NCBI GenBank assembly: GCA_033442325.1
Contig: JAWQFM010000033.1
Coordinates: 62,001 to 126,000, forward strand
Direction of reading: 5' to 3'
From: Salpingoeca rosetta
Lineage: Eukaryota; Protista; Choanoflagellata
DNA length: 64,000 nt
The position numbers and the translations under genes are program-made. Each line of letters begins with the position of its first letter. Positions within the stretch are counted from its first letter, which is position 1. The notes beneath the pieces are model-generated. The model did not search any database. It saw nothing but the letters and a program-made list of their open reading frames with translations, and was not told where the DNA came from. Positions 1 through 64,000 of this stretch are shown here, one piece after another.

Positions 1-2907
1 CTTGAGACAGCAAAGGTGTTTATGTGCGGCGATTACGGCATTGGCAAAACGACCATGATCGAGTCGCTGGCTGGAAGCTATTTTCGCCAATTGCTGTTTG
101 CGGCCTGGCAACCACGTGACGATCCAGACCGTCCAAATGAGCGTACACCCGGAATCCGGGTTTGTGAAATGAAACTCCAAGACACCACAAGCCACACCAG
201 CGATGAAGTCGCTTCCTTGCGTGTCTACGACTTTGGAGGACAGTGGGCCTATCACGTCATTCACACCCTGATGATGTCTGATCGATTTGCCGCCTTTGTC
301 GTTTGCGTCGACCTCTCCCAGCCTGAACAGCACGTGAAGGAACACGTCAACTACTGGCTTCGTTTCATCTGCACAAGACTCCAGCAAGGTGTAGCAGCTG
401 CCACCGCAACCGCAGATGGAGACGGGATAGAAAACACGAAGCCGCGTGTTCTCATCGTTGGAACGAAGAGGGACCTTGCCTTCCAGAAGACCCTTGTGGA
501 TGAACGTGGACAGCCCCCTTGGGGTGCAGCAATGGTCGCCCATCTGAAGAGAACGTTCGGCGGCATCGTTGACATCCAAGATCCCCTCATCTCACTCAAC
601 TGTTATCAAAGTGGTGAGGCCGGATTTATTGAGCTCCGGGCACAACTTTTTCAACACTGGTGTCAGCTGAAGGAACGCAAGCTTGTCGTCCCCAGAGTCG
701 TGGATCTGCTTGCCACAACCCTCCAATCAGCCCGGAAAGAGAAACCAGCGTGGACCATTGATGCCCTCTTTCAGTTTACCCTAACACATGCCCCTGGACT
801 CGGTTTGACCTCCTTTGGCATGCCAACGTTTTATTCTGCGTTGAGGTACTCTTGAAACGCCTTGCTCATTTGTCATCCATGTTGTGCAAACAGTTCACTG
901 ACTTCAGTGCAAATGCTAGAATTCTGACACATCCGCTGCCCCTGTTACCTATGCTTCTCACACATGTTCGCAGGTACCTCCACGCACGCGGCGATTTGCT
1001 GTGGTACTCGAACAACCCCTCCTTGCAGGATTCTGTCTTCGTCGACCCCAACTGGCTGCTTCATGACGTGCTGGGGAGAGCACTGACGCCGGATGGCGTG
1101 CAGCAAGGCTCCATCACCACGAAAGGTGTCGTAACATTCACGGACCTGGAAACCGCATTTGATGGCGTCGCCAGCGCAGACCTCGTCATCAACGTGCTGC
1201 AGCACACGCTCCTCTGCTTCGAGCTGTCGCCTTCTGACGATGGGCAACGGCGATTCATGCTGCCGAGCCGCGTTGAGGAGGAGGTCGATCTCGCAACCGC
1301 CTGGTCACGAAGCAAGTGGCCGCTCTACGCCGGACGACGGCTGGTGGTCGAGAACCACGCGCTTGCGCTGCCACCTGGCTTCTTTCCGCACGTGCAGACA
1401 CTGCTGCACAAATCGTTTGGGGCAACACTGAAGGTGTGGCAAGATGCCTTCTTCTGCAAGCGCGATGGCGTGCAATGCCTTGGACTTCTGCGAGATGATC
1501 GAGAAGTGGACGTGTGGGTTCGCGCATCCGCTGGTGCAGAGTGCAGCGCTTGGAGCTGCATGATGGAGGTAAGGACGAACAGATGTGCGTGAATTGACGC
1601 GCATATGTGTGCATGCGTGTCTTGCCAATGTGGTGGGTTGTAGCTGAATCTGCGTTTGTCTTCACAGCGATTTCCTTCTTCCTTTCACGTCCGTTTGCTT
1701 TCACAAACCACCACAGATCGTCTCCTTCCTGCAAGAAGATGCGAGCGGCATCGACCACGTCCAACACGTCCTCAGCGTGAATCACTTGCAGCAGCACCAC
1801 GATTACCCCGCCAGCCGCCCCATCACAGACCTGGAGGACCTCGCCTTGCATGACCTCGTCGACTTCGCAGACGACGACAATCCACCCACGCGACTCGGGG
1901 ATCTGCTCGTACATAACCCCATCCTGACAGCACGCTGGCACCAACCTGGGCACGAGTGGCACCACCCTCGTTGGCGACTTGATGACAGCTTCGACCGCTC
2001 GTTGCAGTGGACTGGACCTGGCGCTCACGGCGTGTACTCTGTATCTCTTCCGCCAGACACAGACCTGTACCGATGGATAGAGAGCCAGATGACGTCGGGC
2101 CTCACCCTGTCGCGCGTGGAGATGACCAAGTCCACCACGATGCTGCGTGCCTTTCAGACGCAAGTCCAGCGGTCAGCGACGCGTCGTGGTGACACTGAGC
2201 CGTCAAATCCCTTCAACCAAGACTTTGGAGCTAGTGACCCGGAGAAGCGCGCCATGCTTGACCGGCTCAAGACGCAGTTTGCACGAACACCCGGTGGCGT
2301 GAACCATGTCAACGTCCTCGTTGCCTGGCACGGCTGCGACGAGGCTGTCGCTGGCAGCATCAGTGCGTGCGGGGCAGCGAACTTTAGCAGCCCGGGCGAC
2401 CGTGGCTTCTTTGGGTCTGGTATCTACCTCACACCACAGGCAAGCTATGCCGCAGGCTACTCGACACGCCTGCTCACTGGAGGTTGGCGTCCACCCAACG
2501 CAGATGGTGAGCACGTGTTGTTGTTGTGCGCTTCCAGCGTTGGCCTGGCGTACCCGATCACCCGAGCCGCAGATTACCCTCATGGCTCGAATGAATGCTC
2601 CTACTACGGGAAGCCTTTTGATGAAAGCCAGGACACGCACTATGTCCAGGTGACACGCACCACCAACTTCCAGGCCACCCGCACCGCGGGCACGTTTGAC
2701 TTTGAGGAATACGTCTTCTCGCAAGAAGTGCAAGTTCTGCCGTTTGCCAAGGTGTTTGTGAAGGTGCGGAGGGATGAGTTGCGGGCGCACCTGGAATCTC
2801 CTCCAAGCATTACGATTCCCGTGGCTCCTGAGACTGCTGGCGATGATGGCGGTGATGACGACGATCAGGACGGTGTAGAGGATGGAGAGGCGGAGTCGAG
2901 TGCGTGA
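1..2907 (+). CDS. ROCO-family protein, 5' truncated: Roc GTPase + COR + C-terminal PARP-like ADP-ribosyltransferase catalytic domain. Exons <1-845, 974-1568, 1717-2907
   Basis: Roc motifs: P-loop GDYGIGKT, switch I ERTPGI, G3 YDFGGQ, G4 GTKRD. COR-like segments LRYLHARGDLLWY, VFVDPNWL, RFMLPS, LPPGFFPHVQ. PARP-like motifs WHG (2326-2334), GFFGSGIYLT (Y at 2425-2427), FEEYVF (2701-2718). Introns 846-973 and 1569-1716 are GT-AG and join the three ORFs in frame. Confidence 0.85.
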
Positions 2908-3104
2908 ATAGCGTGTATGTGTGTATGTGTGTATGTGTGTGATTGCAACACGATAGTTTGTGCCGCGTTCGTTTGCTTCACTGATGGTGCTGTTCGACAT
3001 TCTGGCTGGTATTCTCCATTGCAACCGTTTTCCTATCACAGTCACGCTGCTGTTACAACTTTGATGTTGAGTTGGCGTGTTGCAGCTCGACGTGTCGCCG
3101 CTTG

Positions 3105-3232
3105 ACGTGTTGTTTAAGTTGTTTAAGTTGTTGTTGTTGAAGTTGTTGTTAAAGTTGTTGTTGTTGTTGTTGTTTAAGTTGTTGTTGTTGTTATTGTTGT
3201 TTAAGTTGTTGTTGTTGTTATTGTTGTTGTTA
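3105..3232. repeat. Interrupted (TTG)n microsatellite
   Basis: TTG repeats interrupted by TTTAAG/TTGAAG, downstream of the ROCO gene. Confidence 0.9.
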
Positions 3233-3852
3233 CTTCTCCTTTCTCCTCTTTTCTCTTGTTTTCTCTTGCTCTCATCTCATGTCTCCACCTCCCCTCTTTG
3301 CTCCTTTTGCATGTAAGCACAACTCATTTCTGTTTGTAATGAACTGATGGTTGTCATCAACATGAAACTCAACATCCATCACGCTCATCACATTCATCAC
3401 AACACAACCACTTGAACTCCCCCATCCCTCACTCGCACCAAAGAAATCATGCAAAGCTGTATCCAAGCCACAACCAAGAACACCAGAACCCTGCATCCTT
3501 GCCCCAATTCCCCACTTCCTCATTGCACCAATGCAAGTGGCTTCAAGAACAGGTCCTCACGCAACAAGTTGTCCAGTTCGTCGTGCTGTCGTGTGCGTTG
3601 CATAGGTGCACGCAAGGATGCCCGAGCAAACCGTTGCACGCTTTCATCAACGGAAAGATGCCCTCTGATAGACCGTCATAGACTGTGTAATGTAAGTGCC
3701 ACTCGTGCGCGCCAAGCATCGAGAGTGACATGGCTGAGAACAACCAGCACAAGGCAACAGATTAACTGTGCAACACAGTGCAAATTAACAACACACAAAC
3801 AAACAATAATGTCATTGACGACACCGTCGCAACGCTCGAGAAGGTTTGTGAC

Positions 3853-6047
3853 TCAGACGTCGGTGGACGTTGGCGCATCAGCAGCGTCACCAAGCTCAGG
3901 CGGTGACGGGTGGCGCGTTGAGAGCGGGAAGCCGCTGTCCACGCGGGCGGTACCATCCAGCTTGGCAGCCATGATGGCATCAGTCACGGTTGGTTCAGTG
4001 GCGCTTGGTTTAGTCTCGCCCGGTTCCGCCAACCACACGCCCTCCGCAAACAGGGAGGAAACGCTACCGGGCTGGGTGGTGCTTGCAGACTTGGTGCTGC
4101 GAGTGTGTCCAAGAGCCACCTCAGCGTCGCGCTTGCCTTCATCGGATGTGTTGGAGAAGTAGCCAGAGGCATCCGCCATCGACAGATCGCCGTGCTGCTG
4201 CCGCTGCTGCAACGACAGCTCTTGCTGCTGCTGCTGCCGCCGCTGCTGGTCGTCATTTGGAGTTGTACCAGCTGCCTCATCTGCCTCATTGGCAGGGGCA
4301 GTGGTTGGTGTCTCCACCGCAGCGTCATCATCCTCCTCATCCTCCTCGTGCTTCTCCGTCAGTGTCGGCGGGATTGTCACCTGGCTGCTGCTGTTGACGC
4401 CTTCGCTGCCGTTGGTGTTGGTGTTGGTGTTGGTGTTGGCGTTGTCAAAGTCAACGCTCGCACGGAGCGACTCCGGGTACATGACCTTGAGCACGTTGGA
4501 GATGGACACGTGGCGGTCGCCAAGACCATCGCCGCCGTCACCAGTGGTGGTCTTCTTCTTGCGGCCGAAGCGACCGGCGGATGCAGACTTGGTCCTGCGC
4601 ATGTATCCTGGCTGCTCCTCGTCAGGCACCTCTGGCAGCGTGATCGTTTCCGTCAGCGTGCGGCGAAGGCGGCCGTTCAGCATCACCTCGTGCACACCGC
4701 GCTCAACCACAGTCTGCTCCTGTTGCTGCTGCTGCTGCTGCTGTTGTTGATACTTCTTGCGGGCCACCTCATCGGCAGGAACCTCGCGCTGCATCTCCAG
4801 CAGCTGCCGTCGCGCCTCCACCTGCTCGCGCCTTAGTGGCGGCGCTGACGGGTTGGGCTGCGGCTCAACACTACCCGGTGCATCCATGGCGAGGGTTGTG
4901 GCCGTCGTGGTGTCAGCATCGGCCTTCTCCTCATCGCCATCACTGGTGTCGTGCTGCTGCTGCTGCTGTTGCTGTTTCTCGTCATCGTTGCTTGTGGTCC
5001 TGTTTCTGTTCTCCAGGGCCGCCACCTTCTGCCGTGCTCGCGTAATCACAGACAGATCACCGGCCTCTGCGCTGCTCGCGGTGGCAGCGGTGGTGGACGT
5101 CAGTTGGGCTTTGTTGTTTGCACCAGCTGCTTGCTCGGATGTGCCGGCGTCATCACCATCTCCACCGTCACCGTCGTCACCATCAGCTTCGGCCATCTCC
5201 TCTGGCAGCTGTGTCTTGCTGTGCTTGGTCTCAATGAGCGCGGCGGTGTCGCTGCTGCTGGCGTGGTCGATGTCGGCTGCAATGAGGAAGTACGTCTGCA
5301 TCTTGCCCTTGCCCTTGATGTGCATGGCCTTGCGTGGCTCCAGCACCATGTCAGGCGCCTGCTTGGACACCAGCTCAGCCGCAGCCTCAGACATGTGGAT
5401 GCGGTTCTTCTCGCTGTTGCTTTCCATCCGTGACGCCGTGTTGACCTGGGGTAGTGGTGGTACGGAAGTGGAGGATGTGTTGGTTGACGAGAGTTGGCGT
5501 GAGGATGCGTGATGAGAGGGTGGGGACAAGGGGTGGGGAGAGAGCAGGCAAAGAAGGCGTGATACAACAGTGGCAGACACACACACACACAGACAAGCAC
5601 ACACACAAGCACAGACACAGACACACACAGGCAGACACACACTCCCACACACACACATACACACACACACACACAAATTAGCACCCAATGCGCACCGTGT
5701 CGCCGAAGAGGCAGTATCGTGGGTTCTTCGTGCCAACGACGTTTGCGACGACGGGGCCGGAGTGGAAGCCAACGCGGATGTTGACGCAGCCGAGGTCTGG
5801 CTCGTCCTCCTTGATCAGCGTGCTGTTGGCGGCCTTGACAGCGGCGACGGCGAAGCGGCCGACGCGCGCAGCGTGGTCCTTCTGCTCCTTCATCAGGTTT
5901 GTCACTGAGGGTGTGCAAAGTAGGGGGAAGAGGGCAGAGAGAAGTGTGGTGATGGTGAGGATGTTGGATGAGATGAAATAACTTGCGTGTCGTGACGATG
6001 AGATTCGTGAAAGCCAACACATACACACACAACACACACATAGACAT

Positions 6048-6127
<80 letters not shown>

Positions 6128-7065
6128 GCACGCACTCCAGCTGACCTTTGCGCGGAACTTTGAGTCGACGAGGACGTTGAGGGACTTGAGGTCGCCGTGG
6201 ATCAGGGGCGGATCGCTCGAGTGCAGGAAGCGGCAGCCAGAGACAACATCGAGCGTCTGGTGGTGGTGGTGGTGGTGGCGGAGCACGGATAGCGAGTGAG
6301 CACACAGTCATGATGCGATGACAAACATAAAGACATGCCCCGCTTGGTTGTCACACACACACACACACACACACGCACGCACATACACATACGCGCATAT
6401 ACACAAGCAATGCAATGACCCGGCCCCCCTCCTCACCAACACCACACACGTGCGCCATCTTACGAGGTAGTAGCGTGTCTCTCCGTCGAGCTCCATGGTT
6501 TCGTTGTGCAGGATGGAGTAGAGGGTGCCCAGGTCCATGTGCTCCATCACCATCATCGGCTCGCACCCCTTCATCATCACCGCCCCCATGACCGTTGTCA
6601 CACACGGGTGGCGCAGCTTGGACAGCGTGCGCATCTCCTTGACAAAGTTCGCGCGCATACGGCGGACGGTGGCGCGGGTGGTGGTGTTGTGGATGAGACG
6701 GCTGAACAGCGAGCGGGAGCGTGAGCGGCCCGAGAGCTGCGTCGTGGACTGGCTGCGGTGGATGTGCTGGGCCGCGGCCTCGTCAAACAGCTGCAGGCAA
6801 GGGAAGAGGAGGTTGAGTGGGGGCAAGGAGAAGTGAGCAAGGCGTGTGAGACGGTGCCATGAAGGGTTTGGAGTGAGGCAGAGACAGGGTTGTGTTGGAT
6901 GGTGACGAAGATCTGACGAATGGACGGACAGGCAGATAGACAGAAGAGACAGAGGGCAGATGAACGCATGCACATCCACATACTTTCAATCCTGTTCACT
7001 CACACACACATATACACACACATACACACATATACACACACGCACGCACACACATGCGCGCGCAT

Positions 7066-7134
<69 letters not shown>

Positions 7135-8082
7135 CACACACACACACACACACGCACGCACGCACACACACACACATACACACACGCGTCCAAGCTCATC
7201 GCACCTCCATGATGTAGTTCATGGCGCGGAGTTCGCGCGTGCGTGTGGACTGCATCTGCGACGCCAGCCGCGACTTGGACTTGGACCGGCGCACACCGCG
7301 AGACGACCCGCTCATGTTGGAGCCAGCCGCGTTCGACCCGCGGGCTGCACGGATGCCGGCCATAATCTCGGGGCTCAGCACGCCCTGCTTGTCGCGTGTG
7401 GCACGGGAGGCGTGACGAGCACGTGAGTGTGCATCTGATGAGCCAACGCGCTTCACGGCGACGGCGGTGCCGCGGTATTCGCCCTTGACAACAACGCCGT
7501 ATGTGCCGACGCCGAGGACCTCGACCGGGTCATCAAACTTGAGCTCGTAGGGGCGGATGTGCCAGAGGAGGTCGGACTTGTGCTGCTGGTGGCGCATGGC
7601 GAACCACACAATGACGACGACGGCGCCAACCACGGGGATGAGCACCGTCACAGCCAGTACGGCGATGGGCGCACACGCGCCACCAAAGTTGATGTACCCG
7701 CTGTCGCACTGGCACGTCCCACGCCGGGTAAGGCGGGAGTGCGTCGGACACGCAGGCTCGCAGGGCTGGCACAGACAGTCAAAGTCCTCACGGCAGTCGA
7801 GACCAGCGAGTGAGCAGCCGGAAGCGACGAGTTCAGGGGACTGCTTGTTGTATCCAAAGGGACACACGACGGCATCGATGAGGTTCTTCGTGCGTACACA
7901 GCGGAAGGAGCCGAGGTCGTCCGCAAACATCACGCCCAGCGACACCTAGTGAAGGTTCGTGGTGGCAGGTGGTGGTGAGAGGTGAGATGGTGGTGGTGGG
8001 AAGTGAGATGGTGGTGAGAACAGTGCAAGTGGCTCGTAGATGTATATCGTGACGCTGCACATACACACACACACACACGCAC

Positions 8083-8132
<50 letters not shown>

Positions 8133-8632
8133 TTGCTACCTGCAGGGCGCGTGTGGCGGTGTATGACTTTGGCGGCTGCCAGGCGGCGTAGCGGCCAGCA
8201 ATGGCATACTCGGACGCGCTGTCGATGCTCAGGAGCGCATTCACCACAGCAGACTGCACCTGAGGTGGCGGTGAGGGGGATAGCGATGATGGTGATGGTG
8301 ATAGCGGTGGTGGTGGTGGTGGTGGTGTGAGGGTCACTGCAGGATGATGGCACAAGAGCCGGGCACACAGCAATCACTTCTTACGGCGACAACGCGTGAC
8401 ATGAGCATGAACAGCACCGCGACGCAGAGGCGGGAATAACGACAATACGAGGAACACACCTCCCACGGGACGTTGGGGAGCACAGCAAGGGTCCATTCTG
8501 GGGAGAGGACGGATGAGGACGTGATGAAGGGGTAGACGTCACCCTCTGTGGTGATGACGTTCTCTGCATGTAGCACCTTGATCTTCTTCAGATCCAGGCC
8601 GCTGTTCTCAACATGGTCTGCCCTCGGCATCG

Positions 8633-8714
<82 letters not shown>

Positions 8715-8921
8715 GTGCGGGGGGGGGGGAAGAGGCAGGGCAATAGCGTGAGCACGTCATTTTGGCTGCGAACGAGTTTGCATTGCCAGGGAAGAAAGAG
8801 AACTGGAATGGGGAAGGCGACGGGGACAGCAAGAGACGGAGAGTAAGAAGCATACACACACAGACACACAGACACACAGACACACAGACACACAGGCACA
8901 CAGACACACAGACACACCACA

Positions 8922-8972
<51 letters not shown>

Positions 8973-9195
8973 CACACATACACCACACACGGACCTTCGA
9001 GGACGCCGCTGGTGACGAAGCCGACGTCGCTGTTTCCCTCCAGGACCTGAGCAATCACCTCATCCTCGTCATTGGTAAACTTGATCTGTCGAAGGGAACA
9101 GGAAGCAAAGTTGACATTATGATTTAGTCGCACGAGTGTAAGAGGACGAAGATAGCAGAGGAGGTGTTGATATCACACACGCACACACGCACGCA

Positions 9196-9265
<70 letters not shown>

Positions 9266-9630
9266 TGCACACACACACACACACACACACGCACACACAT
9301 GTACAGAGCTGCACACCTGCTGCGTGTCGATGAGAAAGTCGAGGCCTGCGTCGCGGAGCGTGCCCCACTGTGCCTGGAACCCGCCAAAGGTGATGAAGGA
9401 CACGGCAGCGACTGTCTTGCCGGCAATATCAGGCGCGCTGTTGATGTCGTCGCGGTCGGCACGCGTGAAGATGACGGCGCCAAACTGACTCAGCTGCTCG
9501 CCTGAGGGAGGGCGGTGGTGGAGGAGGCGAATGGGTATGAGTGTGAGACTGAAGAGACGTAATACTGAATGCAAACAGCAACTAACAGATGACCACAGAC
9601 CTACAGTTCCTCAGTTCCACAGGTCCACGG

Positions 9631-9691
<61 letters not shown>

Positions 9692-9701
9692 AGCACACAC
9701 A

Positions 9702-9748
<47 letters not shown>

Positions 9749-10090
9749 ACTTCACAAACAAGCACACACACATATACACATATACACACAGACACACACA
9801 GACACACACAGTCATACACAGGCACATACGCAGGGGTGCTCACGTACACACACACGCACACTCACACGCAATATGGATGTGACGCGCCCATCCCACGCTT
9901 TTCTACCGATGGAGAGGAGGGGTGTGTGCGCCAGACTATGTCCTNNNNNNNNNNNNNNNNNNNNNNNNNNNNNNNNNNNNNNNNNNNNNNNNNNNNNNNN
10001 NNNNNNNNNNNNNNNNNNNNNNNNNNNNNNNNNNNNNNNNNNNNCACAGACACACACAGACACACACAGACACACACAGACACACACACA

Positions 10091-10126
<36 letters not shown>

Positions 10127-10667
10127 TACAATGCATGTACGCACGCACCGAGCACTTTGCGACGGAGAGTGAGGAGCGATGCCAGCCCAAACTCTGCCTC
10201 GCCGCAGGTAAAGAGGGCCGGGTTGGCAAAGGTGAAGTCGTAGTCGCCGTCGCGGCCATTATCAAGCATATCGCGGAAGCGAAGCGGATACGAGCGAAAC
10301 TTGACGAGGCCGTTGAACTTGGGCGACACGACGCTGTTCAGGTACTCGTTGAAGGTGCGCCCCATGGACTGGTTGTACCGGTCAAAGCCTGCTCGTGATC
10401 AGTGGTGGGAGACGGGAGACAAAATGTGGCATTGCATGAGCTGTGTGAGTGCGCAAGTTGGAAGGACGAAGAAGCAACTGGGAAACAAGCCAGCGGAGCA
10501 GGGAGGCAGGCGCGTGCGTACGAAGCCACACGCTTCTCGAGAAAAGGCAAAGCCAACGCGTCTTGCACCATACACACTCTCACACATGCCCACATGCACA
10601 CAGACACACAAGTACACCTCCACACACACAGACATCCATAGACACCCCCCCACACCTCCACACACAG

Positions 10668-10719
<52 letters not shown>

Positions 10720-10910
10720 AGGCACACAAAAGTCGCACCTCGGTCGGTGAGAGCACCGATGACGTATGTGTACTGCGTGGCAGTGTCGTTGTTGGGAAGG
10801 GTGATGGTCTTGGTTGTGACGGCAGACGTAGGAGGGATGCAGAAGATGGCTAGTGCCAAAAGACAGGTCGCGACTGCAACCGACGCGGGTCGGTGGAGCT
10901 GCGTTGTCAT
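3853..10910 (-). CDS. Receptor-type guanylyl cyclase: signal peptide, PhnD/phosphonate-binding-like ectodomain, Cys-rich region, TM, protein kinase domain, class III cyclase, long low-complexity tail. Exons 10910-10739, 10388-10149, 9501-9317, 9085-8995, 8617-8460, 8259-8140, 7945-7205, 6790-6464, 6256-6146, [exons apparently missing], 5904-5696, 5445-3853
   Basis: Hydrophobic N-terminus. Solute-binding-like motifs [76 protein letters not shown]. Kinase motifs [30 protein letters not shown]. Cyclase motifs [40 protein letters not shown]; the Cys in RYC is the guanylyl-type specificity residue. Splice phases are consistent except at the 6146/5904 join. Confidence 0.85.
6049..6133. repeat. (CA)n microsatellite; representative of dozens in the window (e.g. 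7068-7130, 24560-24671, 24869-24946, 29466-29573, 33391-33500, 35393-35536, 45919-45998, 51254-51421, 51798-51900, 56370-56462, 62289-62383)
   Basis: Seen directly; mostly intronic or flanking genes. Confidence 0.95.
8631..8713. repeat. Pure (GTT)n microsatellite, intronic
   Basis: Seen directly, just before the acceptor at 8618-8619 of the minus-strand cyclase gene. Confidence 0.95.
9945..10044. other. Assembly gap (100 N) inside an intron of the receptor cyclase gene
   Basis: Run of N seen directly, next to (CA)-rich repeats. Confidence 0.99.
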
Positions 10911-11216
10911 GACTGTTCTGTGTGAAGGGACTTGGGATCAGCGCGGATTGGTGGGCGGTCGAAGAACAAAGGAGAGAGAGAGAGGGAGGGCTACCCAAGG
11001 ATGGGGATCCAAAGAAGGTCACGGAAGGTGTCTGCCGTTGAGCTCGCCAAGTCGCTGAGAGGAGAAAAGGTTCTTCGTATGTGGCAACGGCGTCAAGCTG
11101 TTGTTTCACGCCTTCTTGCTTGGCGGCGAGGTTGGTTAAGGGCGTGGATGTGGCTGATGAAGGTCGACGAAGAAAATGGCCATCAACCCATGGCATTGCC
11201 AGCAAACCACCCCACC

Positions 11217-11267
<51 letters not shown>

Positions 11268-12635
11268 GAGACTTGTTGCTTGGTCAGGGGCCGTTGAGGA
11301 CGGCTGTTGGCCTTTTGGATGCTCAGTCAATGCTGTGTGGTTGGGCAAGCAAAGCAGCGTCACCACAACACGGCGAAGCGCGTGTGTCCGAGCGAGCTTG
11401 CGTTGTTGAACACGGCTGGTCAGTGATTGTACACTCGCCAACCACACTGTGCACTTTCTCATCCACACACAGCGCACCGTTTTGCTGTTTGAAAAGCTTG
11501 AAGTCGCTGTGCATGACGAAACCAAACACGTCACTGGCACGCGTGCATGCTGATGATGAGATTGGAGGCGTGCTGCCTGCCGCTGCTCTGCTGTTCCTGC
11601 TGCCAATGAGATGGCTGATCAAATCAAATCACGCAACACAACAGCCTGTTTGTTGTTGCATGGTGGTGGTTCGTGGAATCAAAACTGGTTGGTTGTGGTT
11701 TTAGAATGGCCCAACCGCGAACATCATTGCAAAACTTTGCTCAATCATCGGCAATGGCGTCACCATCCATGTTTGCGTGTGTATTGCGTGGTGTTCGATT
11801 CACCCAATGCGTTTAAATCTGTCAAGGATTTGTCAGGCTGTCAAATGTGACAGGTAGTGGAGTTGCCTTTGAGTGGAGGCCGGTTTTTCTGCACATCCGC
11901 CATATGCCACCTCGCCACTACTCTTGCTGAGTCAGCGATAATCTTCCGCACAACTCTTTCCAAACTTTCGTTGCCGAGAACGGTGCAGCCACAACGACAG
12001 CGCTTCCTTTGCTTCTTCTTCTTGCTTCTCTTTCTTCTCTTGACACATCATCATCACCCGCCATTGCCACTCACGCCTCTCACACTTTTCCTGGCATAAA
12101 GCGCTGCTTGCTGGCTGCTCCGTTGTCGTCCGCCCACATCTGCCTGTTTGTTTGTGGTGAGTCTTCCACCCGCGGTCAAGGAAACATGGCGAGAGAGATG
12201 AGAGGGGTTTTGAGAGAGGAGATGAGAGAGAGGGAGGGGGATGGCTTCTACCTGCATGCTTTCTCTCTCCTCCTTGTTCCTCTGCCTCGTGTGTGGCTGT
12301 CGCCAAGCCTGCCCCATCTGTTGTTACGGGTGCGGCTTGTCCACGACATTCACCATCATGGCGTGTCCGTCATCTTGATTTGCCCTCCTTGCTTCTTTCC
12401 TCGCGCACGCACGCTCTCTCTTCTTGCGCTTCCTCGCTCTCTCTTCTTGCGCTTCCTCGCTCTCTCTCTCTCTCTTTCCCTTGCTTGGGTGAATCATCTG
12501 GTTGGTGGTGGTGCTGGTGCGCTGTGGCGAGTGCTGCGTTGGCAGGCGCGCTTGCATATCTTGTCGAACACACTCCTCTTGTTCCTTCGCCTTGCTGCTA
12601 GCTGCGTGCCTTTTTTTTTTTCTGTTGTAACATAA

Positions 12636-14028
<1,393 letters not shown>

Positions 14029-14579
14029 TCCTCGTGCCTTCCAATCTTCTTAACTGTCGTGTTTTGTTTTGTGTGTCTCTTGTTGTCGTCGTTGTCGTTG
14101 TCGTCGTCGTTGTGGGTGCTTGATGTGGTTCACCGCTGAGGTCATCGTGCACTGTTTCCACAAGCACATGTGCTCGTTCGCATTGTGATGGATGGGTTGA
14201 TCTTCGACTCGTCATTCTTCCCAGCCGCACGCTTTGGTGGTTTTGCTCCCCGTTCACCTCGGGTGGAAACGCCGTGCTTGCCTTTGTGTGAACAGCTGCA
14301 TCGTTTGTGCGTGTGTGTGCGTGTGTCAGTGTGTGTCCCTCTCCTGTCTCTTTTGCTGCCCCGACCCATTTTTCTCCTTCTTGTTCTGTTTGTTGGTTTG
14401 TTGTTGTTGTTGTTGTCGCAACAACAACACACCCTGCACCAGCCCATATGTACACCAGGCATGTTGTGTGTGTATGTTTCTTCTTCCCTTGAACATCATG
14501 CGATTGCTTGTCGTTGACTCTGGGCGGTTGTCCTCGAATAGAACTGGAAAGCGAGAACCAGACAGCGAGCAATGCCAGC

Positions 14580-14633
<54 letters not shown>

Positions 14634-15262
14634 CTGTATGGTTGTGTGTGTGTGTGTGTGTGTGTGTGGCTGTGTGGTTGTGTGTGGCTGTGTGGTTGTG
14701 TGTGTCTGTTTCTGCATCTGTGTGTGTTTGTACTGTATCTGTGCGGGAGTACCTCTGCCTCTACCTTTGTCTGTGTGTGCGGGCCACCATCTCTTTGATC
14801 ACACCTCAAGCACACCGCCAAGCTGCCACATATGCACACACAGACAACGTTTAATGCCCGCTCACTCGTTCGCGGTGCGTGCAATGGGTTGGTTGCGGTT
14901 GGCTGTTGCCCTGCCGTGAAAGTGGTGCAATGTGGATGGAGCAGACAAGAGCGCAAACACTACTCCTCACACGTTCCATCACACGGACACGAAAACAATC
15001 CCCGCCAGCCACACAAGCGCAGACGAACAAGCTACCAGCAGCACATAACAAATCAAGGGCATTTAGTTACCCAATCCTTCATCACCTGCATTCATTCACC
15101 CCTCTCCAAGCACCTTCGTTCACTGCTCTCCAAGCACCCCAGCATTCATTCACCTCCACCACCGCCTTTCTTCGACTCCCAGCACCTTTGTTCGTTTCCT
15201 ACCAGCAGCAGCACCAGCATTAGCACCAGCACCAGCATCAGCTCTCCCCTCACCCTTTGCCT

Positions 15263-18200
15263 CTACTTTGGCGGTACCCTGCGCAGCACCATCTCTCCGC
15301 CACTGCGGACAAACGCCACCACGTGCACCTGCCGCTCCCGCAGCCCCGTCAGTGACCGCCGCGTGTCCTTGTCCACGCGGCCGGGGCCCGTCCCGCCGAG
15401 AAACTCAAGCACCTGCCGCATCCCGGCCTCGTCCATGTTGCGCGCGTCCACCGTCACCAGCTGCTCGTTGCTCAGGTCCTTGAGCGCCCCCAGCAGCGTG
15501 TCTGCAGCCCGGTTCCCGGTTTCCTTGTCGTGCGCCTTGTCGCCGCGCGTCACAATGTGCATGTTGCACCGCAGCTCATCCCGCGTGACCGTCGTCGGCC
15601 CGCCGCCCATGCTGCCGCCATTGCCGCGTGCACCACCGCTACCATCTGCCGTCTTGCTCGCTGATGCGCTGCTGCTGCTGGTGGTGGTGGTGGTGGTGGC
15701 AGCGACGGCGGCGACGGCGGTGGTCGTTGCGGTGCCTGATCTATCGCCGCTGTTCGTGCGCAGGCTCGACGTCCGGCCCCGCCCCGATGGCGACGCCATC
15801 ACGCCACTCGCCACTGCCTTTGCGCGCACCTTGGCCGCAGCCTTCGTGGCTGCTGTTGTTGCTGTTGCCGTCGACGTCGACGACCCCAGGCCAGACGGGG
15901 AGCTGCCAATCTTGCTCAGGCTGCCGTGCCGGCGGTTCGGGGACACGCCAGGGGCCGTCTCTCTCACGGCGCTCCCGCTGTTGCGGCGCTGGCGAGCCGT
16001 GGGTGGCGTGCGTGGCTCACCACCACCGCTGGCAGTGGACTTGGCGCCCGCTGGCCCGCCGCGCGCACTGTCTGCCACCATCGCCGCTGTGGACGCACGA
16101 GAAACACCATTCTTGCCAACCAGGGCGGCGCCGCCGCCTCCACTGGCAGCGCCAGCATCGGCCCGCTGCTGGCGCTGAATGAATGACGCCAACGCATCCT
16201 GCTCACGCTCTTGCTGCCGCTGCTGTTGCAGCCGCTGCTGTTGCTGCAGCTGCTTGTGCTGCTGGTACCACCGGTGCTGCTGCTGGTGCTGCTGTTTGTG
16301 CCGGTCCATGGCCGCCTGTTGGTGGTGCCGTTGGTGCTGGTGCAGCTGGTGCGGCGGCAGCGGTGCCGCCCACGACATCTCGTACATGCTGCGGGCCTTC
16401 TCCGCCTCGTACTCCTCACACACCTTGCCCAGCTGCACCTCCACGGCCTGCTTGTAGGCCCGGCCGCCGATGCTCCGTGCCGCCGCCACCGCCCGCAGCC
16501 GGGCCCGCGCCCGCAGCACGGCCTCCTCAGCCTCCACTTCGCGCGAGTGGCGCCGCCGCAGCCGCTGCACATACACCAGCACCTGCTCACCCCCGCCAAC
16601 AGCCGCCGCGAGATCTGATGCTGCTGCCCAGCAGCTGTGCACAACACAATGCCAACGCGCCCAGACAGCTTCTGCTCCTCGCCAACCACCAGCACAACGC
16701 GCGCAATGGCCGTCCCCTGCGGCTGAAGCGCTGCCATCTCTGCCAGCGCGCCCTCACCCTCAATCATCATCGTCGTCACCCCGGCCTGCTCAAGCACCCC
16801 GAGGATCACGCCAACGGCCTGGAACCGCCCGCCACCGCTGTTTCCACGGCTGTTGTTGGTGCTGCTGCTGCCATTGCTGCCGCCGCTGCCAGCACCCCTG
16901 TTCGCCCTGCTCGCGGTGGCTGCGGCCGTGTCTGCTTCGTCGCCGCCTGCGGTGCGTGCCGGAGCAAGCACATCCGCACCCGCATCATCGCCCTCGTCGC
17001 CAAAGTCGTCGCCTTCCACGTGTCTGGCAAGTTCCGAATCTGCCACCGCCACGTCGACGGCGGCCGCTGATGTCGCTGGCTTCTTCTTGGCCCTGCGCTG
17101 GTGCGCTGCTGCAATGTTCATGGCTGCGCTGTCCACCGCCGACCGCTTCTGCTTCTGCGGCTCCTGATTCCGCTGCTGCTGCGGCTTGTGCTGTTGCTTT
17201 TGGGCTCCGCGCGGCGACGTCCTCGTGCTTGCACTGCCACTGCCGCTGCCGCTGCCGCTGCCAGTGCCGCCATCGTCCATGGCAGCAGCCGTGTTCGGGC
17301 GCGCAGGCAAACACACCACCGCAACCTCGACCATGCACTGCCCAGCGCCGCACGGTCCCACACCGTTTGTCTGCGCACCGCCAGCCGTGGTTGTCGCGGC
17401 CTGCGTGTGCATCTCAACGCCGCAGGTTGGAATGCACGTGGGGTTGGCCAGGCGCCGAATGCCCGTCAACAGCGGGTGCTGGCGCCGCTTCGCATCCGCG
17501 CGCGCCGCCACCGTCACAGCCACGCCAAACCCGCCAACGCCGCCTCGCTTCCGCCCCTGGCCCTGGGCTGTGCCTGCACCCTTGGCATGGGTACTTGTAT
17601 CTTCCTTCTGCTTCTCCTTCCTCGTCTTGCTCCCACGCCCTCTCGCCTTTGCGTCACCAGCATCATCAGCATCATCATCACCACCGCCATCGTCGTCGTC
17701 CTCATCATCATCATCATCGTCATCATCACCTTCCATGTCCTCAATCGTGTCCAACTTGAAGGCAATGAGCGCATCCTCGTCCACATCACCCGTCACTCGT
17801 GGCAGCAGCGGCGCTGCGGCCCCTGCCAAGTGCTGCTGCTGTTGCTGTTGCTGCTGCTGCTGCTGTGCTTCCAGCTGCGGTGGGAGGCCTGTGATCGCCA
17901 GAGCTGCACCAGGCAGGCGGCCTGCGCTGGCCAGCCGCGCCTCAAACACGTCGTACAGCACGTTCAACTTGAGCTCAATACCCGTCACCGACCACGGCGA
18001 CGAGGCCTGCAGGCGCCGCACCAGCGTCGTGTACCGCCCGCCTTTGCCAAGCATCACTACTCGGCGCTGGTCAGGGTGCCGCGCCGCCGCAGCCCGCTCC
18101 TGCTCCTGCTGCTGATGCTGTTGCTGCAGCAGCTGCACCTGCACAGGCTGTTGTTGCTGCTCCTGCTCCTCCTGCTGATCATGCTGCTGCTGATGGTGAG

Positions 18201-19714
18201 CGCTGTGGCGTTGGCGATGTTGCTGTGCAGTGGCAACAACAGCACCACCGCTGCCGCCGCCACTGCGGCTACCACTGCCCTTTTTGCCTTTCTTCACAGC
18301 GCCTTCACTGGCTGCGGGGGTGCCGGCGTTCCGTTGTGCCTCGGCTGTGTACGCGGAGATGGTTTCCACCTCTGCCATCACGTGGTACACCAGCGAGTCA
18401 AAGTACGTCCGCCGCTTGTGCGCCGACAAGTCCACGTCAATCACCGTGGATCGCGTGCTCACGCCCTGCTTGTCAAGCACCACGCACAGCTGCAGCAGCT
18501 GCTCCAGGTACGCCCGCGCAAGCTCGTACGACCTGGTCGCCACTTCTGCTCGCACGCGTGGAGGCGGCACCATCTCATCTTCTTCTTCTTCCTCCTCATC
18601 CTCTTCTTCGCCGTCTTGTTTCTGTTCTTGTTTCTTTTCCTCCTCCTGCTGGTGGTGGTGGTGCTGTTGATGCTCCTGCTCCTGCTTCTTCTTCTTCTTC
18701 TGCTTCTCTTCCTCTTCTTCAACCCCATCGACCTTCTTCCCACGCCCATCAACATCGCCATGACCACGAGGAGCAGTCGTGGCCGAGGTTGTGCTGCTTG
18801 TCGTGGCGGTCACCTGTGTTGCTGCCTTGGCCGATGACGTCGCAGCGCCACTGCCCTTCGTCGCGGGCACATTGGTCGTGGCGTCCGCAGCCTTCCCATG
18901 CTTGTGCTGCCGCTGCTGCTTCTGCTGCTGGTTTTGCTGCGTGGCGCCGTCCTTGTTCTTGTCCTTCTTTCCACGCTTCTTGCGGCCACCAATCTCCTCC
19001 CAGGCCTCGTCACCATCGTCGCCGCTACCACCACTGCCGCCGCGCCCTGCGCTGTCGCTTCGCGTTGCACGTCGCCCCATGCCCGCGACAACACCGTCCT
19101 CCACCACAACGTCGGCACGTGCTGCCGCCCTGTTGTGCTGCCGCACCTCCTCCTCCTCCTTCTCCGCCTGCTTCCGCTGCTCTCTCTCCCGCCGTCGCTG
19201 CCGCCGCCGCGCCGCCCGCCGCTCCTCTTTGCTCATCTTCGGCACCTTGAACGTCACCTTGCTGCCTTTGCTGCGACTAGCGGACCTGTTGCCAGTGCCC
19301 GATCCGTCACCGCCACCGCCACCGCCACCATCAGCGTCAGCGGCGGTCGCGCGCTCCTGATCTGCCCAGCACACGCTCACCGGCGTGCCGTCGCCGCTCA
19401 GGTACGTCCACGACTGCGCAAACACGGTGCGCACTGCTGTCAGCACGCCCTTCTTCGTGCCGTCGGCCAGGAACAGCACCGTCAGCGCCGCCCGCTGCTT
19501 CTTCGTCAGCCCGTCCACGTGCTGCAGCTTGTTGATCACCTCTCGGCGCCGCAGCGCCCCAATCGTTCGCACCGTCACGCTTGTCGCACCATGGTGCACG
19601 TGTTGTTGATGCTGGTGCTGGTGGCCGCCGGCGTTCATAGCGGCTAGCCTGTCGTCCCCGCTGCCACTGCTGGGGCTGTTGTTGTCCTTGCGACCGCCGC
19701 CGCCGCCAGCAACA

Positions 19715-19763
<49 letters not shown>

Positions 19764-22700
19764 CAGCATCACCGCGATCACGGCCACTTGCGGTGCTCGT
19801 ACGACGGCTCCACCTATTGACGGCTGTTGCTGCTGCGGTCGCCTTGCGCCACCTCGACGCCGCTGCGCCTGTGGTCTGTAGGCCGCCGCCTCCAGCAGTG
19901 GTGCCACTGCCACTGCCACTGCTGGTGCTGCCGAGAACGGCGCTCGCCCGCTCCACCGACGTGGCCTCTGTGCCGCTCGGCTGCTGCAGCGCGCTCTCCT
20001 TGACCACCAGTGCGCGGAACACGCTCCTGCGCACCGACGCCTCAATGCCCATCACCTTCAGCAGCGACTCGAGCAGCCCCGTGTGCCCAATCGACACCAG
20101 CACGGGCGCCGCAGGTGGGAGCGCCACGCGTGCAACTGTGACGGCGACACCAATCACCTCCGCATCGCAAAGCACCGACATGTTCGGGGACGGCACGGCC
20201 ACATCGTACGCCAGCCGCGGGTGCAATTCCCCAGCACTCGCCAGCAGCGACTGTGCAGAGAGGGCGAGCGAGCACGTGTTGTTGCCACCAGCTCCGCCCC
20301 CAATCGGCGCCAGTCCAGGCACCGCTTCCAACAAAGCGCCTGTGCCAGTGGTACCGTCGGCAGGCGACGCTCCGCTGTTGCCGCTCTCTTCATCACCATC
20401 CTTGCCGTCGCTCTGGTCGTGTTCGTCGCCGCCACTGGTGCCAGCGTCAGCCCCGCCGTCGGCATGTGCGGCCTGTGCGGCATGTGTTTGCTTTGCGAGG
20501 GGTGATGTGGCTTTCGGCTTCCCCGCTTCCTGTTCTCCGCCGTCACCTCCACCTGCTTTGTCCGTTGCAGCATCATCCCCATCTGCAGCGCCCCTCTTGC
20601 TCCTGTTCTTCTTGGGTCGGCTGCGTGAGGACGTTGGTGCGCTCTTGGCTGCTGCGCTCCGCTGTGACTTCCCTTTGCGCTCCTTGCCGCGGCCGCTGCC
20701 GCCGCCGCTGCTGCTACTGAAGAAGTTCCGGTCGCTCAGGTGGTCTGTGGACAGCGACACGCCGCGCGCGTTCATCTTGCTCACCACGGCGTCGTGCATG
20801 GCAGCAATCCGCTTTGCGTCCGCTGGCGCCTGCCGCGTGCCGCGGTCGCTGCCTGGCCCCGTCACCATGTGCATGACCGTCATCACGGCGCCCTTAACCG
20901 TCACCGCGGTCGCCGGCCCCGACGAGGAGGAGGAGGACGGGGCCACGAGCGCAATGGAGAGCGGGGAGGACGAGGCCGACTGGTGCCGGTACGCCGCCCC
21001 GCTCGTGTACCGGCGAATCGGCGTCGTGCCCGTCATCCGCGACAGGTAGTGCGCAAACGCAATGTGCAGGTGGGCCGGCAGCATGAGCACGGTGCCGTCG
21101 TGGGCCAGCAGCCGCACCTGCTTGCTCTCCTCTGGCGCCGCCACAGACTGCGGCGTGAGCAGCGGGTGCGCCATCTCCAGGGCGCCGCGCCGCTGCAGCA
21201 CGGGCGCCAGCAGCGAGGTGAGAGCGTGCATGTGACGGTGGCCCCTGAGCACGGGCCGCAGCGGCAGGTCCGGTGACGACAGCGCCGCCAGCTGCTGCCA
21301 AGACAGCCGGCGCTCCAGCATGCGCTGCATGAGGCGGCGGTGGTCCGGCAGATCGGGGTTGGTCGCCAGCTCAATGGCGTCGCTCAGCCGCTGCCGCGCC
21401 CGCGGGTCGTCGACCAGGCCAGACGCGTACAGGTCGTCCACGCTCATGCGCTTGGAGGGGTCGTGCACGAGCAGGCTGCGGATGATGCGGCGCGTCGTCT
21501 CCTCCTTGGCGTTGTTCTCAAACTCGGGCGGGAACACAATTGCGGGCGTGCGCACGTCGCGGATGGCAAACTGCCGCTCCGTCTCCGTGGCGAACAAGAA
21601 CGACATCTCAAACAAGATGATGCCCAGCGCATACATGTCCACCTTTGTATCGTAGTGGCCCGTCTCCACCTCAGGTGCAATGTACCGCCCCGTTCCAACC
21701 CGCCGCGTCAGCGAATCTCGCTCATCACCGACGCCACCACCGCCAACGCCGTGACGGGCATTGTTCCACGCATCGTCGGTGCCACCCGTGTTGCCGAGGC
21801 CGTGGTCGCTGCTGCCGTTAACACCATCGTTGGCGGTGTTCTGCAGCGTGCTGTTGGCGCGGGCGCGCCCCTCCTGGTGCCGCTGTCGCTGCTGCAACGG
21901 CTTTTGCAGACTCCCGCTGTCGTCGTCCCCATCAGGCGGTGCAGGTAGTGATGGTGACGCGCTCTCAAGCCCGCGGCCACCACCACCGCCGCCGCCGCCG
22001 CCAAACCTGCTGCTGCTGCGGGTTGCGCTCTGCGTGGTGTGCCCGCTGCCAACAAAGCGATCGTCCAGCGTCTTCCTCGCCAGGCCAAAGTCGCCAAGCT
22101 TCACCTCCAGCGCGTCGTTGACAAACACGTTCTCGGGCTTGAGATCGCGGTGGATAAGGCCCTGCTCGTGCATGTACTTGAGAGCATCGAGCAGCTGGCT
22201 GAAGATGCGCATGCGGCGGGCAAACGACAGCTGCGTGCCGCTCCTGATGACGCGGCGAAGCGTGCGCCGGCTGCACAGCTCCATCTGGATAAACAGCAGC
22301 GTTGTGCCGTCCCGTCGACCACGTCCACCACCAAGCGCTTTCTTCTTCTGCTTCTTCCCGAACTCGGCAGCATCCTCGTCATCGTACTCGCTGTCATCCT
22401 CGTCATCCTCCTCATCATCATCATCATCCTCATCATCGCCGCTGTCATCGTGAAAGGGCAGGTCCTCCGAGTCAATGTCTTCCTCGTCGTCAAAGCCGTA
22501 CAGCTCAACCCCATCGTCGTCAGCGCTGTCTCTATTGGCGGCGGCGGCAGCGGCGGCGGCGTGGCGCTCGTCGCGGTCACGTGCGGTGGTGACGGCGGCG
22601 GCTCTGGCGCGGCGACGTGGGGCCAGTGGCGTTGGCAGCATACGCATGAACTCCGCGCTCAAGGAATCTTCGTCGTCGTCACCATCATCGTCGCCTGCTG

Positions 22701-22882
22701 TGCTGTCTTCGCCATCGTCGCTCAGGCGATGGCCACCAAACAGCACATCACTGCGGGCACCAGACGTGTACACATCCAGGATGTCATCACCATCATCACT
22801 CATGTCGACATCAAACTCATCGTCGCTGGAGCCGCTGCTGCTGCTGGAGCTGTTGCTGATGGAGCTGTTGCTGGTGGTATTG

Positions 22883-22924
<42 letters not shown>

Positions 22925-24582
22925 GAGGTGGTGGTGCTTGTGGAGCTGTCACTGCTGTTGCGCATGAACAACGCCCGGGCAAACTTGGAGCCAACAAAGG
23001 CGTCTTGCTCCTTCTTTTCCTTGCTCTCGGTTCCGTCTGCAGGGGCTGCACCATCATCATCATCGTCGTCGTCTTCGTCATCATCATCGGCAGCGCTGCT
23101 GGTGTCGTGCCTTGGCGTGAATGACCCTCGCGTGCCGCCGCCGTGCGTGTGCTTCTTGCTGCCGCCAGCATCGGAATCACTGGCTGACGGCGTCGAGTCG
23201 CCATCACCGCCAGCATCGTCACCGCTGCTATCAGCATCAGCATCAGCATCAGCATCAGCATCAGCATCAGCATCATCGCTGACGCTGTCGGCACCTCCCA
23301 GCAGCCGGTCCACCACCGCCATGGATGTGGCGGAGACGAGCTCTTCCGTCGCAAGCTCAGAGTCGCCCGCCCACCCGCTGCTTACGCTCGTGTCATCATC
23401 GCCACCACCGCTTTTGCTGTCATCGCGTTGCTGAGCGGTGGTGGCTGTGGTGGTTGCAGGGCTCGCGGTTGTTGTGGTGGTTGGTGGCTGGGTCGTGCTA
23501 AACACGATGCTGTCATCATCACTATCATCATCATCACCATCATCGCCATCGTGGGCGTACATGTGCGCGTGTGTTGGCATGCGGCCCGTCTGTTCGCTCC
23601 GCTGCCGCTGCCGCCGGCGCCGCTGGTGGGTGCGACTCGGTGTGGTGGCGCCGCCACCTCTGTCGTCTGCGGCGTCATCCGCACCGGTGTCGCTGTCGTG
23701 GGAGCACATGGACTCCAGCTCCACCTCGCCATCGCTCTTCGTTCCATCCCGCTCACCACGGGTGCGTGCAGCCGATGCAGCCGGGGGTTTGCCTGCGGGC
23801 GTATCGATGCCGCTGGTGGCAGCAGTGTTGTTGCTTGAAGTCTCATCGCTGCCTTGCTTGACCTGCGCCTTGTTCTTTCCCCTCGTCTTGCTCTTGCTCT
23901 TGCTCCTCGCCTTGCTTTTGCTCCTGCTCCGGCTGGTGGCAGCGCGCTTTGTCGGGGACGTGCTTGCACTGGCGTGGCGGCTGCATGCGCGTGGCGTGAC
24001 GGTGCCGCGGCGCTGCTTGCTCGTGCTGTCGGTACGGCTGCGCCTGACCTCACGGGGCACCGACGCAGGATTGGAGGAAGCCCTCCAGAACCGTCCGCCA
24101 CCACCAGCGTCATTGTCATCGGTGTCGTCATCGGTGTCGTCATCGGTGTCGTCATCCGTGTCGTCATCGCTACCGCCGCCACCGCGGGTGCCAGGGCCAT
24201 TCTTGTCACCAGCCTGGTTGCGGGAGGCGTCACCAGTGGCGGAGCGCATGAGTGCGGGCGGGGCGGGGGTGGACACCTGCCGCATCAAGACGGCGTCGTC
24301 GTCATCGTCGCTGGTGGAAACGCCATCGCCATCATCGACATCATGGTCGTCGTCCTCCTCGTCCTCGTCGGCGCCAACCACCGTTTCGCCCGCGCCCCAC
24401 TCTGAGGTCTTGCTGCTCCATGCCTGGCCAGCAGACAGGCAGACAGGCATTGAATGTGCGCGTGTGCGTGTGAGTGAGTGAGAACGGAGGGAAAAGGAAA
24501 CGAGGAGAGACAAGAGATGTGATCAAGACGTTAACAACGAATATTGTGCGCGCAAAGATAGCGTGTGAGTGTGTGTGAGTGT

Positions 24583-24673
<91 letters not shown>

Positions 24674-24866
24674 GCCTTACGTTGTGATACCGGACGATGT
24701 TTGGGTGGTGGTGCAGCTTGGAGAGCGCACGCACTTCCTTCATGACGTCATCCTCATCCTCAAGCGAGCAAGGCACAATCTGGCGGCGCAAGTACACACG
24801 AGGGGAGGAGGCCAGGAGCCCAAGGACAACACGGTGTAAAGTGAGCTTTGTACAACGTGTACGGTT

Positions 24867-24949
<83 letters not shown>

Positions 24950-26388
24950 GCGGCTGCTGTGGCTGCACCGGCCGCACCTTGACGGCGTAAGGAGATTTGT
25001 CGAGGTTGTTGAAGGTGTGCACGACAGCGCCAAATCCACCAATGCCGAGGAATCCGCGCCACTTGGACCGGAGCACCGTCCTGTGGCAGCAACAAAAACA
25101 AGTAACACAACGACACAAATATGTATGCTTAGCTGTTTGGAGAGTCAAATACACACACACAAAAAAAAAAAACAATACAGCTCAAACACACACACACACA
25201 CATGCACACACAAAATACCGCTCGCATACACTCACACGAACGGCCTATTCCTCCCCCCCCCCCCGCGCAGAGCAAACCACACCTTGACTGGCTGTGAATG
25301 GCGCGCAGCACGTGGTCCTCGTAGCGGTGCTTTAACCGCAGCCGCTGCCGCACAAACTTGAGCGACAGCAGCTCTCGGATGTACGAGCCAGCCTCCCACG
25401 ATGACCCGGCCGCGGCTGCCGTCGTCGTTGTTGTTGTCATCGTCGCTGCTGTTGTCGTCGTCGCTGTCGTGGTGTTGGTGGCGTTGGTGGCGTTTGTGGT
25501 GTTGGTGGCGGTGGACGACATGGATTTGATCGATGCCGTGTCCAGCTCATCGCTGTCCACAGACACGTCGTCATTACCACCATCATCATCATCACTGTCG
25601 TCCGGGACGTGTGTTGCCCAGCAGCGCTCAATAAACTCCTGCACAGAGGGCGGCACCTGCGGGGTCCAGCGCACCTTGGCGTCTGACTGCGCCCGCCGCC
25701 GTCGCCGGTCAATCCACGCCTGCGCCGCCTCCCGGCCCATGTACATCTCGAGCACCAGCGTACCAAACATGCGCACGTCCCGCGCCTGCATCTCCCGCAG
25801 CTGCCGGCCCTTGATTGCGTATGTCGGCTGCACTACGCCCGTTGGCGACGTCCGCGTGCTCGTGCTTGTCGTGCGGCTGCGGCCGCGGCCATTGCTGCTC
25901 TTGCTGGTGGTGTTGTTGCTGTTGCCATTCTCTTTGCTGGCGAGGTGCGCCTTGCGGAGGGCGTCAAAGCTGTATGCGTGGTCGTCAAATGGTGGGAGCG
26001 ACATGTCATCGCTGATGGTGTCGCCGACCCATCCAGTCAGGCTGTTGATCCACTGGGCCATGCACGCACGACGGATGTTCACGCTAAACGGCAGCGCATC
26101 GTCGCTGTTGTTGCTGTTGCCATCAGCATCGGCGCTCGGCTCCACATTGTCGCCATTCGTTTGCTCCACGTTCTTCCTTTGGCTGGAGGATTCGTCATCT
26201 GCGCCGTCCTCTCCACGCTTATCACCACCATCTTCGTCAGCATGATTGGCAGCACCACCAGCAGTGGTGGTGACATTGCCCTTGTCATCCTTGTCACAAT
26301 CGCCATCCGAGGCGCGCCCATCATCATCATCCTCCTCCTCATCTTCTTCCCCTTCATTCTCTTCCCCTTCCTGTTCCGCCGCCGCCGC

Positions 26389-26424
<36 letters not shown>

Positions 26425-28802
26425 AATGCGCGCTTGCTCTTCCTCTGCGCATGCGCCGTCCCGCGCCAGCACGCTCTCCACCACCATGTACCCGCCGGCC
26501 TCGTCCTCCTCCACAATTGCGTTGGCGCTCGACACCGCCGTGTGCGCCTGGCCGCACATGTGCAGCAGCATGAGCCCTGCCAGGAGGTCCCAGGCCACGG
26601 CCTGCGCCACAATGGGGTCCATAAACCCGCCGAGCGAGATGCGGTCGTACAGGCAGCGCGGGGCAACAATGGACGTCACCTCGTGGCACACCGCAACGCA
26701 CTGCTGCCGGTCGGCCAGGATCCAGTCGATGGGGCGGGCAATGTTCGGGTGCAGGGGAATGTCGTTGCAGTGGTACTCGGCCCGCTGGCGGTGCTCGTGC
26801 AGCGGCGTGCCCCTGACGAGGTGGTATTCGGATGGTATGGGACGGTGGGGGATGATGACATCATGGGATGAGGAGATGGTGGGATGTTGAGATGGCGGGA
26901 TGATGAGATGGTGGGATGTTGTTGGTATCATGGGATGAGGAGATGGTGGGATGTTGAGATGGCGCGATGCGGTGATGGTGGGATGATGAGATGGCGGGAT
27001 GATGAGATGGTGGGATGTTGTTGGTATCATGGGATGAGGCGATTTCGGATGATGTGATGCGATGCGAGACGTGATGAATGGGGTGAGCAGAACCAAAGTG
27101 ATGAACACATCATCAGACGGCATGGATCATGGTGGTTGGATTGAGCGGGATAACGGTGCAACGTTGGGTGACGTACGGGGCGCGTGAGGCGCGGGCGTTG
27201 TTTGCAACGAAGATGACCTGGGCCAGGGCGGGGCTGCCGTTTGGAGTCACCGCCTGGAACACCATGCACTGCTCATAGTGGAAGGCCGGCTTGGCCAGCA
27301 CCAGCCGCTGATGCAACAGCAGCGATTGCACTGAAGACAAGGCAGGGTGAGGTGGAGGTGGAGAGGGTGGAGAAGGTGAGGTGGAACGCTGGCAACATGA
27401 TCCATGGTTGAGTGAACACGTGTGGTGAAAAGAATGAGCAATGAGAAATGAACCGACGGGCTTGACATGCGTACCGAGTGTCCTCAGACTGGCTGCCTGC
27501 TCCTCTTCCTCGTCGTAGGCTGCAGAGACGAAAACGCAGGCCACGGCGCATGCGACGTGAGGTGGCACGATGTTTCAACACACACAGGAGCCAAAAACAC
27601 TGCTAAAGGCGGCAGTGGTGGCCACAAGCAGAACAACAACGCAGAACAAAAAAGGATTGTGCCCGAGGGTCATCGTCGTCACAACCACTGCCACAGCTGC
27701 GTTCAAGTGGCGCTAAACAGCCATTATCACCTGTTGCTGACAGCAGAAGAGGTCCCGCATTCGCCTGCTCCAATGCACGCGCGGTGCAGTGACAACAAAT
27801 ACATACGTGTGAGCGCGGGATGTGGGAAAAGGGAAGAGGGGCGCAATGTGCAGCGAGGACACGAGCACCAGCACAGCACCAATGCACAGCACCAATGCAG
27901 AGCAGCACAATCACTCTTCCCCCTCCCCCCGCGTGCATCAGCGCATCATCACCATGCGGGCGGCGCACCTGTTTGGGGGCTGCAGCCGCTGCTGTCGCTG
28001 CTGTCGCTGATGCCTTGTCTTCTGCGGTTGCTCCACTCGTCCCAGCACCATCGGCTGCCTGCACCACCTCGGGCGCACCATCACCGCGGACGCTGTTGCT
28101 GCTGATGCCGTCACCGTCGCCGTTGGGCCGAGCTGCAGTCGTGGCTGCGGGCTTCACATCGGTGGTGCTGGTGCTGGCATTGGTGGCATTCTCGCCACCG
28201 GCATCGTCATCGTGAATGGGCGACGGGTGGCGGGTGGGGATGCTTTGCACCAAGCTCACCTTCTCCTCAGGGTTCTCCAGCACCGTACTGCACACGCACA
28301 CGCACACGCACACGAGAAAGATGAGGCATACGCAGCACAAGATCAGCTGTAAGAAGCAGCAGCAACACCGAACCACTTGGTGAAATGAACAGACAGCAAC
28401 CCAGCCATTCGTAACATGAGTGAGTGAGTGTGTGTGTATATATGTGTGAGAGTGAGAGAGAGTGTGTGTGTGTGAGTGAGAGAGTGAGTGAGAGAGAGAG
28501 AGTGTGTGTGTGTGTGTGTGTGTGTGAGCTGACCAGCAGAGGCCGAAGATGGAGGCAAAGCACGAGTCTGTGACGGTGTTGTTGGTGAGGAACTTGAGCT
28601 GGGCCAGGGAGGCGTTCATCTTGTACACCGTCCGCGCATCATATCCAACCTGCATGCCATCGTCAGCGAATTGGTCGTGAGCAGAGGCGTGGAAACCAAC
28701 AACAAGCAATGGGGGAAAGGGCCATTGTACGAGAGTCAGGCATGAGGAATAGTGAGCAGGAAGAGAGGCAGTGGCGAAGGACCAAATATGTGTGGCGTGT
28801 CC

Positions 28803-28858
<56 letters not shown>

Positions 28859-28968
28859 CTTCAACAACAACAACAACAACAACAACTTCAACAACAACAA
28901 CTTAAACAACAACTTAAACAACAACAACAACTTAAACAACAACAACAACTTAAACAACAACAACAACT

Positions 28969-29017
<49 letters not shown>

Positions 29018-29464
29018 CTGCCATTGATGCTTCAAGGGGGCTGCCTCACCGCGTCCTTGATGAAGGCCTGAAGGCTGGTCAGAATCGGATCACCGTCGCC
29101 CTCACCCTCGTCCTCATCCTCATCATCATCACCGCTACTGCTGCTGCTGCTGGTGCTGCTGGAGATGTGGATGGAGGCTGCATCTGTGCCACTGCCGGCC
29201 TTTGCTTTGGCTTTGGCTTTTGCTTTGGCCCGGCGGCGCGCCTGCCTGCGTGCCTGCTTGGCCGCTGCTGCGTCGCGGAGGGCGTGCTGGATAAACAGCG
29301 GTGGCGTCAGCGCAAACACCAGCGTCGCCTGCGCCTCGCCGCTCATCGACACAAATGGAAACTGAAAGCACCCGGCGAGCAGCCATAGTAGCGGTGGTGG
29401 TGGTGGTGGTGGTGGTGGTGAGGTTGATGAATTATGAGTCACGGGTTTGGGGGAAATTGGCGTT

Positions 29465-29549
<85 letters not shown>

Positions 29550-30326
29550 GTGTGTGTGTGCGTGTGTGTGTGTGAAGGTGCGTGTGTGAAGGTGCGTGTG
29601 TGATTGTGTGTAATTGTGTGTGTGTGTGAGTGTGTGTGCATGATGGTGTGTGTGAAGAGCAAGGTGCGGATGATGTGCTGACGATTCGAGCGAGTGAGAC
29701 GCCATTGCCACGTGAAGGAACAGCCAGTTTGCCACAACGTGCGAGCGACAGCCCGACAACAACGTGTCGACGGGCGATGGTGCACAGGTGCACGTACATG
29801 GTAGACGTTGGTGTCTGCCGTTGAGGCTGACTTGACGTAGGTGCCGCCGTACAGATCAAGCGCACTCAACAGTTCCTCAGCCAGCGCTGTGGGCCGTGGT
29901 GGCGGCGATGGTGATGGTACATGCATGCACGTGGTGTCGACAAGCAAGGGTTGGAGGGGGAGGGGGCAAAGTGAGTGCATTGGTTGGCAGAGACAGAGGC
30001 ATGAGGAGGACGTGCACTCAGCACAGGCACAGGAATAGCAAGAGACGCCGCCACTGCAACGGCAGTCAGGCACGACATGCCTGTCGATGCAATGAAAGAC
30101 ACAGATGAGCGCACACGCCTGCACGCAGGCACTGACCGGCATCGTAGCGCTTGAAGATGTTGAGCGATTGCACCGTCTGCTGGTTCAGTGGCGGCGGTGG
30201 TCCTGACCGGCCCTCTGCCGCCTGTTGCTGTTCCTGCTGCTGCTGTTGTTGTGGCACTGAAGCCTCCTGCTCCGGCGGCTGCTGCTGCTTGGCGCCCTTC
30301 TTGCGTCGCTTTCCTTTTGCGCCCAT
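15263..30326 (-). CDS. GCN2: GCN2-type eIF2-alpha kinase (RWD-like, pseudokinase, kinase, HisRS-like, anticodon-binding-like), ~4,050 aa. Exons 30326-30137, 29886-29798, 29361-29050, 28649-28534, 28287-27969, 27764-27731, 27519-27475, 27330-27177, 26812-25283, 25080-24978, 24779-24681, 24423-15263 (frame break at ~16590)
   Basis: RWD-like EELLSALDLYGG. Degenerate kinase HPNIARPIDW...LLAGLMLLH...DVRMFGTLVLEM. Active kinase LGIGGFGAV, YAVK, EVRALSKLHHHPNIVRYHNAW, LFIQMELC, IHRDLKPEN, DFGLAR, VGTGRYIAPE, KVDMYALGIILFEM. HisRS-like motifs DGTVLMLPAHLHIAFAHY, RRYTSGAAYR, CDAEVI, GGRY. All 11 introns are GT-AG with consistent phases; the small 5' exons are less certain. Confidence 0.88.
26860..27039. 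repeat. Intronic minisatellite built from a 16-bp subunit (GAGATGGYGGGATGWT) in a ~67-bp higher-order unit
   Basis: ATCATGGGATGAGG recurs at about 26860, 26927 and 27026 with repeated subunits between; lies inside GCN2 intron 26813-27176. Confidence 0.85.
28802..29017. repeat. Interrupted (CAA)n microsatellite, intronic in GCN2
   Basis: CAA repeats interrupted by CTTAAA/CTTCAA. Confidence 0.9.
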
Positions 30327-31082
30327 GGTGCCCTACAAGCGGGCGGCGCTGTTTGAGATGTACCCTGGTCCTAGTGGTGGTGCTTTGCTACCTAAAGGCA
30401 ACCTGTGCTTGCAAGCAGAGAGGCCAGCCAATACCAGAGGTAGAGTCACTCAAGTGAGTTCAACGCAAGGATGGATACGTACGCGGATACGCGCGTGTGC
30501 GTGTGTGCGTATGCTTGTGTGTGTGCGTGTGCTTGTGTGTGTGCGTGTGCTTGTGCGTGTCAACGGCAAAGAAGAGTAAACTCAATGGCAATGGTTGAGA
30601 TGCACAAGAAAAAAATGACGCAAACTGGCTGTAGTGTGCTCTTCGTGGTTGTGCGTGGTTCTTGCAAAGATGCAAAAGATTGTCACATCGAAGTCTTGTC
30701 GAAGGCGTTCGACAGACGGCACTGATGAATGCCTCACACATCGCTCAAGCACGAAGAAACAAGAGAATAAAAGGAGACACACGGAAGTGTTCTGGAACAC
30801 AGTGTGGGCGCACCGTGCAAAGTCAGTGGAAGCTGGGGCCAGTGATCTGCTTGTGTCAAAGAAGCAGTGGCCTCCACATTGGGGAACAATCGCCCGCTCT
30901 GCATCGACCAAGCAAAGAGCAAACAAAGACAATGTCAATCGACAGGAGCCTGCGCTTGTCTGTCGACAGTGCAATGTGTGCAGTGTGTGCCAGGTGTGTG
31001 CCTGGTGTGAGTCTGATCTATCCCCTCCTTCAAGAAAAGGTGTGGAAGCACCATGTCACATGCCACCCATCATCTCCCACAC

Positions 31083-31119
<37 letters not shown>

Positions 31120-31359
31120 AACCACCACCAGCACCAACAGCGCATGGCGCACCTGTTTCCTTTCCTTCCGCGTCTTCCTTCTGCTTGTCCTTCCAACCCA
31201 AGATGTGCTGACAGCTTTCAAGAAACAGCTGACTATCGAAAATGGAGAATTTCCTCCATTTTCATAAAGGTCAAATTTGCCCACCACACAACGACAACAA
31301 CCACATCACACGCTCACCAGCCAGCCCAACAATCATTGACTTGTCTCATCCTTCCTATC

Positions 31360-31404
<45 letters not shown>

Positions 31405-31412
31405 GCACACAC

Positions 31413-31448
<36 letters not shown>

Positions 31449-31515
31449 GTCGGCACTGCTTGCACGCAGCACCACGTGACACTGTCACTTTTCTTTGTTC
31501 ATAGCAAACGCCATC

Positions 31516-32306
31516 ATGGATGACGAAACAAAGCACGTCTCCTTCAACAGCGAAGCGCCACGTGAGAATAACCTCTTCTTGCCATGTGATGCACGTGATG
31601 AGGAGTTGGGACAGCAAAACAATCTCTTTTGTGGAGCGTTGGGAGCTCAAGCTCCACTGCCATCATTGCTGTGTCTCTGTTTCTGTGTGTCCTTGTGGCT
31701 GTTTGAATGTGCTTGTGTCTGTGTGTTTGCGTTTGTGGCACTGCAAACCTTCCTCATCCCACTCACAACTGCGCATGTCTATCTGTGCGTGTGTGTGTGT
31801 GTGTGCGCATGTCTGTGTGTGTGTGTATTCTACTTGTGCTTATGCAACTGCGTCTGCATCTGCTTCTACAACTGCTTTTGCTTCTGCACCTGCGTCTGGC
31901 TCATGCGAGACCCGTGTACTGTTGCATTGGTTCCTCGTTCCATGAATGTGCATTATCCCCTCCTCCTCCTGCTGGTGCATGCCAGCTCGATGGCTTTTGC
32001 TCAGAGCTGCTTCAGAAGATTGCATACTTTGAATCAGAATTCGGAGGTGTGTGTGGGTGTGTGTGTGGGTGGGTGTGTGTGTGGGTGTGTGTGTGTGGGT
32101 GTGAGACGGGGACAGAGAGAGAGTGTGTGTGTGTGTGCGTGTGTGTGTGTGTGTGTGACTTGTTTGTGCCTGCCTGTGTATTTACGCCTTCCCTGTTTGC
32201 GTCGCGTGTTCATCATGTTCATCTATCCCACCCCATGTCCACCACCGCCACCTTTACAGGAAGTCTGCAAGCGGGACCAAAGAAGGAACGCCCTTCCCTG
32301 CAGTGA
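31516..32306 (+). CDS. Possible small spliced hypothetical gene (exon-like pieces 31516-~31630, 31986-32047, 32260-32306)
   Basis: Non-repetitive segments bounded by splice-like sites (LDGFCSELLQKIAYFESEFG / GSLQAGPKKERPSLQ*), separated by (GT)n tracts. I could not resolve the phase of the first junction, and I recognise no homology. Confidence 0.25.
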
Positions 32307-32319
32307 CACCACCACCGCC

Positions 32320-32334
32320 ATCATCATCATCATC

Positions 32335-32403
<69 letters not shown>
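32320..32403. repeat. (ATC)n microsatellite
   Basis: Seen directly. Confidence 0.9.
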
Positions 32404-32489
32404 GCTGCCACGTGTCTCCATATCGGAGCCGTGACTGTCGTTACATTCCTTGTTGAGACAGTGCTGCATGCACACGTGTGCGTGTGTGT

Positions 32490-32531
<42 letters not shown>

Positions 32532-32987
32532 CTCTCTGTGTGTGTGTCTGTCTGTCTGTCCGTCTGTGTGACTATGCTGCGCGTGTTCTGCTGCAACCTC
32601 TCCCTTCCTTTGCTCAGCCGCCTGCCTTCCTGTGCATACGAGTGGCGTGTGTGAGCCACCATCATGTCCTGCTTGGGGTATCAAATCATCGCATGTGAAT
32701 ACCATCTTGTGTGCGCGCGTGTTCTGCATGCCTGCTTGTTTCGCTATCTGTCTTGGTTCCCTCTCCATGTCTGCCTGGGTCTCTATCTCTCCGTGTCTCT
32801 GTTGTCCCCTGTGTCTTTTCTTTCTCAGCATGTGCATACGTGCGGCTGTTTGTCCCCCCCCCGGCCCGGTTGTTCAGTGCAATCCATAAAAGACATTCGT
32901 TTACCAACCACCTCCAAGCACCGTCTTCAAGCATATCGTATGAATGAAAGGAGACAGAACAAACCCACCAAGTCGCAACACACCGCG

Positions 32988-33388
32988 TCACACCTCGCCA
33001 CCGCCATCACCGCTCTCTGTCTCCTCCTCATCCTCATCCTCATCCTCATCCTCATGCATCATCAATGCGTTGTCAGCATCGTTCACATCACCATCATCGA
33101 CACCACCACCACCATTATCATCACCACCACCATCATCATCGGCATCATCGTCGTCTGTCCATTCGACCTCACGTCCTTCCTTCGCGCCATCTCGTGCACA
33201 GCTGTCAGCATCAGGCGCATGTGCACACGCGCGCACAGGTGCAGTCTGTGTGCGACAACGCAAACACAGAAGTATATGCACGCGTGCATGCATGTGCATG
33301 TGTGAGGGAATTGCTGGTGATGATGACGAGAACAAAACGATAAGAGGCGAACAGCACACGAAGATTTCAACTACGCAATCAAACGAAT

Positions 33389-33482
<94 letters not shown>

Positions 33483-35050
33483 ACACACACACACACACAC
33501 TTACATATGCACACACACAAACCTACCTGTGGTGGCGGGAGGTTTGAGAAGGAGATGGAGCCGATACACACGTGCACATCAGCACCGCTCGCCGCCATTT
33601 TCGGGAAAAAGTCTTCAGCGAATGCGCGCGCCTGACGCATGTTATCGATTTGATTGCCGTGATGGTGGTGGTGGTGGTGGCGGTGGTGGTGTTGATGATG
33701 GTTTGTCGAGCGAGAGATGAGGAATGAACAATGAGACGTCAGGCGATACAGCAGCACTGAAGCTTGCGCATTGATGACAAAAACATACAACAGACAATGA
33801 CAGTTGTACTGCACCAGTGTCAAGTCACATGCAGGTCGGCAGTGCCAACCGACACTTCCACCCCATTGCTCAATCTGCGTGACATGCCACGAACCTCCTC
33901 ATCAATCTTGATGGAATCAGTGCTGAACTGCAGCTGTGCGCACTCCAGCTTCACAAAGTCTCCGTTTGTACACGCCACAATCGGCACGACCTGACGATTC
34001 AACGCGCAGTGCAGTGATATGATATGAAGATGATGCAACCACAGTGGCGCACTGATGCTCATGAATACGCACAAACACCAGCACACAGAAATACACGCGC
34101 ACAAGCACACAAGCACACGCACAAGAACACAAGCACACAAGCACGAGCACACACAAGCACGCACACAAGCACGCACACAAGCACGCACGCACGCAAGCAC
34201 GCACGCAAGCACTCACACGCACACAAGCATGCACGCACGCAAGCACGCACACAAGCACGCACACGCACACAAGCATGCACACACAATTCGTCAATTGCGC
34301 TCACTGGCGCCCACCTGGCGTGTGTTGGCGCCAAAGTCAATGACAGTGACGCGGAAGAACGTGGGAGGATCCTCGGGGCTGAAGCAGCAGTGGTGGAACG
34401 TCGCATCTTTCGTGGCCGCAAGCTCCCGGCCCTCTTCTTCCTCCGTCAGCTCTGTGAAGAGAACACAGTCCATGCACACACAAAATGTCAGCATCAAGCG
34501 TGATGATGAGTGATGTTGATGCTGGCGATGGTGGTGCTGCTGGTGATGGGTGCGATGATGGTGGATTGGCACGTGTTACTGTGCTACCTGCCCCATTCAC
34601 ACGGCCAGTCTCACCAGCGTTATGGATGCAACAAAGAAGCCAACGAACATGCATACACAGAACACATACGCACATATGCAGCACACGCACGTTCGCCAAA
34701 GAGGCCGAGCTGTCGCGATGCTTCTGTGCCAGGCAATACGCGGCCCTGCTCATCGCACCAGCAGCAGCAGCAACATTGGCGCGCGCCATAAAAGCGAGTG
34801 CACAAAAGTCAGCGCACATGGTGTGACCTTTACACGTGGAATGCACACGCACACGCACACGCACATGCACACGTATACACGCACACGCACACGCACAAGT
34901 ATACACACGCACGCACACGTATACACACACAAGCACACATACACACACACAACACGCACACGTATACACACGCACGCACACGTATACACACACGCACACG
35001 TATACACACGCACGCACACGTATACACACACACATGCACACGCACACGCG

Positions 35051-35093
<43 letters not shown>

Positions 35094-35288
35094 ACGCACA
35101 CGCACACGCACACGCACACTAATACACAAAATGCACGTGTGCGTACAACCAACCAAACAAACCAACAACTCGCTCACCTGGAACCACGCCCTGTCCTCCG
35201 CAAAGCACAGCTGGCACATGCCACCACCCCCACCACCATCATCACCACCACCGCTGTTGTTGCCGCCAACTTTGCTGTCTCCCATCAT
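32988..35288 (-). CDS. Hypothetical protein (~275 aa, acidic C-terminus). Exons 35288-35178, 34745-34691, 34451-34315, 33990-33829, 33631-33527, 33245-32988
   Basis: Six segments with GT-AG boundaries and consistent phases (0,1,0,0,0) give an open frame: MMGDSK...[22 protein letters not shown]...[23 protein letters not shown]...[17 protein letters not shown]...[12 protein letters not shown]...DDDD. No family recognised; the gene could instead stop at 33820. Confidence 0.6.
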
Positions 35289-35390
35289 CGTTGTCCTCCT
35301 TCCGAATTTCGTTGATACCTCCCACAAATATTCACAACCTGCACCATCCAATACAACAACAGCAAGTGCTTGTTTGTTGTGCAGCAACCG

Positions 35391-35475
<85 letters not shown>

Positions 35476-35478
35476 TCA

Positions 35479-35539
<61 letters not shown>

Positions 35540-35582
35540 CTCCTGACACCCTTCCCTACCCCTCACCCCCTCCGAAACCAAG

Positions 35583-36179
35583 ATGAGGTACCGAGCTGTG
35601 ACAGCGCCAGTGGACAGCGCAGATTTGGGTGCCATTGTGGCGTTGCACTTTGCGAGCTGGCAGCGTGCGTACGTGAGCGTGTTTCCGGAGGACTACTTGG
35701 TGGACGGCGGCAAGCTGTTCCAACAGATGCAGCGCATGTGGCAGGAGCGGGCCGACAACTGCCTGGCAGACAGGGACAACTGGCTCCTCGTCGTTGCAGA
35801 GGACATGGACGAGCACAGCGACGGCGACAGCGAGGAAGGGCGAGGCATGCTGGCCGGCTTCGTCTGCGTCAACGCAACAGAGGAGCGTGAGCACGGCATC
35901 CTGCTCGACAACCTGCACGTCAGCCCAGCATACCAGCGCCGCGGTATCGCCACACAGCTTGTCGGGCACGCCGCCGCCTGGGTCCTGCGGCACTACCCGG
36001 AAGAGCCCATGCACCTCACGTGCTTGGACACCAACACCAAGGCGCGCGCGTTCTACGAGGCCAAGGGCGGGTCCCGGGGCCAGGACATGCTGTGGGAGCC
36101 GGAGGGCGGAAAGGCAAGCCCATGCGTCCGCTACGTCTGGAGCAGCAAGGAGCTGCCATCGCTCGCAGGCACCCAGTGA
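35583..36179 (+). CDS. GNAT-family N-acetyltransferase (198 aa, single exon)
   Basis: Acetyl-CoA-binding motif A LDNLHVSPAYQRRGIATQL (Q-x-x-G-x-A), motif B NTKARAFYEAKG, and N-terminal IVALHFASWQRAY. GC-rich codon usage, no introns. Confidence 0.92.
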   Translation: MRYRAVTAPVDSADLGAIVALHFASWQRAYVSVFPEDYLVDGGKLFQQMQRMWQERADNCLADRDNWLLVVAEDMDEHSDGDSEEGRGMLAGFVCVNATEEREHGILLDNLHVSPAYQRRGIATQLVGHAAAWVLRHYPEEPMHLTCLDTNTKARAFYEAKGGSRGQDMLWEPEGGKASPCVRYVWSSKELPSLAGTQ

Positions 36180-36286
36180 CGTTGCTTGAATCGGAAGATA
36201 TTTGAGGAGAAAGGGAAGAGAGTCCGAAGAGGTGCAAAGGTGAAGGAAGAGGAGAAGAGCATGTGTAAAGGAAGAGATGTGGGTGC

Positions 36287-36368
36287 TTTGCAGTGTGCGG
36301 TGATGTGGCTTGAGTTGATAACTTTGAGGTTTGCAGTGTGCGGTGATGGGGCTTGAGTTGATAGCTTT
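36287..36368. repeat. 43-bp tandem duplication downstream of the GNAT gene
   Basis: TTTGCAGTGTGCGGTGATG(T/G)GGCTTGAGTTGATA(A/G)CTTT occurs at about 36287 and 36330. Confidence 0.85.
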
Positions 36369-36969
36369 CAGTTTGGCGCTGTCTGCCGCCTTTGCCGCAG
36401 GCAATCAACACGTTGCGATGTTGGCTAGGATGCGCATGTGTTTGTGTCGGTCCGCCTGGCTGTGTCTTTCGGCGCTGCCTGAGTCTTTCAACATAGCCTT
36501 CTGCTCAGTTTCGTCTCACGATCACAACCAAGCCCTTTCTCTTTCTACGCCCGTCCCTCCCTTCTCCCTCCCTCATTATTCTCCGTCAGTGCATCGAATG
36601 TGTTATCGACGTGGGTAACAGTCATGCATGCATGCATGCAAGAACAGAGGACAAACAACAAATGGCAGGAATGAAATGAAAGGAAAACAACGCACTTCAT
36701 CACAACACCCTCTTCCTCTCTTCCTCTCTTTCCTCCGCTTCTCCTCCTCTCTTCACCCATCCACATCCCCTCTTCATCGCAACCCATTGTGTACACGGCA
36801 AACTGTTTGTCTCCTTCACAGCCTCACACCATTCATCACCAGCACGCAGTCAGTTGGCTAGCTACACCACCACCACGCCAAAACCACCACAACATCATCA
36901 TCATCTACATCACTTCAACTCTTCCCCCCTCCCCACTCACCCTTCTCCAACAACATGCGAGGCCGCCCT

Positions 36970-37025
36970 TCACACCTCCTCCGCCCCAATTGAGCCCTTG
37001 CGAAGCAAAAACGTCGGCGCGCGCC

Positions 37026-37056
<31 letters not shown>

Positions 37057-39466
37057 GTGTTGTTGTTGTTGGTGTTCGCCATCACCATCACCGCCACCAA
37101 CACCGTCGCTCGGGTCCACTTGCGCTGCGCTGCGCGGTGGCGTGTACACGTCCGGCAGCGTCGTGATGGCCGTGGTTGCAGACTCCGCAACACCGCTCCT
37201 CGCATCATCATCATCATCATCATCATTGTCATCGTTGTCACCTGCACCACCGCCATTGCTGCCGTTGGTGTTGAGGCGGTAGTACGTGTCATCGAGGTCA
37301 ACTGTCGTGCCCTCGCCGAGGAACCGCCGCCGCTGCGACTGCGACAACAGCGGCGTCATCGCCTCGTGTGTCAGCGGCGACGCGGGCCGGTTGTCCGTCC
37401 GCACCGCTGGTCCTCCCGCATGCGCCGTTGCCGCTGTTGACGTCGGCGGTAGCGGGGGTGTTGGCGAGGGGTACGGTGACACATCGCCAGCACCGTGATC
37501 ACCGTACTCTCTGCCGCCACCGGGCGCCCTGTATGGGGTGCTGATGTCCATGTGGTGCGCCCCACCCGCGCTGGTGTGACTCTCTGGCGTGTCCATATCC
37601 AACTCCACAACAGAGTTGCGCACCGTCGCTGTGCTCGACCGGCTCGTGTCGTGCTCGAGCAAGTTCCCGTCAGGCGCCTGCAAGTGCTCCTGCGAGATGG
37701 GCGGGTGCCCTTGATGCTGTTGTTGCTGTTGCCCTTGTTGTTGTCCTTGTTGTTGCTGCTGCTGCTGATGTTGCTTCTTGTCCGCCTGCGTCGTGTTGTG
37801 CATGCGCATGCGTGGGGCCGGCGGGGCGAGGTGCATGTTGCCCGGGTCACTCATCACCAGCGACGCCAGTGACGGGTCCAGCGATTTCGTCTCGGTCGCG
37901 GATGACGGTGGCTCGCGGAACGAGTACGTGCGCTCAGCATCTGACTGCAGCAGCGATGTGCTGGAGCCCTCCGTCGGATACAGGGCTTGGAAGTCGTCGT
38001 AGGCAAACTCGGTCGGCGACACCACTTCCTCTGGCGGCAATTGGTCCTCGTCAACAACATATGTGCCTTTCGTGTGCTGCTTGTGCCGCATGACAGCGAC
38101 GGTGAGCAGCAACCCGACAACAACGACGCCAACGACAACCCCGGCCACAATGGCGCCCGTGTCATCCGATGATGACGCCTGCTGTGGCGGCGGGGTGGTC
38201 GTGGGTGGTGCACCTGCATTTGCGAGATTCCGCCGGGGGGGGGGGGGGTGGAGGTGAGATGTGGCACAGCATGTTGACGACAGAGAAGAACAGAGCTACA
38301 GTGGCAGCGGCAAAAAACACGCACGAACGCAAAGGCAATCATTGCTGTTGCTCCAAATGCACATGAGCACACACAACATGACTGCTGCTGTTGCCCTTAA
38401 TACACCAACACCCACACCAACACCCACACCAACACCCACACATACCCACACACACGCACTTGAGAGGAGGGCGTAGGTTTCGCCGTTGTGCGTGAGCATA
38501 AGGTTGGACGCCATGGTTGCATCACGAACGGCAACAACATCCGCCGAGGGTCCCGTGACGGTCACAGCAACAGACCCGGGCGCAAACGAAAACGTCAGAC
38601 TTGACGTGTCGATGCCCTGCTGCCCCAATGATTCGCGAAGAGACATCTCCAAGCGTGTGCGGCGCCGGTCGTTGCCTGCAAGCGCGTCAAAGTCAGCGGC
38701 GATGAAGAACGTGAACGACCCAATCTGCGAGGTCGATGTGGTCGTGAGAGAAATGCTTCCAGTGGATGTCTCCGTGACAGGCGGTGCTGTTGTTGTTGCG
38801 GTGGCTGTGGTGGTGTTTGTAGCGACAGTTGTGGTCGACGTGCTCGTGGTCGTGGTCGTGGTGTTGCGCGTGCCGGTGGTGGAGATGGTCGTCGTTGTTG
38901 TGGAAGGAGATGAGGTGGACGTCTCGTTCAAACTCGTTGTCGTCGTTGTTGTGGTGCTGGTCGATGTCTCACCAGAACTTGACTCCGTGGTTGTTGTTGT
39001 TGTTGTCGTTGTCGTCGTCATTGTGACGTTTGTCAGTGTCGTCGTCGTTGTCGTTGTGGTTGTCGTGGTTGTGGTTGTCGTGGTAGTCGTTGTCGTTGTT
39101 GTGGTGCTGGTCGAAGTCTCGCCAGAACTAGACACCGTGGTGGTTGTCGTGGTGGTCGTGGCCGGGGTGACGGTGGATGTGACGAGGTTCCGCGTGTAAC
39201 TGTGGCGGTCTGGGTCGCTGTTTGCTGTCGTGCCCGTGAATGACGACAGCAGCGTGCACTGCCACGTGTTGTTGCCCGGCCTGTCCAGGATCAATCCAAA
39301 ACACGTGGGTGACAGCTTGCACAATGCAAAGCACATGTCTGACGACTGGCGGAACGACGACAGCACGTGGTTCGGTGCATACGTCAGCGTCAGCGTGATG
39401 TTCACTTCCGTGAACGTGTCTGGAACCGCAATCGGTGGCAACGTCGAAGTGGTCGTCGTCGTCGTT

Positions 39467-39519
<53 letters not shown>

Positions 39520-42500
39520 GGTCGTGGTTGTGGAAGTGCTGGTGCTGGTGCCAGAACCACCGCCAGAGAACGACGTTGACGATGAAGACGATGTGGTCGT
39601 GATTGTCGTCGTACTCAACGTCGTGGTGCTGGTGGTCGTGATGTTCTGGGAAGCTGTGGTCGTGGTGGTGGTGGTCGTCGTGGTCGTTGTCTCCGTGACC
39701 GTCTCTGGGACGATGGTGGTGGTGGCAATGTTGCGCATGTAGCTGTGGCGGTTCGGGTCCGTGTTGTCCTCCACCCCAGTGACGTCGGACAGCAGCGTGC
39801 ACGCCCACGCCCCACGCCCGGGGGCGTCAAGGATGAGCGCAAGGCACGTGGACGAGAGCTGGCACAGGTTGAAGCACGTCTGCGCGGATGTGCGAGACGA
39901 TCGCAGCACGTGCTTTGGCGCATATGTGAACACCTCGTCGCCGCCGAGCTCGGTAAACGACTCTGGCACCACAATTGGTGGTGGTGTTGTTGTCGTCGTC
40001 GTGGTTGTGGTCGTGGTCGTCGTTGTGGTTGTGGTGGTGGTGGTCGTGGTGGTGGTGGTGCTTGCGGTGGATGGCAGGCGCATGAACGAGTACTGCGAGG
40101 GCATGGTGGCCGGCACAATTCCGTCAAAGTCCGACAAGAACACGCAGTCCCACTGGTCAGAGCCAGGCTCCTGCAACACGAGGCCCATGCACGACGCATC
40201 GGAAAGACACAGGTTGAAGCAAGACGACGACTGCAAGCGAACACGCCGCCGCACGTGCTCTGGTTTGTAGGCGAATGTGTCCGTCTCGTTCAACTGCGCA
40301 AACGCACGCGCAAACCCAGCGGGAACCACAAGCGTTGCTGTTGAAGTAGTTGTTGTGCTTGTGCTTGTTGTCGTCGTGGCTGTGGTAGTCGATGATGATG
40401 ACGATAAAGGCAGTTGCGTCGTGGTGCTCGTGGATGTCGGCAGGAGCGACGTGGAGGTGATGAGTGTTGGAGACGGCATGGGTGTGCCTGTGATGAGCAC
40501 CGTCGTTGTTGTTGCTGGCTCTGGCGTTGTTGCCACGGGCGATGGTTGCGGTGTCCCTCCTGCTGTGGTGGTGCTGCTGGTCGCAGCTGCTGTGCTTGAC
40601 GGTGCTGCGGTTGTTGTGGCGTTTGGCGGGTTGTTCCGGCTGTAGCTGTACGAGGCGACGGCAGAGGCAGCAGACACGCCGAGGTTGCTCAGCAACCGAC
40701 ACCGCCACGCGTCGTTGCGAACGTACGCATACGCGCCCAGACACGCATCCACGTTCTCACAGCGCAGCAGGCACAGGTCAGGGGTGATGGCGCGCTCCAC
40801 ATCCAACAGCGCCGCCGCGTCGTATGCCGTGGAAAACTCGAAGAAGGGCCCCGTGTTGCCTGCAACGTGGCCCTCATACACCACCGTGTACTTGGCCTGC
40901 AGCTCCGGGGAGAGGGTGAAGGATGGCGGCGGGGTGGAGGTGGTGGACGACTGCGTGGTTGTCGGGCGCTTCTCAAAGGAGTACGAGTAGCGGGTGGTGA
41001 CCTGCTCCGTGCCCAGGAACCGCATCAGCGCACAGGTGATGTTGTCTGCTGCCGTGGCGCGGACATACACGCCGACACACGCGGCCTGCAGCGAGCAGAG
41101 CGCAAAGCACGTGTCTGGGTCGTCTGTCTCCACCGTGTCCACAACACCGCCCACTTCGTCAACGGCAGAAAACTCAGACACGTTGCCCTCGTTGCCGGGA
41201 ACGGCACCAACATACACCAGGTCATAGTACTCCATCACACGCGGCGAAAACTCGAGCGGCCCAAGCTCAGTCGTGCTCGTGCTGGTCGTTGTCGTTGTCA
41301 TTGTCGTGGTCGTCGTTGAAGTTGTTGTGGAAGCTGCTGGGGGCGTTCCGACGGTGATGGTGGTGGTCATGACATTGCGGGTGAGCGAGTGGCGGTTGGG
41401 GTCTGAGTTGTCCGCAAACGTGTCTTGGTCGAAGCCCGACAGCAGCACACACCGCCACGTCGCACCGCCGTCACGTGGACTAGACAACACAACGCCAAGG
41501 CACGACTGGCTCAGCGTGCACAGCTGGAAGCAGCGGCTTGAGGAGGACCGGGTGTCTTGCAACACCTCGCTCGGCGTGAACAGCAGCGTGGCATTGGAGG
41601 GCAGCTCCGTGAAGTATGTGTCATAGTCCTCGGGCACCGCGAAATCAGCCGTCGTCGAAGTGCTTGTTGAAGTTGTGGTTGTAGTTGTTGTTGTCGTAGT
41701 TGTTGTTGTCGTTGTTGTTGTTGTTGTCGTAGTTGTTGTTGTAGTGCTTGTTGAAGTTGTAGTTGTTGTAGTTGTTGTTGTTGTTGTAGTTGTTGTTGTT
41801 GTAGTTGTTGTTGTTGTTGTTGTTGTTGTGATGTCGTCTTGCGTGAGGCCCGGAGCGGAGAGGAAGAGACGAACGCGGTCGACATTGGCGCGTGTCTTCT
41901 GTCCATCAGATGCAAAGCGGACCGTGAGCCCGCTGCCAAGCAACGCCTCCCGCGTGCTCTGCTGTGACAGGTCAAGCGCCCCAACAACGGGGATGCACGT
42001 GGGCGTATCTGCCGTCAGGTCGCGAGATGCAACAATGCTGGTGGACGCAACAACAGCGCCATCAGCGGCAGCCAACACGTCCACATCAAATGTGTCCGGG
42101 AACGCGACCGAACTCTCCTCGGTCACCACCACGCCAAGCGCAACGAAGACGGTGCCGCGTGCGGAGTTGACGTACAGGCGGGCGTCCGGGGAGGAGAGGG
42201 ACGCGTTCTGGGCGAGAGAGCCCGTGTTTTCCAGCCGAAGCCACTGCGGCGGCGACAGCAAACCGTTTGCAGCGAGCGACGATGGGATGCTGGTCACGGC
42301 GGCTCTGAGTGTGGGCTGCTGCGACGAGCCGGGAAATGCGCCCAGCGTCCAGTTGCTTGGGAAATAGGGGGGCGTGGCCTGGCCGGAAGCGATGTCCGGC
42401 GAGCTAAAGTCTGCATTGCCCAGGGAGGAGATGGGAGCGGCCACGTCGCAGCGGCGGCCAACGAGCGATATGGCGTCAATGTCAAAGCCGTCACCGGTGC

Positions 42501-43451
42501 GGCCGAGCGCAGACACGCCCAGCACAAGCCCCTGCGTCAGCATGGTGGCGAGGGTGGCGCCGTCCACGTCCGCCTCCACCGTGACCAGGGAGAAGGTACC
42601 CGGCGCAGGGGCGGCGTTGATGTTGGTGTTGATGAGCGTCTGCAGGGACGAGCCAACAAGCAAGCGCACGGTGCCTGGTGCCTGGCTGCCAACGCCACCA
42701 TCGGGGAGGCCAAAGGCAAAGGAGATGGTGATGTGGTCAATGCACGCCAGCGCGCACGACGTGGTGTCTGTGAGGGCGGCACGCAGCTGGGCCGGGGACA
42801 CAATCTGTTCCACGCTGACGGTGCCGCCCATGCGCAGCACTTGGCGGTTGCTTGCAGGCATGGGCAGCGGGTCCAACGGCGCATACTGGCCACGCGCGGG
42901 CCGGGCGACAAAGGCGCTGGAGAGATCGTCCGAGGGCGTTGCCTCCCAGTTTGGGACGTCGTTGCTTGGGCCCGAGTCGCCACCAGACAGCAGCGCCGGC
43001 ATCTCAAAGTCTGCATTCAGCAACGGCAGGCTCAGCGTTGCATTCGCCTGGAACGGCACGTCCTGCGCTGCCACGCCTGAAGTAACAAGAAGAGCAAGGG
43101 TTAGGTGAGGGTGATAGCGGTGGTGGTGTTGGTGGTGGCAGTGGGGTGAGTGTAGCCACGGTAGTGTGACTAGCAGTGGGGGTGTTGGGATAACGTGCTA
43201 ACAGTGCCGTGGTGACAGTGGTGACGGTGGTGGTGGTGTCAGCGCATACTCCGAGCGAGCAACACCCTCAGTCAGACCTTGCCACAGAACGCTTACAAGT
43301 GCATGCATGCATGCGCAAGCAAGCAAGTAAAAGCAAGGGTGTAAAAGCAAGCAACCAAGAACAAGCAAGCAAAGCCTATGGTCCGCTTACCACGTGAGAG
43401 AGCGACAAAGGCCGTCGTGACGATGCACAGGAGCAGCACAGCTGCCCGCAT
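36970..43451 (-). CDS. Type I membrane mucin-like protein (~1,973 aa): signal peptide, two beta-sandwich/CBM-like domains, six PAN/apple-like repeats between poly-Thr stalks, SEA-like domain, TM, Tyr-containing cytoplasmic tail. Exons 43451-43391, 43076-38460, 38213-36970
   Basis: Signal peptide MRAAVLLLCIVTTAFVALSRG. Six C-x3-C-x5-C...C-x-(L/F) units (e.g. CFQLCTLSQSC...WRCVLLS). Long Thr runs. FAPGSVAVTV SEA-like motif. TM GAIVAGVVVGVVVVGLLLTVAVM. Two phase-1 GT-AG introns; spliced length 5,922 nt is divisible by 3. An alternative start at 43487 is possible. Confidence 0.85.
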
Positions 43452-45914
43452 GGTGGAACGTGTTTGTTGGGGATGAGGCTGCGCCATGAAGGGTATGTTC
43501 CAGATAGGAACAGATGCCGGCGCGCGTTATCTATGCGGCTCGGCTGTCAGCCTTCAAAGCAAGAAACAAAGGCTGCGCCGTGATGTGATCGTTGGCAGTG
43601 GTGGTGGCACAGCGTAGGCGGGGAGGGAGCACCATTAGATGAGAGCACGCAGTTGGTTGAGGTGATGTTGTGGCACTGTGATGGCGTAGTTTGCGTTGTT
43701 GCCATTGGTGGTGGTGGTGGTGGTGGTGGTGGTGATGTGGCGAAGCAACACAAGGCAAGGCGTAGGCACGCACCTGGTGTTTCGTGAGTTATTGTTGTTG
43801 TTGGTGTTGTTGGTGTTGTTGTTGTTGTTGTTGTTGTTGTTGGTGGTGTTGTTGGTGTTGTTGTTGTTGTTGTTGTGGCGCGATGAGAACGATACGCGAA
43901 ACAAAGGAACGAGCAATGGTTTGCGTGTGCTGCCGCGCGACGAGTGGAGTGGGGACGATGGATGGGCAGAGAGTAAGGCGTGGTGGCGCGGGTGCGAGCC
44001 CAAAGTGAATCAATGGCAACAGCGATGGCATCCAGCGTCACATGAAAACAGGAAATGAACGAAGCAATGAATGAGCCAACGGATCAATGAATGGGTGGGT
44101 CGGTGGGTGTGCAGTAGGTGTTTGGCATGGCACAATGGGCGTGTTTCTGCTTGGGTGACAGGCGTGCGCGCGCGTGTGTTGATGTGCACAACCAACCAAC
44201 CAGCTCAACACAACACAACATATGGGGTGTGGCGCAACGGTTTGGCGATGTGCCATGAGAACCGCGTGAGGCACACAAAAGCCCGCACGCAGGTGGGTGG
44301 ATGTGCACCACCAATGCAACAAGACAGCAACATACCACGTGTTGGTGGTGATGGGGTGGGCAGCAGGAGGGGGGGGAATGAATTGCAGACGAGCGGGTGG
44401 GGTGGCGCGTGTGTGAAGGGCGTGAGTGAGTGAATGTGGTCGGGTGTGTGTGTGTGTGAGTGGAAGTGTGTAAGTAAGGGTGGGTGGGTGACAGCAGCGA
44501 GACTGGCAGTTGAAGCAGGATGCGAGCTGGTGGTGGAAAGGGCAGAGAGGGGAACAGAGCAAGATCAAATGCAGAGTGGGGGTCTGGGTGACAGCAGCGT
44601 GCGAGCGAGCGCGCACAGCAGCAATGACCTGAGTGAACTTTGTGCGTGTGATGTGTGTTCTGTTGCGTGTGATGTGACAAAGTGACGGATGTGACCAACC
44701 ACAGAGCTCCTTCTGCTTCTTGACTCGTGTTGCCTGTGCAATGGTAGCGACAGCAGCAAGCGTGCGTTCTGCTGGCTGTGTGATGAGGATGACGTGCCAC
44801 ACGCACCACCACACACACCTACCTAGCAGCAAACGAGCAAGCAAGCAAACGAGGCGAGTTTGAGGGCAGGGAACTTGCTGCGTGTGTGTGTGAAAAACTG
44901 ATGCGTGGCTTTGTGGCGGCGTATGTGCTTGCAGGCAGTCAGGCAGGGCATTGTTTGCTTGGCTTTGCTTGCTTGTTGCTTGTTGCAAGTTTTTGTTTTT
45001 GCTGCGACAGCAACGGTTTGCTTTGCGTGGCAAAAGCAATTTTGACTTTTTGAAAGGCAAATTTGCGTTTAAGGTTGCTTGCTTGCAAGCACGATGAGCG
45101 CGCGACGCGAAGGTTTGAATGGTGCAAAGAAGTGGAGCGAAGTGGAGAAAGTTACGCGACAGGGAGGACAGACAAGAAGCAAGACACGGCAAGCTTGATG
45201 ACGCACGTCGTCAGATCTTGTTCTGCTGTGCAGTGCAGCAAGAAGAGACTGAGCGACGACGCAGAGCCGCCTTCCTCGAGGCAGGACTGCTCCAGCTTGT
45301 GGGTTTGTTTGTGTTTGGGGTTGTTTATGTTGGCGTGCGCGTCGCAGGTACACCTCCTCCGTTGCCTCAGTTCTTCTCGATTCCTCCTTCTCTTTTCCTC
45401 CCTTCCTCCAGCCAGGACTGCGGCTTGTGCGGGCGTCGCCCAAATGCGGAGTCATCCTATTTTTCAGTCCACGCAAGCAAAATCCAAGGCAAGTTTTGTG
45501 CGCCCATTGCTTTCTCCCTTCCAACCCAACATCCAACTCACAACAACAAAACAGCAATTACACACCGCAAGCAGCCACTCCGTTGAAACAAGTGCAGCTT
45601 GGCAGAACAGCTGCGCTGTCCTCTGACACACATAAACTCTGCGTTTGCGACGACGTCTTTGTGTACACGGCAGGGGGGTGTTTTTGGAACAGCAGGTGAG
45701 AGGGAGGGAGGCCGTTTGATGTACAACATGCCGACACCCCAGCACCGATACCCTGACGATAGTGATGATAGTGATCCCTACCTACCTTGCACCCTCCCCT
45801 CCCCATGCCGTTGCCTGTCGATGACCGCCCTCAAGGCTCCTTTCTTGCTAAAGAATCATCAACTTCGCTCACTTGTCAATCGCATTTTGGCATGCATCAC
45901 GCCTGTCTCACACT

Positions 45915-46002
<88 letters not shown>

Positions 46003-46886
46003 AACGGACACATACGGACACGTTTGATTTTGTCGACAGGGTGGTTGGTGGCGGAGTCTTGCATATCTCCAGCACATCTCGCTTTGAGGCAACCGCATTG
46101 ACGGCATTCGTCCGGGCTCGCCTCTGCCTCTGCCTCTGCCTGTGTGCCTGCCTGTCTGGCGTAACACAATTCGTCGACACGGTTGGTTCGTGTTGTAACA
46201 AGCGAACGATCAGGCAAACAGGCAAGCAACTGTTTGTTTGGATCGTGTGCGTTGTTTCGCACTGTTGTGGCATTTCCATTTGTTGCGCTCTGTTGCGCCT
46301 TTTCTATCTTTCAACAAAGGGCGTGGGCCTGACACGCCGCTGTCTCGCTGTCCTAAGTTTTGGGTTTTGGCTTAGACCCATTTGCGACTTTTGCTGACAA
46401 CTGGACTTCATGACTGCGTCATCGTCGGTTGTGTCACTGTGACTGTGAATTTTGGTGGACACCACTTCGACTTCGCCTTGCGCTTGCCTTCTGCCTGGAA
46501 CTGACACTTGCATGCCTGACTTGTTCATTTCTCCAACCTGAACAGCGACCACGAGACATTGAAAGGAAATCGACCACCGGCTACCAATCAATGAGCTTGC
46601 ACGAAACCAAGAACCGCCACTCATCACCAAGCCAGCCACACTTCCCTTCCAAGCTTCCACTCGCCATGCAAGGCTCCATCATGGCAAGACAAGGCAATGG
46701 CGCCACCGCAACCGACCTTGCGCCAACCTGGGTGAGTGCCTGAGATCGCGAGTGGCTCGCCGTACTTGTTGAGGGCATCTATGCAAGGCGTGGCAGGAAA
46801 CATTCCTGTCCTTCACTGTTCACTCCATTCATTGACAAACATCCAAAACGTTTGCTCACAACACACATGCACAACTGCGCACACAT

Positions 46887-46945
<59 letters not shown>

Positions 46946-46967
46946 GAATGATGCGGAATCCGCGGGG

Positions 46968-47167
46968 ATGAGCATGTCGGCTGGAACGCGCGATTCAACT
47001 CCGCAAACGTCCCCAGGTGGCGTTTCGTTCAAGGCACCCACAGCAAGCGTGCACCAAGCCCCACACCACCAACACGCCCCTGCATTCCAACGGAGCGTGG
47101 AGGCTGTTGCCTGGCAGCAACGCCACCAGCAACTGCAGCAGGTACACCAACTTCAGCAACATGTGAT

Positions 47168-47198
<31 letters not shown>

Positions 47199-48413
47199 CA
47201 ACAGCCCCGTGACTCGCCAGAACAGCCCCGCTACGTCACCGCTGCCACCACCGCAGGCGTCAGCCGTGCACCCCACATGGCCCCTGTCCCTGTCAGCGTG
47301 TCACGCGTGTCAACAACGCAGCAGGACCAGCCACGCACTTGCCCCCACGTCCATGCCTACCAACAGCAACAATCGCCCGCACAGCGACAGCCATCCAGCG
47401 TGCTGCCAACCCGCCAGCAGCACCGTCAGCAGCACCGCCAGGCCATGGCGTTCCCATCTCAGCAACTGCCATACTCCACTGCTGCCACCCCGATAACGTC
47501 CAGCACCATGGCTGACACCGCAACCTACCAGGATCCGGGCAGCGGGATGATGGTTATGATGCACCAGTTAGCACGCCAGTCGCCACAGCAACACCCCGCT
47601 CCCGAGCAAGGGCACACGCACACCGCCAGTGCGCAACACGACGAACACCAGCGACACCATCTGCAGCAGGGACCACAGCAACACCAGCAGGCACCTGCAG
47701 TGCCCGTGCCCATGCCCCCATCTGCGTCATCCCTGAGACCAGGAGCCCTGAGACCAGGAGCCCCAACAGAGCACATACCGTCAACGCCCACAGTCACAGA
47801 CACGGGCTACTGCGCGAGCAGCGTGCCGCCACAGCTTGTGCACATGCTGTACAACCCCTTTGTGTGGATGCAGCCAAACGCGGCAGAAATCGCAAGGTAC
47901 CTGACCGAAGGTGATCGTGCACCGAGACAACAACAACAGGTGCCAGCGCCAGCGCCAGCATGTGCCACGGCGTCACGGCATGGTGATGGGAGTCAGGACG
48001 TGGATGACACGGGCAGGGACGAGCCACCCGAGAAACGCGCCAAGACACAGCAAGATCGGGGCGAGTGGATGTGTGGGAGCAATGTCGCGCGTTCCGGTTC
48101 GGCGGCCACCTCGCTGTTTGTGCAGCAGCTCACCGCCAGCGTACACAGTTCGCTCGGTCCCCTGCCGCAGCTTGACAGCTTTATCCACCACTTGGGTACC
48201 GCCCTCTCCAGCCTGAAGACCATCTGCAGCCGATACGAGTTTACGCAATTCGACCAGCGGCCCAAGGTGTCGGAGCTGTTGCTCATCGCTTCCGGTATGC
48301 ACAGCGTTGGTGGTGGTGCAGGTGGTGATGATGGGAGGAGGCGGGGGCCGTTATGCGTGCCTTTGTTGTGACAGGGGAAGGGGGGTTGAACTGTTGATTG
48401 CCTGTCTTCCACA

Positions 48414-48499
<86 letters not shown>

Positions 48500-48868
48500 C
48501 AGGCAACCAGGCAACCGATCTTCCTCATCACATCACATGACATGAATGTTTCCTGTTTGTTCTTGTGTGGCGTGCAGCCATCCCTTATGGGCAGAAGGAT
48601 GTGTCGCCGACAGCACTACTGCTGCGACGAGTCGAGCTCACGGAAGTGCGCAAGATTGACCGAGAGCGCATTGAGGAGGCGCGGAAGGTGGTTGATCGCC
48701 TTCCATCGCATCTCTTTCTGCACGCCGTCATCGTCGGCGCCGTCCTGGTGCGTGATGATAGGATGATAGGATGATTGGTGATTGGTGTTGCTTGGTGATT
48801 GGTGATTGGTGTTGCTTGGTGATGGGGGTGGGTGCTGGTGGTTGTGGCTGTGTGAAGCGTACTGCTAT

Positions 48869-48937
<69 letters not shown>

Positions 48938-49351
48938 TTCGCTTCGCTTTGTTTGTTTCTTTGCTCCTCACGGCACATTGATACTTTGGCCTGTGCAATC
49001 TCTCACATACGATACGCACACACACACACACATACGCATGCACGCACACACGCACACACACACACACACACACCAAACCTCATGTGCATGGTGTGTGTGT
49101 GCAGGCTGCAAAGCACGCAAGACAGCGGCAGGGGCAGATTGTGTCGGATGCGCTGAAGCGGGCCATTGCGAAGCTGGATGGTGATGAGGCAAAGGTCAAG
49201 GCCTGGCTCACAACTCACCACCTTGACGACCTAGCGTCGTTCTCGTTACGGTTCGTGCCGCGCAGCCAGACGAACCAGCTCCACTTCTCCCCTCCCTTTT
49301 CCAAGTCGTGGTTAAAGCTGCAGTCCAACACCGCATTTCAGGTGAGGAGAC

Positions 49352-49429
<78 letters not shown>

Positions 49430-49586
49430 GGGGTAGACACGATGAACGAGGATGGATGGCTTGATGGAAAAACACGAGTTTCCACACAGTCATCACGTCA
49501 GTGGAGCAGTCATGTGTGTGTGTGTGTGTGTGTCACGACCAATTTCTTTCCGCTGTCCCATTATTCAGCCTGCGTCATCAGTGTGA
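46968..49586 (+). CDS. Hypothetical Q/P-rich, probably nuclear protein with a helical C-terminal domain. Exons 46968-48294, 48578-48747, 49105-49341, possibly 49569-49586
   Basis: Long ORF with poly-Q and an NLS-like PPEKRAK. Phase-consistent GT-AG junctions extend it through AIPYGQKDV...VIVGAVL and AAKHARQRQ...SNTAFQ. The last exon is tentative. Confidence 0.6.
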
Positions 49587-50476
49587 TGTGTGCTTGCGTG
49601 TTACATGCATCACGATCCCAGTGCAAGCAAACCATCAGCAATGATGGGACGTGATTGCACACGATGCTGTATTGATGTCACTACAAGCGACTCTGTCGAA
49701 GTGCTTTCCGATGATGTGCTGTGGTCGACCTGATCATCACCACACAAAACACACACATACACATGTACACACAAGACAATGAACACGTGCTGTTGTTCAC
49801 CGCCAACTCACGCTCACCCCCCTCCTCCTCTTCTTCCTCCATCATCTGATGCGGATCTGTTCCTCGCTCAAACACGCACACGCCGCACCTGCAGACATTG
49901 TGCAACGTGGCCATGACATGTATCATCACCGCTTCGAAGCTAAAACACTCGTAGCTTCGTGCCCCTCCTTGGATCCTTGGTGTGTGCACAAGAGCGTCAA
50001 ATCTTCTTCTTCAAGTGCACACAGTCCTACACTCGACCAAACCAACGCTGGGAGCTGGCTCTTTCTGTTCTCCATAGGCCTGTGCTCGTTGATCACTGCC
50101 GCTGAAGATGAAGGCCGTGCTTGCAGCCATGAGCTGGCTGCTGGTCTTCTCTTGCAGGATTTCCCACAATCGGCTTGGCGCTTTCCCGTTACCTTCCTAC
50201 GACTTTGTGTTTCATTTCAACCCAACGTACATTTCCAGCCAGAGCCCTACAGCACTCCTGCACCAGTGCACCTTCAGTTCCCAGTGAACTTATGCCTTTA
50301 TTGACTTCTTCTTGTTCCCACCTTTTCCAGCTCTGCTCCAACGCGGTAACAAGCAACTCGCCTCCCTGATCCAGTTCTGGTTAGCCATCATACTCCAACT
50401 CAGCCACCTGCTTGAATGCGTAGCCATGCGAAACATAAAGCAACAACACACTGCATACGGCACTGATGCGACAGCG

Positions 50477-50511
<35 letters not shown>

Positions 50512-51172
50512 GAGTAACAAACGCACCGTGCAGTCGTGCGATATGCAAGCCGACACCACAAATACAAATCAAAACAAACTGGCGAGTCCTTCCGATTTTG
50601 TTTACGACAACACAAATAGTAGTGCACAGAAGCAGCGCAACAGAAGAAAACTGAACAAAAAGGCCAACCACCCAGCCAGCAGCTCTCGCTGACAAACGCT
50701 TGCTTGCTGAGTGATCAAGCGACGCTGTGCCGCTCACATCACAACATCACATCGTCGTTGTTGCGCGAGGAGCACCACACACGAACAGACACCGCCTGTT
50801 CGCCCTTGTTCACGCGTTAGTGATCGTGAAGCCTTGGTGAGTATAGCAACGCCAAAGGCGTTCTTTGTTCGTGGACAGTCGTCTTCTTCTTCTTCTTCTT
50901 CTTCGACAGAGAGAGAACTGTGCTTGTTTGTCTCGTCGTCCACCACAATAATGCGACAATGTTATCGTTGTCGTTGTGTCGTGTTGGCCGTTTCTGTTTG
51001 TGAACACGTGTGTGTATGCGTGTGTGTGTTGTGTCTGGATGAGTTCTTCTACGTTCTCTTGTCTACACGCGCGCGTACAAACATGTGTGTGTGTGTAGCC
51101 CAGTTCATTCATTTTTCCCTTGCTCATTCGCTGGATGGTTCTTCACACCTGACGCGTTCGTCCCGTGCCATC

Positions 51173-56359
<5,187 letters not shown>

Positions 56360-56365
56360 TACGTG

Positions 56366-56468
<103 letters not shown>

Positions 56469-56469
56469 G

Positions 56470-56500
<31 letters not shown>

Positions 56501-57155
56501 CCGCGCACACACACACACACACGCAGCACACACACACACACACGCGCGCGCACACACACACACAGCACCAACCTCTTCTTCGCCATTTCCTTGCCCTTTT
56601 GCCCATCGTTCCTTCCTTCCACCCGCCTGCCCAATCTCTTGTTCTTCTCTTTCGCTTCCCAAGCGTGTTGATGGTTGTCACAGCCAACCTTCCCCCTCCC
56701 GCAACGGTTGTTGCTGTTGGTTGTGGTGGTTGTTGCTGGCCTACACTGTTGCTTCTGTCGACTGTCACTGCCTTCCTTGTCTCCCGCGTCTCCAGTTCAT
56801 GTGTTACCCAATAATGCCTCTTTCGTTCTCTGGTTGTTGTCAACACTAGACACCACACAGTGTGTGGTGGACGTGTTGGGTGTGATTTTCAAATTTTCGG
56901 TTCCCCCCGTTTCTGTGTTATGGCCTTTGTCTTCTGGTCGTTCGCTTGTGTTCACGACTACGCCAACCACCACCACACGTGCAGCCAGAACCACCACCAA
57001 CCAGCACATCCAACCACCGCTACACTTGTTTGCCACACTGTTCTCCTCTCTCCCCCACAGGGTTTGGTGGGTGTCTCTCCTTTCGTTGGCGTATCAACAC
57101 GTCCTATTTCCTGGAATTCTCTCTCTCTCTCATTGTGTTGACGCTGCTGCTGCTG

Positions 57156-57198
<43 letters not shown>

Positions 57199-57568
57199 CG
57201 CACGCACATCTGTACACGTCATCCAACCACAAGCACACTGCATTGAAACGTGCATTGCTTCTGTATCCATTGTCTTGCTCGTCGCTCACGAACGCTGTCA
57301 TATCCACACACACACATACACACATACACACCTCTGTGACTGTTGTTTTTCACGCTGCTCATTTTCTCCAACGTTCATTTTCTCGCTTGACCATATCTGC
57401 CATCGCTGCTCTCCCTGCTCTGCCCTTTACACATTCCCCGCATACCACACCGCATATCACCACCACATACGACACCGCTTTTCTCTTACCCTTTTGCCTT
57501 TCCTCTCCTTGTCCCTCCCCCCTCTCGTTTCCCATCCTCCCTTGTCTTCTGTTTCGTTCGTCGTCACA

Positions 57569-59493
57569 ATGCCTCCCTCCCCCCGCACCGTTGCTTCCGT
57601 CTCTCCCTCCCCCACCTTCTTCGTCTTCCCCTCGCCCTCCACCTCCCCTGCGCACCACCGCCCTGCTCTCCTGCCAACACCAACCACCTCCGCACCCTTC
57701 CAACCCCTGCCTGCACCCATGCTGCCACGCATCCCCCTGCCCACGGCTCCCGTTACCGCGCCCCCGCCTGCCTCGGCCCGCCCACCGCTCTTCATCACGC
57801 CCCCGCCCTGGCCAACTCCCGGGACCTCCATGGCCCCTCCCTTCCCTCCTCCGTCTCATCTCCATGCTGTCGCCACGCAACCGCACGTCGTGCAACCGTG
57901 CCCCCGATACCACCACCACCACCACCACCACGGACCACACCACCGCGACCGCCCCCGCCGCCGCAACCGCAACCATCATCGTCGCCGTGCCTCTGGCAAC
58001 AACAACACCACCACCAACAACAACACCACAAACAACACCACCAACAACAACAACACTACCAACAACACCACCAACAACAACACCACCAACAACAACACCA
58101 CAAACAACACCACCAACAACAACAACACCACCAACAACACCACTAACGACGACAACAATGACACAACCACCACCACCACCACCACGACGACGAAAACAAA
58201 AACCACAAAAACCACAAAAACCACAAAAACCACAAAAACGACAACAACAACAACGACCAATGCGCCACCGTCCTCATCGTCTGCATCACCTCCTGTTGGC
58301 TCAACCACGCGCACCACAATCGAAACGTTTGAAACGATTGAAACGACGACAACACCGCTACCTGTTCGTCTTCCTTCATCGACGCCATCATCGTCATCTC
58401 GATCGTCTGCGTCACTCGCTCTTCCCCAACCCTTCAACACCAACCCCAACGCCAACGCCAACACCAACACCAACACCAACACCAACGCTGCCGTTGTCGC
58501 CTGTGGGGAGCAGTGGCAGAGGGAGGACGATGCGCTCATCTCCGTGCCGGACAGCACGGAATATGTTGGTCTGAGCATTGACGACTCATTCAGGCGCGCA
58601 CGCCTGTCCAAGCAGGCAGCTTCCTCGTCCTCGAATGCTTGCATGCAAGCATCAGCCAGGAAGAAGGACAGTGGCACAACGACTGCAGACGGCAAGGAGG
58701 AGGGCGGTGATGGGCGTGGCGACCGAAGTGCCTCTGAGGGCGATGAAGGGACCCAGCCAGCCTCACCACTCGAGCCGACAACCTCTGACGTGGCACTCGG
58801 GTTTTTGACGGAGGAGGAGCTGGTTGCGATGCGGGCAGAGAAGCAGCAGCGCGACGGCGAGGGCAGTGATGAGGAGGTGATGGGTGTGAAACAGGATGGA
58901 GAGGGGAAGGGTGATGACGACCAGGGCACGAAGCGAGAGGCCGTTGGTGGCGATATCAGCCAGCCCACAGCTGTGGCAGACACGGTACCACCTCAGCAGC
59001 AGCCACCAGTGCCACAGCAGCAGGGGTACCCTTACTCTTACTCGTATTCATATCCACCACCGCCATTCCACCAGCCGCACCAACAGCACCAGCACCAGGT
59101 GCCATATCCTTTCCAGCCGTATGCCCCGGCCCAGCAACAGCCCCCAATGCACATGCACCCCCAGCAACAACCCCTGCCTCCACAGCACCACCACCAGCAG
59201 CACCAGCAGCAACAGCAGCAAAATGTGTACGGTACCCAGGCTGCCGCGACGCCGGAGCAGATTGAGTTCGGGGCGTTCCTGCAGCAGCACTTTCCCCACC
59301 TCCTGCACCCGAGCACACCGGAGCCGCAGTTCAAGGACATCTACTTCCGCTACTTTCTCCCGCACAAACAACAACAACAACAACAGCAGCAGCAGCAGCA
59401 GGGTGAGCAAGGACAAGGACTGGGACAGTCACCACAGGCTCATCAAAGTGCACCACCACCACCACCACAACAACAACAGCAACAACAACAACA

Positions 59494-59530
<37 letters not shown>

Positions 59531-59837
59531 TTGGCGTCTTCAGCGAAGCCAGTGCAGTCCTCTTCCCAAGATCGTGGTCAGCAGAACACCACCGCCGCCA
59601 CCACCACCGCCCACGGCGATGGGGAGGTTGATGAGGATGGTGAGGAGGTGCCGATGTGGCTGCAGGTCCAGCGGTACCGCATGTCGCCGCCGCCACCAGA
59701 GGCGTACACGGACCACGAGGCCAAGATGCGCTACATCCGCGGCTACCGGGACGGCCAGAGCGCCGAGGAGAGGGCGCACAGACGCAACCTGCTGCTTGAG
59801 AGCGTACGTCGAGCAAAGTTGTGAATGGGGAGGAGGC

Positions 59838-59906
<69 letters not shown>

Positions 59907-60842
59907 GCGTGTGCGTGTGTGTGTGTGCGTGTGCGTGTGCGTGTGCGTGTGCGTGTGTGTGTGGGGGGGGGGGTGAGGGGTGTTGGCAGGAATTAGATGC
60001 AGCTTGGAGGGGGCGCTGGTGGAGGAGGTGGTACAAAAGGCGGAAATCAGTGAGTGTGGGGTGTTGCGCTTGTGTGGTGCTTGCTCTGCATATGTCCTCA
60101 CTGTGCTCTATTCAATGACATCTTGTTTTGTTGCCACACCCCGATGTTGGTCGTCTTTGCCTTGTGGCTGCACAGATGCTGCACAAGCCGCTTCCAGATG
60201 AGCTGCAGCACCTGCGGGGCCGAGAGAGGCGCCAGGTACCTTTCACACGCACACACGCTCGTCTGTTTGCTCGCTGCTTTGTGTGTGTGTGTGTGGGGGG
60301 GGGGGTGTACGTGTGTGCATGGGTGTGTGTGTGTGTGTGTGTGTCTTCAGCCGTGCCATCTGTTTCTCACGTTGTTTTGTTTCGGTGTTCAAATGGATAC
60401 AGGCCGTTTTCTTGCAGCATTTTTCGGAGCGCGAAGAACCGCTTCGCCAGCTTGTCATGGTGTGTATTTGTGTTAAGTGTGTGTGTGTGTGTGTGTGTGC
60501 GTGACTTTCCTGTTTCCTGTTTCCTGTTTCCCGTTTCCCGCTTCCCGTTCTATGTGATGTGTGATGTGTGATGCGCACCACTTGACTGCTCACGTCCCCG
60601 ATGTTGCTGTTGGTTCGCTTTGGTGACAGCTGCTTGGCGGCGAAATGCCGGAAGAACTGCGAAAGGAACTTGAAGAGGAGCAGGAGCAGATGCGGCGGCA
60701 GATGCAGGAAGAGCAGCAACAGAACCAAGGCAGCGGCAACGACGATGCTGCTGGTGCTGGCGAAGATGGCAAGGAAGACAAGGAAGACAAGGAAGACAAG
60801 GAAGACGCCGACAATGAGGTTGTGGGTCAAGAGACAGAGTGA
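57569..60842 (+). CDS. Hypothetical P/T/N/Q-rich protein (~850 aa). Exons 57569-59803, 60176-60235, 60403-60459, 60630-60842
   Basis: Long ORF plus three phase-0 GT-AG exons ([20 protein letters not shown] / [19 protein letters not shown] / [16 protein letters not shown]...ETE*). The start codon is uncertain and no family was recognised. Confidence 0.6.
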
Positions 60843-61173
60843 GTGATGTGTGCGTGTGCCGTTTGACGACGAGTGCGTGCTGCTGCACTGCTGCTTGTTG
60901 CGCACGACTTGCTGGTGTTTGACTTTGAACCTCATATTCTTAAAATGGACCATTTCTGTCATTTCCGTATCCATAAACAAGTTACACATGAAATGAGGCT
61001 GTGAGGATGATGTCACGACTGCTCCTTCTGCATTCGCGAATGCCCACGAAGACGAGCAGCCGACACGTGCATGAGGTGAGATGACGTTGGCAGCACAAAT
61101 GTGGTGGTGGTGGTCGGTGCTTGGTGTTTGTTCTTTTGTCGCACACACATTGTTACAACACCCACAGTGTCAC

Positions 61174-61257
<84 letters not shown>

Positions 61258-61288
61258 CCAGCAAGAGGCTTGAGTGTGCACCTTGAAG

Positions 61289-62287
61289 ATGGCTGACCAA
61301 CAGCACCAGCACGATGAGGACGTGACCATTGTGGACGTGGACTCTGTCGTGCCGAGCAGGCCGTCCGCGAGCAGCGTGACGACATACGAGGACTCGGCCG
61401 CCGGCACCAAGCGCACGACGTTCTCCACCACACCAGAGGCTCGCCAAAGCAGCAACACGAGCGTGTCAAACCCGCAGCAGGAGCGGAAGGAGGCTGCTGC
61501 CAGGTACTTTGACGGCGATGAGGACCTCGTGTTCGACCCGCGCCTGCTGGAGGCTTCCACTGGCAGCATGCTCGGCGGTGCCAAGAACGAGCATGTCGTG
61601 GAGATGAACGGCGATGGCGGCAGCCATGGCCAGCCGTCGTTTGCCGACGTGGACAGCACGCGCCACCCAACTGTCCTGCAGTTTTCCGACGTCAAGTACG
61701 AAGTCGACGTCACTGTCAACAAGCAGAAGGTGTGTATTGGTTTGAGAGAGAGTGTGTGTGTGTGTGTGTGTGTGTGTTTATGTGGGGAAAGGTGGGGGGA
61801 TATCATGTGTATTGGTTTGTGAGTGAGAGAGGGTGTGTGCGTGTGTGGAGGAAGCGGGGGATGTCGTTTGTATTGGTGCGTGCTTGTGTTTGTGCGCGCG
61901 AACGTGTTAATGTATGTTTATGGCGTACGCCTTGCATGTGAGCGCAATGCATGTGAACACATCAACGTCTTGTGTTTGCACACGTACTGTCCCACTTTGC
62001 GCTGGTGTGGAGTTGTCTCACGCCGCATTCTCCCCTCTCACGCCACAAACTAACGCTTTGTGTCGTGCACCCTCCAGACGGTCAAGCCCATCCTGAAAGG
62101 GCTGAGCGGGCAGGTGAAGCCTGGTCAAGTGCTCGCCATCATGGGCGCATCCGGCGCTGGTCAGTGCAGATGTGGGAGTGCACACGTACGAGACGCTGTG
62201 GTTCTGTGATTGGTTTTCCTCGAGTGTGTTTTGACTTGTGCAATTGAGAAGCGCCCTTGCTCCTGCTCTCTCACCTGCACATACTGA

Positions 62288-62377
<90 letters not shown>

Positions 62378-64000
62378 ACACACAGGCAAGACGACGCTGT
62401 TGAACATGCTGGCTGGTCGGCTGTCAGCGGCCGGGCACGGGCGCAGCAGCGGCTCCATCCTGGTCAACGGGCAGAAGCGAAACTTCAACACGTTCCGGCA
62501 GATCAGCGCGTATGTGTTGCAGCAGGACAGCTTCTTTGCCACGCTCACCGTCCGCGAGACCATCACCCTCTCGGCCATGCTGCGGTTGCCTGCAAGCATG
62601 ACGCAGGAAGAGAAGCTGATGCGCGTGGACAGCGTGATTGCAGAGCTTGGGCTGGCTAAGTGTGCAGACACGTTTGTGGGCAATGAGCTGATTCGCGGCG
62701 TCTCTGGTGGCGAGAAGAAACGCGTCAACGTCGGCACAGAGCTCGTCACCAACCCTTCGTACGTCTGTACGCATGCGTACATGTTGGGGTGCTACGGCTG
62801 ATGTCTGCGTGTGCACGTGGGTGGGTGTTGTTGTGTGTGTGTGTGTGTGTGTCTGTGTCTGTGTCTTTTCATTGCCATGTGTGTGCTCACTCATTGTTGT
62901 GCGTGTGTGTGTGTGTGTGTGATCAGGTTGGTGTTCCTTGACGAACCAACGTCGGGCCTCGATTCATTCAATGCACAGAATGTCATGCAGACGCTGCTCA
63001 CCCTCGCCAAGAGCAACCGCACCATCATCGCCACCATCCACCAGGTACAGGCTTGTGCGTATGTGTGTGTGTGCATGTGTGTGCATGTGTTTGTGTTAAT
63101 GTGTGTGTGTCTGTGTGATTCGTGCCTTGCTCTCGTTACTTCAACTCACCAACATCATCACCACCGCCCTCGCCACCATCGTCGCCACCAGCCGCGCTCG
63201 TCCATCTTCCAGATGTTTGACCTGCTGCTCCTTCTCTCGGAGGGCCACACCATGTACTTTGGGCCCGCAGCAGACGCCGTCAGTTGCCCCGTGTTTGTGT
63301 CTGTTTGAGTGTGTGTGTGTGTGTGTGTGTGTGCTGCTTGTGTGTTGTGTGTGTGTTGCTTGTGTGTTGTGTGTTGCTTGTTGTGTGTTGTTCTTCTTGT
63401 TTGCACACCAAGCATTGTCACGAATGCACCGCATTCCCTCGTTTCATGTCGCTCTCTTATCAGCATATCCCCCTCTCCTCTCCTCTCACCACCACCTCGA
63501 CCTTGACGGCAGGTTGGCTACTTTGGCAGCATTGGGTATGGGTGCCCGGACGAGTTCAACCCTGCCGACTACTTCCTCGACCTCGTGTCGCTCGACCAGC
63601 GCAACCCGCGCGCCCTCGACGCCACAAGGAAGCGCATTTCTTTCCTCAGCGAGCGGTTTGAGGAGCACCAGCAGCGGCACCCGGTCGTCACAGACGTGTC
63701 TGACGTCATCTCCCAGCACGAGAAGGACTTGCTTGCAAGCAACAGCGGCGAGGGCAGCGGCCGTGCCCCGGCCAAGTACAACACGTCGTTTCTGCGGCAG
63801 TTTGTGCTGTTGTACCAGCGCTCGCTCAAGGCGATGGCACGGGAGAAGATTGACAACATTGCGCGGCTCGGGCAGACGGTTGTGTTTTCGATCATCCTTG
63901 GCATCATCTGGCTGAACGAGGGCGGGAGTGGGGACTCGTCGTCGGTGCAGGCCATTGCCGGCGCCATGTTCTTCCTCCTCATCAACCAGTCGTTCAGCGG
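61289..64000 (+). CDS. ABCG/White-type half ABC transporter, 3' truncated. Exons 61289-61729, 62078-62159, 62386-62758, 62927-63044, 63192-63278, 63513->64000
   Basis: Walker A GASGAGKT, Q-loop AYVLQQD, signature VSGGEKKRV, Walker B/D-loop LVFLDEPTSGLD, H-loop TIHQP, NPADYFLD, then the start of the TM domain (NBD-before-TMD order of ABCG). Confidence 0.95.

Follow-up and report, generated by a model that had tools for sequence, protein, structure and literature searches.

A multi-copy Salpingoeca rosetta gene family joining LRR, Roc and COR regions to a predicted PARP-fold ADP-ribosyltransferase

Roco proteins have been studied mainly on account of LRRK2 and its involvement in Parkinson's disease, and the means by which Roc-COR controls the output of these proteins is still debated. 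The Roco protein of Chlorobium tepidum (CtRoco) dimerises through COR. Both CtRoco and human MFHAS1/MASL1 consist of an LRR-Roc-COR core without an enzymatic output, an arrangement regarded as ancestral for Roco proteins (PMC11378527).

The S. rosetta protein described here shares that core. However, while CtRoco and MFHAS1 stop after COR, it adds about 400 residues that include a predicted ADP-ribosyltransferase (ART). With LRRK2, LRRK1 and Dictyostelium Roco4 it has in common both the order LRR, Roc, COR and catalytic output and the Pfam models that detect Roc and COR-A, but its output is a PARP-fold ART whereas theirs is a protein kinase, its repeats are of the LRR_6 type, and it carries neither an ARM/ANK N-terminus nor a WD40 C-terminus. 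As the original prediction for this locus had proposed, the ART lies C-terminal to COR, the position held by the kinase in LRRK2; no protein kinase match was obtained in the annotated protein (P0001), the post-COR position being occupied by the PARP-like region.

No fusion of Roc or of any GTPase to PARP is mentioned in the Roco review, two PARP-evolution surveys or the S. rosetta genome paper, and full-text literature searches returned no Roco-PARP protein. These searches agree with the initial statement that no ROCO with a PARP output had been characterised. The LRR-Roc-COR-ART architecture was found in none of the papers searched, and the proteins are already present, unnamed, in public databases.

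Gene model and domain order

The window, a stretch of 64,000 nucleotides on contig C33, opens within a single 12-exon protein-coding gene (C33:59,522-64,907), the 3' half of which it carries at positions 1-2907. This portion comprises exons 10, 11 and 12, the first 75 nt of exon 10 lying upstream of the window. The predicted product (1,170 aa) has a spliced map identical to that of P0001, and consists in order of a short N-terminal helix, seven LRRs, Roc, COR and the C-terminal ART. The relevant features, in window coordinates, are as follows:

1..845, plus strand: exon 10, beginning at C33:61,926; end of the LRR-Roc linker, entire Roc GTPase and start of COR-A (aa 294-575 within the window); Pfam Roc match and exact P0001 exon map
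28..54, plus strand: Roc G1 (P-loop), GDYGIGKTT
229..243, plus strand: Roc G3 (switch II), DFGGQ
463..474, plus strand: Roc G4, TKRD, an NKxD-type guanine-specificity motif
846..973, plus strand: intron 10, GT..AG, interrupting COR-A; junction 845/974 present in an RNA-derived contig
974..1568, plus strand: exon 11, the remainder of COR-A and most of the expected COR-B region (aa 576-774)
1569..1716, plus strand: intron 11, GT..AG, phase 0, separating the COR exon from the ART exon
1717..2079, plus strand: first part of exon 12, with the C-terminal end of the COR region, then a linker and a conserved ART N-terminal extension (aa 775-895)
2080..2793, plus strand: predicted PARP-fold ADP-ribosyltransferase core, from AlphaFold, Foldseek, the family profile and PF00644
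2329-2331, 2425-2427 and 2707-2709, plus strand: predicted catalytic triad of His (in WHG), Tyr (in GIYLT) and Glu (in FEEYV), from profile alignment
2794..2907, plus strand: C-terminal helix and acidic tail, with the stop codon TGA at 2905-2907

Among the aligned copies the acidic tail is confined to the one in the window, the other ten paralogues terminating sooner.

The published S. rosetta gene set drew on RNA-seq from eight conditions (PMC4054682). RNA-derived contigs confirmed the junctions between exons 1 and 2, 2 and 3, 4 and 5, and 10 and 11, and covered the Roc and ART exons with zero mismatch, one such contig spanning 2627-2910. Overall RNA coverage was very low, with a depth of 0 at the 1568/1717 junction (L010 8401-8800), and most raw reads in its vicinity were only 95-99% alike and hence probably derived from paralogues.

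Roc was matched by Pfam PF08477 at aa 299-420 (41.1 bits; 2.4e-10; cut-off 27). Full-length paralogues share a P-loop of the form GDYGIGK[TS]T, the switch-I Thr (ERTPGI) is conserved across paralogues, DFGGQ is present in six of seven aligned paralogue proteins (DFGGS in the seventh, P0161), and either TKRD or TKKD occurs in all paralogues. Roc is a putative GTP-binding switch with its G1, G3 and G4 motifs intact. The only resemblance to a STAND NTPase detected with Pfam was a 25-residue P-loop match to nSTAND3 (E 0.098), far below cut-off. COR-A (PF16095) follows directly at aa 574-673, C-terminal to Roc within one polypeptide: it exceeded its cut-off of 35.3 in a six-frame genome scan (36.8 bits; C33:62966-63265) and reached 4.6e-8 on the exon piece, while scores of 33.5-33.8 bits on pieces and on the whole protein fell under that cut-off. 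For COR-B, aa 660-900 gave no match among the Pfam models searched; a precomputed annotation of the protein lists PF27087. Prediction of a Roc-COR homodimer from two copies of aa 295-790 returned a score of 0.00, which gives no answer and is evidence neither way.

The complete Roc and the COR that had initially been claimed are thus both present, and the LRRs guessed at upstream of the window were located in exons 2-8 (window -2046 to -386). These encode seven repeats of the ribonuclease-inhibitor (RI) type (LRR_6), each of 28 residues, with a separate phase-2 exon of 84 nt for every repeat. Among the paralogues, divergence is greatest in the LRR region, with an identity of 49% compared with 63-72% elsewhere, and its repeat number differs between them from about 5 to 10.

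The paralogue family and its candidate roles

At least 12 intact Roc-COR-ART paralogues are present in the S. rosetta genome, which supplies the family count envisaged at the outset. For 11 of 13 copies the nearest contig end is less than 60 kb away (binomial P about 4e-8), a closeness that may be partly due to assemblies breaking at repeated families. TTAGGG runs were absent from the two contig ends searched near copies, and the copies are therefore termed contig-end-proximal rather than subtelomeric. The published S. rosetta genome is described as having shared subtelomeric repeats, and a DNA block neighbouring the copies is itself multi-copy near contig ends. An ART-only copy (C27:5,941-6,864) directly follows an assembly gap, and for that reason was not counted as a different architecture.

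Reading frames were intact in every copy examined, and dN/dS values among paralogues were 0.21 for the ART core, about 0.20 for exon 11 (COR) and 0.18 for the first part of exon 12; as judged from these ratios, the ART and COR exons are under purifying selection. The six-frame genome scan yielded 53 COR-A matches, comprising the 12 ART genes and about 40 other places. At no fewer than 12 of the COR-A places, a TIR_2 match lies up to about 1.3 kb downstream, with ART absent. The swapped C-terminal effectors that the original prediction had also proposed looking for are represented by these Roco genes, with TIR in place of ART.

Taken as a whole, the data are probably best explained by a family of LRR-Roc-COR-ART genes encoding a Roco-type switch with ADP-ribosylation, rather than phosphorylation, as its output. 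The LRR solenoid would bind a ligand or partner, and the nucleotide state of Roc would be relayed via COR, by the same route as in LRRK2 and the Roco proteins of bacteria, in such a way as to free or position the ART, which could then use NAD+ to ADP-ribosylate either itself or a target. GTP- or COR-dependent gating of this kind is what we infer. More speculatively, the family would survey microbes or other non-self cues, with the Roc-COR scaffold serving exchangeable outputs that use NAD+, namely ART in the present set and TIR in its sister set. The full-length AlphaFold model, built on an 11-sequence alignment, was poor (pLDDT 63.7; pTM 0.38; Roc-COR mostly under 50) and was consequently set aside as a guide to domain packing, including any contacts between ART, COR and LRR.

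It is quite possible, if somewhat short of probable, that the proteins are active Roco-ARTs engaged in housekeeping or developmental signalling (cytoskeleton, trafficking, cell-state transitions) after the manner of LRRK2 and Dictyostelium Roco, with their number a by-product of duplication-prone chromosome ends. Characterised Roco proteins do act mostly in trafficking, chemotaxis or the cytoskeleton (PMC6337361), and in other protists the ART module has actin, kinase, WD40, PH, ARM and RRM domains as fusion partners; the multi-copy adjacent block and the reported subtelomeric repeats are likewise in keeping with such an origin of the copies. The intact and selectively constrained state of all examined copies, the concentration of variability in LRRs built of shufflable exons, and the 12 or more Roco places followed by TIR all argue against it, though not decisively. 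TIR is a domain typical of conflict systems.

The surveillance reading, in its fullest form, proposes an NLR-like receptor system constructed on a Roco switch rather than a STAND ATPase, in which LRR- or repeat-fronted Roco genes (the 53 COR-A matches, part of them close to the ends of chromosomes) with shufflable LRRs and ART or TIR effectors would respond to a microbial or viral ligand by ADP-ribosylation or NAD+ cleavage, leading to a defence or cell-fate response in this near relative of the animals. Stated in such detail it must be rated rather unlikely. The multi-copy contig-end family, the cassette-like LRR exons and the TIR siblings provide a circumstantial fit to a sensor or immune function, and it is by analogy that we infer a possible NLR/TIR-like immune role.

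The C-terminal domain and its junction with COR

The PARP motif strings quoted in the original prediction were all located in the 1717-2907 frame: VSLPPDTDLYRWIESQM at 2041-2091, LSRVE at 2107-2121, MLRAF at 2140-2154, WHG at 2326-2334, GFFGSGIYLTPQASYAAGY at 2404-2460, LLLC at 2518-2529 and EEYVFSQEVQVLP at 2704-2742. The match of the window copy to PF00644 is marginal, exceeding the cut-off of 26.7 bits with the domain alone (27.0) and falling below it with the whole exon (26.2) or whole protein (23.5); the same model matched 50 of 63 members of the family with E<=1e-3, reaching 2.5e-13 in the best case.

Structural prediction gave a confident model of the ART (pLDDT 94.6; pTM 0.92), the first modelled stretch of which, from aa 835, has a pLDDT above 90. 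When this model was compared with the PDB using Foldseek, the best 50 listed matches were all PARP catalytic domains (probability 1.0; TM to target 0.70-0.76), led by tankyrase (E about 7e-11) and with PARP4 and PARP1 also among the best, a result that bears out the ARTD fold initially proposed. A profile built from the paralogues alone retrieved from PDB sequences only a chance match to enoyl-CoA hydratase, and a broader family profile was required. When the latter was aligned with tankyrase-1, WHG, GIY and EEY fell at the triad positions (His, Tyr and Glu) of tankyrase. None of the 10 other aligned copies departs from the H, Y and E of the triad or from a second Tyr (YAAGY), and the triad (H, GIY Tyr and Glu) is 90-100% conserved in sets of 63 and 37 distant family members. 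On the predicted structure, the C-terminal domain is a PARP-fold ART with a full H-Y-E triad, and putatively catalyses ADP-ribosyl transfer from NAD+. The same module was also observed in other protists, in the fusions listed above.

It could be argued that the fusion is real but that its PARP-like domain is a non-enzymatic binding or scaffold module, comparable with those of ZAP/PARP13 and plant RCD1/SRO, and serves protein-protein signalling only. Both the marginal PF00644 score and the additional matches of the family profile to inactive PARP-like domains in the PDB, those of ZAP and SRO1, are compatible with this proposal. Inactive PARP-like domains typically lack the triad residues, however, whereas here the triad is retained among close copies (together with the YAAGY Tyr) and distant members alike, and the dN/dS of the ART is 0.21; a non-enzymatic role is on balance distinctly unlikely.

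Several lines of evidence bear on the physical linkage of ART to COR. The splice proposed from 1568 to 1717 does possess GT..AG borders in phase 0, and intron 11 lies at the identical codon boundary, again as a phase-0 GT..AG intron, in all 11 complete paralogues. By length (147-366 nt) these introns are mostly not multiples of 3, their sequences are unalignable, and read-through meets stops in eight of the 11. Within the ART frame the first in-frame ATG is at window 2089, and a start at that position would entail the loss of the conserved, well-folded N-terminal part of the ART. An unrelated contig from a public run (L036) carries Roc and an intron at the same position in COR-A, followed by COR plus ART in an uninterrupted ORF, while a transcript-derived protein from Salpingoeca infusionum (P0013) combines COR-A with PARP. 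The latter was not accepted as transcript proof of the full architecture, Roc being undetected in it by Pfam, and supports the COR-ART linkage only. The conserved intron, the P0001 model, the L036 ORF and the S. infusionum protein together sustain the COR-ART fusion first proposed. The division of the locus into two genes, Roc-COR ending near window 1590 and a stand-alone PARP-like gene at 1717-2907, is extremely improbable, for although the junction lacks RNA read coverage and the ORF list gives a read-through stop soon after 1568, it is contradicted by the conserved placement of an otherwise unalignable intron, by the late ATG cutting into a folded region, by the joining of exons 11 and 12 in P0001, and by the single intronless COR-ART ORF of L036.

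Significance and comparison with known systems

A natural Roco protein with an ART output would offer a second, independent read-out of the Roc-COR switch in a genetically tractable organism and, for ADP-ribosylation biology, would represent a PARP-type enzyme under a built-in GTPase. The combination of a multi-copy family, variable and shufflable LRRs, and NAD+-using outputs in a choanoflagellate suggests sensor, switch and NAD+ enzyme logic on a non-NLR scaffold, an assembly which, if real, predated or accompanied the origin of animals. Should the ART prove to lack activity or regulation, what is left is an uncharacterised family of genes with an unusual fusion of domains.

Compared with the catalytic domains of tankyrase and other ARTDs, the S. 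rosetta ART has the same predicted fold, and its H-Y-E triad and GxGxY motif align with theirs, but sequence identity is just 12-14%. The protein is devoid of the PARP1-type helical regulatory domain and of SAM, ankyrin and WGR domains, and the conserved stretch of about 60 residues that extends the ART at its N-terminus (aa 835-895) is confined to this protist clade.

Work from 2012 by Zambounis reportedly identified the LRR-ROCO genes of brown algae as candidate immune receptors. These families, in which each LRR occupies one phase-2 exon, have since been proposed as immune receptors (Teng 2024, PMC11378527), and the same source reports no PARP output on a Roco protein. As in S. rosetta, the brown-algal family is expanded and its LRRs are encoded one per exon, all in phase 2, an organisation that allows exon shuffling in both; the brown-algal exons, however, are of 72 nt and encode LRRs of 23-24 aa with no output domain, as opposed to 84 nt, 28 aa and an ART. 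A red-algal TPR-ROCO-TIR protein from Chondrus, also mentioned there (PMC11378527), has a TIR output, as do the TIR-bearing Roco genes of S. rosetta.

With plant TIR-NLRs, SARM1 and bacterial TIR/STAND proteins the S. rosetta family would share, besides being variable and present in many copies, a similar plan of repeat sensor, NTPase switch and NAD+-using effector. It differs from them in deploying a Ras-like Roc GTPase plus COR, not a STAND ATPase (NACHT/NB-ARC), and a PARP-type ART, not TIR. The likeness to NAD+-consuming immune receptors is one of functional analogy, the switch itself not being homologous.

Gene model and domain composition

A HMMER search of protein libraries with the last exon returned P0001, a 1,170-residue public protein (present in NCBI, UniRef and EukProt) with a 100% match over its residues 775-1170, and exact splicing of this protein onto C33:55,001-65,000 of the host assembly (55.4 Mb, 68 contigs), in which the window spans C33:62,001-126,000, gave a model of 12 exons in which every intron was bounded by GT and AG. 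Within window 1-2907, frame 1 was open from position 1, with coding breaks at 846-973 and 1569-1716, each beginning with GT and ending with AG, and a TGA stop at 2905-2907; the exact mapping therefore established that the splice sites deduced from sequence are those of the annotated model. The LRRs that the original prediction had only guessed to lie upstream of the window proved to be real, and occupy exons 2-8.

Exons of the gene (negative positions lie upstream of the window; all from the exact P0001 mapping)
Exon 1: starts at C33:59,522 (window -2478), + strand, 125 nt
Exons 2-8: + strand, 84 nt each, all phase 2, one 28-residue ribonuclease-inhibitor-type LRR per exon (Pfam LRR_6)
Exon 9: + strand, 93 nt
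Exon 10: window -75 to 845, + strand
Exon 11: window 974-1568, + strand
Exon 12: window 1717-2907, + strand

Pfam scans of the exon pieces gave 41.1 bits for Roc (cut-off 27), the P-loop of which lies at window 28-54, 33.5 bits for COR-A (cut-off 35.3) and 26.2 bits for PARP (PF00644; cut-off 26.7). COR-A reached 36.8 bits in a six-frame genome scan and PARP 27.0 bits on the excised domain, so that all three predicted domains were matched, the latter two exceeding their cut-offs only outside the exon-piece scan. All seven motif strings originally quoted were present in the frame of window 1717-2907. With Roc and an adjoining COR the protein is a Roco protein, and by fold, catalytic triad and marginal Pfam pass it carries a PARP-type ADP-ribosyltransferase (ART); it is neither an LRRK-type kinase nor a STAND/NLR protein.

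Directly 3' of the stop, window 2908-3260 consists of (TG)n followed by a long imperfect GTT/GTTGTTTAA-type microsatellite, and every gene copy also has plentiful (GT)n runs in its introns and flanking DNA. A 639-residue open frame with poly-Q and acidic runs (window 3853-5772, - strand) converges with the 3' end of the gene and has DNA relatives at C33:217-224 kb, C1:2.91 Mb and C15:1.47 Mb. On the other side, C33:55,001-57,090 (+ strand) contains, as judged by eye from translations, pieces resembling exons of a tyrosine-kinase catalytic domain and then an open frame with a CAP-Gly-like motif.

Continuity of the COR and ART exons

RNA-derived contigs contained the joints 4644/4646>4952/4954, 5037>5182 and 5536>5705 (numbered from C33:55,001, as locus L010), which correspond to exons 1/2, 2/3 and 4/5, and the loose end of one such contig proved the exon 10/11 joint (845>974). 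Mismatch-free RNA-derived pieces aligned to the Roc exon and to the ART exon, in the latter case reaching past the stop; coverage over L010 8401-8800 was nil, and the 1568/1717 joint itself was therefore not seen. Raw RNA reads were mostly 95-99% alike, and hence probably originated in paralogues. A contig from RNA sequencing run X5 at L010:5866-6686 (window -1134 to -314) showed two CT..AC-ended joints (6335>6552, 6582>6686) and one CT..GC-ended joint (6025>6279), none of the three compatible with sense exons; it may represent an antisense spliced transcript or an LRR-repeat chimera.

The unseen junction would suit a reading of the COR and ART exons as two separate genes, but that reading is highly improbable in the face of four indirect lines of evidence, which together make a strong case for the single gene originally proposed. 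Firstly, a phase-0 GT..AG intron interrupts the identical COR/ART codon boundary in all 11 complete paralogues, these introns being 147-366 nt long, mostly not multiples of three, and carrying read-through stops in 8 of the 11. Secondly, the ART frame is closed by a stop at window 1647 and offers no ATG upstream of window 2089, so that a separate ART gene would lose the conserved N-terminal part of its domain. Thirdly, a contig of 3,431 nt (L036), from a public sequencing run of unrelated origin, encodes a Roc open frame, an interruption where the window has intron 846-973, and thereafter COR and ART in a single unbroken open frame with H, Y and E present. Fourthly, a transcript-derived protein of Salpingoeca infusionum joins COR-A to PARP, with no detectable Roc. 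RNA-seq data obtained under eight conditions had gone into refining the published S. rosetta gene set (PMC4054682). Since the fusion and the position of intron 846-973 are shared with L036, whose ART is only 32% identical to that of this gene, both are older than the S. rosetta expansion.

The ART domain and its relatives

A representative search returned 457 relatives at E<=1e-3; 63 domain segments were aligned, PF00644 matching 50 of them. The structural model of residues 835-1145 (mean pLDDT 94.6, pTM 0.92) bore out the expected ARTD fold: the best 50 Foldseek matches listed from the PDB were PARP catalytic domains only, headed by tankyrase 1/2 (E about 7e-11, probability 1.0, TM to target 0.70-0.76), then PARP4 and PARP1. 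A paralogue-only profile found nothing among PDB sequences; a broader family profile found tankyrase-1 (1.3e-4), PARP16, PARP15, PARP14, PARP10 and PARP12, with exotoxin A as a weaker match. In the profile alignment, the catalytic His and Tyr of tankyrase and the Glu of its YAEYVIY motif lined up with the family WHG, GaGiY and the Glu of fEEYV, respectively. These three residues showed no variation between this gene and the 10 other copies in the paralogue alignment and were 90-100% conserved across the family alignments of 63 and 37 members, and dN/dS among paralogues was 0.21 for the ART core, 0.18 for the preceding linker and 0.20 for the COR exon. The domain is a PARP-type ART bearing all the sequence hallmarks of an active enzyme, its activity being predicted; the rival reading, in which it is an inactive scaffold, has to be weighed against the same conserved triad.

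The nearest relatives outside S. rosetta came from environmental and run-derived contigs, in which the module lies at the C-terminal end of very different proteins. Its partners include LRRK2-type ARM repeats (P0005, P0004), PH, actin and RRM domains, VWA (in a Pterocystis transcript), an ANF-receptor domain, protein kinases and WD40 propellers; a PARP survey (PMC4245714) mentions a 'PARP4-like' S. rosetta protein containing an actin domain, and the actin fusion is probably of this type. Among the relatives examined, Roc or COR partners were confined to S. rosetta, L036 and the S. infusionum protein.

Paralogues, TIR outputs and proposed function

Searching the genome at both the DNA and the protein level located 12 loci at which Roc-COR is directly joined to this ART exon, and a 13th ART copy behind an assembly gap. 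Six are annotated (PTSG_09285, 08728, 08520, 09099, 10355 and 09169), as 'hypothetical protein' in NCBI and under automatic UniRef names such as 'PARP catalytic domain-containing protein'; full-text literature searches with these tags found no paper.

Mean pairwise identity by region among five full-length paralogues
LRR: 49% (repeat number about 5 to 10)
Roc: 72%
COR: 63-68%
ART: 69%

No more than 14.7% of the genome is situated within 60 kb of a contig end, and 11 of the 13 copies fall in this fraction (binomial P about 4e-8). TTAGGG runs were not seen at two contig ends near copies; most telomeric supercontigs of S. rosetta share repeated subtelomeric regions (PMC4054682). The segment immediately upstream of the gene (C33:57,640-59,241; window about -4360 to -2760) is repeated in the genome, with at least 17 copies of 76-83% identity; many are no more than 75 kb from a contig end, and some adjoin other Roco-ART paralogues (C2:31,319; C25:48,812; C20:1,236,832). 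Identity between the exons of the copies is mosaic: that of the C32 copy to this gene is 90% in the COR exon but falls to 74% in the ART exon and 55% in Roc, and median dS is 0.58 for the COR exon as against 0.94-1.35 for the last exon, which suggests gene conversion or recombination among paralogues.

A COR-A scan of the whole genome gave 53 matches (e.g. C26:19551, C1:991724, C13:1707375, C36:40774). Some 40 of these do not belong to the ART subfamily, and most of that group scored 58-74 bits; for a single-celled organism this Roco repertoire is very large. Swapped C-terminal effectors, which the original prediction proposed to look for, were encountered here: about 1-1.3 kb downstream of at least 12 non-ART COR-A matches there is a TIR_2 match in the same orientation, in place of ART (e.g. 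C13:1,707,375/1,706,318, C28:854,517/853,441, C36:40,774/42,521). In this genome the Roc-COR scaffold is therefore coupled to either of two NAD+-using domain types.

Roc-COR-TIR loci (COR-A plus TIR_2)
C13:1706318-1707893
C28:853441-855029
C8:1402317-1403951
C36:40774-42829
C30:19274-20826
C1:990557-992239
C23:1193998-1195566
C29:887248-888822
C4:74773-76363
C11:191949-193593
C4:2149685-2151292
C21:1122639-1124468

At C13:1,698,654-1,707,893 a Roc-COR-TIR gene immediately precedes the C13 Roc-COR-ART paralogue in the same orientation; no LRR or exon-1 matches to P0001 were found between them, and the pair represents either a tandem or a single long gene.

A Roco protein with a PARP output is undescribed in the Roco review, PARP evolution surveys, the genome paper and full-text searches, in agreement with the earlier statement that none is known to have been characterised. 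The sequences are not new, since the proteins are already public under automatic PARP names; what is new is their recognition as one family and as a Roco variant.

The protein demonstrably combines an LRR-Roc-COR-ART domain order with intact nucleotide-binding motifs, an intact ART triad and purifying selection. Roco biology, as studied in LRRK2 and C. tepidum Roco (PMC6337361), is the basis for proposing nucleotide-to-output coupling, in which the nucleotide state of Roc would be relayed via COR to the C-terminal output and the N-terminal LRR solenoid may bind a ligand or partner, possibly with autoinhibition. A surveillance role is more speculative, and is suggested by the multi-copy, end-proximal family, the LRRs, its most variable part, on symmetric single-repeat exons and the TIR sister genes; a rival account of the same copy number is a non-immune signalling role, with unstable chromosome ends driving the expansion. 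With regard to known systems, LRRK2 has a kinase at the output position where the S. rosetta protein has an ART, and the brown-algal LRR-ROCO candidate immune receptors are likewise reported to encode one LRR per phase-2 exon (PMC11378527).
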